Source of the DNA: a candidate division FCPU426 bacterium
GTDB lineage: Bacteria > Oederibacteriota > PGYV01 > Palsa-1178
Length of the DNA stretch: 64,000 nt
Assembly: GCA_963840035.1 (NCBI GenBank)
Contig: CAWIXE010000002.1
Coordinates: 192,001-256,000 of the forward strand
Direction of reading: 5' to 3'
In this document: one piece after another, positions 1-64,000 of the stretch
How the letters are laid out: each line of letters starts with the position of its first letter
How positions within the stretch are numbered: position 1 is the first letter of the stretch
Notes under the pieces: generated by a model
The model's database searches: none
The model's input: only the letters and a program-made list of their open reading frames with translations
What the model was told of the DNA's origin: nothing
Position numbers and translations under genes: made by a program

Positions 1-116
1 TCACAAATCCCAAATCACAAATCCCAAAGAGGGCGTAAGGCAATCATAAATCCTGATAAATTCAGGATTTATGCTTTTAATTTGGGATTTGTGATTTGGG
101 ATTTGTGATTGCCTTA
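1..116. repeat. Heptamer-period inverted repeat/hairpin (CACAAAT/CCCAAAT units), probably truncated by the window edge
   Basis: 1-28 tcacaaatcccaaatcacaaatcccaaa is the exact reverse complement of 81-108. Inner 12-bp stem 45-56/62-73. 36-46 also pairs with 106-116. Confidence 0.85.
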
Positions 117-222
117 TTCCACATAGTAAAACCAAACGACAAGCCAACGCAACTAATTATTGATAAAACTGTCTAAATATATGACAATATTAGTATACTT
201 TTATCTAAACCGGAGCAGGAAA

Positions 223-2535
223 ATGACCAAAAATATCGGACTCAAAAAGGCAAGCCTTATTCGGTTAACCGTTTACGCAGGAATTCTCCTGTTTTCAAAT
301 ACCTTATTTGCCGCGCATAATTATAATGACGCCCTTTATAAGTCTGTGTATTTTCTCGGCGCTAACCGCTGCGGTGACACTAAATCATGGATTCACGGCG
401 CCTGTCATTTGCGCGATGGGGAGGTAAACGGAGGAATAGACTTAACCGGCGGCTGGCATGACTGCGGGGACCACGTAAAATTTGGACAGACTAATTCATT
501 TGCCGCCGGGTGTGTGATTGAGGGATATTTGCAGTTTACATCCGCATATGAGGACAGGTACGCGCAGGATTATTCAGCTCCTCCGGCAAACGGGATTCCT
601 GATGTGTTGGATGAAGTAAAGATTCATACTGATTTTCTAATCAAAGCCTACAGGTCAGGCACGGTTTATTACCAGGTGGGCAACGGCGATCAGGACCATG
701 TGCATTTTTCTGAGCCTGTATATCAGGGGCTTAATTATACGGCGGCTGAAGGCGGAAACCCGAGGCCCTCTTATTCCATAACTACGGGCGGGTCAAATGT
801 GTGTGGTGACGCGGCTGCGGCGCTGGCCCTTATGTCCATCGCATACAGGCCGTTTAACGCGGCATACGCTGATCAGTGCCTGACAGTGGCAAAACAGTAT
901 TACGCAGTGGGTGATGCCGCGCATAACATACGGGCAAGCACCGGAGTGGGTTATGCGACAAATACAAACTGGGCTGACGACCTGTGCTGGGGCGCGATAA
1001 GCATATACAGGGCAAATAACGAGGCGTTCTATCTGACTGAGGCGCAGGGGCTTGCTACTGACGGAAATTTCAGCATGCCGACTTACTGGGCGCTTTGCTG
1101 GGACCACACAGAACCTCTGGCTATATACGGATTATATAAGGCAACAGGAAACGCTTCTTATATGACTTTGCTGACCACTGAGCTTACAAACTACCAGGGA
1201 AAAATGACGACCTGCGGCATCGGCTCATACGCATGGCTCGCGCAGTGGGGCAGTTTAAGGTACTCAGGAGGCATGGCTTTTGTCGCTGCGCTTATACATA
1301 AGGAAAACAACAGCGCAGCAGCGCTGGATTTCTGCAAAAAGAATGTTGATTTTATACTGGGAACGCATGCCGCAATGACAGGGACCGGCGGTGGAACGAA
1401 ACTCGGGGAGTCTTTTCTTATAGGTTATGAAAATCCTGATTATCCCGGGACGGGCTGGCCGCAAAGGCCGCATCACAGGGCAGCGTTTGGAAAAGGCGCT
1501 TCAGGAGACATAGATTTTGCCGATGAAGACGCGGCGCCTGGAACAGTACCCTATCTGCACACTCTTACAGGCGCGCTTGTAGGAGGGCCGAGGGCGACAT
1601 GTTCAAATTATAATGACGACATAGGGGACTATGTGGCAAATGAGGTCGGATTGGATTACAATGCCGGATTCATAGGCGCCGTGGCGCATATGGCGCAGTT
1701 ATATCCCCAGGCAACACCCACATATACTCCGTTTGCCGGCCCGCCCACATTTACACCAACTCCGACAGGCACAAGGACCATAACAGTATCACCGACAGCG
1801 TCGCGCACACCGTCATTTACGCGCACCGGAACGCCGACGCGCACAACGACAAATACCCCGGCTGATACATTCACGGCTACTGAAACAAATACAAACACAG
1901 TAACGCGCACTCATACGGCTACAGGGACCTATACCGCGACCGCGACAATAACGCAGACAGATACGCCGCCTCCGCCGGGCTCGACTGATACGTTCACGCC
2001 TTCCATTACAAAGACCTTCACCGTATCGCCCGTGGCCACCGGGACATTCACATCCACTATACAGCCGTCGCAGACATGGACATTAACGCGGACTCCGCTG
2101 CCAACGGCCACAAATACAGCGCAGTTTACAAAGACAAATACCCCGGCGGCGACATACACGCGCACGCCTCTGCCGACCGCGACAAGGACACCGGCGATAA
2201 ATACGCCGACGCCTACTTATACGCAGGTTATAACGGCGCCGCCGTCAGAAGAGGTTGTTTATCCCAATCCGTATGACCCGGGTGAAGGCGACCTGAATGT
2301 GGATTATAGAATTGAGGCTTCAGCCACAACGGTTAAGTTCACTGTATTTACGTCGAGTTACAGGATGGTCCTAAGCGCGGATTTGGGAACAGCCCCGGCA
2401 GGATACAACAGCGCCGCCATAAACCGCAAATACTTTGAAAAACTTTCAAACGGTTCATATATGTACCTGATAACATATAAGACGGCTTCGGGCGAAAAAC
2501 GTTCCAAGATACGGGAACTTATCGTGGTCAGGTAG
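223..2535 (+). CDS. Secreted GH9 glycoside hydrolase (endoglucanase-like, no N-terminal Ig) + Thr/Pro stalk + YPNP C-terminal domain
   Basis: GH9 motifs [29 protein letters not shown] and NEVGLDYNA; signal peptide. Start placed at ATG 223 behind GGAG (ORF track starts at 160). Confidence 0.9.
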
Positions 2536-2565
2536 GGGCCCGGCAGCCGCAGGATTTTATTTTCC

Positions 2566-2594
2566 TTGAATAACCCCGGTTTAAAATATATAAT
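2566..2594 (+). promoter_or_regulatory. Sigma70-type promoter of LacI gene
   Basis: TTGAAT-17-TATAAT; the spacer contains CCGGTTT, a half-site of the 3707 palindrome. Confidence 0.6.
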
Positions 2595-2630
2595 ACCTTT
2601 ACGATTAATAAAATATTTTCCGGGGACACG

Positions 2631-3659
2631 ATGAAAAAACTGAACATCAAGGACATAGCGAAACTTGCCAGGGTTTCTAAGAGCACTGTTTCCAAGGTTA
2701 TAAATAATTATAAAAGCATACCCAAGGCGACAAAAAAACGCATCAATGACATCATTAAAAAGAACAATTACTATTCCTTCGAATCCGCGCATACCCTGGC
2801 AAAAGGCAAAACCGACGTCATAGTTTTTATGGCGCCAAAATACGCCTCGCCTTTCATATCCGAAATACTTGAGGCCTTTGAAACAAGGTCCATCCAGACA
2901 AACCGCTATGTCGAGGATATTATTACATTCTCAACAAGGGGGGACGTAAAAATAAAGGAAGAGCTTTTTAAAAAAATACTCTACGGCAAAAAAGCCGCGG
3001 CTTTAGTCGCGCTTTCCATAAATCCGTCAAAAAAGGTTATTTCGGATTACAAAAAATTCGGAATCCCGATAATCCTTCTTGGCAACATGATGAAAGGCGC
3101 CCACTCTGTCAGGGTTGACAACTTTAAGGGGGCTTTTATGGCCACGGAATACCTTATAAACAGAGGAAAGAAAAACATAGGCTTTATTTCAGGACGGACG
3201 GTTGATGACGGTTCGTGCGATCTGGACCTGTCAATTGTTGAAAGAAGGCTGGGTTTTGAGGCTGCCTTAAGCAAGCACGGAATCCCGCTTAAAAATGAGC
3301 ATATAGAAATAGTGCATGACTTCACATATGAGGACGGCATAGCCGGCTTAAATAACCTGCTGGGAAAAGGCGTCAAGCTTGACGCTGTATTTTGCGCGGC
3401 AGGGGATATAGTGGCTATGGGCGTTATGGAACGGGCTGAAGAGGCAGGCATAAAGATACCGCAGGATCTGGCAGTCATTGGTTTTGACGATATGATGTTT
3501 TCAAAGCACCTGAACCCTCCGCTTACCACGGTTTACCAGCCGATAAAGGAGCTCGGGTCCGTGGCCTTTGACACGGCTGTGGCGGCAATAGAGGGAAAAC
3601 TGGATAAGACACAGGACATAATACTTGAGCCAAAACTGATCGTAAGAAAGTCCGCTTAA
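2631..3659 (+). CDS. LacI-family transcriptional regulator
   Basis: HTH NIKDIAKLARVSKSTVSKVIN; C-terminal IPQDLAVIGFDD...PPLTTV...LIVRKS. Confidence 0.95.
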   Translation: MKKLNIKDIAKLARVSKSTVSKVINNYKSIPKATKKRINDIIKKNNYYSFESAHTLAKGKTDVIVFMAPKYASPFISEILEAFETRSIQTNRYVEDIITFSTRGDVKIKEELFKKILYGKKAAALVALSINPSKKVISDYKKFGIPIILLGNMMKGAHSVRVDNFKGAFMATEYLINRGKKNIGFISGRTVDDGSCDLDLSIVERRLGFEAALSKHGIPLKNEHIEIVHDFTYEDGIAGLNNLLGKGVKLDAVFCAAGDIVAMGVMERAEEAGIKIPQDLAVIGFDDMMFSKHLNPPLTTVYQPIKELGSVAFDTAVAAIEGKLDKTQDIILEPKLIVRKSA

Positions 3660-3674
3660 CCGTATAAATAATAT

Positions 3675-3726
3675 TTGACAACCGCGCGTTAATTTTGTAT
3701 ACTTTGTTAGGAAACCGGTTTCCTAA
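3675..3726 (+). promoter_or_regulatory. Consensus sigma70 promoter followed by a perfect 20-bp LacI-type operator
   Basis: TTGACA(3675)-17-TATACT(3698); palindrome TTAGGAAACCGGTTTCCTAA at 3707-3726 over the expected transcription start. Confidence 0.85.
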
Positions 3727-3768
3727 ACAAACGGCTTAAACGCTGAAATTCATAAAAGAGGCAGGCTG

Positions 3769-4572
3769 ATGAAAAAGACAATACTGGCCATCGTACTGGC
3801 AATGTGCTGCGCCACGGCCTGGGCATCCCTGTTCCAGGGCGAAATAGGCCTTGAAATGTACGGCGGGTACAGCTTTACCGCCCTGAAAAACTTCAATGAT
3901 AATTTTGTCAATGTATTTAATTACGGCTATCTGGAAGGGTATGCCGCACCGAAGGACGCCGCAGCCATACCGGGGATACTTGAAGCAGACCTGAAAATAA
4001 GATATTGCGCGGCGCCGGCGCTTCCTTTATATCTGAGGCTGGGATTAACGCGGCTTGTGGATACTGAAATATTAACCAATACATCAACAGGCAAGGATAT
4101 AGCCGCATCAGTGGCCAGTTTTAACATGGCTTATGCCGGAGCCGGGGCAAAATACGGATTCAGGCTTTCAAGGGCGTTTACGCTTCTAATAGGAGCTGAC
4201 GCGGGATTATACATACCGGTGGCCAGTTTTTGGGAAGTAACCGGAAACATATCCCAGACCCCGCCGGTAAATAATAATATATCAGACCCGTTATATAACG
4301 CGTCCCAAAGGATAGATTTTACGGACATATACTTCGGCGGAAACGCCGGGGCCGGGGTTGAATGGGCGATTACAGACTCGTGGGGAGTCACTATAGAAGG
4401 CGGATACAGGTTCGCAAAAGCGCCGCTGACATACAGGAAAAAAGGAATTTTCGCGAGGGATTCTTTTAACCTCAAGGAACTCGATTTCTCAGGCCCGTAT
4501 TTAACGGGCGGGCTGGTGTTGTATTTTGACGGCAGAAGCGCCGTGGAAATACAAAAAAGGAGCAGGATATGA
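3769..4572 (+). CDS. Outer-membrane beta-barrel protein (small, ~8-strand type)
   Basis: Signal peptide (..ATAWA); alternating strands (AYAGAGAKYGF, FGGNAGAGVEW, WGVTIEGGYRF, GPYLTGGLVLYF); ATGA overlap with next gene. Confidence 0.7.
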   Translation: MKKTILAIVLAMCCATAWASLFQGEIGLEMYGGYSFTALKNFNDNFVNVFNYGYLEGYAAPKDAAAIPGILEADLKIRYCAAPALPLYLRLGLTRLVDTEILTNTSTGKDIAASVASFNMAYAGAGAKYGFRLSRAFTLLIGADAGLYIPVASFWEVTGNISQTPPVNNNISDPLYNASQRIDFTDIYFGGNAGAGVEWAITDSWGVTIEGGYRFAKAPLTYRKKGIFARDSFNLKELDFSGPYLTGGLVLYFDGRSAVEIQKRSRI

Positions 4573-6824
4573 AAAAACAATATTTATTAGCCGCTGTTTT
4601 GGCAGTGCTTATTATTCTGACAGGGACTTCCTGCTCCAAGAGGAGAAACGTGCACCCCGTGGGGCCCGGTGATATTTATACGGCCACATGTACCCCTGCA
4701 ATTTCCACCGCTACTTATACGGTTACACGGACAAATACGCCTTTGCCTCCTACAGGCACAAGGACAAATACACCGGTGCCGCCAACATCAACCTTCACAA
4801 GGACAGCCACGGCCACGGCAATAATACCTTCCGCAACTTTAACGCCTTCTTATACTGAAACCATAATTGTGCCGAGCGCCACAGACACACCCGTATACAG
4901 CCCTACAAACACGCCTTCTGTGACTCCGACGCTTACAGATACGCCGGTCTATAGCCCGACAATTACGCCGACCGCGACCATGACTTTTACGGACACGCCG
5001 GTTGTTTCGCACACTTCAACACGCACGGCAACATTTACAGCGACGGTTACTATTACTCATTCGGCGACACCGACTCACACGCCCACTCCTGTTGCCACGC
5101 CGACATTTACCGCGACAACACCGTCCGCGGCAGTGATTATTTATGACGGCGATACCGCCGGCACCAGGCTCGCTGACGGCGCAGTTACAAATGACGGGGC
5201 AGGGACCATGACTGAAACTGCCGGAGGAAACCCCGGGAATATGATGAGGCTTACATATGTAAACGCGGCTTGGTGGCAGCAGCATGAATGGAACAAGACT
5301 GACAATGTGGATATCGGCGCCAACACATACCTTGTATTCGATGTAAAACTGGATGCGGCAAGCGCGAACCCTGAAAAGCAGCTTAAGGTCAGGATAGACT
5401 GGGGTACAGGGCTTGATGTTTTTGTCGCGAATTTCCTGGTGGAAGGCGGGATAATAACCACGGCCTGGAAGACCGTGAAGATAGCGATCGCGGATATTAA
5501 AGGCGCGGCGCAGACGCAGATAGATTTTATAGCATTCATCGGCAATACTGACATAAATTACACTGTGGATATTGACAATATAAGGCTTGAAGGTTCAGTG
5601 CCGTCTCCTTCGCCAACCTTTACAATTACGACAAACCCGGCCTGGTCGCCGACTGTTTCGCCGACTATCACGCCGACGAGCGCGTGGAACCATCCGGGCG
5701 CGTGGTCTTCAGCGGCGGAGCTGGCGTTTGTAAAAGGGCGGATCGCGGCGAATGCCCAGCCATGGACGCAGGAGCTTTCAAATCTAACGGGGCAGACAGG
5801 CGGCGCCGCTTCAGGAGTGAATTTTAACGGCGTAGTGCAGAATTCCTGCACTCAGGAAGGGTCTGTCCAGACAGACTCGGCGCTTGTTTACGCCAACGCG
5901 CTCGCGTGGTACTTAACAGGCACGCAGTCGTATTACACCAAAGCCATGACCATACTTAATAATTACGCAAGCTCGCCCGCTTCATGCATACAGGGATTCC
6001 AGTCCACCGGCTGTTTTGCCGGGCAGTCCATACTGAATGCCTCGTGGTTCGGCGTGCTTTTCGCCAACGCGTGCGAACTTTTACGCACAAGCCCGAGCTG
6101 GACTGCGAATGATACGGCCAGGTTTGTAAACATGTTTAAGACAGGATTTTATCCGAAGTTAAATACCATGAGCCCTGACAACGGGAATATTGATTTGACC
6201 CAGATAGACGCCATGTTTTCCATGGCCGTCTTCTGCGAGGACCAGGCTGAGTGGGACCTGGCAGTGTCCAGATACAAGGCCAGGATGCCGGCGGCGTTTA
6301 TTGATTCCACATGGACAGGCGTCCCGGGGGTTGGCAAACCGGCTTCCCTCGGAAATGTAAATACAAATAACTGCGGAGGCGCCTCCTCTCCGCCTGTGGA
6401 TTTCTGGTACTGCCCGACATCGTGGGCCGCGGGGCTGCAGCAGGAGACGTGCAGGGATTTGGGACACCATACGCAGTTTGCCCTCGATGCGGCAGTGGAC
6501 TGCGCCGAGATAGATTACCATCAGGGAAGCCCGGACGCGCTTTACGCGTCATACCAGACTATGCTGGTGCCGGCCCTTGAACTGCTGGCGCGGCAATTTG
6601 TCACAGCCACCACCTGCGGCGTCTGTTCGGGAACCTGGCCCGCCGGGCAGCAGAAACTCATAATGTTTGAGGAAGGCTACAACCATTACGCAAACCGCAT
6701 GGGCCTGGGCGCTTCCTTAACCAATACCGGCGCGTGGATAACCACCTCGCGCGCCAATGGCGGCGCCACCCGGCTCCAGTTTAACATAGCTTTTGAGACG
6801 CTCACGCACGCGGGAGTGAACTGA
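4569..6824 (+). CDS. Lipoprotein: Thr/Pro stalk + CBM-like beta-sandwich + alginate-lyase-family-like catalytic domain
   Basis: Lipobox-like LTGTSC; IYDGDT...IDNIRL module; HPG...QPW, NGNIDL and QETCRDLGHH motifs resembling alginate lyase family alpha/alpha proteins. Confidence 0.65.
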   Translation: MKKQYLLAAVLAVLIILTGTSCSKRRNVHPVGPGDIYTATCTPAISTATYTVTRTNTPLPPTGTRTNTPVPPTSTFTRTATATAIIPSATLTPSYTETIIVPSATDTPVYSPTNTPSVTPTLTDTPVYSPTITPTATMTFTDTPVVSHTSTRTATFTATVTITHSATPTHTPTPVATPTFTATTPSAAVIIYDGDTAGTRLADGAVTNDGAGTMTETAGGNPGNMMRLTYVNAAWWQQHEWNKTDNVDIGANTYLVFDVKLDAASANPEKQLKVRIDWGTGLDVFVANFLVEGGIITTAWKTVKIAIADIKGAAQTQIDFIAFIGNTDINYTVDIDNIRLEGSVPSPSPTFTITTNPAWSPTVSPTITPTSAWNHPGAWSSAAELAFVKGRIAANAQPWTQELSNLTGQTGGAASGVNFNGVVQNSCTQEGSVQTDSALVYANALAWYLTGTQSYYTKAMTILNNYASSPASCIQGFQSTGCFAGQSILNASWFGVLFANACELLRTSPSWTANDTARFVNMFKTGFYPKLNTMSPDNGNIDLTQIDAMFSMAVFCEDQAEWDLAVSRYKARMPAAFIDSTWTGVPGVGKPASLGNVNTNNCGGASSPPVDFWYCPTSWAAGLQQETCRDLGHHTQFALDAAVDCAEIDYHQGSPDALYASYQTMLVPALELLARQFVTATTCGVCSGTWPAGQQKLIMFEEGYNHYANRMGLGASLTNTGAWITTSRANGGATRLQFNIAFETLTHAGVN

Positions 6825-6979
6825 AAAAAATCAGCTTAAAACTGAAAGCTGAAAGCTTAAAGTTGGAGCGTGAAAACAGCGCGGGTTAAATATTTGAAAT
6901 ATAGGTGATTAAAACGGTTTATATGTTATTATGTTTGCGACAAGGCATTTATTATTAGGATGTTAACAGGAGGCTTGAG

Positions 6980-7678
6980 ATGGGCGAAATAAATATCAAA
7001 GGAAAATGGGTTTTACTTACGGGCGCGAGCAGGGGCGTGGGGCTGCGTGTGGCAAAGGCTTTGGCTGAGAGGGGATGCAAACTTATCCTTCAGAGCAGGG
7101 ACTTAAAAGGAACAAAAGAACTGGTAAAGGAATTAAAGGCAAAGGGCGTTGAAGCGCACGCTGTCGCCGCGGAGCTGTCAAACTTAAAGCAGGTAAAGAG
7201 CCTTATTGATAAAGCCAAAAAAATATCGGGTGACCATATAGATATCGTATATAACAACGCCGCGATCATGGCCAAGTTCCGCCAGAATATTTACGACGCG
7301 CCGGCTGAGGATTTTACGCAGAGTTTTTTAGTCAACGTAACAACGCCGGTTATGATATGCAACGCATTCATCCCGCAGATGGTAAAAAGGGGATGGGGCC
7401 GAGTTGTAAACGTGACTTCGGGAATAGCGGACCAGCCTGAACTGATGGCGTACAGCTGTTCAAAGGCCGCGCTCGACAGATATGTGCGCGATATGGTAAA
7501 AAAACTGGAAAAGACAGGCGTGCTCATAAACCTGATGGACCCGGGATGGCTCCGGACTGATTTAGGCGGGCCGCAGGCGCCCAATGACCCTGATTCAGTT
7601 CTGCCGGGGGCTTTAGTTCCGGTGCTGCTGGAAGAGGGAAGCGGGAAGATGTACCACGCGATGGATTTTAAAAAATAA
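6980..7678 (+). CDS. Short-chain dehydrogenase/reductase (SDR)
   Basis: TGASRGVG, NNAA, YSCSK (YxxxK), PGWLRTD. Confidence 0.95.
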   Translation: MGEINIKGKWVLLTGASRGVGLRVAKALAERGCKLILQSRDLKGTKELVKELKAKGVEAHAVAAELSNLKQVKSLIDKAKKISGDHIDIVYNNAAIMAKFRQNIYDAPAEDFTQSFLVNVTTPVMICNAFIPQMVKRGWGRVVNVTSGIADQPELMAYSCSKAALDRYVRDMVKKLEKTGVLINLMDPGWLRTDLGGPQAPNDPDSVLPGALVPVLLEEGSGKMYHAMDFKK

Positions 7679-7720
7679 AACAAATTTTATATTTTCAATT
7701 TTCGATTTTCAATTAAACAC

Positions 7721-7750
7721 AAAGGGCGCTGAGAGGCGCCTTTTTGTTTT
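7721..7750 (+). terminator. Rho-independent terminator after SDR
   Basis: aaagggcgc-tgagag-gcgcc followed by a T-tract. Confidence 0.7.
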
Positions 7751-7796
7751 TAGGTTTTATATGCGATTATTTTAAAAACTAATTGTGCCATGATTT

Positions 7797-7985
7797 TGCA
7801 GGGGCGATTCATGAATCACCCCTGCGGAGGCATAGGGCCGGACCGTATTTGTAGCGGGCGAATATTATTCGCCCGAAAACGGGGCATGCGGAAAAAAACG
7901 GCCGGGCGCATGATATGCGCCCGCTACAATTGCAAAACAAACACAGAGCAGGTCAAATGCGGGCGATTCGTGAATCGCCCCTACA
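7797..7985. repeat. Cluster of four GTAG-tagged REP-like palindromes
   Basis: gcaggggcgattcatgaatcacccc, gtagcgggcgaatattattcgccc, gggcgcatgatatgcgcccgctac, gggcgattcgtgaatcgcccctac; related copies at 18027, 41544 and 57363. Confidence 0.8.
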
Positions 7986-8169
7986 ACTACGCAAGCCAGA
8001 TGATTGCAAACGTTAAACATTGAACTATTTTCATAAAACCGGTTTAACCGCCCATATTTCACATTAAAACCACGTTATGTATACCGAAACTAAGTTATTG
8101 CCATATTGTCCAATGTTTAGCTATAATTCAGATGCGGCAGGTAGACTATTATGTGGAAGGAGTATGGCG

Positions 8170-10827
8170 ATGCTAAAGAGAACTGCCTTTTTTTTATCAC
8201 TTCTGATTTTAACGATTAACTACATTATAGCTTCGCCTGTCTCCATTAACGGGCAATTGAGCGTTTCTGGTTTGCAGCTTGTTAATTCCTGCGGAAATCC
8301 GGTACAGCTGCGCGGGGTATCCACCCACGGGCTGCAGTGGTTTTACGACTGCCTTCCTGACGCTGCCATAGATTTCGCGGCGTCATCCACGGGCATGGGG
8401 TGCGATGTATTCAGGATCGCGATGTATGTGGGTGAGAACGGGTACCTTACAAATCCGACTGAATTTACAAACAGGGTGAATTCGCTTGTGGAAAAAGCGA
8501 CAGCCCGAGGAATGTACGTCATTATTGACTGGCACGTTTTAACCCCCGGAGACCCTAATGTCAATATAGCGGACGCGAGGACTTTCTGGACAAATATGGC
8601 CAACACGCACAAGGACAAGGTAAACGTCATATATGAAATATGCAATGAGCCTAACGGCGGCGGCGTAACCTGGGCTACGGTGAGAACTTACGCAAACGAC
8701 ATCATACCGCGAATAAGAGCCATAGACCCAGATGCCATCATAATAGTCGGCACACCAAACTGGTCCCAGCTTGGGGCGGATGTGGTAAATAACCAGTTGA
8801 GCTACAGCAACATTATGTACGCTTTCCATTTTTACGCTGCGTCCCACGCCACTACGATGCTTTCGAATTACGCAAGCTCGCTTCCGATATTCTGCACCGA
8901 GTGGGCGGCCAGCGAGGCTTCAGGAACAGGGACGCTTAATACTGCAAGGGCGAGCGAATTCATAAGCATTATGGGCGGGAATAATCCTGCCGGGGTAAAG
9001 ATAAGCTGGGCATCCTGGTCGTATTCGGACAATTCAGAGACATCCGCGATGTTTAACGCTAATACCTGCCCTAACGGGCCGTACGACACGGGACATCTTT
9101 CCGCGGAAGGTAATTATATCAGGAATAATATACTTACACCGGGAAAAACATTCATCGCGTGCAATACCACCCAGACTTTTACCCCTACGCGGACAAGGAC
9201 ACCTCAACCTACAAATACAAACACTCCGGCGCAGACAAAAACTTTTACAGCCACATATTCCAAAACCGCCACCGTAACTTACACAAAGACAACCGGGCCA
9301 AGCCCGACAATTACGATGACGCATACGGCCTCAGGCACGGCAACTGCGACACCGGCGCCGTCCTCTGTGGCAATACCGTGCGCCGCGGGAATTAAAGTTG
9401 ACGGGGATTTAACAGACGCGGGATGGCTGGACGGCGCGTGGACGGCAAATAACAGGCTTGTTACGGGCACAAACCCGCAGGGCGCTTCGGCGCAGTTCAA
9501 GGTAAGGTGGGATAATACGGCTTTATACGTGGCTGTTGATGTTTCAGACACATCGCCGTTTAACGATTCCGGCGCCAACTGGTATGATGATTCATCCGTC
9601 GAGGTTTATCTGGACATGAACCACAACGCTTCCACAAACTACCAGGCGGATGATTTTCAGTTTTCCATGAGATATAACGACCAGACCCTGCGCGAACAGG
9701 GAAACAAGCAGGGCACGGCAACCGGCGCTGTCGCGGCGCGCGCCGGAGGATATATAGTGGAGATGAAGCTTCCGTGGAGCGTGCTCGGAGCCACGCCTGC
9801 CGCGGCCTCGGTTTATGGGTTTGATGTCGGGGTAAACATTGATTCAGCGGGAGGCGCGAGGGAAGGAGTGCTCATGTGGGCAGGCACGGGAAATAATTAC
9901 GCTGATACAAGCGCGTTTGGAAACGCCGTTGTACAGGCGTGCGCGATAACGCCTACATTTACAGCGTCAAAAACAATGACCGCCACCGTGTCAAAGACAG
10001 TTACAAATACTCCGGCAAGCACCGCGAGCTTTACGCCTTCGTTCACAAAGACATTTACAGCGGCGAGCACAAATACAGCCACACCAATCAGCACCGCGAC
10101 ATTTACAAAGACGGTTACGCAGTCATATACTCCGACGCTGTCGTCAACCGCAAGCAGGTCAGCCACTCCCACGGCCACAAACACTCCATATTATTCACCT
10201 TCAATGACGCAGACCGTTACACAGACCGTGACAGGCACGCCGCCTACGGCTACGCAGACCTATTCGTGCACTATTATTATTCCCGCGACTTTTACATTTA
10301 CATACACTCCCGTTAATACCGCGACACGTACATTCACGCCGCGCGACACTGAAACAGCCACGCCCGTAAACACCCTGGCAAATACACCGGAGAATACTGT
10401 AACAAATACGCACACACCTGTTAACACGCAGGTCAATACATCATTACCGACGCCGACTTATACAAATACACAGGCAGCTTCCTCAACAAATACGCCTGTA
10501 GTACCTACCGCCACAGTAACACCGTTTGTAAACAGGGGTGATGAAAAAACATACCCGAATCCATACGACCCGGAGCACGGGGATTTGAATGTTGAATTTA
10601 ACCTTGAGAGCGAGGCAACGGAAGTTGAGCTGGCAGTTTATACAAAGGGCTTAAGGCTGGTATCAAGGACCAGGCTGGGTGCGTTCGCGGCAGGGCATAA
10701 CAGGGCGACTGTTGACAGGAGCCGCTTTAAAAGGTTCTCCGCGGGTACATACTTCTATATGATAATAAGCAAAAATAACGGGGTTGAAAATAAGGGGCAT
10801 ATTAGGAATCTGAATATATCGCGATAG
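8170..10827 (+). CDS. Secreted GH5 (subfamily 2-like) cellulase + CBM9/DOMON-like domain + Thr/Pro stalk + YPNP C-terminal domain
   Basis: QLRGVSTHGLQW, IIDWH, YEICNEP (acid/base), FHFYA, IFCTEW (nucleophile); VDGDL...WDNTALYVAV...DSSVEVYLD. Start at ATG 8170 behind AAGGAG. Confidence 0.92.
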   Translation: MLKRTAFFLSLLILTINYIIASPVSINGQLSVSGLQLVNSCGNPVQLRGVSTHGLQWFYDCLPDAAIDFAASSTGMGCDVFRIAMYVGENGYLTNPTEFTNRVNSLVEKATARGMYVIIDWHVLTPGDPNVNIADARTFWTNMANTHKDKVNVIYEICNEPNGGGVTWATVRTYANDIIPRIRAIDPDAIIIVGTPNWSQLGADVVNNQLSYSNIMYAFHFYAASHATTMLSNYASSLPIFCTEWAASEASGTGTLNTARASEFISIMGGNNPAGVKISWASWSYSDNSETSAMFNANTCPNGPYDTGHLSAEGNYIRNNILTPGKTFIACNTTQTFTPTRTRTPQPTNTNTPAQTKTFTATYSKTATVTYTKTTGPSPTITMTHTASGTATATPAPSSVAIPCAAGIKVDGDLTDAGWLDGAWTANNRLVTGTNPQGASAQFKVRWDNTALYVAVDVSDTSPFNDSGANWYDDSSVEVYLDMNHNASTNYQADDFQFSMRYNDQTLREQGNKQGTATGAVAARAGGYIVEMKLPWSVLGATPAAASVYGFDVGVNIDSAGGAREGVLMWAGTGNNYADTSAFGNAVVQACAITPTFTASKTMTATVSKTVTNTPASTASFTPSFTKTFTAASTNTATPISTATFTKTVTQSYTPTLSSTASRSATPTATNTPYYSPSMTQTVTQTVTGTPPTATQTYSCTIIIPATFTFTYTPVNTATRTFTPRDTETATPVNTLANTPENTVTNTHTPVNTQVNTSLPTPTYTNTQAASSTNTPVVPTATVTPFVNRGDEKTYPNPYDPEHGDLNVEFNLESEATEVELAVYTKGLRLVSRTRLGAFAAGHNRATVDRSRFKRFSAGTYFYMIISKNNGVENKGHIRNLNISR

Positions 10828-10898
10828 AAAATCAGGTTTTTCTATGAAACGCTTTATTTATAATGGTGAAACAGGCGCGCACTGTCCGAAACTTTCGC

Positions 10899-10943
10899 TT
10901 GATTAAGTTGTCATAAAGATGTATAAAATGTTTAGCGCTAAAC
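10899..10943 (+). promoter_or_regulatory. Promoter + LacI-type operator GTTTAGCGCTAAAC
   Basis: TTGATT(10899)-17-TATAAA(10922); perfect 14-bp palindrome at 10930-10943, repeated exactly at 14886 and 27910. Confidence 0.8.
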
Positions 10944-10977
10944 TGATGCATAATACTAATTAACCGGAGCTTACATA

Positions 10978-13900
10978 GTGAAAAAAGCATTGTTAGTGTT
11001 TTTAGCAGTATCATTACTATCCTCATTTATATATTCTGCCAATACTGATGTGCGCCTGAACTCCCTTGGATTCCTTCCGTCTAATGATAAAATTGCCACA
11101 GTAAAAGCCGCAGGATCCCCGGGAAACTGGTATCTGCTTACATCCCCGGGAAATGTCACGGTTACCTCGGGGACTTTTACCGGGCCGTTTTCCGACGCCC
11201 AGACAGGCGAAAACAACAACCTTTATAAAGCGAATTTTTCCGCGTATACAACTTCCGGAACATTTTACTTAAACGTGCCCAACGTAGGCCGATCGACAAA
11301 TTTTGACATACGCGCGGATGTTTATAACAATCCTTTTATAAATGTATTCAGGGCCATGTATCTGTGGCGCTGCAATACTGCCGTGTCCGGGACTTATAAC
11401 GGAGATACTTTTTCGCATGCCGAATGCCATACGGGTGACGGCAACCTCACCCACTACAATGGTTCAAATACTGTTGTTAACGGAAAAAAAGGGTGGCATG
11501 ACGCGGGCGATTACGGAAAGTATACGATCAACGCGTCAATAACCGTAGGCATGATGTTTCTCGCCTGGGAACAGTTTGGAGCGAACATAAACGCGCTAAA
11601 TTATAACCTTCCTGAGACTGCCCCGGGATATCCGGAGTTCCTCAAGGAAATTAAATATGAGACAGACTGGGTATTTACCATGATGAGGCCTGACGGCGCG
11701 GTATCAGATAAGCTTACATCGCTTGGATTTGACGGTTTTGAGATGCCGGAAAAAGATATACTTGTCAGGTACTTCTCAACTACCGGAACAGCTGATACAG
11801 CCGCGTACTGCGCGATGCTTGCCATGGCTTCGCGCAATTTTCAGCCGTATGACGCGGCATATGCCACAGCGTGTATTACGCATGCCGCGGCGGCATACGC
11901 ATATCTTTCGACACATCCCGCGTGGAGGGCCAGGGTAAACTACGTAACGGCATTGCCGCATGTGGGCGTATTTTCTACGGGCGATTACAGCGGCAGCGAT
12001 GACGCCGCTTTAAGGCTATGGGCAGCGATTGAGATGTGGGAGACTACCGGCAACGCAACCTACCTGGCGGATTTTGAATCGAAAGCGGCTTTATTAGACC
12101 CTAATTATGTAAACGCGGATTTTGACTGGGCAAACCAGAGGAACCTGGCTATGTATACATATGTTCTTTCAAACAGGACCGGCAGGAACGCTACACTGCT
12201 GGCGAAAATCAGGAATAATATTGTTAATACCGCACAATCCATATCCGATACAAGGGACGGACACGCCTATGGCAGGCCCCTTGGAACAAACTATTACTGG
12301 GGTTGTAACGGTTCTGTCGCAAGGCAGTCAATGATACTGCAGATAGCCAACCAGATATCGCCTAACCCGGATTTTCTAAATACAGCGCTTGACGCTATAG
12401 GGTATTTATTCGGAAGGAACATGCATGACAGGTCATATGTAACCGGAATTGGAATCTCACCGCCGATGTTTCCGCATGACAGGCGTTCGGGAGGGGATAC
12501 CGTTACTAATCCGTGGCCGGGGTATTTAGTCGGCGGCTCGTCAGGAAGCCGCGGCGATGACTGGCAGACGGCAAACATGGTTGCCGGACTTCCTGCAGCG
12601 CAGTACTGGACAGACGTGGAGGGGTCATATTCCTCCAATGAAATAGCCATTAACTGGCAGGGCGCGATCATATACGCCCTTGCGGGATTTTTGGGGTCTG
12701 TGGCACCACCGACAAATACGCCGACACCGACTGCGACGATTACAGGAACTCCGCCTACAAAAACAGCTACGCCGACATTTACGGCTGTGCCTACTGCCGG
12801 TTTTGTACTTGCCGACTGCGTGCAGGGGATGTCCTATAACTTAACGGACGGGAACTTAAATGACTCCATCTGGCAGACAGGCAGCTGGAATAATATATCA
12901 ATAATAACGGAAGGAACTCAGGGCGCTGTGACGGCGCGGTTTAAGACGCGCTGGGATTCCAGCGGCATAAAGGTGGCTGTGGATGTAACTGATCCAACTT
13001 TGTGCGGGACTAATACCACCTGGTATAATGACGATGCCGTGGAGATTTACATAGACGCCAATAATAACCATGCCACAACTTATGACCTCAACGATTACCA
13101 GTTCTCCATACGCTATAATGACCCTGTGGTAAGGGAGACAAATAACAGGGTCGGCACTGTGGCAGCCGCCACTTATCATACAGCAACCGGCTACTCGGCG
13201 GAGTTTGACATAAAGTGGTCTGACATCGGGCTTACAGGCGGGGCCGGGGTAAGCATAGGATTTGATGTCGGTATTGACCATGATGAGACATGCGGAGGCA
13301 CAAGGACTGGGGTTTTAATGTGGAACGGAACCGCGACAAACTGGAGCGATACGTCTAATTTCGGGGACCTTTCCACAAGCGCGGCGTGCAACACGCCTAC
13401 AATTACGCCGACATGGACGCCGGCGCCTCCTGTGGCTGCTGAAATTATTGATAATGTCGAGGATGGGAACAGCCAGATCCTTTTAAACGGCGGCAGAAAC
13501 GGCTTCTGGGGGACGTTTGACGACGGCAGCGGTAATATATCGGTAAGCTTCAATGACCCGGGTTATAACAGTTCTTACGCGGCAAACATAACTTCTGACG
13601 GCCTTTTTACCACTTATGCGGGAGTGAGCGTAAATATGCTCAGCCCTTCAGGGCCATATGACGCCTCCGCGTATGACGGCATAAAATTCCGGGTAAAGCT
13701 TGCCGCCAGTTCGGATTACTACCTCCGCGTTAATGTTGTGGATGAGGCCACAAGCACCTCTTATGATTTTTTTGGAATTCTGCTTACTGACCTTACAACA
13801 TCCTGGAAGGAATACACCATAGATTTTGCAACCCTTCAAAATAGCGCAGGTACAGGGCTTAATACGTCAAGGATAGTAAGCATAGAGTTCAGGCCTGATA

Positions 13901-14790
13901 TAGCATTTCCGTTCTCGGCGTCATTTGACGACATACGCTTTTACTCGAACGGAACGCCCACATTTACCAGGACTCCTTCGGCAACAAGGACGGCAACTCC
14001 GGTTCAGTCAGCCACATTTACAGCCACTGCGTCATCGACTAAGACAAATACCCCGATGAATACGGTTACAAACACAGCCACGGTAACAAAGACAAATACA
14101 GCGACGCCGACACTTTCGGTGTCAAATACCAATACGCCGAATTATTCCGCGACAATAACGCAGACAGCAACACAGACCATAACAGGCACGCCGCCGACGC
14201 TTACATTCACGTCGACTTATACCATGACAACACAGCCGACAGCCACATATTCGGCTACGCTTACAAATACGCCGCAGGCGACACAGACCAACACGTGGAT
14301 AGTGCTTATGACTGCGACATACACTCCTACGGCGCAGCCGACTGCGACTAATACCTGGATAGTGCTCATGACCTCAACCTTTACGAGGACGCCGCAGCCG
14401 TCGGCCACGCGCACGCGGACGCCTCAGCCGACTGCCACAAATACACAGGTAATACCGAGCGCTACGCCGACTTACACGGCCACGGCATCATCAATCGGCG
14501 GGGAAAACATTTACCCGAACCCCGTGGACCCGGAAAAGCAGGACCTGACGCTTGTGTTCGGGCTGGATGAACCGGCTGACAGGGCATATTTCTCAATATA
14601 TACAAAAGCTTACAGGCTCATAACAAAAGTGAAGCTGGGCACCGCCATACAGGGATATAATATGAGGGTTGTGAACAGGGCGTACCTTAAAAATTTGTCA
14701 AACGGGATATATTATTATGTGATAGAATATGACACGGCTTCAAGCAAAGGAAACCGCAGTAAAATAAAGCAGTTTATGGTTGTACGTTAG
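10978..14790 (+). CDS. Secreted GH9 (N-terminal Ig/CelD_N) + CBM9-like + CBM11/CIA30-like + Thr/Pro stalk + YPNP C-terminal domain
   Basis: VRLNSLGFLP, GWHDAGDYGKY, PHDR, PWPGYLVGG, NEIAINW; DDAVEIYID; IIDNVEDG...YDASAYDGIKF...DDIRF. Confidence 0.92.
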   Translation: MKKALLVFLAVSLLSSFIYSANTDVRLNSLGFLPSNDKIATVKAAGSPGNWYLLTSPGNVTVTSGTFTGPFSDAQTGENNNLYKANFSAYTTSGTFYLNVPNVGRSTNFDIRADVYNNPFINVFRAMYLWRCNTAVSGTYNGDTFSHAECHTGDGNLTHYNGSNTVVNGKKGWHDAGDYGKYTINASITVGMMFLAWEQFGANINALNYNLPETAPGYPEFLKEIKYETDWVFTMMRPDGAVSDKLTSLGFDGFEMPEKDILVRYFSTTGTADTAAYCAMLAMASRNFQPYDAAYATACITHAAAAYAYLSTHPAWRARVNYVTALPHVGVFSTGDYSGSDDAALRLWAAIEMWETTGNATYLADFESKAALLDPNYVNADFDWANQRNLAMYTYVLSNRTGRNATLLAKIRNNIVNTAQSISDTRDGHAYGRPLGTNYYWGCNGSVARQSMILQIANQISPNPDFLNTALDAIGYLFGRNMHDRSYVTGIGISPPMFPHDRRSGGDTVTNPWPGYLVGGSSGSRGDDWQTANMVAGLPAAQYWTDVEGSYSSNEIAINWQGAIIYALAGFLGSVAPPTNTPTPTATITGTPPTKTATPTFTAVPTAGFVLADCVQGMSYNLTDGNLNDSIWQTGSWNNISIITEGTQGAVTARFKTRWDSSGIKVAVDVTDPTLCGTNTTWYNDDAVEIYIDANNNHATTYDLNDYQFSIRYNDPVVRETNNRVGTVAAATYHTATGYSAEFDIKWSDIGLTGGAGVSIGFDVGIDHDETCGGTRTGVLMWNGTATNWSDTSNFGDLSTSAACNTPTITPTWTPAPPVAAEIIDNVEDGNSQILLNGGRNGFWGTFDDGSGNISVSFNDPGYNSSYAANITSDGLFTTYAGVSVNMLSPSGPYDASAYDGIKFRVKLAASSDYYLRVNVVDEATSTSYDFFGILLTDLTTSWKEYTIDFATLQNSAGTGLNTSRIVSIEFRPDIAFPFSASFDDIRFYSNGTPTFTRTPSATRTATPVQSATFTATASSTKTNTPMNTVTNTATVTKTNTATPTLSVSNTNTPNYSATITQTATQTITGTPPTLTFTSTYTMTTQPTATYSATLTNTPQATQTNTWIVLMTATYTPTAQPTATNTWIVLMTSTFTRTPQPSATRTRTPQPTATNTQVIPSATPTYTATASSIGGENIYPNPVDPEKQDLTLVFGLDEPADRAYFSIYTKAYRLITKVKLGTAIQGYNMRVVNRAYLKNLSNGIYYYVIEYDTASSKGNRSKIKQFMVVR

Positions 14791-14885
14791 GCAAAAAGAA
14801 CGCAACCCCGCGCGGGGAGCGGCGTTAATAATATAGATAGCCGTTTTACACGCAGCTGGAACCTGCTTTTTTTTAGCCTGAAAAG

Positions 14886-14899
14886 GTTTAGCGCTAAAC
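14886..14899. promoter_or_regulatory. LacI-type operator GTTTAGCGCTAAAC
   Basis: Perfect palindrome just upstream of the second GH5 gene. Confidence 0.8.
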
Positions 14900-14924
14900 G
14901 GCAAATAATAAAATGGAGAAACTC

Positions 14925-16910
14925 ATGACAAAAAAATTAATGCTCATCATTTCCGCGATAATAATATTCGCCTGCGCTTTAAGCGCTTCCCCTGTTTCCA
15001 TAAACGGGCAGCTTAAAGTGACCGGCCTGCAGTTGACCAGCGAATGCAACAGGCCTGTGCAGCTGCGCGGCGTGTCAACGCACGGCCTTCAGTGGTGGGG
15101 TTCGTGCTACACTGACGCGGCCCTTGATTACGCGGCTTATACTTTAAACGCGGATTCAGTCAGGCTTGCCATGTATACGGCGCAGAACGGATACCTGTCA
15201 AATCCTGCCGCATATACAAGCATGGTTGATTCGCTCGTGGATAAGATCGGCGCAAGGGGGATGTACGCTATAATCGACTGGCACATACTTGAGGACTGCG
15301 ATCCCAACAGCAACTCCCTGGCAGCCAAGACGTTTTTTGAACACGAGGCAACCCTCCATAAAGACAAAAAATATGTGATCTATGAAATTTGCAACGAGCC
15401 GAATAATACCTGCGGTTCAGTAACGTGGGCTATGGTAAAGCAGTACGCAAACTTCATCATACCGAAGATAAGGGCCATAGACCCTGACTCCGTTATCATT
15501 GTAGGGACGCCCAACTGGTCACAGCTGGGCTGGGACGTGGCGTATGATCAATTAAGTTATCCAAACATATTGTATGCTTTCCACTTTTACGCCGGTTCAC
15601 ACGGCACGGGCATGCTCACGCCGTTTTTGAACCAGATGCCAATCTTCTGTTCGGAATGGGGGCCCACTAACTCTTCAGGAAACGGCGGGGACGATTATGT
15701 AAACGCGCAGGCGTTTATGGATATTATGAGCGGCGTTGATACGGTCAGCAACCCGACAGGTGTAAAGATCAGCTGGAACGAGTGGACCTTTTCCTCAAGC
15801 AGCGAATCATCGGCCATGTTGAACAACGGCACATGCGGCAGCGGGCCGTGGGATACTTCGAACTTAACTACCGCGGGGCTCTTTGTTTATAATAATATGA
15901 ATAATCCGCCCAAGGCATATTACTGCGGCACGCTTACGCCGACCATAACAGGGACGCCTCCTACGCCTACAATAACGCCGACCATAACAGTAACACCGAC
16001 AAACCTGCCTTCCGAGCTTATTTATGACGGGGACACCCCGGGACTGACTCTTGCCGACGGAGTAGCCGCGGCCAACGCGTGGAAAAATGCGGGGGCTTCA
16101 TTGCTTGGCACTATTTCTGAGACAACGGGCGGAAATGGCGGAAACGGCATGGCGCTTGCGTATTCAACCCCGGCCTACTGGCAGGGGCATACATGGACCA
16201 AGACGGTGACGGTGGGCACTTATAACAGCATAGCCTTTGATGTAAAGACAACATCGGGTTCTGTTTCAGCCCTGCTTTTTACCCTCGAACAGGGAACTGT
16301 AAGGGCGAGCATTGCTTCCGGAAACACGTGGAAGACCATGATATACCCTTTAAGCAAATTCTTTACCACGGTCCCGGCGACATTTGACGAGTTTGATTTT
16401 GTAAATAATTCCGGCTCAAATTACTCTGTTATTATCGACAACATAAGGCTGGTTTTTGTCCCCAGCGCCACAGCGACACCGACAAAAACCATTACACCCA
16501 CATGGACCATGTCCAGCACATATACCAATACGCCCACAATCACCCAGACGGGGACCATAACGCCCACTTCGACCATTACGCCGACAATCACTTTGACGCC
16601 TACGGTGCCGGCTAAGACCGTAAGGATCACAAAATGGGACTGCTATCCGAACCCTTTCAACGGTTCGTCAAAAATAACATTCAGGTACACCATCGCGGGT
16701 TTCGCGGAAAAGCTTAACCTCGACATATATACCTTTGGCGAGAGGAAGATAGCGCGCATAGCCGCGGTCAAGCAGCCCGCCGGGGTAAATGAACTTGAGT
16801 GGACGCCGCCATATAAGCTCGGGAGCGGCCTTTATTACTACACGGTTGAGGGCATTAACGGCTCCAGGCCGCCGAGCAGGCATGTGGGGGCGTTTGTGGT
16901 TGTGAAGTAA
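14925..16910 (+). CDS. Secreted GH5 (subfamily 2-like) cellulase + IYDGD CBM-like module + Thr/Pro stalk + YPNP C-terminal domain
   Basis: Paralog of the 8170 catalytic domain (QLRGVSTHGLQW, YEICNEP, IFCSEW). Start may be 14913 or 14925 (GGAG 6 nt upstream of the latter). Confidence 0.92.
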   Translation: MTKKLMLIISAIIIFACALSASPVSINGQLKVTGLQLTSECNRPVQLRGVSTHGLQWWGSCYTDAALDYAAYTLNADSVRLAMYTAQNGYLSNPAAYTSMVDSLVDKIGARGMYAIIDWHILEDCDPNSNSLAAKTFFEHEATLHKDKKYVIYEICNEPNNTCGSVTWAMVKQYANFIIPKIRAIDPDSVIIVGTPNWSQLGWDVAYDQLSYPNILYAFHFYAGSHGTGMLTPFLNQMPIFCSEWGPTNSSGNGGDDYVNAQAFMDIMSGVDTVSNPTGVKISWNEWTFSSSSESSAMLNNGTCGSGPWDTSNLTTAGLFVYNNMNNPPKAYYCGTLTPTITGTPPTPTITPTITVTPTNLPSELIYDGDTPGLTLADGVAAANAWKNAGASLLGTISETTGGNGGNGMALAYSTPAYWQGHTWTKTVTVGTYNSIAFDVKTTSGSVSALLFTLEQGTVRASIASGNTWKTMIYPLSKFFTTVPATFDEFDFVNNSGSNYSVIIDNIRLVFVPSATATPTKTITPTWTMSSTYTNTPTITQTGTITPTSTITPTITLTPTVPAKTVRITKWDCYPNPFNGSSKITFRYTIAGFAEKLNLDIYTFGERKIARIAAVKQPAGVNELEWTPPYKLGSGLYYYTVEGINGSRPPSRHVGAFVVVK

Positions 16911-16998
16911 ATTTTCAATTTTCAATTCTATATTTTCAATTTTCAATTATACCAGGCGTACGGATTTAATTGAAAATTGAAAATATAGAATTGAAAAT
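16911..16998. repeat. Heptamer-period (TTTTCAA/TTGAAAA) hairpin with a perfect 32-bp stem
   Basis: 16918-16949 is the exact reverse complement of 16967-16998; 17-nt loop. Confidence 0.9.
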
Positions 16999-17015
16999 AG
17001 GTTTATGGAGGATTC

Positions 17016-18017
17016 ATGGCTGTTACTTTGGAAGATGTTGCAAAAAAGGCCGGCGTTTCGCACACTACTGTTTCGCTTGTGCTTCATGGGGACAAAAAAA
17101 TAAGCGGCGCGACCCGCGATAAGGTCATGCGCGTCATAGAGGACATGAACTACCACCCGAATTACAACGCCAGAAGCCTGGCAAGGGGCAAGACAAATAC
17201 AGTCGCTATTTTGGCTTCGTTTTTTTCATCACTTTTTGCCACGGATATAATGAAGGGCATGGAGGACGAGGCGATAAATACGGACCTGTCCATAAACCAA
17301 TACTCAACAAGGGGCGAAAAGGACAGGGAAGAGGACCAGCTGGATAAAATATTATACGGAAAGCGCGCCGACGGGCTTGTGGTTATAAGCCTCCAGCCGG
17401 AAATAAAAATTATGAATGAATTTAGGTCCGCAGGCATGCCCGTAGTGCTTATAGAAAGGAAAATGGATGGATTTTCCTCGGTGGGCACGGATAATGAAAA
17501 AGGGGCTTACATGGCGGCCAGCCACCTGATAAGCACGGGAAAGAAAAACATAGCAATCGCGTGCGGACACCTCGACTGCGTGGACTGCATCAACTCCAAG
17601 GAACGCTTTGCCGGGTTTACCAGGGCGCTTAAGGAAAACGGGCTTGAGTTCAGACAAGAGAATTTTTTCCCGACATGGTACGGCTTTGAGGACGGCATCA
17701 GGGTCATGGCGCAGATAACCGGGGAAAAAAGAAAAATAGACGCGCTCTTTTGCGCGAGCGGCGATAACGTGGCTTTAGGAGCCTTGAAAGAAGCTAAGGT
17801 CAGGGGCGTTTCAATACCTGACGACATTGCGATAGTAGGGTATGATGACCTGCTTGTTTCCTCCATGGTACAGCCCGCGCTGACCACCATCAGGCAGCCC
17901 ATTATTAAAATGGGAAGGGAAGCGTTTAACCTGGTTATCAAATCAATGAACAATGAGATAAAAGAGCCGGTGGTGACGACGTTTGAGCCGGAATTAATCA
18001 TAAGGGAAACTGCCTGA
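17016..18017 (+). CDS. LacI-family transcriptional regulator
   Basis: VTLEDVAKKAGVSHTTVSLV; YHPNYNARSL hinge; IPDDIAIVGYDD. Confidence 0.95.
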   Translation: MAVTLEDVAKKAGVSHTTVSLVLHGDKKISGATRDKVMRVIEDMNYHPNYNARSLARGKTNTVAILASFFSSLFATDIMKGMEDEAINTDLSINQYSTRGEKDREEDQLDKILYGKRADGLVVISLQPEIKIMNEFRSAGMPVVLIERKMDGFSSVGTDNEKGAYMAASHLISTGKKNIAIACGHLDCVDCINSKERFAGFTRALKENGLEFRQENFFPTWYGFEDGIRVMAQITGEKRKIDALFCASGDNVALGALKEAKVRGVSIPDDIAIVGYDDLLVSSMVQPALTTIRQPIIKMGREAFNLVIKSMNNEIKEPVVTTFEPELIIRETA

Positions 18018-18026
18018 AAACAAGGC

Positions 18027-18050
18027 GGGCGATTCGTGAATCGCCCCTAC
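18027..18050. repeat. GTAG-tagged REP-like palindrome
   Basis: gggcgattcgtgaatcgcccctac, identical to the copy at ~7961-7984. Confidence 0.75.
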
Positions 18051-18185
18051 AAATTCGTGTTCAAATCATAAAAATCCGGAAAATCAAAACCAACCTGACT
18101 AAACTTTTTTTATTGCGGTTATAAATACCGGTTCAAATGCCGAAAAAAACTGTGATTTTGCCGGACGTTAAAACCAAAAACCCCC

Positions 18186-18262
18186 TTGATTAAAAGGCCT
18201 ATTTTCTTTATAATTAGCCTGCTTTTAAACGATTAACGCCGGAACGAAACTTTGTTCCGGAT
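18186..18262 (+). promoter_or_regulatory. Promoter with candidate degenerate LacI site and leader hairpin
   Basis: TTGATT(18186)-17-TATAAT(18209); TTAAACGATTAA near-palindrome at ~18225-18236; ccggaac..gttccgg hairpin. Confidence 0.6.
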
Positions 18263-18307
18263 GTCCAAACGCATATGGCTAATTTAGCTAAAAACAGGAG
18301 ACAATAC

Positions 18308-21300
18308 TTGACGGCAATGCGTAAGATATTCATCACAGTTATCATATGCCTTATTCCTTCTATTATATTCTCCGCCCAGAATAACGCCATACGCGTTGAC
18401 ATGGAAGGCTACAGGACCGCGTCGAAAAAGAGCGTCATGCTTGTGGGGCAAAACTACACTTCTTTTACCGTAAAAAAGGTATCCGACAACTCCACCGTAT
18501 ATACCGGGACTTTTGGAGGCACCATCGCTGACGCGGCTTCGGGGGATTCCGTGCGTCAGGGCGATTTCTCGTCTGTTACGGCAGCGGGGGATTATTACGT
18601 GCAGGTAACCGGGCTGGGCGAATCGTACAGTTTTACCATTTCCGATACTGTTTTTAATAATGTCTTTATCACTGCCATGCGCGGGCTTTACGGCCAGCGC
18701 TGCGGGCCCGCGATTTCATTTACACACCGAGGCACAACCTTTTCCCACGGCGCCTGTCATACCGGAAACTCAGCCTATGACGCGACCACCGGATTAAGCG
18801 GAAGCAGGAACTGCACCGGGGGCTGGCATGACGCGGGGGACTACGGCAAGTACGCTTTAAACGGCGGGGTTACAATGGGAACGCTGCTTCTCATGTATGA
18901 GCGATATAAGGATATCCTGGAAGCCGTCAACCTCGGCCTGCCGTATTCCGGAGGGGCCCTTCCGGATGTGCTCGTGGAAATAAAATACAACCTGGACTTC
19001 ATGATGAAAATGCAGTACACGACAGCGGGCGCAATGTTCGGCGGGGTTTTCCATAAAGTATCAAACGGTTTTCCCGCGATGACCCTTATGCCGCAGAACG
19101 ACGGCGCCACGGATGTCTTTCAGATATCGTCCTGCGCCACAGGCGATTTTGCCGCTGTCATGGCCATAGCCTCGAGGGTATTCGAACCATATGACGCGGC
19201 TTATGCTCTGTCGTGTTCGATTTCCGCGAAAAACGCGTGGACATACTTAAAGAACAACGCAAACATAGTGCCTGCGGGCGGTTTTACCGGCGGCCTTGGA
19301 GGGGCTTACGGTGATACTGACGACAGGGACGAGAGGCTCTGGGCCGCTGTTGAGCTTTTTAACTCCACCGGGGCAACCGATTACAACACTTACGTTTACG
19401 ACCACTACCTGGACAGGGCTCTGACTGACGTCGCCGACGGCGGAGATGACTGGAAGGAACTGCACCCCGTAGCGTACATGTCTTACATACAATCGCCGCA
19501 GGCTGCGGTGAACGCAACTGTTGTCGCCGCGATGAAGACGGCTTTTCAGGCGCACGTGAATACTTTCAGAAGCAGGTCGCAGTCAACCGACGGGTATAAA
19601 TATGTGCTTGTGGACGGCAATTATTTCTGGGGTTCCAATTCAATCGGATTAAACAGGGGCATGAGAATGCTCGCGGCAGCTGATATTTTTAATGACAGCA
19701 CTTATAAGGACGCGGCTGAAGAGATTGTGCATTATATGCTGGGAAGGAATCCGTTTAACAAATCTTTTGTTACTTATGTGGGAGACAGCTACATGTCCAA
19801 CCCGCACCACAGGCCTTCCATAGGCGACAGCATAACGCCGCCGTGGCCCGGGCTTTTGATAGGCGGAGCCAATAATGAATATAACGGCGGCGACCCGGTC
19901 ATACCTGCCGGACAGCCCGCGGCAAAAACATACATAGATAATGACGGTTCATGGGGGACAAACGAGATAGCCATCAACTGGCAGTCATCGCTTATTTACG
20001 TGCTGGCGGCTTTCTGCCAGCCGCCTCCGCCAACTCCGACGCCCACCGCGACAATCACAGGCACGCCTCCGACAGCTACTATAACTCCGACATTTACGGC
20101 AACACCTACATTTATGGAAATCAGGGTAAATTGCGGAGGGCCGCTCTTTACAGACACGCCGGGCAAGACATGGTCGGCGGATAAGGCATATACAGGATAT
20201 ACCGGGTCTGCGTGGGGTTATGTCACGGCAGGACAGATTGATATTAGGACCGGGGATATAACAAATACCGGCGACGATACCCTGTTTTTGTATGACCGCT
20301 GGTCCAATAATGTGAGCAATCTCGATTACGCTTTTGACGTGGGTACCGGCACATATCAGGTAAGGCTGCGTTTCGCTGAAACATGGTTTACCGCGGCAGG
20401 GCAGAGGAAATTCAACATCAGCCTCGAAGGAACGCTGCAGCAGGCTGATTTTGACATTATAGGCGAGGCTGCAGGCGCGTGGAAATATGTGGACAAGACA
20501 TTTGTAATAACAGTCACTGACGGGACGCTTAATGTCAGCCTGACAAAGGGAAGCGTGGATTGGCCGGTTATAAGCGCCATAGAGGTCATAACATATTATC
20601 CGCCGAATACGCCGACATATTCCGCGTCGCCGACGAAGACAGTATCGCCGACGATAACAAAGACAAAAACAGTCACTGCCACGCCGACCGCGTCCATTAC
20701 CGGCACTCCGCCTACGGCAACATCCACTGTCACTTTTACGGCGACCGCGGTGCCCACGGCCCTGCGCATAGACTGCGGCGGGCCGGGATATTTTGACGGC
20801 ACAAACACTTGGATCGCGGACGCTTATTTCAGCGGGGGAAATACCGGCAGCACCACTGACGCCATAGGCCTTACCACCGCGGACGTACTCTACCAGACAG
20901 AACGCTACGGTACTTTTTCCTACGACATACCTGTCGCGGACGGCACATATGAAGTGACGCTGAAGTTCTGCGAGTTTTATTTCTCCGCGCCGCTGGACAG
21001 GTATTTTGACGTTTCCATTGAAGGATCGGCTGTATTGGATAACCTTGATGTCCTGAATATGGCGGGGTTTGAGAACGCGTATGACAGGGTATTTACCGTT
21101 ACTGTTTCAGACGGAGTTTTGAATATCCAGTTCACAGGGGTTAAGGATAACGCCACCATAGACGCGATACAGGTAAGGCCGGTAATCCCGACGCCTACCA
21201 ATACCCCTTCCAGGACAGTGACATTTACCAGGACCCCGGTTTTATCCCCGACATTTACAGCCACTTATACCGGGACCAGGACTTTGACAGCCACATCCAC

Positions 21301-22255
21301 GGCCACGGACCAGAACACGCCTACATACACGGGAACAATCACCGCAACAGCGACCGCTACATCCACCGGGAGCGAGACGCCGAAGGCCACGGAATCAAGC
21401 ACGATTACAGTTTACTCGCCGACATTTACCCTGACCGCGACAAGGACAAAAACATCAACGGCGACATATACTGCCACGGTTTCGCAGACGTATACGGCCA
21501 CAGCTACACCGACATTTACATCCACTAAAACAGCTACTTCAACAGCAACCATGACGCCGACCGTGACACAGACAAACACTCCCGCTTACAGCGCCACGGC
21601 AACGCCAACCATTACGTTTACCATAACAGGGACACCGCCGAGTGAAACTTTTACGCCAAGCATTACCAGGACATGGACATACTCGCAGACACCCACAGGA
21701 ACACAGACATTTACCATGACATCCACGCATACACCCACGCTGACATTTACCAATAGTCCGGTTAATACCATGACATATACCGTTACACGCACAAATACAC
21801 CGGGCAATACGCCCACATTTACATACAGCCACACGCCTTTAAACACCGAGACACAGACATCCACGCTGCCGCCTACCCAGACACGGACCCCGGTTAATAC
21901 CGCCACATACACATGGACGATGCAGGCGGCAACGCCAACCTTTACGCCGACTTCCACGGCCATTGCGCAAACCGGAGGAGTGACGCTCTATCCAAACCCG
22001 GTAAATCCCGCCACACAGGACCTTTACGCCGGGTATACGCTGGAGAGGAACGCGGAGAAGGTGGAGTTTTTCATTTATTCATCTGGCTTCAGGCAGGTGG
22101 CAAGGGTTCAGTGGAATAATCCGGGCGCGGGATATAATAAAGGCGTTGTAGAAAGGCAGTATCTGCAGGGCCTGTCAAACGGGACTTATTATTATATGAT
22201 GCAGGATGATAATGGCAAAAGGCTAAAAACTGGAAACTTTATTATCCTTAAATAA
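18308..22255 (+). CDS. Secreted GH9 (N-terminal Ig) + 2 malectin-like domains + Thr/Pro stalk + YPNP C-terminal domain
   Basis: GGWHDAGDYGKY, NPHHR, PWPGLLIGG, NEIAINW; two IRVNCGG/LRIDCGG...Y.V.L.F.E malectin modules. Start TTG 18308 (AGGAG upstream) or ATG 18317. Confidence 0.92.
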   Translation: MTAMRKIFITVIICLIPSIIFSAQNNAIRVDMEGYRTASKKSVMLVGQNYTSFTVKKVSDNSTVYTGTFGGTIADAASGDSVRQGDFSSVTAAGDYYVQVTGLGESYSFTISDTVFNNVFITAMRGLYGQRCGPAISFTHRGTTFSHGACHTGNSAYDATTGLSGSRNCTGGWHDAGDYGKYALNGGVTMGTLLLMYERYKDILEAVNLGLPYSGGALPDVLVEIKYNLDFMMKMQYTTAGAMFGGVFHKVSNGFPAMTLMPQNDGATDVFQISSCATGDFAAVMAIASRVFEPYDAAYALSCSISAKNAWTYLKNNANIVPAGGFTGGLGGAYGDTDDRDERLWAAVELFNSTGATDYNTYVYDHYLDRALTDVADGGDDWKELHPVAYMSYIQSPQAAVNATVVAAMKTAFQAHVNTFRSRSQSTDGYKYVLVDGNYFWGSNSIGLNRGMRMLAAADIFNDSTYKDAAEEIVHYMLGRNPFNKSFVTYVGDSYMSNPHHRPSIGDSITPPWPGLLIGGANNEYNGGDPVIPAGQPAAKTYIDNDGSWGTNEIAINWQSSLIYVLAAFCQPPPPTPTPTATITGTPPTATITPTFTATPTFMEIRVNCGGPLFTDTPGKTWSADKAYTGYTGSAWGYVTAGQIDIRTGDITNTGDDTLFLYDRWSNNVSNLDYAFDVGTGTYQVRLRFAETWFTAAGQRKFNISLEGTLQQADFDIIGEAAGAWKYVDKTFVITVTDGTLNVSLTKGSVDWPVISAIEVITYYPPNTPTYSASPTKTVSPTITKTKTVTATPTASITGTPPTATSTVTFTATAVPTALRIDCGGPGYFDGTNTWIADAYFSGGNTGSTTDAIGLTTADVLYQTERYGTFSYDIPVADGTYEVTLKFCEFYFSAPLDRYFDVSIEGSAVLDNLDVLNMAGFENAYDRVFTVTVSDGVLNIQFTGVKDNATIDAIQVRPVIPTPTNTPSRTVTFTRTPVLSPTFTATYTGTRTLTATSTATDQNTPTYTGTITATATATSTGSETPKATESSTITVYSPTFTLTATRTKTSTATYTATVSQTYTATATPTFTSTKTATSTATMTPTVTQTNTPAYSATATPTITFTITGTPPSETFTPSITRTWTYSQTPTGTQTFTMTSTHTPTLTFTNSPVNTMTYTVTRTNTPGNTPTFTYSHTPLNTETQTSTLPPTQTRTPVNTATYTWTMQAATPTFTPTSTAIAQTGGVTLYPNPVNPATQDLYAGYTLERNAEKVEFFIYSSGFRQVARVQWNNPGAGYNKGVVERQYLQGLSNGTYYYMMQDDNGKRLKTGNFIILK

Positions 22256-22293
22256 ATATGGTATAATAGATTTACTTTAAAACCAGAGGTTAT

Positions 22294-25200
22294 ATGAAAA
22301 TTAAAAGACTTCTTACCATCCTTGCTGCAATCCTTATACTATCTTCATTTATATACCCGTCTGCGACAATCCCGTCACAGGCATGGAACCGCGACGTAGG
22401 CGCCACAGGCTATAAGGACGGCGCGCCCATAGGCGGCTTCGGAGCGGGGACCATCACGTGGAAATACGACGGCATATTTTATAAGGACAGGCTGAAAATA
22501 GGCCATGTCGGGTCCGGGCTTGAAAGCGATAACATAGCATTTACCGACGACGCTACAGCCAGGTTTTATCTGTACCAGAAAACCAGCGGCGCAGGCACAG
22601 CGACAGTAAGAAAACTTGACGCCGCGACTTTAGGCGCGGGACAGGCAAAATATTATTCGCTTTTTCCCATGTCGTGGGTAGATTATTACGGCACACTTTT
22701 TGACGTAAAAGCCACGGTCACCCAGTTTTCGCCCATCATACCAAACGACTACCAGCGCGTCAGCTATCCCATGGGTATTTATGAATGGGAAATAACAAAC
22801 CCGTCAGCCACGCAGTCATATGACGCCTCCATAATGCTTACCTGGAACAATGATTATTCCGGCGTTTCCGCGACTGCCGTGACAAACGGGAATTTTAAGG
22901 GCATAGTCCTGCACAGGACAGGCACGGGCGCGCCAACGCTCGAGACTGAGGGCGAGTTCGCGTTAGGCAGCATAAACGGAAACGGTGTGACAGTAACTGT
23001 CGCCTCATCAACAACAGCCGCAAACCTTGTAACGGATTTTACTACGGACGGAAAACTTAGCGGAACCACCGGGGCGAACACAATAGGCGCGGTATCATTC
23101 GCGGTTACGCTCGCGCCGGGCGAGACTATACGCGTACCAATAGTACTCGCGTGGGACATTCCCATTTACCAGGTGGGAACAGGAGATAAGTGGTGGAAGA
23201 GGTTTACGCGTTACTTCGGCAGGACAGGAAGGAACGCCTGGGCCATGATACAGGAAGCGCTCACAAACCACGCGTCATGGGAATCGCAGATTGACTCATG
23301 GCAGTCCGGAATACTCTCAAACCCTGATTACCCAAACTGGATGAAGTCAATGGTATTCAATGAACTTTATATTTATTTTACAGGAGGGACTGTCTGGGAA
23401 GCGGGGGGAGCTTCAGGGCAGGCTGATGAGGATTCAACCCCTGAAGGCGACATGTTCTCGCACCTGGAATCATATATTTACCCTTTTTACGGCACCTCTG
23501 ACGTGCGTTTCTACGGCTCGTGGGCGCTTTTCATGAACTGGCCCGACATAGACAAGCAGGCAGTAAAACAGTTCTGCGACAGCGTGCAAAATACCAGGAG
23601 TGACAGGGCACCGGGTGAAGGCACGACCGCGCATGACTTAGGCGGCATATACGCGTACAACCCGCCGGGAAACACATGTGTTTTAAACGGGACGCAGGGG
23701 CAGTGGTATTTATTTGACATCTGGAACTGCTACAGGTGGAGGTCGGCCTGCGACTGGAAGGATTTAAATTCAAAACTGGTGCTCATGGTTTACAGGGACT
23801 GGAAATTAAGCGGAAGCACGGACACCGCGTTCCTTAATTACTGCTATAACCCGGTCAAAATAGCCATGGCAAAAGTAAAAAGCCAGGATACCGACGGCAA
23901 GGGCTTGCCTAACTCAACGGGAATTGACCAGACATACGACGACATGGATTTAACAGGGGACACGGCTTACTGCGGAAGCCTTTTTCTTTCCGCGTGTCTT
24001 GCGGCAAAGGAACTCGCGATAGCCGCGGGCGATATCACTGCGGCGAACACATACCAGGCATGGTTTGACCTGGCCGCGCCGAATTTTGAGAACCAGCTGT
24101 GGACGGGTTCTTATTACAAAATAGACACGGGTAGCACCAATACCATGCGCATCATGAGCGACCAGCTTTGCGGACAGTGGTATGCGGACGCGGTGGGCCT
24201 GCCTGATATCGTGGTAAACACAAGGGCGGCACGGGCATACCAGACAATATACGACAATAACTTCATGAAATTCGGCGGCGGAGCGCACGGGGTTGTGAAT
24301 GTAATGCTGGATAACGGCACCATAGACACATCCACAGTGCAGACAAATGAGTGCTGGGTGGGGACGAGTTGGGGCGATGTCGCGGGCATGATACATATGG
24401 GCATGCTCACTCAGGCAGACGCCATCGGTCAAAGTATTTATAATACCATCTGGAATACGTCACAGTTATGGTTCAGGACACCTGAAGCGTGGAAAGTTGG
24501 CGTTACAAATCAGAGGGCGTATTATTATATGAGGGGAACGACTGTTTGGGCTGTTAAGTGGGCCTATGACCACAAGCCAGTCGTGGGAACGCCGACTAAC
24601 ACTCCGACAGCCACAATGACCAGGACAAATACACCTTATTATTCCCCGACATCCACCAGGACAAATACCCCTTTCGTCAGCTCAACAGCGACACCTACTT
24701 ACACAAATACGCCTGTTTTCACGGCAACGCAGACCTTTACCGCGACCCCTACATTTTCCGTGACAGCGACCTTTAACCCTGTCAGGGTTAACTGCGCAGG
24801 GCCGGGATACGCTTCGCCTTCAACTTTGCTTTACTGGGAGCAGGACCAGGCATACGGCGGCGCGAATACGTGGGGGTATACGGTACTTGGCAATGAAAAT
24901 ACCAGGGCTTACGCGATAAACGGAACTCTTGACGACACGCTTTATCAGTCGGAGCGGTGGAATGCCGCGCTGGGATATTCTTTCGACGTGCCGGACGGGA
25001 CGTACGAGGTAACGCTGAAATTCTGCGAGACATGGTTTGGCATTCCGGCAAACGGCGGGGGCGGGGCATTAAGCAGGCGGTTTAACGTGGCTCTTGAAGG
25101 CACGCAGGTGCTTACTAATTTTGACATTTACGCTGCCGCGGGTAACGCGGCGAGCACTGCCGTGGACAGGGTTTTTAACGTGACGGTTACTGACGGCACG

Positions 25201-26106
25201 CTGAATATAAATCTTACTTCCGGGTTAAGCGACAACCCTCTAATAAATGCCATACAGGTTTTAAGGCTGTTGCCGAGCCCGACTCATACGCCGTCATATA
25301 CCGCTACTAACACAAACACTCCGGCGGAGTCGCCGACATTTACAGGGACAAAAACACAGACCAGCACAGCAACGCCAACATCAACCGGGACTTATACGGC
25401 TACTGACACGCCTGTGGTCACGCCAACTCATACGAACACAAAGACCGCAACGCCTTCTGTCACGGAGACTTATACCATCACGGTTTTTTCCCCGACATTC
25501 ACACTGACAGCCACAGCAACAGGGACCATGACTGTGACCAGGACTGATACCCCCGTGTACAGCCCGACATCGACGCCTACGGCGACGCTTACCATGACAG
25601 GCTCGCCGCCAACGCAGACTTTTACGCCTAGTGTGACACAAACCCATACGCTGCTGCCGACAGGGACATTTACGGCTACAAGGACAAGCACGCCTGTAAA
25701 TACGGCCACGCTGACAAGCACAAAAGTCCCGAGCGCAACTTATACGCGCACGGCCCAGCCGACAAATACAAATACTCCGCAGGCTACTGCCACCCCCACT
25801 GCCACAAAAACAGCCGCGTCTGTAAAAAAAGACCCGGAGACATGGCCAAACCCGGTTGACGCTGACACGCAGGACCTTACTGTCGCGTATTACACGGCAG
25901 GCGGAAGCAAGGTGTTTTTCAGGGTCTATACGGTTAATTACAGGCTCATAACCCAGGTACAGTGGAACAATGTGCCGCAGGGATATAATGAAGGGACCGT
26001 TGACAGGCAGTACTTAAGGAAGCTCGCCAGCGGCATGTACTATTTTGTGGTGGTCTCTGATTCTGGGGAGAGTACAAAGTTGGGGAAGTTTGTGGTAATT
26101 AGGTAG
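22294..26106 (+). CDS. Secreted GH116 beta-glucosidase-like + malectin + Thr/Pro stalk + WPNP C-terminal domain
   Basis: GAPIGGFGAG, FSPIIP, HLESY...DVRFYGS, WKDLNSKLVLMVYRDW, DQTYDD, FRTPEA...YMR motifs of GH116. Confidence 0.88.
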   Translation: MKIKRLLTILAAILILSSFIYPSATIPSQAWNRDVGATGYKDGAPIGGFGAGTITWKYDGIFYKDRLKIGHVGSGLESDNIAFTDDATARFYLYQKTSGAGTATVRKLDAATLGAGQAKYYSLFPMSWVDYYGTLFDVKATVTQFSPIIPNDYQRVSYPMGIYEWEITNPSATQSYDASIMLTWNNDYSGVSATAVTNGNFKGIVLHRTGTGAPTLETEGEFALGSINGNGVTVTVASSTTAANLVTDFTTDGKLSGTTGANTIGAVSFAVTLAPGETIRVPIVLAWDIPIYQVGTGDKWWKRFTRYFGRTGRNAWAMIQEALTNHASWESQIDSWQSGILSNPDYPNWMKSMVFNELYIYFTGGTVWEAGGASGQADEDSTPEGDMFSHLESYIYPFYGTSDVRFYGSWALFMNWPDIDKQAVKQFCDSVQNTRSDRAPGEGTTAHDLGGIYAYNPPGNTCVLNGTQGQWYLFDIWNCYRWRSACDWKDLNSKLVLMVYRDWKLSGSTDTAFLNYCYNPVKIAMAKVKSQDTDGKGLPNSTGIDQTYDDMDLTGDTAYCGSLFLSACLAAKELAIAAGDITAANTYQAWFDLAAPNFENQLWTGSYYKIDTGSTNTMRIMSDQLCGQWYADAVGLPDIVVNTRAARAYQTIYDNNFMKFGGGAHGVVNVMLDNGTIDTSTVQTNECWVGTSWGDVAGMIHMGMLTQADAIGQSIYNTIWNTSQLWFRTPEAWKVGVTNQRAYYYMRGTTVWAVKWAYDHKPVVGTPTNTPTATMTRTNTPYYSPTSTRTNTPFVSSTATPTYTNTPVFTATQTFTATPTFSVTATFNPVRVNCAGPGYASPSTLLYWEQDQAYGGANTWGYTVLGNENTRAYAINGTLDDTLYQSERWNAALGYSFDVPDGTYEVTLKFCETWFGIPANGGGGALSRRFNVALEGTQVLTNFDIYAAAGNAASTAVDRVFNVTVTDGTLNINLTSGLSDNPLINAIQVLRLLPSPTHTPSYTATNTNTPAESPTFTGTKTQTSTATPTSTGTYTATDTPVVTPTHTNTKTATPSVTETYTITVFSPTFTLTATATGTMTVTRTDTPVYSPTSTPTATLTMTGSPPTQTFTPSVTQTHTLLPTGTFTATRTSTPVNTATLTSTKVPSATYTRTAQPTNTNTPQATATPTATKTAASVKKDPETWPNPVDADTQDLTVAYYTAGGSKVFFRVYTVNYRLITQVQWNNVPQGYNEGTVDRQYLRKLASGMYYFVVVSDSGESTKLGKFVVIR

Positions 26107-26148
26107 GGAGTGGTGAGTGAAAAGCACGCCGCACGTACCACATACCCG

Positions 26149-26177
26149 TTGATTTATAACGAATGTTCGTGTATTAT
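26149..26177 (+). promoter_or_regulatory. Sigma70-type promoter of the HTH-less LacI gene
   Basis: TTGATT-17-TATTAT; AGGGAG RBS before ATG 26213. Confidence 0.6.
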
Positions 26178-26212
26178 GAACAATGTAAATAAGGAAACCA
26201 AGGGAGAATATA

Positions 26213-27061
26213 ATGGCTGAAAAAATGCATACCATAGCGGTCGTATCAAAACTTTTTTCAAACTACTTTGTCCATGAAGTGTTGCAGGGTATTGAGCCGC
26301 ATCTTTTTAAGGGACCTTATGAAGTGAATTATTACCCCACGACCGGCAGGATTGACATAGAAAAAGACATGCTGAAATCCATATTATATGAAAAACGCGC
26401 TGACGCGCTCATATCCATATCCACTCCCATGGACGAAGAGCTCCTGCAGGCTTATAAGAACTCAAACATCCCCGTGGTTTTCATCGAGGAGTCCTGCGAG
26501 GGCGGCCACACCGTAAAAGTGGACAATGTAAAGGGCGCTTACATCGCTACGGAGTACCTCATAAAAAAAGGGCATAAGAAGATCGGAATATTGGCCGGCG
26601 AATTTCTGGATAAAAGGACAAATTCCATGGTAATAGAGAGGCTCATAGGATACAGGAAGGCAATAGAGGATTATGGAATGGCGCTTAATGAAAAATTCGT
26701 GAAGCATGTGGCATATTACTCATTTGAAGAAGGACGCCAGAAAATGAAGGAACTCCTGGACGAAAAAGCCGGGCTCGACGCGGTATTCTGCGCGGCAGGG
26801 GACTTAACAGCCATGGGCGTCATAGAAGAGCTCCGCGAGAACCACATAAAAGTACCCGAAGATATTTCAGTGGTGGGGTATGACGACATATTAACGGCGC
26901 AGTATAATAAGCCGGCCCTTACAACGGTAAAGCAGCCTATAGAACAGATGGGCTCAGAGGCATTTGAGCTCGCCGTTAAGTGCATAACCGGGGAAGTAAG
27001 CATGGACGAACATAGACTTATAATACTGGACCCGAAGTTTATAGTGCGGAAGTCAGCGTAA
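26213..27061 (+). CDS. LacI-family sugar-binding domain protein lacking the N-terminal HTH
   Basis: Begins directly at TIAVV (first core strand); rest collinear with neighbouring LacI paralogs (ILYEKRADALISIS, AVFCAAGD, VPEDISVVGYDD, IVRKSA). Confidence 0.85.
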   Translation: MAEKMHTIAVVSKLFSNYFVHEVLQGIEPHLFKGPYEVNYYPTTGRIDIEKDMLKSILYEKRADALISISTPMDEELLQAYKNSNIPVVFIEESCEGGHTVKVDNVKGAYIATEYLIKKGHKKIGILAGEFLDKRTNSMVIERLIGYRKAIEDYGMALNEKFVKHVAYYSFEEGRQKMKELLDEKAGLDAVFCAAGDLTAMGVIEELRENHIKVPEDISVVGYDDILTAQYNKPALTTVKQPIEQMGSEAFELAVKCITGEVSMDEHRLIILDPKFIVRKSA

Positions 27062-27115
27062 GGCACCTGTCTTAAACCCAGTATATGTTTAGATACTGTA
27101 TCTGCATGTGTGCAT

Positions 27116-27325
27116 GGTGGCTCAAGGTGGGTGGGAGGGCTTAAACGGCTCAAGTGGTTATGAAGGAAATTGGTTGGCTCAATGTGGGTGGGAAGGCTTA
27201 AACGGCTCAAGTGGTTGTGAAGGAAGCTGGGTGGCTCAAGGTGGGTGGGAAGGCTTAGACAGCTCAAGTGTTTTGAAGGAAGCTGGGTGGCTCAAGGTAT
27301 TGGGATAGCTTTGAAGGCTCAAGGG
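27116..27325. repeat. Tandem ~57-bp G-rich repeats (GGCTCAAG core), about 3.5 units
   Basis: Units start at 27116, 27173, 27230 and 27286. Confidence 0.85.
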
Positions 27326-27337
27326 AAATGGGGGGGT

Positions 27338-27715
27338 ATGAAAACATTTGAGGACTTGATTGTATATCAGGAGGCAAGAAAATTAATAAATGAGGTTTAT
27401 GCTTTAACAAATAGCGGGGGATTTGGAAGGGATTTTGATTTGGTCAGGCAGATACGCAGGGCAGCGGTTTCTATTGCGGCAAATGTGGCTGAAGGTTTTG
27501 AAAGAGGGTCAAATACGGAATTTATTCAATACCTGTATATAGCTAAAGGCTCCTGCGGAGAATTACGAGTCGAACTTGGAATCGCTTGTGATCAAAAATA
27601 TATTGAAGTTGTTGATTTTAACAGGTTAAAAGAAAAATGCGTTAGTGTCAGCTCAATGTTAAGTAATTTTATCAAAAGTTTGAAAAAATCAGGACTTAAA
27701 GGCCCAAAAAGGTAA
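27338..27715 (+). CDS. Four-helix-bundle protein (23S rRNA IVP/bAvd-like family)
   Basis: FEDLIVYQEA, QIRRAAVSIAANVAEGFER, FIQYLYIAKGSCGE; 125 aa from ATG 27338. Confidence 0.92.
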   Translation: MKTFEDLIVYQEARKLINEVYALTNSGGFGRDFDLVRQIRRAAVSIAANVAEGFERGSNTEFIQYLYIAKGSCGELRVELGIACDQKYIEVVDFNRLKEKCVSVSSMLSNFIKSLKKSGLKGPKR

Positions 27716-27725
27716 TGGCTGTTGT

Positions 27726-27837
27726 GCCAACCAACGTTCCATCACACCCACTTGAGCCTTGAGCCAACCAACGTTCTATCACACCCACTTGAGCCTTGAG
27801 CCAACCAACGTTCCATCACATCCACTTGAGCCTTGAG
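27726..27837. repeat. Three tandem 37-bp C-rich repeats, inverted relative to the upstream array
   Basis: gccaaccaacgttccatcacacccacttgagccttga at 27726, 27763 and 27800; reverse complement matches the ggctcaagtggttgtgaaggaagctgggtggc segments upstream. Confidence 0.88.
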
Positions 27838-27873
27838 ACAACCATGTTTTTAATAACCAACATAAAAATCCCC

Positions 27874-27923
27874 TTGCATTTTCACAATGAAAATGGTACT
27901 ATTATTTTAGTTTAGCGCTAAAC
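27874..27923 (+). promoter_or_regulatory. Promoter + operator GTTTAGCGCTAAAC upstream of LacI 28214 (probable autoregulation)
   Basis: TTGCAT(27874)-17-TACTAT(27897) with TG extension; palindrome at 27910-27923. Confidence 0.8.
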
Positions 27924-27998
27924 CAAATTAGGCATGTTTAACGTTAAGAGTTGAAAGTTTAGGGTTATAGACATTGTTAAGAAGATGTGTTTACAGTT

Positions 27999-28113
27999 TG
28001 TCATTGCGAGGAGCCGCAGTTGGCCTATGGCGACGAAGCAATCTCGTTTTCTCCTTCTGGAACAGCGAGATTGCTTCGTCGGCAAGTAACAAAAACGCCT
28101 CCTCGCAATGACA
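27999..28113. repeat. TGTCATTGCGAG REP-like inverted doublet
   Basis: tgtcattgcgaggag...gacgaagcaatctcg paired with cgagattgcttcgtc...ctcctcgcaatgaca; same family as 36981-37890. Confidence 0.88.
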
Positions 28114-28213
28114 AGCATAAGACTATAAACAGAACATGTTAACATTAAAGGTTATAGACAGGAATGTATCTGCTGTAACCATAAATTTTAAACTGTATTA
28201 AAGGAGGCCGTTC

Positions 28214-29221
28214 ATGAGCATCACGATTAAAGACGTCGCAAAGGCCGCGGGAGTTTCTCATACGACTGTTTCCATGGTCATACATAATGACAAAAGAATA
28301 ACCGCCGACACAAAAAAGAAAGTACAGGCTGCCATAGAAGACCTGAAATACCACCCGAATTATCTGGCCCGCGGGCTGGTGCAGGGCAAGTCAAATAACA
28401 TAGCGATTATGGCTACTTTTTTTTCCTCGTTTTTTGAGATGAATTTTTTGAAAGGAATAGAACAGCAAATCGGGGATTCCGAGTACCAGATAAATGAGTA
28501 TTCCACCAGGGGCAAGCCCGGGGTAAAGAAACATATCATGGAGCAGATATTATACGGGAAGAGGGCTGACGCGCTCATATCTCTTTCAATAAAGCCGGAT
28601 AAGGAAACGCTGGAAGAGTTCAAAAACAACGGTATTCCCGTGATTTTAATAGAGGAAGAAATGAAGGGCGCCCATTCGCTTAAGACGGATAATTACAAAG
28701 GCGGCTTCATGGCCACGGAGTACCTCCTCCAGAAATCGAGAAAAAAGATCGGCATTATAGTGGGCCAGATAAAAGGCGAAGAAGTCGGGACCAGCCCGGA
28801 AGACCGGTTCAAAGGTTATAAAAAGGCCCTTGATGAATTCAATGTCCCGTTTGACCCGAATCTTGTGTATGAAGTAAAGGATTTTGATTTTAAGGACGGA
28901 AAAGAAGGGCTCAAAAAATTCCTTTCGTCCGTAAAAAAACTTGACGCTGTTTTTTGCGCTGCCGGTGACTTTACCGCGATGGGCGTGCTGGAAGAGGCCC
29001 GAAAAATGGGCATTAAGATACCCCAGGACCTGGCGGTAGTCGGATATGATGACCTTGAAATGTCCGCTGTGGTAAACCCGCCGCTGACAACGATAAAGCA
29101 GTCAATAACCGAGATCGGGGCTGAAGCCTTTAAGATAGCGGTAGCTGCAGTTGAAGGCAAATTAAAGGAAACTAAGCACATTGTTTTGCAGCCGGAACTG
29201 GTTGTACGGGAAAGTGCGTAA
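28214..29221 (+). CDS. LacI-family transcriptional regulator
   Basis: ITIKDVAKAAGVSHTTVSMV; close paralog of 17016. Confidence 0.95.
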   Translation: MSITIKDVAKAAGVSHTTVSMVIHNDKRITADTKKKVQAAIEDLKYHPNYLARGLVQGKSNNIAIMATFFSSFFEMNFLKGIEQQIGDSEYQINEYSTRGKPGVKKHIMEQILYGKRADALISLSIKPDKETLEEFKNNGIPVILIEEEMKGAHSLKTDNYKGGFMATEYLLQKSRKKIGIIVGQIKGEEVGTSPEDRFKGYKKALDEFNVPFDPNLVYEVKDFDFKDGKEGLKKFLSSVKKLDAVFCAAGDFTAMGVLEEARKMGIKIPQDLAVVGYDDLEMSAVVNPPLTTIKQSITEIGAEAFKIAVAAVEGKLKETKHIVLQPELVVRESA

Positions 29222-29407
29222 ATATAATTACTAATTACCAATTACTAATGACTAATATAAGGCGTTAAAACCGACCCGAAATCCGCAATAGTCTAATGTG
29301 CAATTATTTCAATACTGTGACCTGCCTCACTGCTAAAAAACCCGACCCGGAGTACTATTTAACTGAGAAGACAGCAAGACAGAAACAGCCGGTTTGAAGT
29401 CACGGGG

Positions 29408-29797
29408 GTGATTGAAATGCTCGGCGTAGGACATGAAATGGTAGTCAAAGCAAAGGCGTATTACCTTATAATAAGGGTAATAAATGAAGACGGCGAATTT
29501 ATCAGGACCGTTGCCGACACTAAGGTGGATTCATTCGCGGTATCTGTGGACCTGCCTGACGGCATGCAGATTGAAAGCCCGGGTATTGTGCCCATATACA
29601 TTCCGGGTGTTGAGGCTATATGGACTGAAGGGGAACATGAAACCACATTTATATGGGACGGCAAGGATGAAAAAGGGTCCGCTGTGAAACCGGGCATATA
29701 TTATATAGAGGTTGACCAGCACGATAACGGCAAGCGCAAAAACCGGATTACCAAAGTGGTAAAGGTTTTATCAAACCTGCTGAAAAAGGCTGGCTGA
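29408..29797 (+). CDS. Stand-alone FlgD-Ig-like domain protein
   Basis: FIWDGKDEKGSAVKPGIYYIEV (WDGxDxxGxxVxxGxY motif); start uncertain. Confidence 0.6.
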   Translation: MIEMLGVGHEMVVKAKAYYLIIRVINEDGEFIRTVADTKVDSFAVSVDLPDGMQIESPGIVPIYIPGVEAIWTEGEHETTFIWDGKDEKGSAVKPGIYYIEVDQHDNGKRKNRITKVVKVLSNLLKKAG

Positions 29798-29826
29798 TAA
29801 GGGTTTGTAATAATAATTTCATCCGC

Positions 29827-29855
29827 GGAACTTCCATCCTGTATAAAACGTCTAA
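29827..29855 (+). promoter_or_regulatory. ECF (RpoE/sigmaE-like) promoter upstream of tolC-macAB
   Basis: GGAACTT-16-GTCTAA; a sigma70-like TTGACA(29883)...TATAGT(29905) follows. Confidence 0.65.
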
Positions 29856-29958
29856 CATTATATAAACTGAAAGTTAAAACACTTGACAAGTTGTTTTTTT
29901 GTGATATAGTTAGGTTGTCTAACAATTAGGAAAATTAAGTATAACAAGGCGGTCCGAA

Positions 29959-31230
29959 ATGAAAAAAAGAAGGGCAGTAATCGCGCTGATATGCGCGCTC
30001 GCGCCCGGGATGCTTTTTGCGTCCGGGTTGTCATGGAAGGATTGCGCGGCTGAAGCCATGGCTTTTGGCCCTGAAATCACATCGGCAAGGGAGTCTTTAA
30101 ACCAGGCAAGGGCGAACAACTGGTCGCCTGTATCCGCGGCTCTGCCGCAGGTTTCAGCGTCGGCATCCGGCTCAAAAAGCGGGAGTGAACCACTGGCCGG
30201 GCCTTATACAAAGTCAGATGGATATTCTTACAGCATACGCGCAAGCCAGGTGATATTTGACGGATTTGACAATACCCAGCAGATATTGAAAGCCGGGGAA
30301 CAGGTAAGGGCAGCGGAGCTTTCCTATAAGATATCATCGGCGCTAATAAGGTATAACCTCAGGCAGTCGTATGTAAACCTTATCAAAGCTGAAAAGATGG
30401 CGGAGCTTACAGGGCAGATATCCGCCATAAGGAAAAAACAGTATGATAATGTAAACTTAAGGTATTCGGCAGGCAGGGAAAATAAAGGCGCCGTATTGAG
30501 CGCGGAAGCTGATATGATGCAGGCTGAATTTGAGGCGGGTCAGGCAAAAAGGAACCTTGAAACGGCGCAGATGGACCTTAGCGCGAGGCTCGGCCGCGGA
30601 TTTGGCGCGGATATAAACCCCGCTGAGACGCTCGACATTCCTGAGGCCCCGGCTGACGAACCTGATTACAAAGCGCTGACGGATTCCGATCTTTCGCTCC
30701 AGATTGCCATAGCGCAGTCTAAGTCCGCGGGTTATGACGCGGGGTCCGCGATAGGAGCCATGCTGCCATCGGCGTCAGTAAGCGCCAGCGCGGGACGGTC
30801 AGGCGATAAGATAGTGCCGGATAACACCCAGTGGTCGCTGGGCCTGAATATTTCAGTGTCGCTTTTTGACGGCGGCAGGTCTGTGGCTCAGCTGGCAGCT
30901 GCAGCAGCCGCGTTAAACCGCGCCAAAGCCGATGAGAAATCCGCGGCGTTTGATACGGTTATCAGCTTAAAGCGCGCGTGGAACACCTATAAGGATTCGT
31001 TTTTAAGCCTGAACGTGCAGAAAAAATACCTGGACGCCACCACGGAGAGGGCGAAAATCGCGGACGCGCAGTATTTAACCGGACTCATCGACTACAATAA
31101 CTGGACCATAATACAAAACAGCCTCGTCTCCTCGCAGAAGTCATATGTGGCGGCGCAGGCAAACTTACTCATATCGGAAGCAGCCTGGATACAGGCAAAA
31201 GGAGGAACACTTGAAGACGAAACCAAATAA
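29959..31230 (+). CDS. TolC-family outer-membrane efflux protein
   Basis: Signal peptide; two OEP repeats (LPQVSASAS..QVIFDG; LPSASVSAS..SLFDGG). Confidence 0.88.
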   Translation: MKKRRAVIALICALAPGMLFASGLSWKDCAAEAMAFGPEITSARESLNQARANNWSPVSAALPQVSASASGSKSGSEPLAGPYTKSDGYSYSIRASQVIFDGFDNTQQILKAGEQVRAAELSYKISSALIRYNLRQSYVNLIKAEKMAELTGQISAIRKKQYDNVNLRYSAGRENKGAVLSAEADMMQAEFEAGQAKRNLETAQMDLSARLGRGFGADINPAETLDIPEAPADEPDYKALTDSDLSLQIAIAQSKSAGYDAGSAIGAMLPSASVSASAGRSGDKIVPDNTQWSLGLNISVSLFDGGRSVAQLAAAAAALNRAKADEKSAAFDTVISLKRAWNTYKDSFLSLNVQKKYLDATTERAKIADAQYLTGLIDYNNWTIIQNSLVSSQKSYVAAQANLLISEAAWIQAKGGTLEDETK

Positions 31231-32188
31231 ACATATTATCCTGTGGGCCGTTGTCATTATCGCGGCCGCGGCCATACTGTTCTTTATTTTTCAGCCGAAA
31301 AAAGCCGCGGTAATAACAGCGGAGTACCAGGCAAAGACCGGCTCCATAAAAGTTTCGGTTTCCACCACCGGGACGGTCATGCCGCAGAACAGGCTTGAGA
31401 TCAAGCCCGCGCTTTCCGGCAGGATGGAGTCCATACTTGTCGTGGAAGGGCAAAAAGTAAGGAGGGGGCAGACGCTCGCGTATATGAGTTCTTCCGACAG
31501 GGCCGCGCTGCTGGATGCCGCGCGCGCGCAGGGGGAGAAGAGCCTGAAGGAATGGGAGGACATATATAAACCCATACCATTTGTGGCGCCGATAAACGGA
31601 GAGGTCATAGTCAGGGCAGTGGAACCGGGGCAGACAGTATCGCCGGCAGACGCGGTTATAGTTCTTTCGGACAGGCTCATAATCCAGGCGCAGGTTGATG
31701 AAACGGATATCGGAAAGGTAAAAGTGGGGCAGGAAGCGTCGCTTACGCTTGACGCGTATCCGGACCAGCCCATAAACGGAAAGGTTGACCATATATATTA
31801 TGAATCAAAGACGGTGAATAATGTGACCATGTATTATGTGGACATACTGCCGGATAAGGTGCCGGATTTTTTCAGGTCAGGCATGAGCGCGAACATTGAG
31901 ATAGTCCAGCAGAAAAGGGACGGCGTTGTGCTTCTGCCTTCCGACGCCATAAAGAAATACGGGGACAAGAATATTGTTTTGTTAAAAGCCGAAAAGAACG
32001 GAAAACCGGAAAGGCGCGAAGTGACCACCGGTCTGACGGACGATGAAAATACGGAAATTACATCCGGTTTAAGCGGAGGGGAAACAATAGTTGTCATGAA
32101 GCAGAACTACAAAGCGCCGCAGGCAGGAAGCCAGACAGTTAACCCGCTGATGCCGCAGAGGCCGAGGAACGCGGGAAGGGCGCATTAA
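31211..32188 (+). CDS. macA: MacA-like periplasmic adaptor (membrane fusion protein)
   Basis: N-terminal TM; GTV.P...EIKP..SGR, APINGEV, VDETDIGKVKVGQ, RSGMSA. TTG start behind GGAGG. Confidence 0.88.
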   Translation: MKTKPNKHIILWAVVIIAAAAILFFIFQPKKAAVITAEYQAKTGSIKVSVSTTGTVMPQNRLEIKPALSGRMESILVVEGQKVRRGQTLAYMSSSDRAALLDAARAQGEKSLKEWEDIYKPIPFVAPINGEVIVRAVEPGQTVSPADAVIVLSDRLIIQAQVDETDIGKVKVGQEASLTLDAYPDQPINGKVDHIYYESKTVNNVTMYYVDILPDKVPDFFRSGMSANIEIVQQKRDGVVLLPSDAIKKYGDKNIVLLKAEKNGKPERREVTTGLTDDENTEITSGLSGGETIVVMKQNYKAPQAGSQTVNPLMPQRPRNAGRAH

Positions 32189-32263
32189 GGGCAATACGAC
32201 TCATAGGACGATTCATAGGACAACTCAGATAGGACAATTTCACCTGAGTCCAAGGAGCATTGC

Positions 32264-34219
32264 ATGATCCAGATAAAAGACCTATCCAAAACCTACAAGA
32301 CCGGCAAAGTCGCCTTTAAAGCGCTCGACAAGGTTTCTCTTACCATTGATTCCGGCGAGTTTGTCGCCATCATGGGGCCTTCAGGCTCCGGCAAGTCTAC
32401 CCTCATGCACTTAATGGGCTTTCTTGATTCGCCTGATTCAGGGTCATATAAACTCAGCGGGAAAGAAACATCGCGGCTCTCCGATGATGATTACGCGGAG
32501 CTGCGTTCAAAAAAGATAGGGTTTGTATTCCAGCAGTTCCATCTGCTGGCCAGGGAAAGCACCATAAAGAACGTGGAGCTTCCCCTTATATACGCCGGTA
32601 TTACCGAATCAAACGGCCGCGGGTCCGCGTTATTAAAAGAAGTGGGGCTTGCGTCAAAGGAAAAGAACCTTCCGAACGAACTTTCCGGCGGCGAGAGGCA
32701 GCGTGTGGCAGTGGCACGCTCGCTTATAAACAACCCCGGGTTAATCCTTGCCGATGAACCCACGGGAAACCTCGATTCAAAAAGCCAGAAAGACATACTG
32801 GAATTATTGGCCGGATTAAACAGGAAGGGCAAGACCATAGTGGTCGTAACGCACGACCAGGAAGTTGCGGAATACGCGGGCAGGATAATAAGGATAAGGG
32901 ACGGAAAGATAATTTCCGATACCATCAGGAAAGGCAAAAATTACAGGAAGCCTGAAGGGAACGGCAAGAACAAGGACGTGAAAGAAGAAAAGCCGGCCAT
33001 TACCACCATAGAGTTTGCCGATTATATCAGGCAGGCTTACAACGCTATTATAGGAAACAAACTCAGGTCAGCGCTGTCCATGCTGGGCATACTCATAGGA
33101 GTGGCTGCGGTCATAGCCATGCTCGCGTTAGTCGGCGGCGCCACGGATTCCATTAAAAAATCCCTTTCTTCGCTTGGTTCAAACATCCTGACCGTCATAC
33201 CCGGGAATTTCAGGATGGGCGGCGTTTCCATGGGCACGGGCAATGTCACGAGGTTTACGCTCCAGGATGTGGAGGCGCTTGGAAAGCTTTCAGGAGTTAA
33301 ATTCGCGTCAGGCTCCGTGAACGGAAGGGCACAGGCTGTTTTTCAGGATAAAAACTGGTCCACCAGGGTCCAGGGTACCGGTGAAAACTACCCTGAAATG
33401 AGAAACGCAGTGCCTGCGTTTGGCGCGTTTTTTACGGAGAATGATTTAAGGATACGGAACAGGGTGTGCGTGATTGGCCAGACAGTGGCGACGAACCTCT
33501 TTGGCGAAAGCGACCCGCTTGGTCAGGACATAAAGATAAACAGGGTGGCATTTAAGGTCGTGGGAGTTTTGCCTGTAAAAGGCGCGAGCGGTTTTCAGGA
33601 CCAGGATGACACAATCATAGTACCGCTTACCACCGCCATGTTCAGGCTGCTGGGCAAGGAATATGTGGACTCCATAGATGTGCAGGTAAAGGATTTTTCC
33701 ATGATGGACCAGGCGCAGGATGACATAATGGCGGCCATACGCAAAAAGCACAGAATATCAAACCCGGAAGACACATCTTTCCAGATAATGAATATGGCAG
33801 AACTCCAGAAGACATTCGCGGCCCAGTCAAATGTCATGGCAATGCTTTTGGGGTCGATTGCCGCCATTTCGCTTTTAGTCGGAGGCATCGGTATCATGAA
33901 CATAATGCTGGTTTCTGTTACTGAGCGCACCAGGGAAATAGGCCTGCGCAAGGCCATAGGCGCAAAGAAAAGGGATATTATGATACAGTTTATAATAGAA
34001 AGCGTGCTCATGACTTTTATAGGGGGCCTAGCCGGGATAATCCTGGGCGCATCTATTGCAGGGGCCATTACATTTTTCGCGAAGTGGGCGATAAACCTCT
34101 CGCCGCTGCTGGTCATAGGAGTTACGCTGTTTTCAGTGGCAGTTGGCATAATATTCGGCATAATGCCGGCTAAAAAGGCCTCGGAATTAAACCCGATAGA
34201 CGCTTTAAGGTATGAGTAA
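32264..34219 (+). CDS. macB: MacB-like ABC transporter (ATPase + permease)
   Basis: GPSGSGKST, LSGGERQR, LADEPTGNLD; GGIGIMNIMLVSVTERTREIGLRKAIGA; PIDALRYE. Confidence 0.95.
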   Translation: MIQIKDLSKTYKTGKVAFKALDKVSLTIDSGEFVAIMGPSGSGKSTLMHLMGFLDSPDSGSYKLSGKETSRLSDDDYAELRSKKIGFVFQQFHLLARESTIKNVELPLIYAGITESNGRGSALLKEVGLASKEKNLPNELSGGERQRVAVARSLINNPGLILADEPTGNLDSKSQKDILELLAGLNRKGKTIVVVTHDQEVAEYAGRIIRIRDGKIISDTIRKGKNYRKPEGNGKNKDVKEEKPAITTIEFADYIRQAYNAIIGNKLRSALSMLGILIGVAAVIAMLALVGGATDSIKKSLSSLGSNILTVIPGNFRMGGVSMGTGNVTRFTLQDVEALGKLSGVKFASGSVNGRAQAVFQDKNWSTRVQGTGENYPEMRNAVPAFGAFFTENDLRIRNRVCVIGQTVATNLFGESDPLGQDIKINRVAFKVVGVLPVKGASGFQDQDDTIIVPLTTAMFRLLGKEYVDSIDVQVKDFSMMDQAQDDIMAAIRKKHRISNPEDTSFQIMNMAELQKTFAAQSNVMAMLLGSIAAISLLVGGIGIMNIMLVSVTERTREIGLRKAIGAKKRDIMIQFIIESVLMTFIGGLAGIILGASIAGAITFFAKWAINLSPLLVIGVTLFSVAVGIIFGIMPAKKASELNPIDALRYE

Positions 34220-34223
34220 GACG

Positions 34224-34372
34224 GATTTTGAATTTTAAATTTTCTATTTTCAATTAAAACCATTGTTTTTATGGAACTTATTCGAAATCACCTAAAAAAC
34301 CACATACAAATACCTCACGCCACCATGTTTTCATCCTTTAAATTGAAAATATCAAATTGAAAATTGAAAATC
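34224..34372. repeat. Imperfect heptamer-period inverted repeat
   Basis: TTTTCAA-type arm 34224-34255 and TTGAAAA-type arm 34341-34372. Confidence 0.7.
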
Positions 34373-34509
34373 CCTTTTAATCAAAAAATACTTTACAAAA
34401 CCCCCTGTTTATGTAAAAATAGGGACATTGTTTTGTCAGTGAAAACTTAAAATAGCGGGCGGATATACCTCGTCCCTACATTTACACATTCTTTCAAGGA
34501 GGTAATAGC

Positions 34510-36913
34510 ATGACTGAAGTAGCAGCACAGGCAGTTACACAAACTGTCGCAGTCGCAGCCGAAGTTGTCACAAAGGCAGCCGAGCACATTAAACTTGCTC
34601 CGCTCACGTCTTTTGAGAACCTGGCGCTGTGGGTAGTCTGGGGCACGTCCTTACTCGCCCTGGTTTATGGTTTTTACTTGATGGCCGAGATCCTCGGCAA
34701 GTCAAGGGGAACCCAGAAAATGATCGAGATCAACGCGGAAATCAAGAAGGGCGCAAAAGCTTACTTGATCAGGCAGTTTTCAACCATCATCTGGCTCGTT
34801 CTCGGATTGATGGCGGTATTGTATTTCACCACGGTTGTAGACCCGTCACTCGGGTACTCGCCGGAACAGATGCTGAAGATCAAGATCGGAAGGGCGCTCG
34901 CGTTCTTCCTCGGAGCCCTGGCTTCGGCAGTAACAGGAACAGTCGGAATGCTCTTAGCCGTTGAAGGTAATGTAAGGGTAGCGGCAGGCGCGGTAGCAAA
35001 AGGAAAGAAAGAAGCTTTAACAATAGCGTTCAGGACAGGTTCCATCGCCGGAATGTTCACCATCGGCCTTGGCCTTCTCGGCGCAACTTCGATATTCTTA
35101 ATATTCCAGACTGAAGCTTCAGCCATCTCTGACGTTCTCGTCGGATTCGGCTTCGGCGGATGCCTGCTCGCTCTCTTTATGAGGGTCGGCGGCGGAATAT
35201 TCACAAAGGCAGCGGACGTTGGAGCTGACCTCGTAGGAAAAGTTGAAAAGAACATACCGGAAGATGATCCCCGCAATGCAGCGACGATCGCCGATAACGT
35301 TGGAGACAACGTGGGCGACTGCGCAGGCATGGCCGCGGACATTTTCGAGTCATACGAAGTAACGCTCGTTGCCGCCATGATACTCGGCGCGACAGTGTTT
35401 GGAAACATGGGAGTTATCTTCCCGCTGTTTGTCCGTGCCGTCGGAGTTATCGCTTCGATCATCGGAACATACGCAGTAGTTTCAAAGAGCGAAGAAGAGC
35501 ACGCGATGAAGCCGATTCAGAGGGGCTTCTGGCTTGCTTCAGTACTTTCCATCGTCGGCTTCGGTATCATCACGGTTATGTACCTGATACCCGCAATCGG
35601 CGAATGGATGGCCAAGAAACCGGAACTGTTCGCGGGCTCGCCTGCAAACGGCGCCACGATCCTCGGCTGGAAACTTTTCATCATCACCACGGTCGGTATT
35701 ATCCTCTCGTTCCTCATCTCACAGATGACGGAACACTTCACCACAACAGAGGCTAAGCCGGTCCAGGACATAGTAAAATCAACGCTCACAGGCCCTGCGA
35801 CAGTTATCCTCGCGGGAACCGCTGAAGGCTTAGAATCATCGGTATGGGCGATCATTTCAATCGCCGTATCGCTGGCGGTATCGATCCTGGTATTTGCCAT
35901 AATGCCGGTGGGAACAGCGGCGGCAATCACCATGCAGACCCTTTACGGAATAGCTTTAATCGGACTTGGAATGCTCACAGTTACAGGTATCATCGTTTCC
36001 GAAGACACATTCGGGCCGGTATCTGACAACGCGCAGGGCATCGGCGAGATGGCAAAGCTTCCGGAAAAAGGACGCAAAGTGCTTGATGAGCTCGACGCAG
36101 TAGGAAATTCCACAAAAGCAATCACCAAGGGATTCGCGATCGCGACAGCCGTTATCGCTGCCGTATCGCTTTTCGCTTCATTTAACGAAGTAACAGGCGT
36201 GCCGTTCATCAATCTTCTCAAGCCCGATAGTTTTCATCGGCTTGTTAATCGGCGGCGCGGTACCGTTCCTCTTCTCGTCACTTCTTATCCGTGCCGTTGG
36301 AAGGGCAGCGTTCCTGGTTGTTAACGAAGTAAGAAGGCAGTTCAAGGAAATCAAGGGCCTGATGTCCGGCAAAGCTAAACCTGAGTCGGCAAAGGTTGTT
36401 GATATCTGCACAGCAGCGGCGCTGAAAGAACTCGTTTCACCCGCATTGCTCGCGATCCTTATGCCTGTTGCGATTGGCTTCCTGTTCAAGGCTGAAGGCC
36501 TTGGCGGATACCTCGCGGGCGTAATCCTCGTGGGACAGCTTATGGCTGTATATCTCAGCAACGCCGGCGGCGCGTGGGATAATGCCAAGAAATCCGTCGA
36601 ACAGATGGGCTTCAAAGGCACAGACAGGCATAAAGCGGCGGTCATCGGCGACACAGTCGGCGACCCGTTCAAAGACACAGCAGGACCGGCGTTAAACCCG
36701 CTCATCAAGGTCATGAACCTTGTTGCGCTGCTTATCGCCCCGATACTCGTCAGCCCGGCTTTCACAGGCGCGAACGCGTACAGCTGGCCCGTTATTGCGG
36801 TGGTAGTTGTATGCCTCGGAGTTATTGCCTGGGGACTTATGATGTCAAAAAGGGAAGATGAGACATCGGAAAAGATAGCTGAAGAAGTAGCTGCGAAGAA
36901 TAAGAAGAAATAA
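34510..36913 (+). pseudogene. hppA: Membrane H+-translocating pyrophosphatase, K+-independent type, split by a single-base insertion (possibly a sequencing error)
   Basis: [43 protein letters not shown]. The second frame carries GGAWDNAKK and GDTVGDPFKDTAGP. Removing one C from CCC at 36223-36225 restores ...[18 protein letters not shown]. Confidence 0.9.
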
Positions 36914-36931
36914 GCTTTAAGTCACATACGC

Positions 36932-36965
36932 AAAGGGCCGGCGGAAACGCCGGCCTTTTGTTTTT
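36932..36965 (+). terminator. Rho-independent terminator after hppA
   Basis: ggccggcg-gaaa-cgccggcc + ttttgttttt. Confidence 0.85.
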
Positions 36966-36980
36966 AAAGCAGGATATTGT

Positions 36981-37026
36981 TGTCATTGCGAGGAGGCGTT
37001 CTAGACTTATGCCGACGAAGCAATCC
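36981..37026. repeat. TGTCATTGCGAG REP-like element upstream of GIY-YIG gene
   Basis: tgtcattgcgaggaggcg...gacgaagcaatcc. Confidence 0.85.
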
Positions 37027-37095
37027 CTGTTTTACTGATAAGCCGTAGAATTTGTTAAATGCAGGGTTTAATATTCATTCTTACGGAGGGTAAAA

Positions 37096-37389
37096 ATGAA
37101 TAAACAGTGCTATATTTATATCATGACTTGTAACAGCAATAAGGCTTTATATATAGGGGTTACAAACGACCTTATCAGGCGTGTCCGGGAGCATAAAAAT
37201 AAAGTGGTAAAAGGTTTTACCAGCAGGTATAATGTTGACCGCCTAGTTTATTATGAGGTGTTTGAGGATATAGAAAACGCTATTATAAGGGAAAAGCAGC
37301 TTAAGGGCGGGAACCGCAGGAAAAAGGAAGCGCTGATTAACGGTTTTAACCCGCAATGGAAAGATTTATATGATAGTGTCATTATTTGA
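37096..37389 (+). CDS. Small stand-alone GIY-YIG nuclease family protein
   Basis: YIYIM...LYIGVTNDLIRRVREHK, GFTSRYNV..LVYYE, AIIREKQLK, NPQWKDL. Confidence 0.93.
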   Translation: MNKQCYIYIMTCNSNKALYIGVTNDLIRRVREHKNKVVKGFTSRYNVDRLVYYEVFEDIENAIIREKQLKGGNRRKKEALINGFNPQWKDLYDSVII

Positions 37390-37392
37390 GAT

Positions 37393-37890
37393 TGTCATTG
37401 CGAGGAGCCGTTTTAGCCTTGTGGTGACGAAGCAATCTCGGTTTCATCGATAAGACTTAAGCATAGTCCTGCATAAGAACAGAGATTGCTTCGTCGCTGA
37501 GGGGATTGCTCCTCGCAATGACAGGCAAACAAAGATAAGCTTCAAACTGTTTAAGATTGTCATTGATGGCTGATTCTGTCATTGCGAGGAGGCGTTCTTG
37601 ATTTATGCCGACGAAGCAATCCCAGTTCCACCGATAAGCCTTACAACAAAGTACCTGCATAAGAACAGAGATTGCTTCGTCGCTGAGGGGCGCGCTCCTC
37701 GCAATGACAGGCAAACAAAGATAAGCCTTACAACAAAGTGCCTGCATAAGAACAGAGATTGCTTCGTCGCTGAGGAGCTCGCTCCTCGCAATGACAGGCA
37801 AACAAAGATAAGCCTTACAACAAAGTGCCTGCATAAGAACAGAGATTGCTTCGTCGCTGAGGAGCTCGCTCCTCGCAATGACAGGCAAAC
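37393..37890. repeat. Cluster of six TGTCATTGCGAG REP-like elements: two inverted doublets, the second extended into three tandem 87-bp units
   Basis: Forward copies at 37393 and 37577; reverse copies ending 37523, 37709, ~37796 and ~37883; tandem units start at 37633, 37720 and 37807. Confidence 0.92.
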
Positions 37891-37915
37891 ATAAAAAAAC
37901 AACAGGAGAAAAACA

Positions 37916-39016
37916 ATGGAAGTAGGGATTGTAGGACTGCCTAATGTCGGAAAATCAACGACATTTAACGTATTAACAAAAACCAAAGGCGCGGCTGTCG
38001 CCAATTACGAGTTCTGTACCATAGAACCAAACGTGGGGATCGTGGCGGTACCTGATGAACGTCTTGATTTCCTATATAAGGTTTATAATGACGGTAAGAC
38101 AACTTATGTGCCTGCTTCTTTTAAGTTCGTGGACATCGCAGGCCTTGTTAAAGGCGCGTCAAAAGGCGAAGGCCTTGGCAATAAGTTCCTTGCCAATATC
38201 AGGGAAGTGGATACTATAGCGCATGTCGTCCGTGTGTTTACTGACGCCAATGTTATCAGGACGAAAGGCAAGTTAGATCCCATCAGCGACATTGAAACCA
38301 TTGAAACCGAACTCATGCTCGCCGACTTGGAGAGCGTTACAAAAGGATTTTCAAAGATTGAAAGGACAGCCAAGTCAGGAAACGACAAAGAAGCGCTTAT
38401 TAAATACAATGTGTTAAAGAAAGTAAAAGACACCCTTGAAAAAGGCATGCCCGCCACCGCGGCAGGGCTGACTAACGAGGAAAAACCCATGGTAAAAGAA
38501 CTCGGCCTGATGTCGCTAAAGCCTATGCTTTATGTTTTGAACACGGACGAGGATAAAATCGAGGGTTTTGAAAAGTTCTTTCCGGAACTGGTAGAGTATA
38601 TAAAGAAGAGAAACGCCGAATACGTAGTCATATCCGCGAAGATTGAGGGCGAGATGATGGAGTTAGGCGAGGATGAAAGAAAAGAATACTTAAAGGAACT
38701 CGGCTTTGAATACAAAGGTTTTGACGAATTCATACAGCACGCCTACAGGCTGCTGGACCTGATAACGTTCTTAACAGCAGGAGCGCAGGAAGTCCGCGCC
38801 TGGCCCATTAAACGCGGGTCAAAGGCTGAAGAAGCGGCCGGCAAAATTCACTCCGACATCCAGCGCGGGTTTATTAAGGCTGAGATAATGAAATTTGAGG
38901 AATTTAAGAACGTGAAAGACGAGCTTAAGATGAAGGAAATGGGGCTGATGCGCTCTGAAGGCAGGGATTACATAATGCAGGACGGGGATATGGTGCATTT
39001 TAAGTTTAACGTGTAG
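37916..39016 (+). CDS. ychF: Redox-regulated ATPase YchF (Obg family)
   Basis: GIVGLPNVGKST, FCTIEPN, DIAGLVKGASKGEGLGNKFL, AGKIHSD, EGRDYIMQDGD..FKFNV. Confidence 0.97.
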   Translation: MEVGIVGLPNVGKSTTFNVLTKTKGAAVANYEFCTIEPNVGIVAVPDERLDFLYKVYNDGKTTYVPASFKFVDIAGLVKGASKGEGLGNKFLANIREVDTIAHVVRVFTDANVIRTKGKLDPISDIETIETELMLADLESVTKGFSKIERTAKSGNDKEALIKYNVLKKVKDTLEKGMPATAAGLTNEEKPMVKELGLMSLKPMLYVLNTDEDKIEGFEKFFPELVEYIKKRNAEYVVISAKIEGEMMELGEDERKEYLKELGFEYKGFDEFIQHAYRLLDLITFLTAGAQEVRAWPIKRGSKAEEAAGKIHSDIQRGFIKAEIMKFEEFKNVKDELKMKEMGLMRSEGRDYIMQDGDMVHFKFNV

Positions 39017-39022
39017 GCAGTA

Positions 39023-39119
39023 CCTTAACCCTTAACCTCATCCTTAATCTTAGATAGTAGCCCTTGCAGTTAAAGCAATGGCCAAGAGCTAAGGATAAGA
39101 ATTAAGGTTAAGGATAAGG
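39023..39119. repeat. Single copy related to the 97-bp CCTTAA/TTAAGG hairpin unit
   Basis: ccaagagctaaggataagaattaagg here is the reverse complement of ccttaattcttatccttagctcttgg in the 51863 array. Confidence 0.8.
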
Positions 39120-39199
39120 AATGCGTTGGTAGCCGCAGCCTTCAGGCTGCGCAAGGCAGGAACTGGCTTTATATTTCAGGGGTTATCAGGGGATTTTTA

Positions 39200-40429
39200 A
39201 TGAAAAAATGGATGGCAATATTTATTTTTGTTTCCGCTGTTATTTTCCTTTTGCTTACCTTCCGGCCTACAATCGACAAGAAAAGCTACGATGACGCGGT
39301 TGACCTTGGGCTGATAAAGAAAGACCCGAATTTCATCATAAAAGGCGGCGGCGGGGATTCTTACTCAAAGACAAAACCATATCCCGGCACTACGGAGGTG
39401 GTAAGGGAAGCGCAGCCACAGCCGGATTGCTCAAATTATATGAATGCCGATGCTGTCCTTAAAGACCCCCAGGGCGCTTTTGAATGCGCCATATACCCAT
39501 ACTCTTTTGTGGACCCTGTTGAGGGCCGGATAAAACTGCTTGAAATAATGGCCGAAGCAGGACTGCCTGAGACACTTACATATAAAAAAGACCGTTTTCA
39601 ATTTTGCATGATGCCCAAAGTCTATGAACTGCTTGCCAGGGCTTATCTCAAAAAAGGGGAACTCCAAAAAGCTGTCATGTATTTTGACCGTATCATAGCC
39701 TCGGACTGTAAGGGATTTGAACAGCGCTCGCTTGACGGGCCCATAAGCGTTACCGCCACAGGCGAAGGATATGTCATGAAAATCGAGGCGTATAACGGCA
39801 TAAATGAAAACATGCGGAACCCGGACTATGTTAAAACTTATGAACCGGATTATGGAAAAGCCATATTGGCTGAAAAAGAGCTCATAACAAAACTTGACGG
39901 TGTTGAGCGCGGATGCTGGGAGTGCTGCGGTTCCGGTTTTGAGATCACTGCCATGTATTACATGAATAATTCTCTTGTTGGGAAAAAGGCCGGTTTTAAT
40001 GAATGGATGGGGGCTGCGGAGTGGCTGCAAAAGAACAGTAAAAACAAAAAGGAAATAGCCGGTTTCATGCTGCGAATGGGGGCCTATTTTATGTCCGCCG
40101 GGGATGAAGAGAGCGCTTTAAAGACATATGAGAAGCTGGCGGGTGATTACCCATATCTTTTCCAGGAGCAGGATGTGGCTTACTGTAAGGCGAAATTCTA
40201 CAGCCTGGAAGCTGTATTAAACATGATAAGGATATATGAAAAGAGAAAAGACGGGGAAGCGAAGATAAAGGGCTTGATGGGCAGGCTGAGGATTATTAGC
40301 GCGGAAATAGAAAAACATCTGGAGCTGCTGAAGAAAAACACGGCGTATGGAGATGAGGCTGAGTTTTCAAGGAAAGAAATGCATGATTTAATCAGCAAGG
40401 ATTACGGGATAGTTCTAACGGACAAATAG
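39200..40429 (+). CDS. Hypothetical exported/membrane-anchored protein, TPR-like helical
   Basis: N-terminal hydrophobic segment; LARAYLKKGELQKAVMYF and MGAYFMSAGDEESALKTYEKL TPR-like segments; flanked by gtagccgcagcc REP copies at 39129 and 40442. Confidence 0.7.
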   Translation: MKKWMAIFIFVSAVIFLLLTFRPTIDKKSYDDAVDLGLIKKDPNFIIKGGGGDSYSKTKPYPGTTEVVREAQPQPDCSNYMNADAVLKDPQGAFECAIYPYSFVDPVEGRIKLLEIMAEAGLPETLTYKKDRFQFCMMPKVYELLARAYLKKGELQKAVMYFDRIIASDCKGFEQRSLDGPISVTATGEGYVMKIEAYNGINENMRNPDYVKTYEPDYGKAILAEKELITKLDGVERGCWECCGSGFEITAMYYMNNSLVGKKAGFNEWMGAAEWLQKNSKNKKEIAGFMLRMGAYFMSAGDEESALKTYEKLAGDYPYLFQEQDVAYCKAKFYSLEAVLNMIRIYEKRKDGEAKIKGLMGRLRIISAEIEKHLELLKKNTAYGDEAEFSRKEMHDLISKDYGIVLTDK

Positions 40430-40585
40430 GTTCGCGGCCTTGTAGCCGCAGCCTTTAGGTTGCGAAATAATTGGCGTTGGATTATGAATGTTTGTCGTGA
40501 TTTTGGAAGAGGTTAAGAGACAGGAGTAAGGCGTAATGATTTGGTTTACTTTTGTCTCCAGTCTCTTGTCTCGTATTACCTAAAT

Positions 40586-40615
40586 AAAAAAGGCGGGCAT
40601 TTGGCCCGCCTTTTT
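40586..40615. terminator. Bidirectional terminator between convergent genes
   Basis: aaaaaaggcgggc-atttg-gcccgccttttt. Confidence 0.85.
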
Positions 40616-40683
40616 GTTTTATTTACACAACCCCATGTTGTATATAGCTTAAAATGGTCTACAAATATGCTTATGCTTTAAAA

Positions 40684-41433
40684 TCATGTGGTATAAAGTC
40701 TGAAATCATCGGCGAATATCGTGAATACCTTTATACCCAGCGCTGAGGTTGACAGGTAACGGAAGACTATTTCAATTTTTGTAACGGATGTCACGACTGA
40801 CGCGGCTGTGTATGAGGAACCGGCCGGAACAGCTGTGGAAGAGTCTGCCATGGAGCCGTAACTGTATGAAGTTAGAGCGGCAAATACAGGCGACACAGCC
40901 ATCCAGGCTGTGCTGTATGCTACCTGGCCTTTGGAATTGTAGAAGAATGTCTTGTGTTCCAGGCCGGAACTGTTTGTACAGCGCATGTTTCCGACGAACA
41001 TGTTGTTATTGGCCGAGAGGTCCGCTGGATTGTTCAGTGTCAAAACAAGCGTGACATAACCGCAGTTTGTGTAAGCCATATCGAGCGCGTGAATGCCGCT
41101 TGTAGCCGGGTAGGGCATGGCAGTGGTGACTGTCGCCGTCAGCGCCAGCATGTAACTGCCGTTTGTGCCGCCGTCAGTGCCGGTTAAGCCGATTTCCGGC
41201 ATAGGCGAGGTGCCGCCGTCAGCCGCGTCGTTTGAAGCTGAGAATGTTCCTGTTACTGTGCCGGTGGTGAAGGCAAGCGTGTTGCTTTCAAAACCCCCGA
41301 ATGTCGCGCCTGAAGCAAAAGCGTAAGGAGTGGCCTCGGGTTCCGGCGTGGACGGGTTGTTCTTTTTACAGCCGGTGGATGATACAAATAATGTCATGAC
41401 GAAAACAAGAAATAGAGCTAAGATTTTTTTCAT
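40684..41433 (-). CDS. Hypothetical lipoprotein, CBM/CIA30-like beta-sandwich
   Basis: MKKILALFLVFVMTLFVSSTG-CKKNNP behind GGAGG; ends FADDFRLY. Confidence 0.75.
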   Translation of the reverse strand: MKKILALFLVFVMTLFVSSTGCKKNNPSTPEPEATPYAFASGATFGGFESNTLAFTTGTVTGTFSASNDAADGGTSPMPEIGLTGTDGGTNGSYMLALTATVTTAMPYPATSGIHALDMAYTNCGYVTLVLTLNNPADLSANNNMFVGNMRCTNSSGLEHKTFFYNSKGQVAYSTAWMAVSPVFAALTSYSYGSMADSSTAVPAGSSYTAASVVTSVTKIEIVFRYLSTSALGIKVFTIFADDFRLYTT

Positions 41434-41771
41434 TGTTCCTCCCCTTATTATTGATGAGTTGAATATATCATAAAAACCGCAGGACATAAAGCAAAATATC
41501 GACCGGCCGGCGGGTTTTACTTTTAGTTGTGACAAACGTTGACGGGCGCATAATATGCGCCGCTACAAGAACGGCTGATTTTGCAGCGGCAGGATATTAT
41601 CCCGCCGACAGCAAGGCGTGTTATTACCCGGGAGAAGGGTTTCCGGGGTTGTTATCTCTCCAAACTTCCACGAATAAAGTCTATACAAAACGGATTTCCG
41701 GACTATATATACCTGTCTGCGGATGTTATCTTTCTTTTAAGGTAAAGTTCTTAAAAACCAAGGAGGATAAG

Positions 41772-42314
41772 ATGAAAAGATTGGTATTATTATCTGTATT
41801 TGCATTTGCAACATCCATGGCTTTTTGCGCGACGGACGAGGCTAAGGCTGAGGCTTCGGCTCAGGAGACGGTTACAGCGGGGCAGATAAAGGCCGTTAAG
41901 AACTTCTCACCTGAGGAAAAGGCTGAGGTAAAGGGCGTAATAGTAGAGAAAATCAAGGCTATAATTGACGAGAAAAAGGAAGTAAAGACAAAGAAAATAT
42001 CAAAAAAATACATCAAGATATCCAAAAAACTTTTTGAAAAATCAGCCCTTGAGCTGAAAAACGGCGAGACAGCACAGGCCACGGTAACAGCGGGCGAGGC
42101 GCAGGCTGAAGCGACAAAAGAAGCCGCGGCAGACTCTGTTACGGCAAAAGAAAAGAAGGCAAAGAGCGCCAAAATAGCAAAAGAAGAGATAAAACAGGAC
42201 TTAAAGGCAGTAAATGAGGAGATTCAGGAACGTAAGGATATAAATAAGGAAATTAAAGCGGGAACAATCGAAGATATGAGCGGAACGCCTCCGTCGGACG
42301 TAAAGAAAAAATAG
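41772..42314 (+). CDS. Secreted Lys/Glu/Ala-rich low-complexity protein (paralog of 43223)
   Basis: AGGAGG RBS; signal peptide MKRLVLLSVFAFATSMAFCA; shared ~35-aa motif with 43223. Confidence 0.8.
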   Translation: MKRLVLLSVFAFATSMAFCATDEAKAEASAQETVTAGQIKAVKNFSPEEKAEVKGVIVEKIKAIIDEKKEVKTKKISKKYIKISKKLFEKSALELKNGETAQATVTAGEAQAEATKEAAADSVTAKEKKAKSAKIAKEEIKQDLKAVNEEIQERKDINKEIKAGTIEDMSGTPPSDVKKK

Positions 42315-42343
42315 CGTTTTAACAGATAACAGGGCTGCTTGTG

Positions 42344-42385
42344 GAAGCAGGCCCCTTAAAAGGGGCCTGCTTCTTTAATTTTTTC
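42344..42385 (+). terminator. Rho-independent terminator
   Basis: gaagcaggcccct-taaa-aggggcctgcttc + T-rich tail. Confidence 0.85.
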
Positions 42386-42673
42386 CTCCGGCAAATATTT
42401 TTTATCATTTCCATGCGATGACACCGCGCCGCGCCGGACTTGATTTTTCGCGGGGCATATGGTATATCATCTTTAAGGGTTGTGCAAAATGCCCGCCCGG
42501 ATGGCCGATGAAAAATTCCGGGCGCAGGGAACTCACTCAAACTGTCTAAAATTCTCCCTTAATAGCCTAAAATATACGTTTGCCTTGACTGCACAGCCCG
42601 GTTTTTGCCGTTTAAATTTATTGCGGGGAGGTGGGAATCTGTAAGGGCTGCAGTAAAAAAAAGGGAGGAAGAC

Positions 42674-43210
42674 ATGAAGAAAATTCCAATGCTTTTTTTT
42701 GTGTTTGTGCTGGTTTTATTTTGCGCTTCGGCATATGTCGCGGCGGCTGACAGGCAATGGGCGGACGCGTGGCAGGGAGTGCCGTGGAGTGATGATAAAA
42801 CGGACAGGATGATGGACAAAATGCGCGTGGATTTTGACTCGCTGTTAAAGGACTCCTTTAAGCCTGAGATGAACGCGCAGGCAGGTTTTCCGGTGAATGT
42901 CTGGGATGACAAGGAGAACATTTATGTGGAGGCAACAGTGCCTGGCCGGGAACTGAAGGATATATCGGTCAATGTCGAGGACGGGCGGGTGCTGACCATC
43001 GAGGCAAAAGGCAGGAACAAGGAAGAGGAAAAAAGCAGGAATTTTTACAGGGCGGAGTTTTTTGTGGGGGACCTGGTAAGGCAGGTGCAGCTTCCATATC
43101 TCGTGGATACAGCCGGGACAGCGGCGAAATACGAGAACGGAATACTCAAATTGACGCTGCCTAAAAAAGAGAAACTGGAAAAAAGCAAGATAAAAATTGA
43201 AATAAAATAA
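42674..43210 (+). CDS. Hsp20/alpha-crystallin small heat-shock protein with N-terminal signal peptide
   Basis: FPVNVWDDKENIYVEATVPG...DISV; AKYENGILKLTLPK; C-terminal IEIK (IxI); N-terminus MKKIPMLFFVFVLVLFCASAYVAAA. Confidence 0.9.
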   Translation: MKKIPMLFFVFVLVLFCASAYVAAADRQWADAWQGVPWSDDKTDRMMDKMRVDFDSLLKDSFKPEMNAQAGFPVNVWDDKENIYVEATVPGRELKDISVNVEDGRVLTIEAKGRNKEEEKSRNFYRAEFFVGDLVRQVQLPYLVDTAGTAAKYENGILKLTLPKKEKLEKSKIKIEIK

Positions 43211-43222
43211 AAGGGGGAATTC

Positions 43223-43774
43223 ATGAAAAAGATTATTGTGTTGCTGGCGCTGGTTTTCGTTTCAGCTTTAGGATTGCAGGCTGCCATGGAAACTAAGGCG
43301 GCTGAAAGCGCGGAAAAGGCTGTTGTGGCCGGGGATGTTAAGGAAGTAAAGACCGTGACCGCGGCGGAAAAGACGGAGATGAAGGCTGCCGCGCAGGAAA
43401 AGGCTTTGGCAGGGAAAGAAAAAAAGCAGGCTTTAAAAGACGAGGCTAAGGCAAAGATGGAAAAGAGGCTCTCCTCAAAACTTTTTAAGAAGTCGAAACT
43501 GGAGCTGAAAAAAGGCGAGACAGCGCAGGCTACTGTCACAGCCGGCGAAGCTCAGGCTGAAGCCACAAAGGAAGCCATAGAAGACTCCAAAGCCGCGGAG
43601 GAACTCAAGGTATCTGCGGAGGATAAGGTGAAATCCGCTGAAGACATGAAAGCCGCGGAAATGGAAAAAGCCGAGGCAAAGAAACTTAAAAAAGGGATAA
43701 AAGCCACTGAAACTGAGGAAGCGGGCGAAACAAAAGAACAGGAAATGAAGGAAAAGGACGAGTATAAAAAATAA
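43223..43774 (+). CDS. Secreted Lys/Glu/Ala-rich low-complexity protein (paralog of 41772)
   Basis: Signal peptide MKKIIVLLALVFVSALGLQA; KLFKKSKLELKKGETAQATVTAGEAQAEATKEA. Confidence 0.8.
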   Translation: MKKIIVLLALVFVSALGLQAAMETKAAESAEKAVVAGDVKEVKTVTAAEKTEMKAAAQEKALAGKEKKQALKDEAKAKMEKRLSSKLFKKSKLELKKGETAQATVTAGEAQAEATKEAIEDSKAAEELKVSAEDKVKSAEDMKAAEMEKAEAKKLKKGIKATETEEAGETKEQEMKEKDEYKK

Positions 43775-43787
43775 GGCGTATTGGCCT

Positions 43788-43823
43788 ATAACGGGCTCCC
43801 CTGCGGGGAGCCCGTTATTTTTT
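43788..43823 (+). terminator. Rho-independent terminator
   Basis: ataacgggctcccc-tgc-ggggagcccgttat + T-tract. Confidence 0.85.
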
Positions 43824-43860
43824 AGGGCCGTTTGAACGGCCATAGTATCAAGGAAAATTT

Positions 43861-43888
43861 GAACAAACGGCCGGATATAAGCGTCTAA
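43861..43888 (+). promoter_or_regulatory. Candidate ECF (sigmaE-like) promoter upstream of second TolC
   Basis: GAACAA-16-GTCTAA, same geometry as 29827. Confidence 0.5.
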
Positions 43889-43994
43889 TATCTGCATTTA
43901 TAAATATTCCATACATATCCGCCTGTATTGATTGTTGTCCGGGCCTGTGATATCATAATAAACGTTCTAAAAACCAATTAAGGCGGTATGAAAA

Positions 43995-45236
43995 GTGAAA
44001 AAAGTGACGGTAATCCTGGGATTTTTATTTCTGACAGCCGGACTTATGGCTGAGGAAGCGGCCCTTAAAGCCATTTCCTACGAAGACTGCGTAAAAACGG
44101 CACTTGCCAACAGTTTTGACTACAAGATACAGTCCGAAAAGCTAAATCAGGCGAATCTTGACAGGTTAAAAGCCGTCGGCGGGATACTGCCTGAGATCAC
44201 CTTGAACCACAACCGTTTTTATGATTACGGGTCCTCATTAAGCGACAACGGTTGGGACACATCCATATCAGCCACGCAGCCCGTCTTTTACGGGTTTTCA
44301 AAACTATTCACCATATCCCAGATGGACAGGACCGCGGTAAAAGAAGAGTGGAACCTGGCCGCGCTGAAAAAAACCATTGCGCAGGACACGGCTGACGCTT
44401 TTTTTGGGCTTGCTTCGGCTCAGGCTGACCTTTTAAATACCCGCGAGGCTTTTGACGTAATGACTGAGAGGGTGAAGGAACTAAAACAGCGGGAAGCGCT
44501 CGGCAAGACGCGCCTTTCCGAACTCTACTCCACGCAGGCAAGCGCCGCTGTCCTTGCGGCCCAGCTCAAACAGGCCGAGGCAGCTGTCGAAGCTGCGTCT
44601 GACAATCTTGCTTCCGTAATAAACGCGGACAATACCGTCATCATACAGCCTGTGGATACAGGCGCTGCGGCGCCGGACATGGACAGGGATAAGGCTGTAA
44701 ACGGCCAGCCTGAGATAAAGGCGGCAATTGCCGCCATAGAGGCGGAGTCGAGCAGGATTAACGCGCTCCACAGCGCGTTCCTTCCGCAGGTGGACCTTTC
44801 AGTTTCAAGGCAGCTTGGTCACAGCGGTATAAGCGCGCCGTCGCCGGCAAATTACAGCCTCACGCTCATGGCAAACTGGCCGCTTTTTGAAGGGGGCGCC
44901 AGGGTTTTTGAAGCCATGAAAGGCTACTCAGCAGAGGAAAGCTTAAAGCAGCAGAAACTGCAGATGTTAAAAACGGTATTATACGACCTGAAGGCAAAGG
45001 CGAGGAATTATGAGGCGTCAGCGGCGAGAGTTGTGGCTTTAAAGGAAGCATATGATAAATCCCAGGCAAGTTATAAACTCCAGGAAAAGGATTTCAGGTA
45101 CGGCATGGCGACAAACATAGAAGTCATGCAGGCCATGGCGGATTTGACGAACATAAAGACATCATACGACAGGGAAATAATAACGAAGGAAAAAAACAGG
45201 GCGCTGCTTGGCATAATGGCGGAAAACGGCAGATAA
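43995..45236 (+). CDS. TolC-family outer-membrane efflux protein
   Basis: Signal peptide; LPEITL..QPVFYG and FLPQVDLS..WPLFEGG OEP repeats. Confidence 0.88.
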   Translation: MKKVTVILGFLFLTAGLMAEEAALKAISYEDCVKTALANSFDYKIQSEKLNQANLDRLKAVGGILPEITLNHNRFYDYGSSLSDNGWDTSISATQPVFYGFSKLFTISQMDRTAVKEEWNLAALKKTIAQDTADAFFGLASAQADLLNTREAFDVMTERVKELKQREALGKTRLSELYSTQASAAVLAAQLKQAEAAVEAASDNLASVINADNTVIIQPVDTGAAAPDMDRDKAVNGQPEIKAAIAAIEAESSRINALHSAFLPQVDLSVSRQLGHSGISAPSPANYSLTLMANWPLFEGGARVFEAMKGYSAEESLKQQKLQMLKTVLYDLKAKARNYEASAARVVALKEAYDKSQASYKLQEKDFRYGMATNIEVMQAMADLTNIKTSYDREIITKEKNRALLGIMAENGR

Positions 45237-45394
45237 AATTTGAAATCTAAAATTTTAAATTTGAAATTGAGGGCGAAAAGAAGCTGCCTGAGAATACGTT
45301 GAAATGCGTTAAAATTTCTGCTCGGATGGATGGTTATCAAACGCGTGTACGCTTTATGTTTCAATTTTAAATCTTAAATTTTAAATCTTAAATT
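45237..45394. repeat. Heptamer-period AT-rich inverted repeat between tolC and first RND gene
   Basis: Arm 45237-45270 (aatttgaaatctaaaattttaaatttgaaattga) pairs imperfectly with 45361-45394; ~90-nt loop. Confidence 0.7.
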
Positions 45395-45408
45395 CACAAG
45401 GAGTTTAC

Positions 45409-48400
45409 ATGACCCTCTCAGACCTTTCAATAAAGAACCCGGTTTTAGCCTGGATGATCTTCATCGGCGTGCTGGTATTCGGCGCCATATCTTACTACGG
45501 CATGGGCGTATCACAGATGCCTGATGTGGATTTTCCTCAGTTGTCCGTTTCCACCAGCTGGCCGGGCGCTTCGCCTGAAGCAGTAGAGTCCACCATTACT
45601 GACTCGCTTGAGCAGTCCATTTTGGGCGTTGAAGGCGTTACTGAGATTACGTCCTCCTCGAGCAGGGGGCGCTCTTCCATTACCATTCAGTTTGACTTAA
45701 ACCGGAACATTGACGTGGCTTTGCAGGATCTGCAGGCAAAGCTGGCAAATGCCGCGCATGAACTGCCGGACGACGTGGAACTGCCGACGATCAGCAAGAG
45801 GAATTCGGACTCATCACCCATAATGTGGATTGCCATATCAGGCAACAAGACCCCCAAGTATATAATGGAATACACGCGCGACCACTTGAAGGACGCCTTT
45901 ACCACCATACCGGGAGTGGCGGAAATATTCATGGGCGGCTACCGCGAACCCGTGTTCCGCGTGTGGCTCGACCCGAAAGCCATGAAACAAAAGGAAATAC
46001 TTGTTGACGATATCGTCACAGCCATTAATACGGGCCATAAGGAAGTGCCAGCGGGCTATGTGGATACTGGCATAAAGGAAATAAACATAAGGGTCCCGGG
46101 CGAGGCCGGCACTGTCGAGGAATTCTCCTCCATTATAATACCCTCGCGCAAAGGCTCTTCCATGTGGAAGCCTTTCAAGATAGGCGATGTGGCCCTGGTA
46201 GAAGACGGGCTTGAGGATATAAGGGGCTACGCGCGTTCAAACGGCGACCCCGCGGTGGGCCTGGGAGTCTTAAAACAGCCCGGCACAAACTCCATAGAAG
46301 TGGCAAAAAATATAAAAAAGAAAATCGCCGCGCTGCAGAAAGAGCTGCCAGAGGGCATGAAAATGCAGGTGCGTTTTGACGCCACGCAGTTCGTGGAAGA
46401 GTCGTCAAAGGAAATGAACAACATCATAATCCTCTCTGTCATACTTACATCGCTGGTATGCTGGCTCTTTTTAGGGTCCTTTGGCTCGGCTGTTAATGTC
46501 TTTTTAACCATTCCCATGTCCATATTCGGCTCGTTTTTTGTCATGAGGATCATGGGCTTCACCTTAAATACGTTCACGTTCCTCGCGCTTACGCTAGTTA
46601 TAGGCATAGTAGTGGACGACGCCATCATGATGATTGAAAATATCACGAGGCACAGGGAAGCTGGCGAGAATAAAGTGCGCGCGGCCATCAAAGGCGCGCG
46701 GGAAATAACCTTCGCGGCAATTGCCGCCACCGTGGCCATACTTGCCATATTCATACCCGTTATATTCATGAAAGGCGTCATAGGCAGGTACTTCTTCCAG
46801 TTCGGCGTGACCATATCGGTTGCCGTGGTATTTTCACTGCTGGGCGCGCTGACCTTGACTCCCATGTACGCGGCTCAGTTCCTTCCTGCCCTTCATAAGA
46901 CCGGGAAAAAGCCGTTCATGGAAACGTTTATGGACAACTTCAGGGACTGGTATAAAAAAGTGCTGAAGGTCTGCCTTGAAAACAGGTGGAAAGTCGTTAT
47001 AGCCGCGCTTGTGTTTTTTGCCGTATCAATGGTATTTGCCGTGCTTGTTAAAAGGGAGTTCGTGCCGTCCATGGACGTGGGTGTCATAAACATAAACATC
47101 AGGACCGCGCCGGGTTCTTCCATAACTTACACAAATAACGTAATGCTTGAGGCGGAAAAAATTGTGTCGCAGAGGAAGGATATATCAGCGTATTTTGCCA
47201 ACGTGGGCGGCTGGTCCACCAGCGTTTCTGTCACCATGTTTGACTTAAATAAAAGGCCGAAGGACCCGAAGAAAAAAAGGCCGCTGACACAGCAGGAGAT
47301 ATCCACGGAACTCAGGAATTCGTTAAAGGCGGTAAAAGGCGTTGTGGCTGTTTCCATACAGGACATGTCACAGTCAGGCTTCACAGCCCGCCGCGGATTT
47401 CCCATAGAATTTACCCTGATGGGCCCCAACTGGGACAAGCTCATAGAATTAAGCGCCATGCTGACAACGGAAATGGAGAAGACAGGATATATGGTTGACG
47501 CTGACACGGATTACAGGCCGGGCGTTAATGAGGAAGTAGTAAAGCCTGACAGGAAAAAACTTTTTGAGCGCGGTCTGACCATAGACACGGTCTCAACCGC
47601 CATAAATGCCTTATACGGCGGCATCACAGCCGGAAAATTCACAAAAAACGGAAAGCGTTACGACATAAAAGTCCAGCTCGACCCGACAAAGAGGATGGAC
47701 TTAAACGACTTAAAAAATATAATGGTAAGGAACAGCCGCGGAGAGCTCATACGCTTAGGCGAGGTAATAACCATGTCAGAAGAGCCCACGGTTAACTCAA
47801 TAACCCGCCTTAACAGGCAGAGGGCTATCAGGATATCAGCCAATATCGCGCCGGGCAAGGCGCAGGGCGACGCCATGAAAGAAGTGGAAAAGCTGGCAAA
47901 GACGCTGCCTGAGGGTTATGTTACGGCATTCACCGGAAGCTCGCAGACATTCCAGGAGTCATTCAGCAGCCTGGGCATGGTGCTATTGCTGGGTATCTTT
48001 GTGGCGTACATGGTATTAGGCTCGCAGTTTAACAGTTTTGTCCATCCGATATCCGTATTAATGGCATTACCATTCTCCGCCTCAGGCGCGTTCATCGCGC
48101 TGTTTTTAAGCGGGAAGACATTAAATATTTACAGCGCCATAGGCCTGATACTTTTAATGGGCATAGTAAAAAAGAACTCGATTTTGCTTGTTGATTTTAC
48201 CAATCAACGAAGGGAAGAAGGGCTAAGTGTGAAGGATGCGCTATTATCAGCGTGCCCTGTAAGGCTGCGCCCCATCATAATGACCTCGGTGTCCACAATA
48301 GCCGCGGCCATCCCGCCCGCGCTTGCCATGGGAATGGGAGCGGAAACGCGCGTGCCCATGTCAATCGTGGTCATAGGCGGAGTGTTGTTCTCAACGTTCC

Positions 48401-48531
48401 TAACGCTCTTCGTGGTCCCGTGCGTTTACAGCCTGCTGTCAAACCTGGAAAGCAAAGCGCACCAGCAGGAAGTGCATGATGCGATGAAGGAACTGGCAGT
48501 AATCGAGGGGCCGGTAAAAAAGAAGAAGTGA
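45409..48531 (+). CDS. RND efflux permease (AcrB/MdtB-C-like)
   Basis: MPDVDFP, GIVVDDAIMMIENI, GIVKKNSILLVDF, RLRPIIMT. Confidence 0.95.
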   Translation: MTLSDLSIKNPVLAWMIFIGVLVFGAISYYGMGVSQMPDVDFPQLSVSTSWPGASPEAVESTITDSLEQSILGVEGVTEITSSSSRGRSSITIQFDLNRNIDVALQDLQAKLANAAHELPDDVELPTISKRNSDSSPIMWIAISGNKTPKYIMEYTRDHLKDAFTTIPGVAEIFMGGYREPVFRVWLDPKAMKQKEILVDDIVTAINTGHKEVPAGYVDTGIKEINIRVPGEAGTVEEFSSIIIPSRKGSSMWKPFKIGDVALVEDGLEDIRGYARSNGDPAVGLGVLKQPGTNSIEVAKNIKKKIAALQKELPEGMKMQVRFDATQFVEESSKEMNNIIILSVILTSLVCWLFLGSFGSAVNVFLTIPMSIFGSFFVMRIMGFTLNTFTFLALTLVIGIVVDDAIMMIENITRHREAGENKVRAAIKGAREITFAAIAATVAILAIFIPVIFMKGVIGRYFFQFGVTISVAVVFSLLGALTLTPMYAAQFLPALHKTGKKPFMETFMDNFRDWYKKVLKVCLENRWKVVIAALVFFAVSMVFAVLVKREFVPSMDVGVININIRTAPGSSITYTNNVMLEAEKIVSQRKDISAYFANVGGWSTSVSVTMFDLNKRPKDPKKKRPLTQQEISTELRNSLKAVKGVVAVSIQDMSQSGFTARRGFPIEFTLMGPNWDKLIELSAMLTTEMEKTGYMVDADTDYRPGVNEEVVKPDRKKLFERGLTIDTVSTAINALYGGITAGKFTKNGKRYDIKVQLDPTKRMDLNDLKNIMVRNSRGELIRLGEVITMSEEPTVNSITRLNRQRAIRISANIAPGKAQGDAMKEVEKLAKTLPEGYVTAFTGSSQTFQESFSSLGMVLLLGIFVAYMVLGSQFNSFVHPISVLMALPFSASGAFIALFLSGKTLNIYSAIGLILLMGIVKKNSILLVDFTNQRREEGLSVKDALLSACPVRLRPIIMTSVSTIAAAIPPALAMGMGAETRVPMSIVVIGGVLFSTFLTLFVVPCVYSLLSNLESKAHQQEVHDAMKELAVIEGPVKKKK

Positions 48532-48745
48532 ACGTTAGGCTCAAAGCTCAAGCGGAAGCAGGAAGCGTGCGGGCTCAAGCGCTCAAGGGGTTGTTTGGCT
48601 TTTGTAGGCTGCATCCCCTTAATCCGTTTTAAGGCCACGCTCAGTTGATTATTTGATATTAATCTGCTATATTTATATAAGCTAATCATACTTGTCCGAC
48701 AAAATCCGGCTAAAAAATACTATATTCCTTTAAAAAGGAGTTACC

Positions 48746-51700
48746 ATGACCTTATCCGATTCTTCCATCCGTAATCCCGTGATGGCGTGGATGATACTTA
48801 TCGGTATTATCGTATTCGGGGCCATATCTTACTCGGGGCTGGGAAAGTCGCAGATGCCTGACGTGGACTTTCCCGTGCTTACCGTCTCCATAGACTGGCC
48901 CGGCGCTTCGCCTGATGTCGTGGAGACCCAGGTAACGGACGCTGTTGAAGGCGCGGTCATAGGCATAGACGGGGTAAAAGAAATTACATCGTCGTCCACA
49001 AGGGGCAATTCCAGCGTCACCATCCAGTTCGGCCTGGACAAGAACATAGACGTGGCCCTCCAGGAAGTGCAGTCAAAGCTCGCCTCAGCCGCGCGCAACC
49101 TGCCCATAGATATTTTCCCGGCGATCATATCCAAATCAAACCCGGATGACGCGCCCATACTGTGGCTGGCGTTTTCCGGGAACCGGCCCGACCAGTTCCT
49201 CATGGAATACACGAAGAACTACTTAAGCGACGCGTTTGCATCTGTGCCGGGCGTGGCATCTGTCTTCCTCGGGGGATATTTGAATCCTTCGCTGCGGGTG
49301 TGGCTGGACCCGGTGAAAATGGACAAAGAGGAGATCACCACCGACGACGTTTTAAACGCCATATCCACGGGCCACGACGAGGTGCCTGCGGGGTTCCTGG
49401 ATAACGGGGTCAGGGAAACAAGCATCAGGCTGCTGGGGGAGGCGGCCACTGTGGATGAATTCAAGTCCATAGTGATACCTTTCAGGAAAGGCGCCATCAT
49501 ATACAAGAATATAAAGATAGGCGATGTGGCGCGAGTGGAAGAGGGGTTGGAGGATACGACCCGCATGGCAAGGACGCCCGAGGGCCGGGCAGTGGGGCTG
49601 GGCATCAGGAAGCAGCCGGGATCGAACGCGGTGGCGGTGGCGCACGCGGTAAAGGCCAGGGTAAAGGAACTCCAGAAAGGCCTTCCCGAGGGCACGCAGC
49701 TTGACGTGCGCTTTGACACCACAAAATTCATAGAAGACTCCTCTAACGATATGAACGGTGTCATCATTTTATCCGTCCTGCTTACGGCGCTCGTGTGCTG
49801 GCTCTTCCTGGGGACATTTACCACGGCCCTGAACGTGTCGCTGACCATACCCATGTCCATATTCGGCGCCTTTTTTGTCATTAAGGCGTTCGGTTTCACC
49901 CTCAATACATTTACGTTCCTGGGATTATCCCTTGTTATCGGCATAGTCGTGGACGACGCCATCATGATGGTGGAGAACATATCCAGGCACAGGGAAAATA
50001 AGGAGTCAAAGGTTAAAGCCGCGGTCAGGGGGGCACGCGAGATTACATTTGCCGCTGTGGCAGCGACCATGGCCATACTGGCGATATTTCTGCCGGTCAT
50101 ATTCATGCCCGGTGTCATAGGAAGGTATTTTTTCCAGTTCGGTGTGACCATATCCGCGGCAGTGCTCATATCCCTGCTGGGCGCGCTGACCATAACGCCG
50201 ATGTTCGCTTCGCTGTATATGCCGGCGCCGGCGCAGGGCGGCAAAAAGAAGCCGTTCATGGATGTGGCCATGGATAAGCTGAGGGCCGGATACCATGAGG
50301 TCCTGAAAGTATGCCTGAAAAACAGGTGGAAGGTGATATTCGCTTCGTTTCTGGTTTTTGCCGTGTCTATGACACTGTTTTTCTTCGTCAAAAAGGAATT
50401 CGTGCCCGCCCAGGACCAGGCGCGGCTTTCGGTGAATATTCAGACCCCGCCGGGGTCGGCTTTTAAGTTTACGGACGGGGTATTCAGGGAAGCGGAAAAA
50501 ATAGTGGCGGCCAGGCCCGAGGTGGACGGATATTTTTCCATCATCGGTTTCGGCAGCTCGAATTCCGGCGCCATAAATATAGTTTTCAAGGACAAAAAGG
50601 TCAGGCCAAAGGACCCCGCAACCGGCAGGGTGTTAAAACAGATGGAGATAGCAAATGTGCTAAGAAAAGAGCTTAAAAAGGTGCCCGGCTTAAAGACCGT
50701 GACCATGATAGACCCATCGCTGCAGGGCTTTACCGCGAAAAGGGGATATCCGGTGGAATTCATGCTCATGGGCCCGGACTGGGACAAGCTGGCGGAACTG
50801 GCGGCATCCATGACGGATGACATGGAAAAGTCGGGATACATGGTGGACGCTGACTCGGATTACAAGCTCGGCGTGACAGAGGCGCTGGTAAAGCCCGACA
50901 GAAAAAAGGCGGCGGTGCGGGGAGTCAACATGTCCACCATCGGCAATGCCCTTAATGCCTCGTACGGCGGGTTAAAATACGGCAAGTACACAAAGGAAGG
51001 CAAGCGCTTTGACGTGACTGTGGAGCTTGAAAAGCAGGACAGGACCGACATAAACAGCATACTTAATTCATACGTGAGGAACAACGACGGCGAGCTGGTA
51101 AAGCTCGCGCACGTGGTGAGCGTGGAGGAAAAGCCTTCGCTGACTTCGATTACAAGGGAGAACAGGGAAAGGGCGGTCAGGCTCTTTGCCAATGTCGCGC
51201 CCGGCAAGTCGCAGGGTGAGGCGCTCGACGAGGTGGAAAAGCTGGGGGCGAAACTTCCGGAGGGTTACAGGATATTCCTGGTAGGCTCGTCGCAGAGCTT
51301 CAAGGATTCAAACCTGACCCTTATCATCGCGCTGATACTCGGTATCTTTGTGTCATACATGGTCCTGGGCACGCAGTTTAACTCCTTTGTCCACCCCATA
51401 TCGGTGCTAATCGCGCTGCCCTTTTCCGTAACCGGCGCGTTCATAGCGCTTTACTTAAGCGGCCAGACCCTGAATATATACAGCATCATAGGGCTGATAC
51501 TGCTCATGGGCATAGTAAAAAAGAACTCCATACTTCTCGTGGATTTTACCAACCAGCGCCGGAGGGCAGGGATGAAAGTGGAGCAGGCGCTGCTCGAAGC
51601 CTGCCCCATAAGGCTAAGGCCCATACTCATGACATCGGCCGCGACGATTGCCGCGGCCATACCGCCGGCGCTCTCTTTGGGGCCGGGCGCGGAAACCAGG

Positions 51701-51859
51701 GTGCCCATGGCCGTGGTGGTCATAGGAGGAGTATTTTTCTCCACGCTGCTGACGCTCTTTGTGGTGCCATGCGTGTACAGTTTGTTATCAAGCATTGAAA
51801 GCAAGACACATGAAAAGGAAGTGCATGATGCAATGAAAGAGATAGAGGGGAGTCAGTAA
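48746..51859 (+). CDS. RND efflux permease, close paralog of 45409
   Basis: Same motifs (GIVVDDAIMMVENI, VKKNSILLVDF, RLRPILMT); collinear over the full length. Confidence 0.95.
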   Translation: MTLSDSSIRNPVMAWMILIGIIVFGAISYSGLGKSQMPDVDFPVLTVSIDWPGASPDVVETQVTDAVEGAVIGIDGVKEITSSSTRGNSSVTIQFGLDKNIDVALQEVQSKLASAARNLPIDIFPAIISKSNPDDAPILWLAFSGNRPDQFLMEYTKNYLSDAFASVPGVASVFLGGYLNPSLRVWLDPVKMDKEEITTDDVLNAISTGHDEVPAGFLDNGVRETSIRLLGEAATVDEFKSIVIPFRKGAIIYKNIKIGDVARVEEGLEDTTRMARTPEGRAVGLGIRKQPGSNAVAVAHAVKARVKELQKGLPEGTQLDVRFDTTKFIEDSSNDMNGVIILSVLLTALVCWLFLGTFTTALNVSLTIPMSIFGAFFVIKAFGFTLNTFTFLGLSLVIGIVVDDAIMMVENISRHRENKESKVKAAVRGAREITFAAVAATMAILAIFLPVIFMPGVIGRYFFQFGVTISAAVLISLLGALTITPMFASLYMPAPAQGGKKKPFMDVAMDKLRAGYHEVLKVCLKNRWKVIFASFLVFAVSMTLFFFVKKEFVPAQDQARLSVNIQTPPGSAFKFTDGVFREAEKIVAARPEVDGYFSIIGFGSSNSGAINIVFKDKKVRPKDPATGRVLKQMEIANVLRKELKKVPGLKTVTMIDPSLQGFTAKRGYPVEFMLMGPDWDKLAELAASMTDDMEKSGYMVDADSDYKLGVTEALVKPDRKKAAVRGVNMSTIGNALNASYGGLKYGKYTKEGKRFDVTVELEKQDRTDINSILNSYVRNNDGELVKLAHVVSVEEKPSLTSITRENRERAVRLFANVAPGKSQGEALDEVEKLGAKLPEGYRIFLVGSSQSFKDSNLTLIIALILGIFVSYMVLGTQFNSFVHPISVLIALPFSVTGAFIALYLSGQTLNIYSIIGLILLMGIVKKNSILLVDFTNQRRRAGMKVEQALLEACPIRLRPILMTSAATIAAAIPPALSLGPGAETRVPMAVVVIGGVFFSTLLTLFVVPCVYSLLSSIESKTHEKEVHDAMKEIEGSQ

Positions 51860-51862
51860 TAA

Positions 51863-52549
51863 CCTTAACCCTTACCCTTAATTCTTATCCTTAGCTCTTG
51901 GACCTGGTTTTTAAGGTCCAAAGGCTAAGGGTAAGGGATAAGGATAAGGGTTAAGGCCGCCTTAACCCTTACCCTTAATTCTTATCCTTAGCTCTTGGAT
52001 CTGGTTTTTAAGGTCCAAAGGCTAAGGGTAAGGGATAAGGATAAGGGTTAAGGCCGCCTTAACCCTTACCCTTAATTCTTATCCTTAGCTCTTGGATCTG
52101 GTTTTTAAGGTCCAAAGGCTAAGGGTAAGGGATAAGGATAAGGATAAGGGTTAAGGCTGCCTTAACCCTTACCCTTAATTTTTATCCTTAGCTCTTGGAT
52201 CTGGTTTTTAAGGTCTAAAGGCTAAGGATAAGGGATAAGGATAAGGGTTAAGGCCGCCTTAACCCTTACCCTTAATTCTTATCCTTAGCTCTTGGACCTG
52301 GTTTTTAAGGTCCAAAGGCTAAGGGTAAGGGATAAGGATAAGGGTTAAGGCCGCCTTAACCCTTACCCTTAATTCTTATCCTTAGCTCTTGGACCTGGTT
52401 TTTAAGGTCCAAAGGCTAAGGCTAAGGGTAAGGGATAAAGATAAGGGTTAAGGCAGCCTTAACCCTTACCCTTAATTCTTATCCTTAGCTCTTGGATCTG
52501 GTTTTTAAGGTCCAAAGGCTAAGGATAAGGGATAAGGATAAGGGTTAAG
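51863..52549. repeat. Tandem array of 7 palindromic units of 97-103 bp (last slightly truncated)
   Basis: Units start at 51863, 51960, 52057, 52160, 52257, 52354 and 52457. Each reads ccttaacccttaccc...ttggacc-tggtttttaa-ggtccaa...gggttaagg. Confidence 0.95.
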
Positions 52550-52570
52550 AAAAATCTTTAGGAGGTGTTC

Positions 52571-52960
52571 ATGGACAGGGTAACGCATTTTGAAATACCT
52601 TTTGACAACAAGGCACGCGCTTTAAAGTTTTACTCGGGGATCTTCGGCTGGGAAACCATGGACATACCTGAGATGAACTATGTCATGGTCCACGCGGCAA
52701 AGACCGACAAAAAGAACATGGTCGCTGAAAAAGGGGCGATAAACGGCGGGCTATTTCCCAGGGAGGACAAGGCGAAGAATCCCATCGTCGTCATAGGGGT
52801 GGATTCCATAGACGAGACGGTTAAAAAAGTCCTTGCCGGCGGCGGCAGGCTCATCATGCCAAAGCAGCCCATACCAAACGGCTCATACGCGCGCATAGCC
52901 GACAGCGAGGGGAATATTATAGGGCTCGCGGACATGTCAAAGACAGAAAACAAAAAATAA
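52571..52960 (+). CDS. VOC/glyoxalase family protein
   Basis: VTHFEIP...FYSGIFGW, GAINGG, VDSID, DSEGNIIGL. Confidence 0.9.
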   Translation: MDRVTHFEIPFDNKARALKFYSGIFGWETMDIPEMNYVMVHAAKTDKKNMVAEKGAINGGLFPREDKAKNPIVVIGVDSIDETVKKVLAGGGRLIMPKQPIPNGSYARIADSEGNIIGLADMSKTENKK

Positions 52961-52970
52961 GGGGGAACAA

Positions 52971-53516
52971 ATGGGTAAATTCGCAGCAGCGGCAATTGCG
53001 GTAATCATCGCGGCATTTTTAATCTACGCCGCGACAAAGCCGGACACTTTCACTGTCCAGCGCTCCATCGTCATCAAGGCATCACCGGAAAAGATTTTTC
53101 CGCTTATCGAGGACTTCCACGCGTGGGCAGGCTGGTCGCCCTTTGAGAAGCTCGACCCGGCAATGACAAAGACTTTTACAGGCCCGGCAAAAGGCGTGGG
53201 CGCGGTCTATACGTGGGCAGGCAACAAAAAAGCGGGCGAAGGCAGGATGGAAATAACACAGGCCAAAGCCCCGGAAAAACTGGTAATCAAGCTGGACTTT
53301 ACCAAGCCCATGATGGCCAGCAACACCACGGAATACACCCTGGTTAAAAAAGGGGAAGAAACAGAAGTCACCTGGACAATGAACGGAAAGAACAACTACA
53401 TGTCCAAGCTCTTTCAGATAGTGGTAAGCATGGACGCCATGCTTGGCAATGACTTTACAGAAGGCTTAAATAACCTCAAAGCGCTGGCGGAAAAACAGGG
53501 AACCGCAAAGAAATAG
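52971..53516 (+). CDS. SRPBCC/polyketide-cyclase family protein
   Basis: FTVQRSIVIKASPEKIF, WAGWSPF, GEGRMEI, TEVTWTM, GLNNLKALAE. Confidence 0.9.
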   Translation: MGKFAAAAIAVIIAAFLIYAATKPDTFTVQRSIVIKASPEKIFPLIEDFHAWAGWSPFEKLDPAMTKTFTGPAKGVGAVYTWAGNKKAGEGRMEITQAKAPEKLVIKLDFTKPMMASNTTEYTLVKKGEETEVTWTMNGKNNYMSKLFQIVVSMDAMLGNDFTEGLNNLKALAEKQGTAKK

Positions 53517-53542
53517 GGCAAAATATAAAATTAAAAGTCATT

Positions 53543-53567
53543 GTAGAGAGGGGGCTTGCCCCCTCTC
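53543..53567. repeat. GTAG-tagged REP gtagagagggggcttgccccctctc
   Basis: Identical copy at 62466-62490 and a partial copy at the window end (63982-64000). Confidence 0.85.
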
Positions 53568-53619
53568 AGACAATGGCTTTTTATGCTTAAGGATGTATAA
53601 AACACATACCGGAGGGGCC

Positions 53620-54276
53620 ATGAAAATACTGGTGCTCGGCGCAACAGGAAGGACAGGAAAGTATGTCATAGAAGAAGCATTAAGGAAGGGCCACAAGGTA
53701 TCGGCAATCGTGCGCGACCCGCAGAAGCTCAAGGGTTATGACGTAGAAATAACGGAAGGCACACCGTATGATTACGAGACTGTTAAAAAAGCCATGTCAG
53801 GCTGTGACGCGGTCATAAACGTTTTGAACGTCTCCAGGACGTCAGACAATTTCTGGGCGCCGCTCCGCTCGCCGAAAGACATGATATCAGCCTCGGCCGC
53901 AAACGCCGTCATGGCCATGGAAAAATGCGGGGTTACAAGATTCGTCGCGCTGGGTGCCATAGGCGCGGGCCGCTCATGGAAATCCATCCCGTGGATAATG
54001 AAGCTGGCGATAAACGGAAGCAACCTAAAATACGCCTTCGAAGACCACGGCAGGCAGGAAAAAATCCTTGAGGATTCAGCCGTGGATTACACAGTATGCC
54101 GCGCCCCCATGCTAGCCCCTGAAAACAATGACACAGGAGCCGAAGCAACTCCGGAAACCAAACCACCCGCAAGTATGAGTTTAAGCAGGAACTCCGCGGC
54201 GGAGTTTTTTATAAGGATAATAGAGAATAAGGAGTACATAAGACAGATGATAAACCTGGCGAATAAACCGAAATAA
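53620..54276 (+). CDS. NAD(P)H-binding protein (BVR-B/atypical SDR-like)
   Basis: MKILVLGATGRTG...GHKVSAIVRDP; start behind GGAGG. Confidence 0.88.
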   Translation: MKILVLGATGRTGKYVIEEALRKGHKVSAIVRDPQKLKGYDVEITEGTPYDYETVKKAMSGCDAVINVLNVSRTSDNFWAPLRSPKDMISASAANAVMAMEKCGVTRFVALGAIGAGRSWKSIPWIMKLAINGSNLKYAFEDHGRQEKILEDSAVDYTVCRAPMLAPENNDTGAEATPETKPPASMSLSRNSAAEFFIRIIENKEYIRQMINLANKPK

Positions 54277-54307
54277 AAATGTTAGCACGTGTTCTTTTTG
54301 CTTTTTC

Positions 54308-54490
54308 ATCCCTCTCCCCCCGGGAGAGGGTAGGGTGAGGGGGCGTAAGAACAAAATTCACCTCACCCCAGCCCCTCTCTCCCCCGCAAGGGGGGACTAT
54401 AAATAGCTAAGAGGAGAGGGGCGTAATGTAACAAACATAAAGTTTTGTCCTTTTATCCCTCTCCCTCCGGGAGAGGGTAGGGTGAGGGGA
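54308..54490. repeat. CCCTCTCCC...GGGAGAGGGTAGGGTGAGGGG REP-like cluster (three elements, middle one inverted with an internal insert)
   Basis: Forward copies at ~54310 and ~54457; inverted cctcaccccagcccctctc...gagaggg at ~54361-54421. Confidence 0.8.
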
Positions 54491-54588
54491 CGGCAGGGGA
54501 ATATTGCTTGCGGATGTTTAAAAATCAAAGTAAAATACTCCAATAGAGCTACGCAATCAGTCAATATCACATTTGTCTGCGGGGGAGT

Positions 54589-55338
54589 ATGAAAAAAATT
54601 ATATTTACGGCTCTGGCGCTTGCCTTATCCGTGAACATCACGGCCGGAGCGCTTTCCGAACCGAAATGGGAAAAAGTCAGCCTTGATAAAGGGCCGGTCA
54701 AAAAGAGCATAGAAAAGAAAATGGGGAAGATCAGAAAAACGGATGAAGTCTACGCCGACCTGACATGCTGCCAGGGCATAAACGCGTACATAGTGGACAG
54801 GCCGGAGAAAAAAAAGATACAACCGGATAAAAGCGAGCCATATTCGAGGATATTCCTCTTTAATAAAAAGAATGAACTGATCGCATGGTTTGAAAACTCA
54901 AGGACGGATACATTTTATACCTTCACGGTTGACAATAAGCAGCTTTACCTCTTCTCCCTCAGCGAAAACCCGTATGAGGCATTTTCTGAAGCCTACTATG
55001 AAATATTTTTCGTTTCTGATAATAAACTCACAAGCGTGCTAAAAGCCTTCGCGGGAAATTACGCGCTGAATGCCCCGTGCCTTGTAAATCTGGACCTTAA
55101 GAATTACGCCGCGCCCGGCATAGAACTGGCGTTTAAGGATAAAAACAGGGAGATATACTCCAGGATAAGCGTGACTGAAATAGCGGGAAGCAAGAGGACA
55201 AAGGAATTTGCAAAGAAGTATGATAAAAAGAAGGTTGTTTTCAGGTGGGACGGCAGTAAGTACGCAGCAAAATTGAAAGGTTTTGACGGTATAAGCGGGG
55301 AATTAAAGGAACTGGAAAAAACAGAACCGCTGCACTGA
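54589..55338 (+). CDS. Hypothetical secreted protein
   Basis: Signal peptide; GGGAG RBS; no family recognised. Confidence 0.7.
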   Translation: MKKIIFTALALALSVNITAGALSEPKWEKVSLDKGPVKKSIEKKMGKIRKTDEVYADLTCCQGINAYIVDRPEKKKIQPDKSEPYSRIFLFNKKNELIAWFENSRTDTFYTFTVDNKQLYLFSLSENPYEAFSEAYYEIFFVSDNKLTSVLKAFAGNYALNAPCLVNLDLKNYAAPGIELAFKDKNREIYSRISVTEIAGSKRTKEFAKKYDKKKVVFRWDGSKYAAKLKGFDGISGELKELEKTEPLH

Positions 55339-55467
55339 GCCGGCGATTTACCGGATTCCGGACGTTTGATCGGCTTCGGCAATCGCGATGTGAGGCCTGG
55401 CGGAAAAACCGCTTGACGATAAATCCGGGATGATATAATATGATCGAAATTTCACGGGGGGTATTAA

Positions 55468-56190
55468 ATGAAAAAAATAACAGTTTTGACGATTGCCGTA
55501 ATAATCGCTGCGGTTTTAATTTCCTGCAGCAAAGATTCTCCGACAGTCGTAAATCCGGTTGCCAACACCTATGTGGCGCAGTTCCAGCAGGGCGTGCTGC
55601 CTTCATCCGCTTATAACGGAATTAATGACACGCACATAACAAACGCGGCAGGGAAGACAGACCACTCATTTGCCACCTGCGATACGATTTCGCTCGGCAG
55701 GCAGACTACAAACGTATACAGGATTGCCATATCGTGCGCCATGAACTCCATACCTTCCTCGGCAAAAGTGACAAAGGCTTTTCTTACGCTCACCGGGCAG
55801 ACCATGGATACTACCGGGCTCACTGCCACGGCATACGCCCAGTCAGATTACTGGTTCCAGGGAAGCAACGGATGCGACATACTTTATACTAATCCGATGG
55901 ATGGCAGGTGGAACGGCCCGTGGACAGCCGGAGGCAGCCTCGTAAATCCGATGAGCAACTCGGCATTTATTTCCTATAACGCGCCCAACAGGCAGCTGAC
56001 ACTGGAACTTGATACAACCACGGTCCAGAACTGGGTCAAGTACGGCGTATCTTCATACCCGGACGCGAATAACGGGCTTGTCATAAAGGCCTCGGATGAA
56101 GTAGCAGGAGGCTATGCGGCGTTTATTTCGAGTGATAACAGCATATACCTGATGTACCGTCCAATATTTACAATATACTACCAGCTTTAA
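55468..56190 (+). CDS. Lipoprotein with DNRLRE/CBM96-like domain
   Basis: LISC lipobox; DTHI, VTKAFLTL, VQNWV...NNGLVIK...FISSD...RP pattern. Confidence 0.7.
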   Translation: MKKITVLTIAVIIAAVLISCSKDSPTVVNPVANTYVAQFQQGVLPSSAYNGINDTHITNAAGKTDHSFATCDTISLGRQTTNVYRIAISCAMNSIPSSAKVTKAFLTLTGQTMDTTGLTATAYAQSDYWFQGSNGCDILYTNPMDGRWNGPWTAGGSLVNPMSNSAFISYNAPNRQLTLELDTTTVQNWVKYGVSSYPDANNGLVIKASDEVAGGYAAFISSDNSIYLMYRPIFTIYYQL

Positions 56191-56310
56191 TAGCGGTTTT
56201 GCGGGGCGCGAATTGACAGTTTTATCGCTCGGGATTTGTCCGTTGTTTTTTTTGATTTTTGGCGGTGTTTGTAAATATTAAAATTCCAATAATAATAAGG
56301 GGAGGAATAC

Positions 56311-57006
56311 ATGAAGTCAAAATTTATTGTTTTTATTTCCATCGCTTTACTCTTGTTTTTCGCTTTCAGCTGTAAAAAAACAAACCCGGCAGCCTCAGAT
56401 GACCCGGCTGCCAATACCGCCACTGTGACATGCACAAAAACAACCACCGAGACCGCGACCGCTTCACCGACCGCGACGTCAAGTCCTACAGCGACAGCGA
56501 CCATAAAGATAGTTTTAGACCAGCATTTCGACTCAACCGTGGAAGGCTGGACGCTTGACCCGGCAAAGACAGGCGGCGTTTCCATAGCTTTCCATGACAC
56601 TGACCCGTACGGCGCGCTGGGAACTACGGGCTGCGCAAAGGTAAGCTGTAACTTTACCGGAGCCGGCGGTTATTCCACGGCAGCCTCATCACTGGCTATA
56701 GTTTATGACTTCCCGTCGCCTGTCGACCTGAAAAGGCACAGCGTGAGTTTTAACCTTTATATCCCGTCGAGCCTCTCAGCGCTGTCATACGGCATACAGC
56801 TGGAGTTTTCCACGGTAAATAACTCAACTTATCACGGTGTAGTCAGTTTTGGTCTTACAACGTCAGACTGGAACAGTTTCCAGATAAGTTATAACAGTGC
56901 GCCTTCTGACGCGGACCAGACGAATTCAGTAAGGTTTCTCATATGGATGCCGGCAAGCAGTACGCCATGGGCCGGGGATATTTATCTTGATGAGATATAC
57001 TGGTAA
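56311..57006 (+). CDS. Lipoprotein with short Thr stalk and CBM-like beta-sandwich
   Basis: FAFS-CKKTNP; FDSTVEGW...PVDL...IYLDEI. Confidence 0.75.
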   Translation: MKSKFIVFISIALLLFFAFSCKKTNPAASDDPAANTATVTCTKTTTETATASPTATSSPTATATIKIVLDQHFDSTVEGWTLDPAKTGGVSIAFHDTDPYGALGTTGCAKVSCNFTGAGGYSTAASSLAIVYDFPSPVDLKRHSVSFNLYIPSSLSALSYGIQLEFSTVNNSTYHGVVSFGLTTSDWNSFQISYNSAPSDADQTNSVRFLIWMPASSTPWAGDIYLDEIYW

Positions 57007-57018
57007 AAAAGCATAGAA

Positions 57019-57048
57019 CAAAAGGGCGGGTGAAAACCCGCCCTTTTG
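57019..57048 (+). terminator. Rho-independent terminator
   Basis: caaaagggcgggt-gaaa-acccgcccttttg. Confidence 0.85.
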
Positions 57049-57247
57049 CATTTTAGGCCGGAGTAAAGGGGAGATGGGATTGCTGATTTAGTAAGATAAA
57101 CCATCCCAAAACCAAAGATTTATTGTAATCATTACAGTTTTGTAATGCGGAAACGATTTAAATCTGTCTATGGATTTATTTCCCGCAGAGGTATATAATA
57201 TTTTCACGATACCTAATGGGACATACACAAACGGAAAAATGTTGAAG

Positions 57248-57514
57248 GCGAGACACAGCAAGCTGTGTCTCTACAAAAAACAATTGAGAAACCTCCCTTC
57301 GTAGAGCCGCTGCTTGCTGCGGCTCAGACGTTGAAGGGCGAATGATGTAAGCATTGTGTTCTCGTAGGGGCGATTTCCACGGGACTTCGCACGAATCGCC
57401 CAAACCAAGACAATTATTGATAACCACTGTAGAGACGCAGCTTGCCTGCGTCTCAGACGTTGAAGGGCGAGACACAGCATCCTTCGACATGCTCAGGATT
57501 AGGCTGTGTCTCTA
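57248..57514. repeat. Cluster of five GTAG-tagged REP-like palindromes
   Basis: Copies at 57248, 57301, 57364, 57429 and 57468. Confidence 0.8.
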
Positions 57515-57535
57515 AAAAAAACACCAGGAGCAACC

Positions 57536-58168
57536 GTGACCGCACGCGACGCATCGTTAAAAACCACCCTCATCCTATTTCTGTTTTTATGTTTGTTCTT
57601 GTCCTCATCCTGCACTCATAACAAATCCACCGAAGTGGAAGCCACCTTCGGAAAAGAGGGGAAAATGTCCAAAAAAGTCCTGGTAGCCTACGCATCCTTC
57701 TCAGGCTCTACAGCTGAGACGGCGATGTTTATAGGGAAGAAGTTAGGGGAAAAAGGAATGGCAGTGGATGTAAAGCCGGTTGAAAAGACAAAAAGCGTGG
57801 AAGGCTACGACCGGGTAATAATAGGCTCAGCCGTCATGATGGGCAAGCTAAAGCCATCGGTTGTGGCCTTCACAGAAAAGAACAAAACCGCCTTAAACAA
57901 GGTCCCGGTCTCGCTCTTCATAGTCTGCCTGACCATGGCCAAAGACACGCCAGAGAATAGAAAAACAGCCTCAGGTTACCTGGACCCGTTAAAAGCGCAG
58001 GTTAAGCCGGTAGGTCCTGAAGGGTTATTTCCGGGGAGGGTACGTTTTAAGGATTTGCCATACCCACAGAAGTTTTTGACATGGCTGCCGGCGTTTAAAA
58101 AGGCTGTGCCGGAGATGGATAGTTTGGATTGGGTGGGGGTGGAGAAGTGGGTGGGGGAAGTGAAGTAG
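57536..58168 (+). CDS. Flavodoxin-domain protein (HemG-like), possibly lipid-anchored
   Basis: VLVAYASFSGSTAETA, YDRVIIGSAV..G, VPVSLF, DW..V..W. GTG 57536 behind AGGAG gives a lipobox (LSSSC); alternative start ATG 57665. Confidence 0.8.
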   Translation: MTARDASLKTTLILFLFLCLFLSSSCTHNKSTEVEATFGKEGKMSKKVLVAYASFSGSTAETAMFIGKKLGEKGMAVDVKPVEKTKSVEGYDRVIIGSAVMMGKLKPSVVAFTEKNKTALNKVPVSLFIVCLTMAKDTPENRKTASGYLDPLKAQVKPVGPEGLFPGRVRFKDLPYPQKFLTWLPAFKKAVPEMDSLDWVGVEKWVGEVK

Positions 58169-58199
58169 ATATGAAGTTAAAGAAACAAGTTAAAAAAAC

Positions 58200-59081
58200 A
58201 TGGTGAAGCAAAACGTAAATGAAATTTTAAAAGAGATTTTTAATAAAATTCGACCTCAAATAGATGGAAATAATAGTTTTAAGAGTATCGACCTGAGTGC
58301 GCTTACGGAAAAAGAAAAGAAAATATTTCAACAATATGCTGCGCAAGCAAAAAACACCATAGAACATTCATACCAAGACAGGAAAGGGAAAAAGCATTCA
58401 TTTGAATTTAATGGGCATATTAATTTGTTGTTTTGCCAAATTTTCAATGAAATGTTAATAATTGATTCGTATTTGAATTTTAGTGAAAAATACCATGTTG
58501 AAATATTTAGAAAGTTAGTTCGACAAATCGGAGGACGTAAAAGGAAATACGATTTTTATAATGATTTAGAAAATGATGTTCAACGCGACTCGTATTTCGC
58601 TTTAGGTTTTACATTTCCCGAAAAGTTAAGATATTCAATTTTTGTGTATTTGTGGAGTTTGTTTGAAAATTGGTTGTATAATATTTGTGATTATTTACAA
58701 AAGATGTATTCAAAAAAGACAATTTTTGATGAAATGAAAGGTAGCAAAATTGAAAATGCAAAGAAATACTTTAAGGATGTAATTGGTTTAAGGATTTCGT
58801 TGGATGGGAATTGGAACTTTTTACTCTCGTGTAATAAAATACGGCATGTATTAGTTCACAATAATGGGATAATTAGCGGAACAAAATATGAAAAAGAAAT
58901 TCGAAGATTTGTTGCTGCGAACAAGAAAAATGTTCGAATAACTATAAAATCAAATTGGCACAACGAAAGAAGTGATGCATTAGAGTTGAAGCGAGGTTTT
59001 AGTTTTGAGTGCACAAAGATAATGCGTGTTTTTTTGTACAAAATATACAAAAGTATTGAAAATTATGGAAGTGAAACATAA
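58200..59081 (+). CDS. Low-GC hypothetical protein with HEPN-like RxxxxH motif
   Basis: IRHVLVHNNG and upstream WSLFENWL helix; visibly AT-rich compared with neighbours. Confidence 0.65.
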   Translation: MVKQNVNEILKEIFNKIRPQIDGNNSFKSIDLSALTEKEKKIFQQYAAQAKNTIEHSYQDRKGKKHSFEFNGHINLLFCQIFNEMLIIDSYLNFSEKYHVEIFRKLVRQIGGRKRKYDFYNDLENDVQRDSYFALGFTFPEKLRYSIFVYLWSLFENWLYNICDYLQKMYSKKTIFDEMKGSKIENAKKYFKDVIGLRISLDGNWNFLLSCNKIRHVLVHNNGIISGTKYEKEIRRFVAANKKNVRITIKSNWHNERSDALELKRGFSFECTKIMRVFLYKIYKSIENYGSET

Positions 59082-59147
59082 AAGTGTTGTTCGTGTTTGA
59101 AAATGCAATTTATTGAAAAGAAAACAAATATGAAGCGCGGAGGCTTT

Positions 59148-60107
59148 ATGCAAAACCGAAAACTCGGCTGGACCGGCCTTAACCTATCCACCATCGGTCT
59201 CGGCACCTGGGCCGCAGGCGGTGGGGATTGGAAGTTTGGGTGGGGGCCGCAGGATGATAATGATACAATCAGGACCATACATGAGGCTTTAGATACCGGA
59301 ATTAACTGGATTGATACCGCCGCTGTGTATGGACTTGGTCATTCTGAAGTTGTGGTGGGGAAGTCGATTAAAGTCATTCGTAATCAAGTCATTATCGCCA
59401 CTAAGTGTGAGCGGCATTGGAAGGCTGATGGGAGTGAGATATTTGGGGTTTTGAAGAAAGCTTCCATTAAAAAAGAATGCGAAGAATCGCTGGCTCGCCT
59501 TGGGACTGACCGGATTGACCTTTATCAGATACACTGGCCTCAGCCGGAAGAAGATATCGTAGAGGGTTGGGAAGCTATACAGGAACTTATAAAAGAGGGG
59601 AAAGTTCGGTTTGGCGGGGTTTCTAACTTTTCTACTTCTCAGATGAAAAACATCTGGCCTTCGGGGAAGATTGCTTCACTTCAGCCTCCTTACAGCATGT
59701 TCAGGCGGGGGGTGGAGGCGGAGCAGATGGGGTATTGTGCCGCTAATAACATCGGGATGATTGTTTATTCTCCTATGGAGAAGGGGCTTTTGACCGGGAA
59801 GGTGACGGCGGAGTGGGTGAAGAACCTGGATGAGAGCGACCACCGGAAGCGGGATGGGAATTTTAATGAACCTTTACTTTCGAAAAACCTGGCTATAATA
59901 GAAAAACTGAAGGCTGTGGCTTTGAAAGTCGGTATAACTTTGAGCCAGTTGGCTTTGGCGTGGGTGTTACGGCGGCCGGAAGTGACGGCGGCTATTGTGG
60001 GGGCGAGGAAACCAGGGCAGATAACGGAGACTGCGAAGGCGGGGGATTTGGTTTTGACGGGGGATGTGATTGCGGAGGTTGAGGGGATATTAAAAGAACG
60101 GGTATAA
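59148..60107 (+). CDS. Aldo/keto reductase
   Basis: IGLGTW, GINWIDTAAVYG.G.SE, IATK, LGTDRIDLYQIHWP, GVSNF, YSPM..GLLTGK. Confidence 0.95.
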   Translation: MQNRKLGWTGLNLSTIGLGTWAAGGGDWKFGWGPQDDNDTIRTIHEALDTGINWIDTAAVYGLGHSEVVVGKSIKVIRNQVIIATKCERHWKADGSEIFGVLKKASIKKECEESLARLGTDRIDLYQIHWPQPEEDIVEGWEAIQELIKEGKVRFGGVSNFSTSQMKNIWPSGKIASLQPPYSMFRRGVEAEQMGYCAANNIGMIVYSPMEKGLLTGKVTAEWVKNLDESDHRKRDGNFNEPLLSKNLAIIEKLKAVALKVGITLSQLALAWVLRRPEVTAAIVGARKPGQITETAKAGDLVLTGDVIAEVEGILKERV

Positions 60108-60130
60108 TTGGCGATTATAAAGCCAGCGTC

Positions 60131-60232
60131 TGAGCCGCAGCATCCTTCGACAAGCTCAGGATTAGGCAGCGGCTCTACGAAGGCTAAATACAAAAGCCTG
60201 CGTTGCGGGCGGCCACATGGGGCCGCCCCTAC
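60131..60232. repeat. REP-like palindromes, the first carrying a nested CTTCGACAAGCTCAG module
   Basis: 60131-60178 is identical to 62516-62563; second REP gggcggccacatggggccgcccctac at ~60207-60232. Confidence 0.8.
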
Positions 60233-60252
60233 GGGGAGATATTGGTGGTTAA

Positions 60253-60585
60253 ATGAAAAAAATGATTTCAATATTATTGACTGCGGCGGTTTTGTTTAAT
60301 GTCTTTTCTGGATGCGCTACGGTCAGCCAGAGGACTGATACGGAACCTGTACAGCAGGATAAACCCGGTATTTTCGGAAAGAATACCTTGGGTAAATTTC
60401 TTGGCGGGCTTGCCGGGGGAGGGTTGGGGTTTTTGATTTCTTTACCTGTCTATGCCGCTCTGTCTAAAAACCAAGATTCATATGTGCAGGTAATGTTCAT
60501 TTTTTTAATACCGCTTATAACTGTGGTAGGTGCCGGAACAGGTGCCATTGCAGGGGATGTGGTTGAGGAAACCATTAAAAAATAA
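60253..60585 (+). CDS. Small lipoprotein with glycine-zipper-like hydrophobic hairpin
   Basis: FSGC lipobox; GGLAGGGLG and GAGTGAIAG. Confidence 0.65.
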   Translation: MKKMISILLTAAVLFNVFSGCATVSQRTDTEPVQQDKPGIFGKNTLGKFLGGLAGGGLGFLISLPVYAALSKNQDSYVQVMFIFLIPLITVVGAGTGAIAGDVVEETIKK

Positions 60586-60672
60586 TACCTGCATACGCAC
60601 CCCGGTGGGGCGTAGATCCGTCTCCGCTAAAGCTTCGACGGACATGGGGGTGCGATTATTAAGGAGGAATAC

Positions 60673-61197
60673 ATGAAAAACATATTTCAGGCTTTGGCAA
60701 AGTACAACAGCAATGTTAACATGGAGATTGCGGGGATTTTGGAAGGCATGACGGCAGAGAAGCTGGAGGAAAAGACAAAAGCTTTTTATCCCACTGTTAA
60801 GGATTGTCTTTTCCATGTGTTTGCCAGCGATTTTGCCATGTGCAGGCGGTATAAGCTGGCTTTGCCCGGGAGCGGGGTGCTTTCATCCGCACTTCTTTTG
60901 GACGCGGATATTGAGAAGATAAAAAGCGAATCTTCGGCAGACATAAAGGCTTTCTTTAAGTACCGCAGGGAGCTCGACGGGCTTTTGGCTGGGTTTGTGG
61001 GGGAACTGACGGATGAACAGCTGATGATGCCTTTCCACTACACCAATTACAAAAAGGAAAAGGTCGAGACTGTAATGTGGAAAATGCTGCTGCATAATTT
61101 CAACCACCAGACCCATCATAGAGGCGGGCTTGCGGCCATGCTGGATATACTGGGGGTAAAGAATGATTTTTCGGGGACACTGAATAAGATAAATTGA
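60673..61197 (+). CDS. DinB/YfiT family protein
   Basis: LAKYN...N, HV..SD, HNFNHQTHHRG. Confidence 0.9.
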   Translation: MKNIFQALAKYNSNVNMEIAGILEGMTAEKLEEKTKAFYPTVKDCLFHVFASDFAMCRRYKLALPGSGVLSSALLLDADIEKIKSESSADIKAFFKYRRELDGLLAGFVGELTDEQLMMPFHYTNYKKEKVETVMWKMLLHNFNHQTHHRGGLAAMLDILGVKNDFSGTLNKIN

Positions 61198-61228
61198 TAA
61201 TTGCCGATTAGAGGCAAAATCCGGCGTT

Positions 61229-61503
61229 TGAGCCGCAGCAAGCGGCGGCTCTACGGGGTTGTAAGGATTGTAAATTTTTGATTTTGTAGAGCCACCGCTT
61301 GCATATGTCATGAGCTCAATAATATACTCATGCCATATACATATCGAATGGCTGCGGCTCAGGGCAGGAATTCGTAGTCGCAGGCCTTCCGCCTTCGCTG
61401 AAGCTTCGGCGGACGAGTATCGGCCTGCGCCTACATACGGCATTGACGGACGCGAACGGACGACGGACCAAAGGCCCGCGTGCGCACCCCGGTGGGGCGT
61501 AGA
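61229..61503. repeat. REP-like palindrome cluster with nested CCTTCGCTGAAGCTTCGGCGG module
   Basis: Elements at 61229, 61286, 61375-61434 and 61483. Confidence 0.7.
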
Positions 61504-61621
61504 GGGTGCGACTACGAATACTTAGGGCTTTTATCCTTCTTATAGCGTTCGAGAATCGAGAATTGAAAATTGATCAGCAAGCTGGGAAGGGTATTATAAT
61601 AAAACCTGCTTAGGAGAACAT

Positions 61622-62446
61622 ATGAAAAAATTTCTTGTAATCATCACTACCTTGATCCTGGTTCTTGTCGCCGGGATATTTGTTTTGTTGGCTCCTGCTA
61701 TTGGCAACTTGTCTAAGGCGGGGGTTGTGGATGTTAATGATAACCTTAAGGTCTTTACCGGCGGGGGGAATTCGGCGGTTTATGTTACTCCTTTTAAGTC
61801 AGCTATAATCATTGTTGATACTAAGTTCGGGGGGGCTTCAAAAACTCTTAAGCAATATACTGACAGTGTGAATCCTAAGGCTAAGGTTACCATTATAAAT
61901 ACACATTTGCACGCTGACCATGTGGGCGGGGATTCTCTTTATCCGGGGGCTGAAGTTATAATGGGCGGGGGGGATGGGGTAAAGACCGGGAATCTCGCGG
62001 ACAGGGTTATAAAACCCGGGGAATCTTATGTTATCAAAATTGACGGGGATGAAATAATAGTGCGCAATATGGGGGTCGGGCATTCTTTTGCCGATATGGT
62101 TGTTTATTTTAAAAATGAAAAACTTCTTATGACCGGGGACCTTGTCTTTAATGGGTGGCATCCTGTGCTGATAAAACAGGGTGGGGCTGATATTGGAAAA
62201 TGGGTGAAGGACCTGGAGTTTTTGCAGGCGAATTATGACGCGAAGACCGTGGTGCCGGGGCATGGGGAGGTTTCAGGGGGGAATATTTTACAGGAACAGA
62301 AGGAGTATTTTGAGGGCATAAAGGCGGCTTTGACGGATCCTGAAAAAATGAAGGCTTTGAAAGAGAAGTATAAGGGATATAACCAGATGCCGTTTTTCAC
62401 GGGAGTTGACAGGACGGCGGAGTTTATGAAAAGCACTGGCTATTGA
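61622..62446 (+). CDS. MBL-fold metallo-hydrolase (exported or membrane-anchored)
   Basis: NTHLHADHVGG, GHS..D, TGDL, VVPGHG; N-terminal hydrophobic segment. Confidence 0.9.
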   Translation: MKKFLVIITTLILVLVAGIFVLLAPAIGNLSKAGVVDVNDNLKVFTGGGNSAVYVTPFKSAIIIVDTKFGGASKTLKQYTDSVNPKAKVTIINTHLHADHVGGDSLYPGAEVIMGGGDGVKTGNLADRVIKPGESYVIKIDGDEIIVRNMGVGHSFADMVVYFKNEKLLMTGDLVFNGWHPVLIKQGGADIGKWVKDLEFLQANYDAKTVVPGHGEVSGGNILQEQKEYFEGIKAALTDPEKMKALKEKYKGYNQMPFFTGVDRTAEFMKSTGY

Positions 62447-62595
62447 GCCATAGTAATATGTAGTTGTAGAGAGGGGGCTTGCCCCCTCTCAAACCAGGTA
62501 TTAAAACCCAGTGTCTGAGCCGCAGCATCCTTCGACAAGCTCAGGATTAGGCAGCGGCTCTACGAAGAGCAATACAAGAACAAGGCGGTTTGTCT

Positions 62596-62646
62596 TCGTA
62601 GGGGCGAGCCGGTGGCTCGCCCGGGTTTAGATTTAAGAACGCAAAC
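62596..62646. repeat. 51-bp REP-containing direct repeat (left of tfoX-like gene)
   Basis: Matches 63130-63180 with two substitutions. Confidence 0.85.
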
Positions 62647-62683
62647 GGATGATGGAACAAATACCAAAAACTAAGGATAAACC

Positions 62684-63031
62684 ATGGCCACTGATAAAAG
62701 CTTTGCTGATTTTGTCCTGGACCAGATGCGGGGCGCGGGCACGGCTACCTGCAAAAAGATGTTCGGCGAGTACGGGGTGTATTTGAATTCCGTTATTGTC
62801 GGGCTCATATGCGATAATCAGTTTTTTGCCAAACCTACTGCCGCGGGCAGGGCTTATATAGAGTCAAGCAGCCGCCTTTCAGAAGCGCCTCCTTATACCG
62901 GCGCTAAAAAATACTTCCTCATAGATGACAAACTCGACGACCCGGCGTGGATGAGCGGGCTGATGAAAGCTTCTTACGCGGAGCTGGCTGTTTTGGAAAA
63001 AGGGAAGAAGAAGGCAAAGAAGAGAAAGTAA
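62684..63031 (+). CDS. TfoX N-terminal domain protein
   Basis: FADFVLDQ, KKMFGEYGVY, GLICDNQFFAKPT..G, PPYTGAK. Confidence 0.9.
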   Translation: MATDKSFADFVLDQMRGAGTATCKKMFGEYGVYLNSVIVGLICDNQFFAKPTAAGRAYIESSSRLSEAPPYTGAKKYFLIDDKLDDPAWMSGLMKASYAELAVLEKGKKKAKKRK

Positions 63032-63084
63032 GGGGCCAAAGACCCGCGTGCGTACTAAAAACAAATACATAAAGCCGACGTTTC

Positions 63085-63180
63085 GGGCGAGCCACCGGCT
63101 CGCCCCTACGAAGGCAGAGCGGCTTGTTCTCGTAGGGGCGAGTCGGTGACTCGCCCGGGTTTAGATTTAAGAACGCAAAC
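63085..63180. repeat. Inverted + direct GTAGGGGCGAG REP pair (right of tfoX-like gene)
   Basis: gggcgagccaccggctcgcccctacg at ~63085-63110 and the direct repeat at 63130-63180. Confidence 0.85.
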
Positions 63181-63291
63181 CACACCGACCGAAAGTCTAT
63201 AAATCTTTCATTAAACCCATTGCTCCGTTGACATTGCTCGTGAATGCATTTAAAATGTCATGTGTTTTATACTAAATAAACGGGGTGGAAA

Positions 63292-63969
63292 ATGAAAAAA
63301 GTTATTTCGATTTTGCTGGTTGTCCTTGTTTTTGTTTTTATCGGATGTAAAAAGGAAAATAAACCGTCAGACCCTTCGGCTGCGGTTAATACGAGTACCA
63401 TTACGCCGACTCACTCGGTCTCTCCGACCATAACTATTACACCGACTGCTACCACGACTGCCACTGGTACTTTTACAACGACGCCCACGGCTACCAGGAC
63501 CCCGGGATGCGTTTATAAAATCGGAAACAACAGCGAAGATACTTCAAATACCGCTAATTTGTCGCTGGTTTACGCCGAGCCATATACGCCGTCTTCAACC
63601 GTTATAATTAATACGCTTTCAATGACCGTGCAGTCAGCTACACGGTACTGGATAGCGTTGTATTCCGATAACAGCGGCGAGCCGGGAAGCATGATAACTT
63701 CGACCGGGATAAAGCCGGCTGCCGGAACCGGGGTGTTAAGCGGACAGATACCTGAACAGACACTCACAGGCGGCACGCAATACTGGCTGGTGGCACGTCC
63801 TGAAACCAACAGCGTCACTTATGATGTGATACCCGACTTCGCGCACAGGTACATAGAGTATGGCTTTAATACCATAGAAAGCGGCACCCCGCCTCCAAGC
63901 GGAGCCGCGTGGATTTACGAAACAGGCTTCAGCATGCATGTGAGCGCGTCGTACTGCAATAATTACTAA
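63292..63969 (+). CDS. Hypothetical lipoprotein with Thr/Pro stalk and beta-rich domain
   Basis: FIG-CKKENKP; TITPT.. stalk; IALYSDNSGEPG...LTGGTQYWLV. Confidence 0.75.
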   Translation: MKKVISILLVVLVFVFIGCKKENKPSDPSAAVNTSTITPTHSVSPTITITPTATTTATGTFTTTPTATRTPGCVYKIGNNSEDTSNTANLSLVYAEPYTPSSTVIINTLSMTVQSATRYWIALYSDNSGEPGSMITSTGIKPAAGTGVLSGQIPEQTLTGGTQYWLVARPETNSVTYDVIPDFAHRYIEYGFNTIESGTPPPSGAAWIYETGFSMHVSASYCNNY

Positions 63970-64000
63970 ATAATACGGTTTTGTAGAGAGGGGGCTTGCC

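What the first reader, a model, noticed from the sequence alone, without database searches (positions are those of the whole stretch)
26149..27061. HTH-less LacI paralog with its own promoter and RBS
Seen: the 282-aa protein starts exactly at the ligand-binding core and has no signal peptide. It has a clean promoter and RBS, and only ~106 bp separate it from the previous stop, so there is no room for a frameshifted HTH. It is closely similar to the three full LacIs. Known: LacI proteins dimerise through this core. Inference: an anti-repressor that poisons heterodimers, or a cytoplasmic inducer sink, adding a layer to cellulase control.
Basis: partly seen in the sequence, partly recalled or inferred. 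Interest (0 to 1): 0.7.

Follow-up and report, generated by a model that had tools for sequence, protein, structure and literature searches.

The report
Headless LacI repressor paralogs, repeatedly evolved
A cellulose-degrading bacterium keeps an intact, strongly conserved copy of a sugar-sensing repressor that has no DNA-binding head, one of six such genes in its genome, and it likely works by binding a sugar and then acting on a full-length repressor, an untested kind of control for this protein family.

Summary
Confirmed. Window 26213-27061 encodes a 282-aa LacI regulatory core with no HTH, no hinge and no signal peptide. It is not a recent truncation. Orthologues in 11 of 24 genomes of the order (three families, 62-91% identity) are all headless. 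They are under strong purifying selection (dN/dS 0.015-0.077 within the family), and 7 of 11 share one promoter motif. The sugar pocket and N-subdomain dimer face are as conserved as in a full repressor; the hinge-contact patch is relaxed.

The larger finding is that this genome has 6 headless cores among 22 LacI cores. Four relatives have 2-5 each, and a single origin is rejected (AU p = 0.0002).

Identity to the full LacIs is only 37-43%, and the interface mimics no paralog. The cellulase link holds mainly in one family: 4 of 11 carriers lack the neighbouring repressor.

Best model (0.4): a ligand-gated antagonist of a full-length LacI, like CerN/CerM in LuxR. Rivals are a sensor for another partner or an inducer buffer. 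My searches found no paper on natural headless LacIs. This scan noted the same kind of gene before in another genome (e1-1363928).

The parts
26213..27061 (+). Headless LacI-family core gene (282 aa; 'clade A'): sugar-binding/dimerisation core only, no HTH, hinge or signal peptide
   Evidence: orthologues
26149..26154 (+). Putative -35 hexamer TTGATT
   Evidence: 9/12 consensus; motif shared by 7 of 11 orthologue upstream regions
26172..26177 (+). Putative -10 hexamer TATTAT, directly preceded by TG
26201..26206 (+). Ribosome-binding site AGGGAG, 6 nt before the ATG
   Evidence: an AGGGA/AGGAG/AGAGG-type site precedes all 11 orthologues
22294..26106 (+). Upstream neighbour: secreted GH116 beta-glucosidase-like enzyme with malectin domain (context)
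   Evidence: near the orthologue in G005 and G007, about 11-12 kb away in G003 and G010
28214..29221 (+). Full-length LacI, candidate partner in family f1; probably autoregulated
   Evidence: directly follows the headless gene in G005, G001, G006 and L158; orthologues in 7 of 24 genomes
27910..27923 (.). Perfect palindrome GTTTAGCGCTAAAC, putative LacI operator upstream of 28214
   Evidence: kept upstream of 28214 orthologues in G001, G002, G006
10930..10943 (.). Same putative operator, just after the putative -10 of the GH9 gene at 10978
14886..14899 (.). Same putative operator, before the GH5 gene at 14913
17016..18017 (+). Full-length LacI with the same recognition helix (VSHTTVS) as 28214; second candidate reader of the operator
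2631..3659 (+). Third full-length LacI of the window (context); a different palindrome at 3707-3726 follows it

Best explanation
The gene encodes a conserved LacI core with no DNA-binding head and no signal peptide, which likely binds a sugar in the cytoplasm and likely then binds a full-length LacI paralog, lowering that repressor's hold on its operators. Shown: the anatomy, the age, the purifying selection, retention of the pocket and N-subdomain face, relaxation of the hinge-contact patch, and repeated origin of such genes in this lineage. Inferred: that the ligand is a sugar (perhaps a beta-glucoside or cello-oligosaccharide, from the GH116/GH9/GH5 context and CelR as the closest structure), that the partner is a LacI paralog, and that the effect is anti-repression gated by ligand, as CerN is for CerM. 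In family f1 the likeliest targets are 28214 or 17016, the candidate readers of the three GTTTAGCGCTAAAC sites. Elsewhere it would have to be a more widespread paralog such as G000:C2:328737.
For: (1) All 11 genomic orthologues and all 9 protein clusters at 62-89% identity are headless. (2) dN/dS is 0.015-0.077 in the 16 unsaturated of 21 within-family pairs. dN is lower than in the core of the neighbouring full LacI in 9 of 10 pairs, so more than a pocket is being kept. (3) Over 9 shared genomes, mean identity is 0.95 at pocket positions and 0.92 at N-subdomain interface positions, against 0.93 and 0.94 for a full repressor. Hinge-contact positions fall to 0.71 against 1.00 (position classes mapped from recalled LacI/PurR structures through the alignment). 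Residues 6-45 are the most invariant segment, 75%. (4) Headless cores arose several times inside one expanded LacI family, where partners are plentiful: 9 changes by parsimony, at least 4 forced, single origin rejected at p-AU 0.00023. (5) One clade mixes headless members with members whose HTH is kept but has an acidic recognition helix and a broken hinge (P0043, P0048), so DNA-binding-null cores come in two forms. (6) The headless gene directly precedes a full LacI in G005, G001, G006 and L158, and in G000 apart from an inserted gene. (7) Precedent at low identity: CerN lacks the HTH, is 31% identical to CerM, and antagonises it AHL-dependently (PMC11655674, discussion read).
Against: The interface is not a mimic of any paralog: best identity 0.32, full-versus-full mean 0.26. 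A conserved private interface fits a homodimer just as well. 4 of 11 carrier genomes lack a 28214 orthologue, and none of those 4 has the exact operator. No full-length paralog was found that tracks with clade A: the lineages shared by the carriers G000, G003, G010 and G012 are also in G018, which lacks it. All 24 genomes have GH9 genes but 13 have no clade A match with this query. In headless family B the N-interface is relaxed (0.45), so one mechanism may not cover all headless families. LacI/GalR paralogs are generally taken to dimerise only with themselves (recalled, not from a call).
Confidence: 0.4

Rival explanations
1. It is a homodimeric cytoplasmic sugar sensor whose output goes to a non-LacI partner (an anti-sigma factor, a kinase, a transporter or a sugar-processing enzyme), using the surface left free by loss of the head.
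For: Pocket and N-subdomain face are conserved but unlike any paralog. The gene is monocistronic with its own promoter in varied neighbourhoods, and sits near two-component genes in G010, G012 and G022. LacI cores occur fused to other output domains among the hits (core-core-LuxR P0178). CytR shows that a LacI core can route ligand binding to a protein contact (PMC3505978, passages).
Against: No partner gene travels with it. The two-component neighbours look different between G010 and G012 (N-terminal sequences compared by eye). The small excisionase-type HTH gene next to it is seen only in G010 and L163. The helix that binds HPr in CcpA has Glu at the Arg303 position (recalled numbering), although the genome has an HPr kinase.
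Confidence: 0.25
2. It is an inducer buffer: a homodimer that binds the inducing sugar and sets a threshold or delay for the full-length repressors without touching them.
For: Pocket conserved at 0.95. Its own promoter carries no copy of the local operator, so expression may be constitutive. It needs no cognate partner, which fits the lack of co-occurrence.
Against: Codon adaptation is at the 75th percentile, within the range of its paralogs (9th-99th); this is a weak test. Its pocket residues differ from those of 28214 and of the universal paralog, so it may not share their ligand. A pure sink does not obviously need the whole protein to evolve more slowly than a working repressor core.
Confidence: 0.2
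3. It is a ligand-independent dominant-negative subunit of the TrlR-mimic kind that simply titrates a cognate repressor.
For: Lacks the HTH and keeps the dimer face. Adjacent to a full LacI in several genomes.
Against: TrlR is 88% identical to TraR (PMC11655674); here the best paralog is 46% identical. The pocket is under selection, which a ligand-blind poison would not need.
Confidence: 0.1
4. It is a decaying truncation or a mis-called start.
For: Headless calls in databases are often fragments (general knowledge); 19 of the 150 listed representatives were fragments or other architectures.
Against: 281-282 aa in all 11 genomes, intact frame, dN/dS far below 1, conserved promoter and RBS, and no HTH remnant upstream.
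Confidence: 0.02

Closest known systems
LacI/GalR repressors, closest solved structure CelR-cellobiose (PDB 5YSZ), then PurR, RbsR, CcpA
   Same: Same two-lobed core: model pLDDT 94, Foldseek TM 0.87 and 32% identity to 5YSZ; Pfam Peripla_BP_1/3/4; pocket Arg, Asp, Gln and aromatic residues kept.
   Different: No HTH (PF00356) or hinge, so it cannot be the operator-binding repressor. The family survey defines LacI-TFs by both domains, and the passages I saw mention no headless members (PMC4052901). HTH-less cores in the PDB are, as I recall, engineered truncations.
CerN/CerM (LuxR family, Cereibacter sphaeroides; PMC11655674)
   Same: Intact HTH-less paralog that keeps its ligand domain, has low identity to the full regulator (31% there, 37-46% here) and is often encoded close to it.
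   Different: Different fold and ligand (AHL). The CerN-CerM interaction is shown experimentally, while here partner and ligand are inferred. Here there are many independent headless families in one lineage.
TrlR/TraR (Agrobacterium) and FleT/FleQ (as described in PMC11655674 and PMC13043044)
   Same: Paralog without the DNA-binding domain that acts through hetero-oligomers with the full regulator.
   Different: TrlR is a near copy (88%) of its target; this protein is an old, diverged lineage with an interface unlike any paralog. FleT is an AAA+ enhancer-binding protein.
Periplasmic sugar-binding proteins of ABC transporters (type I fold)
   Same: Same fold and Pfam matches, no HTH.
   Different: No signal peptide, no sugar ABC permease beside it, and it nests among LacI repressors in the tree.

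Membership tests
LacI/GalR transcription factor | N-terminal HTH domain PF00356 | tested here: not met
LacI/GalR transcription factor | Hinge helix/linker before the core | tested here: not met
   only about 5 residues precede the first core strand in all 11 orthologues
LacI/GalR transcription factor | Effector-binding core PF00532/PF13377/PF13407 with the type I binding-protein fold | tested here: met
LacI/GalR transcription factor | Conserved ligand-pocket residues (F19, E92, R143, Y169, D224, Q241) | tested here: met
   invariant in 11 of 11 orthologues; mapping to PurR through, residue roles recalled
LacI/GalR transcription factor | Dimerises through the core | not testable with these tools
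   interface positions conserved; oligomeric state needs SEC-MALS
Periplasmic sugar-binding protein | Signal peptide or lipobox | tested here: not met
   hydropathy scan, (no dedicated predictor was available)
Periplasmic sugar-binding protein | Linked sugar ABC permease genes | tested here: not met
   neighbourhoods; some contigs are short
CerN-like ligand-gated antagonist | Intact paralog lacking the DNA-binding domain, ligand site kept | tested here: met
CerN-like ligand-gated antagonist | Consistent linkage to one cognate full-length regulator | tested here: inconclusive
   next to a 28214 orthologue in G000, G001, G005, G006; 4 of 11 carriers lack that orthologue
CerN-like ligand-gated antagonist | Ligand-dependent binding to the regulator and loss of its DNA binding | not testable with these tools
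   needs pull-down and EMSA
TrlR-like dominant-negative copy | Near identity to the target regulator | tested here: not met
   best 46% overall, at most 0.32 at interface positions against 88% for TrlR
CcpA-like HPr-Ser-P receptor | Basic HPr-binding residues on the last long helix | tested here: not met
   Glu252 at the Arg303-equivalent position; CcpA numbering and alignment recalled, not from a call
Pseudogene | Stops, frameshifts or relaxed selection | tested here: not met

The most novel reading that the evidence does not exclude
Goldiibacteriota-type cellulose degraders have repeatedly turned LacI repressors into headless, sugar-gated anti-repressors. Together these form a second, protein-protein layer over an expanded LacI network, up to 5 of 11 family members in one genome, letting one operator integrate sugars that its own repressor cannot sense. 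It would be a natural microprotein-like control layer for the textbook LacI family.
Probability: 0.3. Interest if true: 0.8.

Novelty: new variant of a known kind. Interest (0 to 1): 0.57.

Why it matters
LacI/GalR proteins are the textbook case of one-protein sensing plus DNA binding, and are defined by having both domains. A conserved class that has dropped the head at least four times, yet keeps pocket and dimer face under strong selection, must act through ligand and probably protein contacts. The family is easy to purify, and a candidate repressor pair and a perfect operator lie in the same window, so the test is short. If the antagonist model holds, it extends the CerN/TrlR/FleT logic to sugar sensing and explains part of how an uncultured cellulolytic lineage gates its cellulases. 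It would also offer ligand-gated anti-repressor parts for LacI/GalR circuits. If it is a buffer or a sensor for another partner, it is still an undescribed use of the core.

Tried and rejected
Complex prediction: two copies of full-length 28214 plus one headless chain gave 'no answer' (score 0.01, mark 0.32, controls not folded). This is no evidence either way.

RNA runs: no RNA holder was listed. This is no evidence on expression, and read laying was not used.

The single-sequence structure model was poor (pLDDT 44) and was dropped for the alignment-based one.

Split-regulator idea (a separate HTH gene supplies the head): no free LacI HTH in G000. The 64-aa excisionase-type gene upstream occurs only in G010 and L163, and its two G000 homologues lie elsewhere. 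Rejected as a general explanation.

An operator inside the gene's own promoter (the ACGAA-TG-TTCGT spacer palindrome) is not conserved in orthologues. Rejected.

CcpA/HPr route: HPr kinase is present but the basic residues are not. Codon adaptation and RBS energy were uninformative, and several automatic start picks in that script were wrong. Net charge of the core (-9) is close to that of full paralogs (-8, -7), so there is no sign of DNA mimicry.

Co-occurrence search for a cognate repressor found none. The tree dropped near-duplicates and four fragments and has weak deep nodes; it was used only as a lead.

Literature: 10 searches found no paper on natural HTH-less LacI proteins. Most subscription papers are not in the library, I saw only listings for most hits, and no supplements were read.

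Look-up of earlier findings by sequence gave nothing.

Full report
The observation. The window is G000:C2:192001-256000. It holds a cellulase-rich cluster: GH9, GH5, GH116 and three full LacI genes. The organism is Goldiibacteriota-like, judged from the source name of a 70% identical relative (P0007). That lineage is described as rich in cellulases (PMC7031533, section 7 read; the words LacI and regulat- do not occur in its main text). ORF 26213-27061 matches only the LacI core families and lacks PF00356. It starts about five residues before the first core strand, has no hydrophobic leader, and has no HTH remnant in 600 nt upstream. The alignment-based model is confident (pLDDT 94). Its best structural match is CelR-cellobiose, TM 0.87, followed by PurR, CcpA and RbsR. 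Identity to the window's full LacIs is 37-43%, ordinary for paralogs here (mean 0.37 over 120 pairs).

It is old and selected. Of 91 database hits, the 9 at 62-89% identity are all 281-282 aa without HTH; the best full-length hits are at most 45% (lengths 155-494 searched). Of 61 genomes searched, 11 hold an orthologue, all among the 24 of the order: 7 of 8 in family f1, 1 of 1 in f4, 3 of 4 in f6. Their open frames are 282-296 aa. dS is near saturation, and 20 of 55 pairs could not be corrected. The other 35 give dN/dS 0.015-0.214, the 16 within f1 give 0.015-0.077, and the least saturated pair gives 0.019. dN is lower than in the core of the neighbouring full LacI in 9 of 10 pairs. The promoter alone is only a 9/12 match, but one motif precedes 7 of 11 orthologues despite different upstream genes and occurs 4 times in the genome (motif chosen after seeing the sequences).

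What is conserved. I classed positions using recalled LacI/PurR structure roles, mapped through the PurR alignment, so the classes are approximate. Over 9 shared genomes, clade A has identity 0.95 in the pocket, 0.92 at the N-subdomain dimer face, 0.61 at the C-subdomain face and 0.71 at hinge-contact positions. The universal full repressor (C2:328737 group) has 0.93, 0.94, 0.79 and 1.00. So the ligand site and the allosteric dimer face are kept while the head-docking patch has relaxed. Against my preferred model, the face resembles no paralog (best 0.32, background 0.26).

It is a lineage-wide habit. G000 has 22 LacI cores, 16 with HTH and 6 without. The other five also begin without a leader, and each has a promoter-like upstream by eye. 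Their orthologues are headless too: family B in 18 of 24 genomes, C in 9 of 24 (two have longer N-termini with no HTH hit), D in 5 of 24, E only in G000. Full inventories of four relatives give headless/full counts of 2/15 (plus one contig-edge fragment), 2/5 (plus two split genes), 5/6 and 3/7. A 67-row tree left out G003, the split genes and fragments (LG+G4, quick search). It needs 9 changes of head state, at least 4 forced by starred branches. Holding 21 headless rows plus one degenerate-head row together, with one distant headless row left out, is rejected at p-AU 0.00023. One clade mixes headless proteins with P0043 and P0048, whose HTH is retained (84% identical to each other) but has an acidic recognition helix and an altered hinge. 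Among the best 150 of 82,979 hits in the 50%-representative library, 101 have an HTH, 30 are core-only at 265-310 aa and 19 are other. These lack genomic context, so some may be mis-called. The Atlas lists HTH-free clusters labelled Goldiibacteriota, Bacillota and Bacteroidota, a lead that the trait is wider.

The cellulase link. A perfect palindrome, GTTTAGCGCTAAAC, occurs 3 times in the window against 0.01 expected and nowhere else exactly in G000. The sites lie before GH9 10978, GH5 14913 and LacI 28214. It has the central-CG form of LacI operators (recalled). It is found exactly in 6 of 24 genomes, all in f1. 28214 and 17016 share a recognition helix, so either could read it. No copy precedes the headless gene. 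The headless gene directly precedes the 28214 orthologue in G005, G001 and G006, lies 8.6 kb from it in G003, and lies near GH116 in G005 and G007. In G012, G022 and G023 it sits beside a hydrolase-like gene, and in G012 and G022 also a two-component pair. 28214 orthologues (68% or more) exist in only 7 of 24 genomes, so 4 of 11 carriers lack it. All 24 genomes have GH9. The link to cellulase control is therefore plausible in f1 and not general.

Mechanism. A headless core cannot bind operators, so it acts through ligand, through contacts, or both. I favour a ligand-gated antagonist of a full paralog (0.4). Pocket and dimer face are both under repressor-level constraint, the losses recur where many paralogs exist, and CerN does this to CerM at 31% identity (PMC11655674, passages and discussion; TrlR also in PMC13043044, passages). 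A distant HTH-core-core fusion (P0115) shows that one head can go with two cores, but it is not from this subfamily and is only a lead. A sensor for a non-LacI partner (0.25) and an inducer buffer (0.2) explain the private interface and the lack of a co-occurring repressor at least as well. A ligand-blind TrlR mimic (0.1) and decay (0.02) are unlikely. Ligand, partner and direction of effect are all inferred.

Novelty. Headless paralog regulators are known in the LuxR and enhancer-binding families. The LacI family survey defines members by both domains, and the passages I saw mention no headless ones (PMC4052901). Ten searches found no report of natural headless LacIs, within a library that lacks most subscription papers; supplements were not read. 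That is unchecked and is not independent support. Verdict: a real, conserved, recurrent feature; a new variant of a known kind of regulator; mechanism open and directly testable.

Noticed in passing
window 10930-10943, 14886-14899, 27910-27923: Three exact copies of the palindrome GTTTAGCGCTAAAC define a small putative LacI regulon (GH9, GH5, LacI 28214). Weaker intergenic copies with 2 mismatches lie at C1:325675, C2:65091 and C2:348669.
   Followed up: partly
window 3707-3726: Perfect 20-bp palindrome TTAGGAAACCGGTTTCCTAA between LacI 2631 and an outer-membrane beta-barrel gene followed by an alginate-lyase-like gene; likely the operator of 2631.
   Followed up: no
window 27118-27844: A low-GC four-helix-bundle (23S rRNA IVP, PF05635) gene, probable start 27338, is flanked by three 57-nt direct repeats on the left and three copies at 37-nt spacing in inverted orientation on the right. 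It separates the headless gene from LacI 28214 only in this genome.
   Followed up: partly
P0043, P0048; L042:957-1352 (G010): LacI proteins with a retained but degenerate HTH: acidic ED-x-VLKV recognition helix and altered hinge. They belong to, or in the G010 case resemble, a clade that also has fully headless members. In G010 the gene directly follows GH116 and is split by in-frame stops.
   Followed up: partly
G000:C3:87465-88292 (L050): Headless family B is the most widespread (18 of 24 genomes), lies among housekeeping genes rather than CAZymes, keeps its pocket (0.86) but has a relaxed N-subdomain face (0.45), so it may work differently from clade A.
   Followed up: partly
P0115, P0144, P0154, P0162, P0173, P0178: Proteins with two tandem LacI cores: one with an N-terminal LacI HTH, one with a C-terminal LuxR HTH, others with no Pfam HTH.
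   Followed up: no
G000:C1:725603 and 725659: Two exact copies of the palindrome TATGAACGTTCATA 56 nt apart, about 1.5 kb after LacI C1:723119.
   Followed up: no
window 27998-28114: A 49-bp-arm inverted repeat between the promoter/operator and the start of LacI 28214; similar sequence lies upstream of headless family B at C3:87444. Probably a REP-like element.
   Followed up: no
Goldiibacteriota LacI family (alignment A3): Most paralogs have FCAAGD where typical LacIs have a sugar-binding Asn (recalled), a subfamily signature shared by headless and full members.
   Followed up: no

Follow-up and report, generated by a model that had tools for sequence, protein, structure and literature searches.

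The window analysed here, a 64,000-nucleotide stretch of DNA from a candidate division FCPU426 bacterium, carries a small gene for a four-helix-bundle protein that is enclosed between two inverted tandem-repeat arrays (together, the 'cassette'). The features needed to follow the argument, each with its coordinates in the window and its strand, are these:

26213..27061, + strand: upstream gene for a LacI-type sugar-binding domain; native, found in relatives too
27116..27323, + strand: 5' arm, a G-rich tandem array of alternating 28- and 29-nt units (a 57-nt dimer), each opening with GGCTCAA(G)
27330..27336, + strand: ribosome-binding site (a G-run read from the sequence), directly after the final core of the 5' arm
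27338..27715, + strand: four-helix-bundle gene, 125 aa, PF05635 / TIGR02436, intact, 37% GC
27722..27844, - strand: 3' arm, a C-rich array of 37-nt units, reverse-complementary to the 5' arm
27866..27923, + strand: native promoter-like region and TTTAGCGCTAAA palindrome ahead of the second LacI gene, with counterparts in the relatives G001 and G006
28214..29221, + strand: downstream LacI regulator, full-length
48538..48590, + strand: gene-less single arm with four GCTCAA cores, 7 nt past the stop codon of an efflux-pump gene

Repeat detection resolves the 5' arm as an array with a 57-nt period (3.2 copies, 90% matches over 27116-27298), which amounts to roughly 3.5 units overall because the last core ends at 27323, and the 3' arm as an array with a 37-nt period (3.3 copies, 94% matches over 27722-27844). 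An earlier description of this DNA, made from its letters alone (the 'sequence-only reading'), had placed a comparatively AT-rich four-helix-bundle gene between about 3.5 G-rich units of 57 bp and three C-rich units of 37 bp, complementary to one another in many registers; all of this is borne out, with the correction that the downstream array ends at 27844 and not at 27837. Every unit opens with GGCTCAA, and this core is near-invariant, while the rest of the unit is 78% identical on average. The 28-nt unit of the 5' arm contains a degenerate second core, 9 nt ahead of the next one, and the 37-nt unit of the 3' arm, read in reverse complement, consists of the 5' unit in a 30-nt version together with one extra heptamer core. 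Successive cores in the cassette's arms are 19-30 nt apart, as against every 7 nt in heptamer arrays. The units are non-palindromic and have no GTAG end (the unit of a REPIN-RAYT system is a short palindrome with a GTAG-type end).

The two arms are 79-100% complementary across many registers, and in predicted folding their RNA duplex reaches -136.7 kcal/mol and includes one unbroken helix of some 23 pairs. A set of 200 dinucleotide shuffles gives -87.9 +/- 5.4, the best among them -102.9. The antisense duplex, predicted at -148.6 kcal/mol, is as stable as the sense duplex or more so. The folding of the whole cassette region has a z-score of -4.6 against 20 shuffles. The gene is 37% GC, the arms 51-52% and the neighbouring genes 46%. 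A pattern match finds four close G-runs in the 28-nt units at 27126-27139 and 27240-27253, which might fold into a two-tier quadruplex while the 3' arm has yet to be transcribed. A CRISPR-like array was considered and rejected, since the would-be spacers are tandem copies without uniqueness. Neither a target-site duplication nor a sharp terminus was seen in the cassette or its gene-less copies, whose ends are ragged and for which the relatives compared belong to other genera. The cassette region has no rRNA match and no Rfam match at the gathering score (the sole match, below threshold, is of a miRNA model to a neighbouring hairpin), a promoter scan of the region gave hits at chance level (8 versus 5.0 +/- 2.3), and no terminator on the + strand was found between the upstream gene and the cassette.

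The encoded protein matches PF05635 (E 4e-33, 114 bits against a cut-off of 33.8) and the TIGR02436 profile (E 4e-32, 111 bits against a cut-off of 24); PF05635 is otherwise the sole domain matched, and a GIY-YIG nuclease domain is absent. Its annotated start is backed by a homolog, P0003, of 125 aa and 74% identical from residue 1. The fold of the structure model (pLDDT 94) points to no catalytic function, and we know of no catalytic function for the PF05635 / TIGR02436 family. The best structural matches of the model include XCC0516 (2GSC; the top Foldseek match, TM 0.84) and BT_0352 (2RLD), both of them structures with five chains, and Avd (4DWL) is a weaker match (Foldseek E 0.021, TM 0.76, 13% identity). 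The kinship that the sequence-only reading had named, to the proteins of rRNA intervening sequences (IVSs) and to the Avd protein of diversity-generating retroelements (DGRs), stands, the fold matching that of the IVS protein S23p and Avd being a distant structural match. XCC0516 is described in passages of PMC4990558 as a pentameric ring, and by analogy the protein may form a homopentamer, a five-part ring like XCC0516 and Avd. A search of viral contigs with this protein's pattern gave 55 pattern matches and no confirmed relative.

Comparison of the insertion site drew upon seven relatives from the same family, six of which have the upstream LacI-type gene, and in all six the cassette is absent after that gene. 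The gap between the two LacI genes measures about 150, 220 and 250 nt in G001, G005 and G006, as opposed to about 1150 nt in this genome; in G002 and G003 the upstream gene is followed directly by other genes, and in G007 no arm lies within the 143 nt between the upstream gene and the end of the contig. Since G001 and G006 possess equivalents of the promoter-like region and palindrome, the cassette can be said to have entered between the upstream stop codon and the promoter, with 27866-27923 as the right limit of the insertion. The cassette is a lineage-specific insertion outside rRNA, and gene and flanks are not fixed across relatives. The stop codon of the upstream gene is, moreover, a recurrent landing site for repeats: at the cassette's insertion spot G006 has a gene-less hairpin of another motif, and three order-level relatives have a single arm of a third motif. 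A DNA sequencing run that contains a small share of a near relative covers parts of both neighbouring genes, roughly 3x deep and with some 95% identity, and yields no joint across the cassette.

Several further features of the neighbourhood deserve mention. The upstream gene (26213-27061) encodes the LacI sugar-binding domain alone, starts at the same position in relatives and adjoins the full LacI gene; the statement that the cassette lies between two LacI genes therefore holds for the downstream gene and must be narrowed for the upstream one, which has no match to a DNA-binding domain. A palindromic element of about 170 nt, of the GTCATTGCGAG type and with a 49-nt inverted repeat, occupies 27976-28148 after the LacI promoter; at least five further copies are present in the genome at 93-97% identity, and related tandem copies lie at 37393-37891. 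At 51863-52549 there are seven tandem units of 97 nt, in each of which 6-7-nt subrepeats (TAAGGG type) make up a hairpin.

Nine other GGCTCAA elements, picked by eye, were found in the genome, four of them two-armed and five single-armed. The arm at 48538-48590, which the sequence-only reading had correctly noted as a recurrence of the core without the gene, has no inverted partner nearby and is absent from the equivalent place in G001. That reading recognised this one gene-less arm, and neither the cassette's membership in a gene-less family nor the roughly 200 hairpins of other motifs in the same genome. Spaced GGCTCAA triplets give 14 matches, all of them at C2:219-280 kb of this genome (C2 being the contig from which the window is taken), and none in the other 98 genomes of the phylum that were searched. 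The 14-mers of the arms have 47 matches outside the cassette, 36 of these in three gene-less elements within 62 kb (at 256, 262 and 280 kb), with about 6 expected by chance. The 256-kb and 262-kb elements have 40 nt in common and resemble each other in their loops, which indicates that whole elements were copied. Four of the nine gene-less elements lie no more than 62 kb from the cassette, an arrangement equalled in 2 of 20000 permutations (for a list made by eye and a distance chosen post hoc); among 12 other repeat families of the genome, just two cluster locally at p < 0.05 and ten are unclustered. An imported island as the cause of this clustering is disfavoured, as the order LacI...efflux...aspS is common to the family relatives; the genes at 255-263 kb are, for their part, without synteny. 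Ahead of aspS (C2:280.3 kb), a gene-less copy is flanked by a conserved terminator-like hairpin on one side and by the ribosome-binding site on the other; all seven family genomes lack it and have a clean empty site instead. The units of gene-less copies are 25, 32 and 26-27 nt long (compared to 57 and 37 nt in the cassette), and the genes beside these sites are functionally unrelated to one another. A search of metagenomic and viral sequences for GGCTCAAG triplets returned 249 loci, most of which resemble coding repeats or have short flanks, and none had a four-helix-bundle gene; 90 had 600-nt flanks on both sides, and 22 of those 90 had a non-codon spacing.

The genome encodes seven paralogs above the Pfam cut-off, this gene included. 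Three of the remaining six lie within inverted heptamer arrays whose motifs differ (two from repeat detection, one read by eye), so that inverted flanks are not peculiar to this locus, and every enclosed paralog's motif also has gene-less copies in the genome. The other three, L003, L004 and L005 (G000:C2:73387, C3:492535 and C2:1127107), are unenclosed and have an upstream hairpin alone, in each case a complete repeat hairpin and in one a 138-nt tandem; L003 and L005, as placed on the protein tree, form a well-supported branch of their own. A crude survey, in which gene calls were simple ORF picks, counted about 207 gene-less inverted heptamer hairpins of many motifs. Few other genes in the genome are enclosed by such arrays, and most heptamer families enclose no four-helix-bundle gene, which is true even of the largest, with about 68 copies.

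These hairpins also have other occupants. All three copies of one insertion sequence (G000:C3:54914-56080, C3:228241-229402 and C2:827245-828438) have entered the 5' arm of AATTACT hairpins, each at an identical point and apparently with duplication of 3 nt; a second insertion sequence has two of its four copies in ATTCTAG arms and a third in an ATTCTAG loop (C2:388085, C2:169441, C1:417093). From the look of the protein, the insertion sequences in hairpins may be IS30-like. Four of six ATTCTAG hairpins are found within 46 kb (G000:C3:384998-431035), with no four-helix-bundle gene found beside them, and the GTCATTGCGAG-type element occupies several hairpin loops. Insertion sequences were rejected as mobilisers of the hairpins, since they have their own ends, and so were the Y1 transposases, none of whose eight genes has these arrays within its 250-nt flanks.

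A survey of the wider protein class began from 118 loci with relatives of the protein, of which 89 remained after duplicates, short matches and short flanks were removed. A repeated inverted 6-mer spans the gene in 74 of these 89 loci (this one included), versus 32 of 89 for the direct orientation and 410 of 2000 cross-locus control pairs. On a quick tree the protein falls within a group of 18 rows (support 92, not starred), in which the repeat period is 9, 10 or 8 in 13 rows, 7 in one and unassigned in four; non-heptamer spacing therefore runs in the protein's lineage. Repeat period clusters on that tree (33 changes versus 44.0 when shuffled, 0 of 200 shuffles, with automatic and noisy labels), a result that is expected from co-inheritance alone. 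A 7-mer from another cassette's arms has 129, 22 and 1 matches within a single genus and one match in the other 96 genomes, and a 9-mer from a further cassette has 3-232 matches in all 11 genomes of two families and three single matches in the other 88; these multiplied motifs amount to a consistent pattern and not to a statistical test, because the genomes are non-independent kin and abundant repeats lie near any gene. Some cassettes occupy a shared locus in several genomes, and their arms have diverged (L387, L390, L391, L394, L399; L107, L108, L118, L388); they stand ahead of what we take to be a purC-like gene (family f17) or a DNA polymerase IV-like gene (several families). For those that stay at one locus across genera, long-term residence fits better than active movement.

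Since the gap is empty in relatives and roughly nine gene-less elements of the same repeat exist in the genome, the gene is likely to be part of a repeat system that spreads itself. The specific explanation that we tentatively favour, although it is slightly more apt to fail than to succeed, is that the small GGCTCAA family of gene-less elements has the cassette as its one member with a gene, and that its protein recognises the elements and helps to spread them together with a host enzyme. According to this model, the protein ring would bind the GGCTCAA core in single-stranded DNA or RNA, the arms would fold back over the gene or loop, and a host enzyme would perform the cutting and joining. 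The resulting hairpins would land in intergenic gaps, mostly right after a stop codon or terminator, and each arm might afterwards lengthen by local slippage, which would explain the differing unit lengths of the cassette and its gene-less copies. The GGCTCAA family is probably small, young and clustered beside its own gene. A bolder generalisation, which we regard as unlikely, would have four-helix-bundle (IVS/Avd-like) proteins read specific sequences and cause their own hairpins to be copied, selfishly and without a transposase or reverse transcriptase of their own; they would be the missing partner both of the unexplained 7-9-nt intergenic repeats in bacteria and of rRNA IVSs, this cassette, with its wide core spacing and the young offspring clustered near it, would represent a family at an early stage, and the core, not the 7-nt period, would be what is read.

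Alternatively, the arms might pair in mRNA and RNase III might cut out the gene-bearing loop, as in an IVS, with the hairpins serving as signals for mRNA processing or stability. Passages of PMC4990558 provide the precedent of RNase III in IVSs. The stable predicted duplex of the arms, with its long uninterrupted helix, and the stretch without a terminator between the upstream gene and the cassette are in keeping with such processing, as is the position of the genome's hairpins: between co-directional genes, 144 of 163 begin no more than 20 nt past the upstream stop codon, as do 45 of the 61 that lie in gaps with slack (12.4 expected). The sense strand also folds lower in 100 elements versus 62, with a small mean difference. 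On the other side, G-U and A-C mismatches in the gene-less hairpins stand at 94:88 (p 0.71), with no strand bias, and the cassette's antisense duplex equals or exceeds its sense duplex in stability. These two results leave unsupported so far the RNA excision implied by the sequence-only reading of an IVS-like mobile or excisable cassette, and the empty sites uphold an insertion outside rRNA. The location outside an rRNA gene and the lack of an Rfam match at the gathering score weigh further against processing, and no reverse transcriptase for returning RNA to DNA was found in the genome (98% complete; no PF00078 match). Processing of this kind, which we judge unlikely as the explanation, can coexist with the favoured one, and by itself puts no new copies into DNA.

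It is also conceivable, if quite unlikely in our estimation, that the repeats spread independently of the protein by slippage, gene conversion or repair, and that the gene is a passenger, moving through recombination between like arms or by lodging in hairpin loops as insertion sequences do here. The abundance of gene-less hairpins of many motifs, mostly without a matching gene, would be accounted for in this manner, as would the insertion sequences and GTCATTGCGAG-type elements that occupy arms and loops, the different repeat families found at the same stop codon in G006 and the order-level relatives, and the cassettes that remain at one locus across several genera. What a passenger leaves unexplained is the enclosure of most relatives of one gene family while few other genes are enclosed, the conservation of cores over spacers, and the nearness of the closest gene-less copies to the cassette. 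A role for the protein as an ordinary regulator of the host, controlling its own gene and adjacent transcripts by way of the arms, with the scattered elements as regulatory sites and not mobile offspring, would agree with the intact gene, with the strong ribosome-binding site beside the last core and with the placement of elements at transcript junctions; given that gene and sites are recent and lineage-specific, and that the genes beside the sites are unrelated in function, we consider it highly improbable.

Two long-standing unknowns meet at this locus: the function of a very large family of 'hypothetical' proteins and the origin of bacterial intergenic heptamer repeats. The locus offers a cheap test of a link between them, comprising one protein of 125 aa, a core of 7-8 nt that is rare elsewhere, clean empty sites, and three enclosed paralogs of the same genome whose differing cores serve as specificity controls. 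Should binding prove motif-specific, the family would gain a function, and programmable readers of nucleic acids, a class of their own, would be at hand; should it not, the cassette would be an ordinary passenger among repeats.

Comparison with known systems places the cassette near several of them. ORF-bearing IVSs of 23S rRNA, encoding S23p, are described for Coxiella and Leptospira in passages of PMC4990558; like them, the cassette has complementary borders that pair as a stem, with a protein of the same family encoded in the loop, and a patchy distribution. Identity with an rRNA IVS was rejected, as the cassette lies between two protein-coding genes and has no rRNA match; it differs also in its borders, which are tandem arrays with many pairing registers, and in its gene-less siblings. 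DGRs share a similar fold with it through Avd, described in part of PMC6182149 as a pentamer that binds a specific stretch of RNA; in contrast to a DGR, sequence identity to Avd is low and no template/variable repeat pair was seen, and identity with a DGR was rejected because no reverse transcriptase was found in the genome. The Ssn genes, flanked by their own target repeats (SRM/NTS) according to passages of PMC11893778, are similarly small genes between repeats whose family has members dispersed over the genome as well; in those passages, however, Ssn is a GIY-YIG nuclease with demonstrated binding and cleavage, whereas the four-helix bundle here is known from sequence and a model. Heptamer repeats are reported as intergenic in Xanthomonas, Nostoc and Beggiatoaceae in parts of PMC4692102 and PMC4679880, where they resemble the present arms in being arrays of short units, often in convergent inverted pairs and with quadruplex-like runs in the G-rich arm, and differ from them in lacking the wide spacing of cores; those portions of the two main texts make no mention of four-helix-bundle or S23 genes. 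No description of such a cassette outside rRNA was found in the open-access literature that was covered. A further parallel in organisation may be drawn with REPIN-RAYT systems ('REPtrons'), in which each RAYT gene is adjoined by a distinct REPIN cluster (a passage of PMC3116915). As in those systems, the gene is flanked by inverted repeats, gene-less intergenic doublets and singlets are genome-specific, and several independent families coexist in one genome; gene-less inverted extragenic doublets that carry the gene's flanking motif are likewise present here. Unlike a RAYT, the cassette's gene encodes no HUH/Y1 transposase, its arms repeat a non-palindromic 7-8-nt core in tandem, and the genome's eight Y1 transposases carry other repeats, their own. 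Taken singly, the protein family, the rRNA IVS and the intergenic heptamer repeat are already known; what this locus contributes is the wide spacing of the cores, a small and probably young family clustered by its gene, and clean empty sites.

Follow-up and report, generated by a model that had tools for sequence, protein, structure and literature searches.

An Ssn-type GIY-YIG nuclease gene set among bulged GTC-tagged hairpins in a candidate division FCPU426 bacterium

Described systems nearest to the locus

The Ssn family (SsnA; CDD cd10448) was defined, together with its NTS/SRM hairpins, by Chenal et al. (2025, Nat Commun 16:2388; PMC11893778). In the parts of that paper on which we draw, the family consists of single-domain GIY-YIG proteins of ~94 aa, the genes of which are flanked by GTC-tagged hairpins (NTS/SRM). 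Neisseria SsnA binds its hairpin solely as single-stranded DNA (ssDNA) and cleaves the tagged strand, a few nucleotides upstream of the hairpin; cutting needs residues Y6, Y17 and E64, and a changed stem sequence abolishes the activity. Three further Ssn homologues cut near their own hairpins, so that four Ssn proteins altogether have been studied in vitro, and SsnA lowers transformation of N. meningitidis by NTS-bearing DNA ~5-fold. The layout is likened there to that of IS200/IS605-type transposases, REPs and BIMEs, and domestication is proposed (all PMC11893778).

A sequence-only reading of the locus described below had proposed a RAYT/REP-like pairing of nuclease and repeat, for which it held that no mechanism was established. 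On this last point it has been overtaken, as both the binding with site-specific ssDNA cleavage and the RAYT/REP/BIME parallel are already found in the portions of PMC11893778 cited here; since the Ssn system is published, the nuclease-repeat pairing is a rediscovery. Our literature search returned no paper joining GIY-YIG with 'repetitive extragenic palindromic' and, from 2024 on, only the Ssn paper. The locus is a variant within Ssn, combining a hairpin outside the published SRM pattern, a G72/K76 protein subtype and the capture of a hairpin doublet by a MITE-like element.

The CGTC-tagged REPs (Di Nocera et al. 2013; PMC3733652) have, in the text of that study used here, a (C/T)GTC tag, a stem starting AT and a head-to-head (HH) heterodimer arrangement with a 20-100-bp spacer; they are reported without a dedicated transposase, their dimers are also nested in longer palindromes, and the families CGTC-1 to -4 have 8-9-bp stems and 4-5-nt loops. 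The repeat of our source genome resembles them, as there described, in its unpaired tag, its stem starting AT, its HH heterodimers, its intergenic position and its lack of a linked tyrosine transposase, and differs in a 5-bp outer stem, bulges and a 14-34-nt insert; because of its bulged 5-bp stem and its length of 39-44 nt, it lies outside the four CGTC families as these are worded in that text. Bacterial MITEs are described in the same text as non-coding elements of 70-300 bp with 15-30-bp terminal inverted repeats (PMC3733652).

The nuclease gene and its hairpin array

The window, by which we mean the whole stretch of 64,000 nucleotides analysed, belongs to a source genome (G000) of 3.46 Mb that is 98% complete. 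Between hppA and ychF, as the sequence-only reading had it, stands a single gene (P0001; 37096..37389, + strand) for a 97-aa, single-domain GIY-YIG nuclease of Ssn type and G72/K76 subtype, preceded by GGAGG (37085..37089, +), which reads in the sequence like a ribosome-binding site. The left neighbour, hppA (H+-pyrophosphatase; 34510..36913, +), is split by a one-base frameshift near 36217 into two ORFs, both with Pfam matches; the reading frame is continuous there in relatives, and the break is either an assembly error or a recent inactivation. After hppA comes a GC-rich hairpin with a T run (36932..36965, +), terminator-like by eye and present in relatives with filled and with empty hppA-ychF gaps; the terminator scanner called no terminator at the locus, this hairpin included. 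The right neighbour, ychF, occupies 37916..39016 (+).

Around the nuclease gene lie one repeat upstream and six downstream, in the inverted doublets and 87-bp tandem units first proposed, a description that proved accurate. Copy 1, of A type and 44 nt long, lies upstream (36982..37025, +). Downstream, B-type copy 2 (37394..37437, +) and C-type copy 3 of 39 nt (37484..37522, -) form the left and right halves of doublet 1, and A-type copy 4 (37578..37621, +) and C-type copy 5 (37670..37708, -) those of doublet 2; both doublets are convergent. The two remaining minus-strand copies, 6 (37757..37795) and 7 (37844..37882), are C-type tandem duplicates derived from an 87-bp unit of spacer plus C-type hairpin, which is repeated head to tail three times at 37633..37898 with 93-97% identity to the first unit. 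The last three hairpin copies fall within this array, which is a local tandem duplication. The string GTCATTGCGAG has 9 occurrences in the window, all of them exact matches, where shuffled sequence gives 0.73 on average and at most 4 (one mismatch allowed).

An Rfam scan gave only chance-level miRNA matches, a promoter scan gave matches at chance level, and no NCBIfam family rose above its cut-off for the 97-aa protein or for three ORFs overlapping the hairpin array, which we read as spurious. One DNA sequencing run, in which the organism has a small share, yielded no contig spanning the doublet or the cassette, and no RNA run was among those listed. Elsewhere in the window, 27722-27844 holds three tandem copies of an unrelated ~37-bp unit, with similar arrays at G000:C2:256590 and 262055.

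The Pfam GIY-YIG domain (PF01541) matches residues 5-77 of the 97-aa protein with E 4e-18, and the predicted structure (pLDDT 91.8) has as its best structural matches the GIY-YIG proteins BH0048 and Slx1; a sequence search of the PDB returned BH0048 alone (E 3e-6), there being no solved Ssn structure among PDB sequences. Membership of Ssn was judged by way of a proxy, the N. gonorrhoeae protein, in place of N. meningitidis SsnA: the single N. gonorrhoeae match is 47.8% identical over 95% of the length (E 4e-22), where the family is delimited by E<1e-10 over >75% of the length, and the 97 aa lie below the limit of 150 aa set for these single-domain GIY-YIG proteins. N. gonorrhoeae itself is listed as ssnA-positive by all four criteria in Supplementary Data 4 of PMC11893778, as far as we draw on that file. 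Its homologue gene is surrounded by 9 NTS-type hairpins, and the 5' end of that gene appears broken; searches of N. lactamica and N. mucosa genomes with the 97-aa protein as query found no SsnA.

Residues Y8, Y19, R29, H33, E66 and N85 are present, and Y8/Y19/E66 align with, and are spaced like, the catalytic Y6/Y17/E64 of SsnA; among 99 close homologues Y19 and E66 are found in all 99 and Y8 in 96. In a tree of 107 proteins from 111 loci (two loci without a match and two broken frames were left out), these 99 homologues, the Neisseria protein included, form one side of a branch supported at 96/98, with 8 small GIY-YIG proteins on the other; the set is small and carries a long-branch warning, and the bootstrap is not fully settled. 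The source genome has one ssn copy, which occupies the same site in two genera. Judged from its sequence, the gene at 37096-37389 is a further, predicted case of the single-strand-DNA nuclease system described as Ssn in 2025. It resembles the described systems in encoding a stand-alone GIY-YIG protein of ~95 aa that keeps the catalytic residues and is 48% identical to the Neisseria homologue, and in having, on both sides of the gene, GTC-tagged hairpins ending in an unpaired C, of which about a hundred intergenic copies are dispersed in the genome. It differs in the hairpin, a structure of 39-44 nt in which G/A-rich loops and a further, inner stem interrupt the 5 bp of ATTGC/GCAAT pairing, and in the protein, which has G72/K76 where W/W is invariant in homologues with SRM-like hairpins.

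Linkage and spread of the repeat

A GTC-tagged hairpin lies within 500 bp of the gene at 92/99 close homologues, compared with 0/8 distant GIY-YIG genes and 17/500 random windows under the same detector, and hairpins stand on both sides in 53 of the 76 close homologues that have at least 300 bp of flank; 80 of these homologue loci come from metagenomes, as the best 80 among 576 matches, a set which leans to the query's neighbours and includes near-duplicates. Within the source genome, 7 hairpin copies are found within 1 kb of the nuclease gene, forming the largest cluster among the 101 genomic copies, and no copy comes closer than 9.5 and 93 kb, respectively, to the other two GIY-YIG genes. 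These figures uphold the RAYT/REP-like pairing proposed earlier and support the view that nuclease and hairpin repeat are cognate partners. As far as our sources describe RAYT/REPtron systems, the likeness lies in a nuclease gene flanked by cognate hairpins, in doublets genome-wide and in (here inferred) recognition of hairpins in ssDNA, while the window enzyme differs in being GIY-YIG, not HUH/Y1, and the tag in being GTC, not GTAG. We presume that covalent phosphotyrosine strand transfer, as in RAYT, is not to be expected of it.

The source genome does contain 10 Y1_Tnp genes, and a RAYT or other HUH transposase could in principle have spread the repeat, leaving the GIY-YIG gene as a bystander in a repeat hotspot. 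However, all 10 lie at least 5.4 kb from any hairpin copy, there is no Y1 match at the nuclease locus, the 3/10 that sit in REP arrays have GTAG-type hairpins of their own, and the linkage of hairpins to Ssn genes recurs at 92/99 homologous loci, so that this explanation is highly improbable and nearly excluded. The three RAYT-like Y1 genes (G000:C2:1380708, C2:162615 and C1:545527), each set among 5-6 GTAG hairpins of its own, are ordinary REPtrons which coexist with the Ssn system in this genome. Two plasmid loci have hairpin-flanked Ssn genes in other surroundings, one in Planktothrix (L151) between an MmeI-like gene and drmA, and one in Azospirillum (L152) between sufB and sufC; these contexts suggest cassette insertion into operons.

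From homology and gene-repeat linkage together, we consider it probable that the nuclease binds the flanking GTC-tagged hairpin on ssDNA and nicks a few bases 5' of GTC. The enzyme would bind an extruded hairpin on single-stranded DNA, as the Neisseria and Wolbachia Ssn proteins do, and Mg-dependent, strand-specific cleavage would follow just 5' of GTC, to judge from the parts of PMC11893778 cited above. In a doublet one nick per strand would result, each just outside one end, and such nicks may serve as substrates for the host's recombination or repair, through which doublets could be copied into further intergenic sites. GIY-YIG enzymes hydrolyse DNA and cannot rejoin it as a HUH RAYT does, so that an Ssn protein could act as an initiator at best, short of a full transposase, and spread would need host repair or recombination. 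Since a changed stem abolishes the activity of SsnA, that enzyme is no guide to activity on the bulged ATTGC/GCAAT hairpin. The locus offers a clean pair of putative enzyme and substrate, the hairpin of which lies outside the SRM pattern.

The repeat family of the source genome counts 101 copies at 52 loci, comprising 40 pairs, 10 singles, a cluster of 4 and the cluster of 7; four copies lie inside ORFs of at least 150 aa. From its GTC tag and ATTGC each copy continues into a G/A-rich loop, a variable inner stem-loop and another G/A-rich loop and closes with GCAAT and C, in 39-44 nt overall and with bulges in the 5-bp outer stem. In DNA folding the tagged strand is the stabler in 80/101 copies (-3.9 vs -3.2 kcal/mol), by a program without sheared G-A pairs. 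Adjacent pairs are convergent in 43/44 cases, so that the GTC tags form the outer ends, and each of these 43 doublets joins different subtypes (36 A+B, 5 B+C, 1 A+C and 1 unclassified+A) across spacers of mostly 23-26 nt. This repeat may have some resemblance to a Rickettsia RPE. RPE-4/6/7 have ATGAC in common, and the text of PMC3767692 used here gives no sequence matching the repeat; GTCATTGCGAG used as literature search text gave matches unrelated by title. Very long arrays of short degenerate repeats (G000:C3:411895-424828 and C1:1146100-1151600) stand among the self-BLAST matches listed for the source genome, and these resemble Thr-rich repeats in the coding sequences of giant surface proteins.

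The doublet near 27999 that the sequence-only reading had taken to be free of any gene is present, at 28000-28112, as a B+A pair (28000-28043, +, and 28069-28112, -), but it is not free-standing: it forms the core of a 180-bp MITE-like element (27970..28149) with family consensus ends TGTACTGTTAA / TTAACAGTACA, set between 7-bp direct repeats GGTTATA (27963..27969 and 28150-28156). Counted outward from the GTC tags, the inverted ends of the family (TGTACTGTTAA consensus) lie at 30 and 37 nt. The source genome has 12 full units, this one and 11 more, of 179-218 bp and with common TG..CA-type ends; their 7-bp flanks match at 7/7 positions in 5, at 6/7 in 2 and at 5/7 or fewer in 5, where the background rate for matching at 6 or more positions is 0.3%, and a 173-bp variant of the unit has a 7/7 match. 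The family is thus short, non-coding and multicopy, with terminal inverted repeats and target duplication, as MITEs are; it differs from them in having an Ssn-type hairpin doublet as its core, and no autonomous partner was found in the source genome, where a transposase with these ends was sought around 13/18 rve matches and in the terminal sequences of a set of multicopy IS-like elements. A short duplication beside TG..CA ends is a mark of DDE transposases. The ends of the unit are well away from the expected Ssn cut sites, and they point to a mobiliser other than the nuclease.

Counting 14 full, variant or partial units, 26/101 hairpin copies are in MITE-like units and 75/101 are without MITE arms, so that about a quarter of the copies have also spread as passengers of this element. 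Since that quarter travelled within a MITE-like element, the mere dispersal of doublets is no sign of transposition by Ssn, and the MITE-borne copies are a caution for the question of what spreads CGTC REPs. Another possibility is that the repeats owe their spread to routes such as recombination, slippage or, as MITE passengers, a DDE transposase, the nuclease being a domesticated resident that trims hairpin-bearing ssDNA, for instance incoming DNA during transformation, as in N. meningitidis, or fork structures. The 12 full units with their ends and matching flanks, the single ssn copy at the same site in two genera and the ~5-fold drop in transformants with NTS-bearing DNA under SsnA (in the cited parts of PMC11893778) would all agree with it. 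However, three quarters of the copies (75/101) lack the arms, no autonomous element with these ends was found in the places examined, and no MITE arms are seen among the matches listed for a relative (G006) with 134 copies. We regard this explanation as quite possible, while not favouring it.

The nuclease and hairpin cassette has long been settled between hppA and ychF. An intact nuclease gene fills the hppA-ychF gap in G000 (93 exact-pattern copies in the genome) and in G006 (134); in G004 (7 copies) it holds a broken nuclease gene with decayed hairpins, and in G002 (3 copies) the region is not syntenic. The empty site that the sequence-only reading had suggested looking for was found in G001, G003, G005 and G007 (1, 0, 0 and 0 copies), and since these four form one clade (99/99), a single gain or loss event and an old cassette at this site are indicated. 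The three highest-copy genomes among 41 relatives each have an intact homologue with flanking hairpins. In a wider comparison of 60 phylum genomes, each at least 90% complete, at least 5 hairpin copies are held by 17/24 genomes with Ssn vs 8/36 without (medians 8 vs 0; Fisher p 4e-4, a value overstated since kin are not independent).

The proposed relation of repeat count to gene presence is a loose one, four relatives having 17-43 copies and no Ssn at E<=1e-18 (G056, 43; G034, 37; G054, 22; G010, 17). When counting is restricted to G72-type genes, the association is weak (8/13 vs 17/47 genomes with at least 5 copies, p 0.12; residue 72 was typed where matches had loci, 30/39). Five genomes with a G72 gene hold 0-1 copies, and G057, with 69 copies, has Ssn genes solely of W72 type; near none of the 14 GIY-YIG loci in G056, G034, G054, G010 and G057 is there a bulged ATTGC/GCAAT hairpin. 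Gene loss after expansion would explain the copies without Ssn.

Could the nuclease nevertheless be a dedicated mobiliser, a true equivalent of a REPtron or REPIN, the nicking of which directly makes new doublets? This would extend the binding-and-nicking reading and is compatible with it. All 43 convergent doublets are heterodimers with spacers mostly of 23-26 nt, as expected of a unit copied whole; the three highest-copy genomes have the intact homologue and flanking hairpins; no RAYT is near any hairpin copy in the source genome; and CGTC REPs are reported, in the text used, without a dedicated transposase (PMC3733652). Against this, high-copy genomes without an Ssn gene exist, 26/101 copies are in MITE-like units, and plain doublets have no consistent target duplication and no fixed boundary directly beside them. 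T stands at -1 in 68/75 non-MITE copies, and the flanks of 115 hairpins from other loci have no consensus except this T. We know of no strand-transfer chemistry for the GIY-YIG fold, and on balance a dedicated mobiliser seems to us doubtful. Recognition and nicking of the repeat, as the sequence-only reading supposed, remain likely; propagation by the nuclease, which it also supposed, is unproven, and the doublet that it cited sits in a MITE-like unit. A further candidate for a cut-site signal, G at -4, is found in 39/75 copies of the source genome and is absent in the 115 hairpins, and was rejected.

Hairpin type and residues 72 and 76

The published SRM pattern, HGTCWYN(0-2)YYVSBRHN(0-5)WNVSBRGN(0-2)RNCYNB, has 16 matches in the source genome, and none of them is a copy of the 101-copy repeat. 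Because it fails this pattern, we do not file the ATTGC/GCAAT repeat as an SRM but only as working like one. GTCATTGCG and GCAATC were not found in the 14 supplementary files of PMC11893778; the figures of that paper and of PMC3733652 may include this hairpin type. With such hairpins outside the pattern, the published association figures are probably undercounts, and an orthogonal ssDNA cutter is likely.

The hairpin types sort with two residues of the protein. Among 48 homologues flanked by the bulged ATTGC/GCAAT hairpin, Gly72 is found in 45 and G72/K76 in 33; W72/W76 is found in 26/26 homologues with SRM-like hairpins, and W72 in 16 of the 18 with a third hairpin type. In the phylum set the bulged hairpin also stands beside three Tyr72 genes and 1/11 Trp72 genes, and 7/15 Gly72 genes have none nearby. 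On a tree built with the residue 72/76 columns removed, the hairpin-type label changes 7 times vs 33.5 when shuffled. An independent-pairs test of G72 against hairpin type gave only 2 pairs on well-supported branches (p 1), so that co-evolution of residue 72 and hairpin type is not shown. Residues 71-76 read GGNRRK in the window protein and KWNRAW in the Neisseria protein, and these residues likely tune hairpin preference; residues 72/76 are a testable two-residue candidate for hairpin specificity.

More speculatively, a large Ssn subfamily might have switched to a bulged, non-canonical, G-A-paired hairpin that the published pattern misses, with a short helix-loop segment (residues 71-76, G..K for W..W) encoding an orthogonal specificity and nicks outside doublets seeding CGTC-type REP dimers. 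We think this combination unlikely; if true, it would provide a simple specificity code for orthogonal ssDNA cutting and a means of seeding REP dimers that are reported to lack a transposase.

Three homologue loci (L203, L238 and L225) combine features of both types. Two of their proteins join an SRM-type N-terminal half to G72 and have the bulged ATTGC/GCAAT hairpin beside them, and beside the third, a W72/W76 protein, stands a close variant of that hairpin; these loci are possibly recombinants or independent switches.

Follow-up and report, generated by a model that had tools for sequence, protein, structure and literature searches.

A small heat shock protein with a predicted Sec signal peptide, encoded between two KEA-rich proteins of predicted export in a candidate division FCPU426 bacterium

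Do small heat shock proteins (sHSPs) of bacteria also work outside the cytoplasm, and if so, with which partners? The question is raised by a locus in the window analyzed here, a 64,000-nucleotide stretch of a contig from a candidate division FCPU426 bacterium. On the forward strand, to which all parts of this locus belong, the gene hsp20 (42674 to 43210), encoding a 178-amino-acid sHSP (PF00011) with a Sec-type signal, lies between KEA1 (41772 to 42314) and KEA2 (43223 to 43774). The latter genes encode signal-peptide proteins of 180 and 183 amino acids, whose mature parts consist of 51% (KEA1, predicted helical or disordered) and 62% (KEA2) lysine, glutamate, and alanine (K+E+A). The initial annotation had proposed a periplasmic chaperone module in which an exported sHSP works with LEA/Asr-like partners; the exported sHSP is supported by the results below, whereas the partner module is not.

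The start of hsp20 was placed at ATG 42674, which is preceded at a distance of 5 nucleotides by a GGGAGGA ribosome-binding site (42663 to 42669) complementary to the 3' end of the 16S rRNA of the host genome. The public gene call (P0004, 201 amino acids) begins at an in-frame TTG (42605) 23 codons earlier, where no comparable ribosome site is present. Sec signals were called by a heuristic rule (basic n-region, uncharged h-region, small residues at positions -3 and -1, and no lipobox), not by SignalP. Under this rule, Hsp20 is assigned a Sec/SPase I signal peptide spanning residues 1 to approximately 24 (42674 to 42745), with two lysines, an uncharged 11-residue stretch with a mean hydropathy of 3.4, small residues at the likely cleavage site, and possible cleavage after residue 20, 23, or 24. 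The strong ribosome-binding site and the Sec-type signal of the initial annotation are confirmed. The n-region is positively charged and the 18 residues past the cleavage site have a net charge of -2 to -4, a pattern which fits an N-in/C-out orientation. No lipobox was found in the signals of the three members of the subfamily described below or in the Omnitrophota-type sequences scanned.

A search of 5.8 billion proteins returned, among the 120 matches listed, two full-length relatives of the window Hsp20, P0005 (60% identity) and P0006 (54% identity). A signal check on orthologs had been proposed; by the heuristic rule, both relatives keep the signal, which is thus found in all three subfamily members compared with none of the 117 ordinary relatives that make up the remaining matches listed. 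Across the three members, the signal keeps only 4 of its 24 positions unchanged, the N-terminal region 13 of 48, and the domain 53 of 92, as one would expect if the first segment were a signal peptide. The subfamily is small: a search of 1.84 billion representatives turned up a single cluster above E 1e-30, and none of 98 further genomes from the phylum contained a match at the ortholog level. A plasmid search gave 14 matches, all to the domain only, and a search of sequencing runs listed no RNA run and one DNA run, which yielded four short pieces and has no bearing on expression. The nearest clusters in the Atlas are longer-than-usual Hsp20s of 164 to 211 amino acids from Omnitrophota, Campylobacterota, and Pseudomonadota, among which the sequences of Omnitrophota were the ones examined.

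A cytoplasmic product, arising from the internal start MMDKM or from anchoring with the domain facing inward, has to be weighed against export. Met50 is shared by all three members, and a second, shorter product is possible. However, Met46, Met47, and Met50 have no comparable ribosome site, and W33, W38, S39, and D44, all of which precede MMDKM, are invariant across the three members, which argues against MMDKM as the sole start. In addition, the charge pattern favors N-in/C-out, the signal methionine of the ortholog at locus L031 is the first methionine of its frame, and the genome already has another Hsp20 gene, which is ordinary and cytoplasmic. A start downstream of the hydrophobic segment had been named beforehand as the finding that would overturn the initial proposal, and with the upstream residues invariant it is not borne out. 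We consider a cytoplasmic product highly improbable and, judging from these sequence features, export of Hsp20 in some form very likely. The host cell is a diderm, with genes for BamA, LpxC, and two signal peptidases I (Peptidase_S26) scoring over the cutoff, and its genome also encodes DegP.

Beyond the signal, Hsp20 retains the features of a chaperone. The alpha-crystallin domain with its tail (residues 76 to 178; 42899 to 43207) matches Pfam HSP20 (PF00011) with an E value of 7e-17 and 61.8 bits versus a cutoff of 20.8, and the protein scores far under the NCBIfam cutoffs for Hsp18, Hsp14, and Hsp20. The predicted structure consists of an N-terminal helix and a beta-sandwich (mean pLDDT, 75; loop and tail poorly resolved), and only sHSP structures were among the Foldseek matches listed for this model. 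The best solved-structure sequence matches are pea Hsp18.1 and Xylella HspA, and a profile built jointly from both signal-bearing groups reaches an E value of 4e-25 to 5ds2. As in cytoplasmic sHSPs, the N-terminal helix is amphipathic (residues 44 to 62; 42803 to 42859); it spans residues 40 to 61 in the model, with a hydrophobic moment of 1.1 to 1.5 compared with 1.7 in a cytoplasmic relative. A C-terminal IxI-type motif is present at residues 173 to 177 (43190 to 43204), and IxI-like tails occur in 122 of 123 signal-group sequences, the window protein included. The PG motif and the second conserved arginine (R136) are also retained. The canonical bacterial cytoplasmic sHSP (IbpA/HspA type) is defined in part by having no export signal, and in this respect the window Hsp20 falls outside that type. 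The intact alpha-crystallin fold, the N-terminal helix, and the IxI tail make a periplasmic holdase the best reading, and we regard it as probable that Hsp20 would be exported by Sec, cleaved by SPase I, and able to hold clients in the periplasm without ATP, with oligomers and client hand-off to match.

The exported domain might alternatively have been repurposed as a constitutive scaffold or a single-client chaperone rather than a general holdase. Where sHSPs usually have an E-R pair, ahead of the second half of the domain, all three subfamily members have E-F, a change specific to this subfamily that, judged from sequence, may alter dimer or client binding, while the arginine of the pair is present in 116 of the 120 Omnitrophota-type matches listed. 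Repurposing would also accord with the long stem branches of both signal-bearing groups (0.8 to 1.1 changes per column), with the fixed, housekeeping-like context of the Omnitrophota genes, which is not a stress island, and with the finding that no match to a CIRCE consensus, with up to 3 substitutions allowed, was found anywhere in the genome. However, the amphipathic helix, the PG motif, R136, and the IxI tail have all been kept, and repurposing appears quite improbable.

Signal-bearing Hsp20s recur in Omnitrophota. Of 150 matches listed from 401 Omnitrophota genomes (there were 159 further ones), 13 run stop-free from model position 1, and 16 of 20 loci chosen for long matches carry a ribosome site, a signal, and Hsp20. 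The joint profile, composed of 16 Omnitrophota and the three own-type Hsp20 sequences, detected 17 of the 401 genomes at an E value of 1e-40, with 16 being its own rows. Among the best 120 database matches listed for this profile, 118 have a signal by the heuristic rule, compared with 0 of 117 ordinary relatives, although this count leans on a profile that itself contains signals. A single cysteine is present in the mature part of 114 of the 120 Omnitrophota-type matches listed; the mature part of the window subfamily is without cysteine. The proteins are short and should be expressible in Escherichia coli with their own signals. The genes recurring beside the 16 Omnitrophota loci are ones that we take to be EF-P-like (12 loci), HI0933-like (10 loci), and TonB-receptor-like (8 loci), and the exported hsp20 (L113 to L126, L130, and L132) usually lies directly before the EF-P-like gene and after TonB-receptor-like genes.

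If the signal stayed uncleaved, it would hold the sHSP on the periplasmic side of the inner membrane, where the protein could act on membrane proteins or lipids. The h-region of the window protein is long and rich in phenylalanine, with the high hydropathy given above, and longer Hsp20s whose N terminus bears a hydrophobic segment, apparently an anchor, do exist (the second gene of L127 at 5539 to 6312, L129 at 4318 to 4992, P0321, and P0348); besides the L127 and L129 genes, 3 of 149 representatives are of this form. Against a tether, a small-residue cleavage motif directly follows the h-region and is followed by polar acidic sequence in the three subfamily members and in 118 of the 120 Omnitrophota-type matches listed, which leaves a lasting tether rather unlikely. 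One of the four long forms has two tandem domains, and the long forms adjoin ordinary Hsp20 genes.

Whether the two signal-bearing groups share one origin was addressed with trees restricted to the C-terminal 112 residues. In these, the groups each form a clade of their own (support, 100/100). In a 35-row tree, the window group is nested among cytoplasmic Omnitrophota-type proteins (99/99), and a joint clade of both signal groups is rejected with an AU p value of 0.026, the test having been chosen after the first tree. With 78 rows, the nesting does not reach the starred level of support and the test no longer rejects a joint clade (AU p, 0.18). A one-residue insertion is common to the three own-type sequences and 118 of the 120 Omnitrophota-type sequences listed and is missing from all 48 cytoplasmic tree rows that could be scored (12 others were unscored), while 12 of 134 scorable representatives have it. 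This shared insertion points the opposite way to the rejection at 35 rows. Around the insertion (window 42974 to 43006), the sequence aligns without gaps to the class I protein Hsp18.1 of pea, which is the best match among solved structures.

The neighbors of hsp20 were described in the initial annotation as secreted, charged, and paralogous proteins sharing a block, which their sequences bear out. Both carry predicted signals, and KEA1 and KEA2 are paralogs with 48% identity over 127 amino acids (E value, 4e-29). The block covers residues 84 to 118 in each protein (42021 to 42125 in KEA1 and 43472 to 43576 in KEA2) and is nearly invariant in four aligned members of a family of which five sequences are known. 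Proteins of this composition are rare, with only 6 of 526 signal-bearing open reading frames (ORFs) in the genome reaching 45% K+E+A. KEA1 matches no known family, no full-length KEA match was found in 98 other genomes of the phylum, and an Atlas search with the homolog P0125 gave no score above 0.79. Two weak profile matches in relatives cover the N-terminal part only and belong to unrelated proteins. In a genome of the same family, several short exported proteins rich in K/A are encoded in a row (L051:1110 to 2040); they are similar in type but unrelated to the KEA block.

The KEA proteins resemble group 3 LEA proteins and E. coli Asr in general character: all are exported, of low complexity, highly charged, and predicted to be disordered or helical (FoldIndex of the KEA proteins, <0). 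No LEA family was among the 16 weak Pfam matches of the KEA proteins at E values up to 10, and a clear 11-residue repeat is lacking (lag-11 z, 0.7 to 2.4, similar to lag 7), with only a weak helical periodicity; an assignment to group 3 LEA was therefore rejected. Asr is a strongly basic protein, whereas the KEA proteins have a net charge of 0 to +5 over approximately 160 residues and are near-neutral polyampholytes. With neither a sequence match nor a comparable charge, Asr was likewise rejected, and the LEA/Asr-like character first ascribed to these proteins is not upheld. The AlphaFold model of KEA2 is uninformative (pLDDT, 59; pTM, 0.22). E. coli Asr itself is described in PMC10746267.

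The layout of the locus bears on whether the KEA proteins are partners of the sHSP. KEA1 and hsp20 are separated by 359 nucleotides, which include a terminator-like hairpin (42343 to 42374) of 14 pairs, 9 of them G-C, with a T tail. The gap between hsp20 and KEA2 is 12 nucleotides (43211 to 43222), exactly as first annotated, and has no terminator; a second terminator-like hairpin (43788 to 43818) closes this unit before tolC. The hairpins after KEA1 and KEA2 indicate that the likely transcription units are KEA1 alone and hsp20-KEA2, and KEA2 is probably cotranscribed with hsp20. The order hppA-ychF-tolC is conserved in 8 of 9 relatives, the ninth ending at a contig edge, and their ychF-tolC gap of 0.2 to 1.8 kb contains none of the three genes. 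In the window, the same interval measures 5 kb and houses the KEA1-hsp20-KEA2 block, an insertion specific to this lineage, which indicates that closeness to the efflux genes reflects the insertion site. Elsewhere in this region, the gene for a membrane pyrophosphatase (34510 to 36913) is broken into two reading frames and is a single ORF of approximately 800 amino acids in 7 of 8 relatives, so that the split is likely an assembly frameshift or a recent pseudogene. Tandem near-repeats of approximately 80 nucleotides, resembling the REP type, lie at 37457 to 37894 past a gene that is presumably GIY-YIG-like, and two tandem RND transporter genes with no adaptor gene between them follow tolC (45409 to 51859).

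An exported sHSP working with both KEA proteins as dedicated disordered cochaperones would be consistent with the 12-nucleotide, terminator-free junction to KEA2, with the exported type of all three proteins and the rarity of KEA-rich exported proteins in the genome, and with the lack of both families in the same 98 phylum genomes. P0006, P0124, and P0125 are on contigs of 0.8 to 2.3 kb, and linkage may exist in close kin. However, no KEA homolog occurs near signal-bearing hsp20 at any of 17 other loci (16 in Omnitrophota and L031), a check that spanned up to 5 to 8 kb a side with some flanks cut by contig ends; at L031, none lies within 8 kb. Moreover, a terminator separates KEA1 from hsp20, no sigmaE-like promoter is shared, and the block is missing in 8 relatives. 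The three-gene module is accordingly unsupported, and dedicated cochaperones are unlikely. The two KEA neighbors are probably not required partners of this chaperone type, and the pair most likely reflects a local duplication, within the same insert, of an unrelated protein that is charged and exported.

The sigmaE-like promoters that had been associated with the neighboring efflux genes are present before both efflux clusters (29827 to 29857 and 43860 to 43890). The second box belongs to the tolC/RND genes that follow it; being placed past the terminator, it is outside the hsp20-KEA2 unit. Across the genome there are 9 such boxes at a spacer of 16, compared with 0 to 5 at other spacers, and they precede bamA, an ECF sigma factor gene, a DnaJ-like gene, and both tolC genes, as well as genes that we assume to be Spy-like and SurA/PrsA-like. 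In 4 relatives, the box is also seen between ychF and tolC. The best matrix scores upstream of KEA1 and hsp20 are -2.3 and 3.0, compared with 22 to 26 at the nine training sites, and control of KEA1, hsp20, and KEA2 by such a box was rejected, there being none with a 16-nucleotide spacer. That hsp20 lacks the box which marks bamA and other envelope genes counts against an envelope role. A sigmaE-like two-part element 5' of hsp20 (42528 to 42549), found by motif search, has a spacer 7 nucleotides too short and is the only match in the genome at that shorter spacer. It is probably not a working promoter and may be a decayed promoter, an assembly slip, or a chance match.

As a periplasmic holdase, Hsp20 would be exported by Sec and cleaved by SPase I to a mature chain of approximately 154 residues, which would assemble into dimers and larger oligomers and bind unfolding envelope proteins without ATP. 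Since DnaK and ClpB do not occur outside the cytoplasm, clients would be freed slowly or passed to periplasmic folding factors or the DegP protease. The link between DegP and Hsp20 comes from one locus, L031, which alone among the ortholog loci has long flanks and is of the same lineage as the window (DegP, 63% identical). There, degP lies two genes 5' of the hsp20 ortholog on the same strand, and the other upstream neighbor encodes a LysM protein. The surrounding region (L031:4717 to 15352) resembles an envelope stress locus, with a protease-CBS gene, degP, and genes for the LysM protein, GGDEF proteins, and a 521-amino-acid multi-BON (OsmY-like) protein. In the window's own genome, degP sits on another contig. 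A bolder reading, which we find doubtful, holds that bacteria moved sHSPs across the inner membrane repeatedly, in soluble and anchored forms, giving rise to a so far undescribed branch of periplasmic quality control in which clients are freed without ATP, and that in this lineage a dedicated family of helical charged partners was acquired that would perform the release step of Hsp70.

Cytoplasmic prokaryotic and plant class I sHSPs (PF00011; 5ds2, 5j7n, 1gme, and 1shs) share the alpha-crystallin domain, the N-terminal helix, and the IxI tail with the window Hsp20, which differs in adding a Sec-type signal and approximately 20 residues after it and would lack an Hsp70/Hsp100 partner to free its clients. 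The ER of eukaryotes contains ATP and Hsp70, and the periplasm contains neither, which sets the sHSPs of the plant ER apart. These are otherwise alike in being signal-bearing sHSPs of an extracytoplasmic compartment, as exemplified by PvNod22, which has a cleavable signal, oligomerizes, and keeps a target from unfolding under heat (PMC9783675). A plant 22.0-kDa class IV cluster is also found among the Atlas look-alikes of Hsp20 (score, 0.84), which is a lead only. HdeA/HdeB, Skp, and Spy occupy the same compartment and have the same role as is predicted here, the ATP-free holding of clients, but their folds are unrelated to that of Hsp20; they are named as periplasmic ATP-independent chaperones in the accessible portion of PMC4516975, which names no sHSP among them. 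Bacterial sHSPs are treated as cytoplasmic holdases needing ATP-driven chaperones for client release in the excerpt available of PMC9783675, and the corresponding excerpts of PMC4585668 and PMC5216662 deal with stress-induced Hsp20s with no mention of export. A literature search, mostly of openly accessible texts without supplements, where localization predictions may appear, found no exported bacterial sHSP. The protein described here is thus apparently a recurrent exported sHSP that is undescribed in the literature searched, with plant ER sHSPs as the known analogue. The public gene call, by starting 23 codons early, hides the signal, which indicates that the exported class may be undercounted. 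If true, a soluble periplasmic sHSP would extend envelope quality control by a further fold, and how an sHSP frees its clients without an ATP-dependent partner would become a directly testable question.
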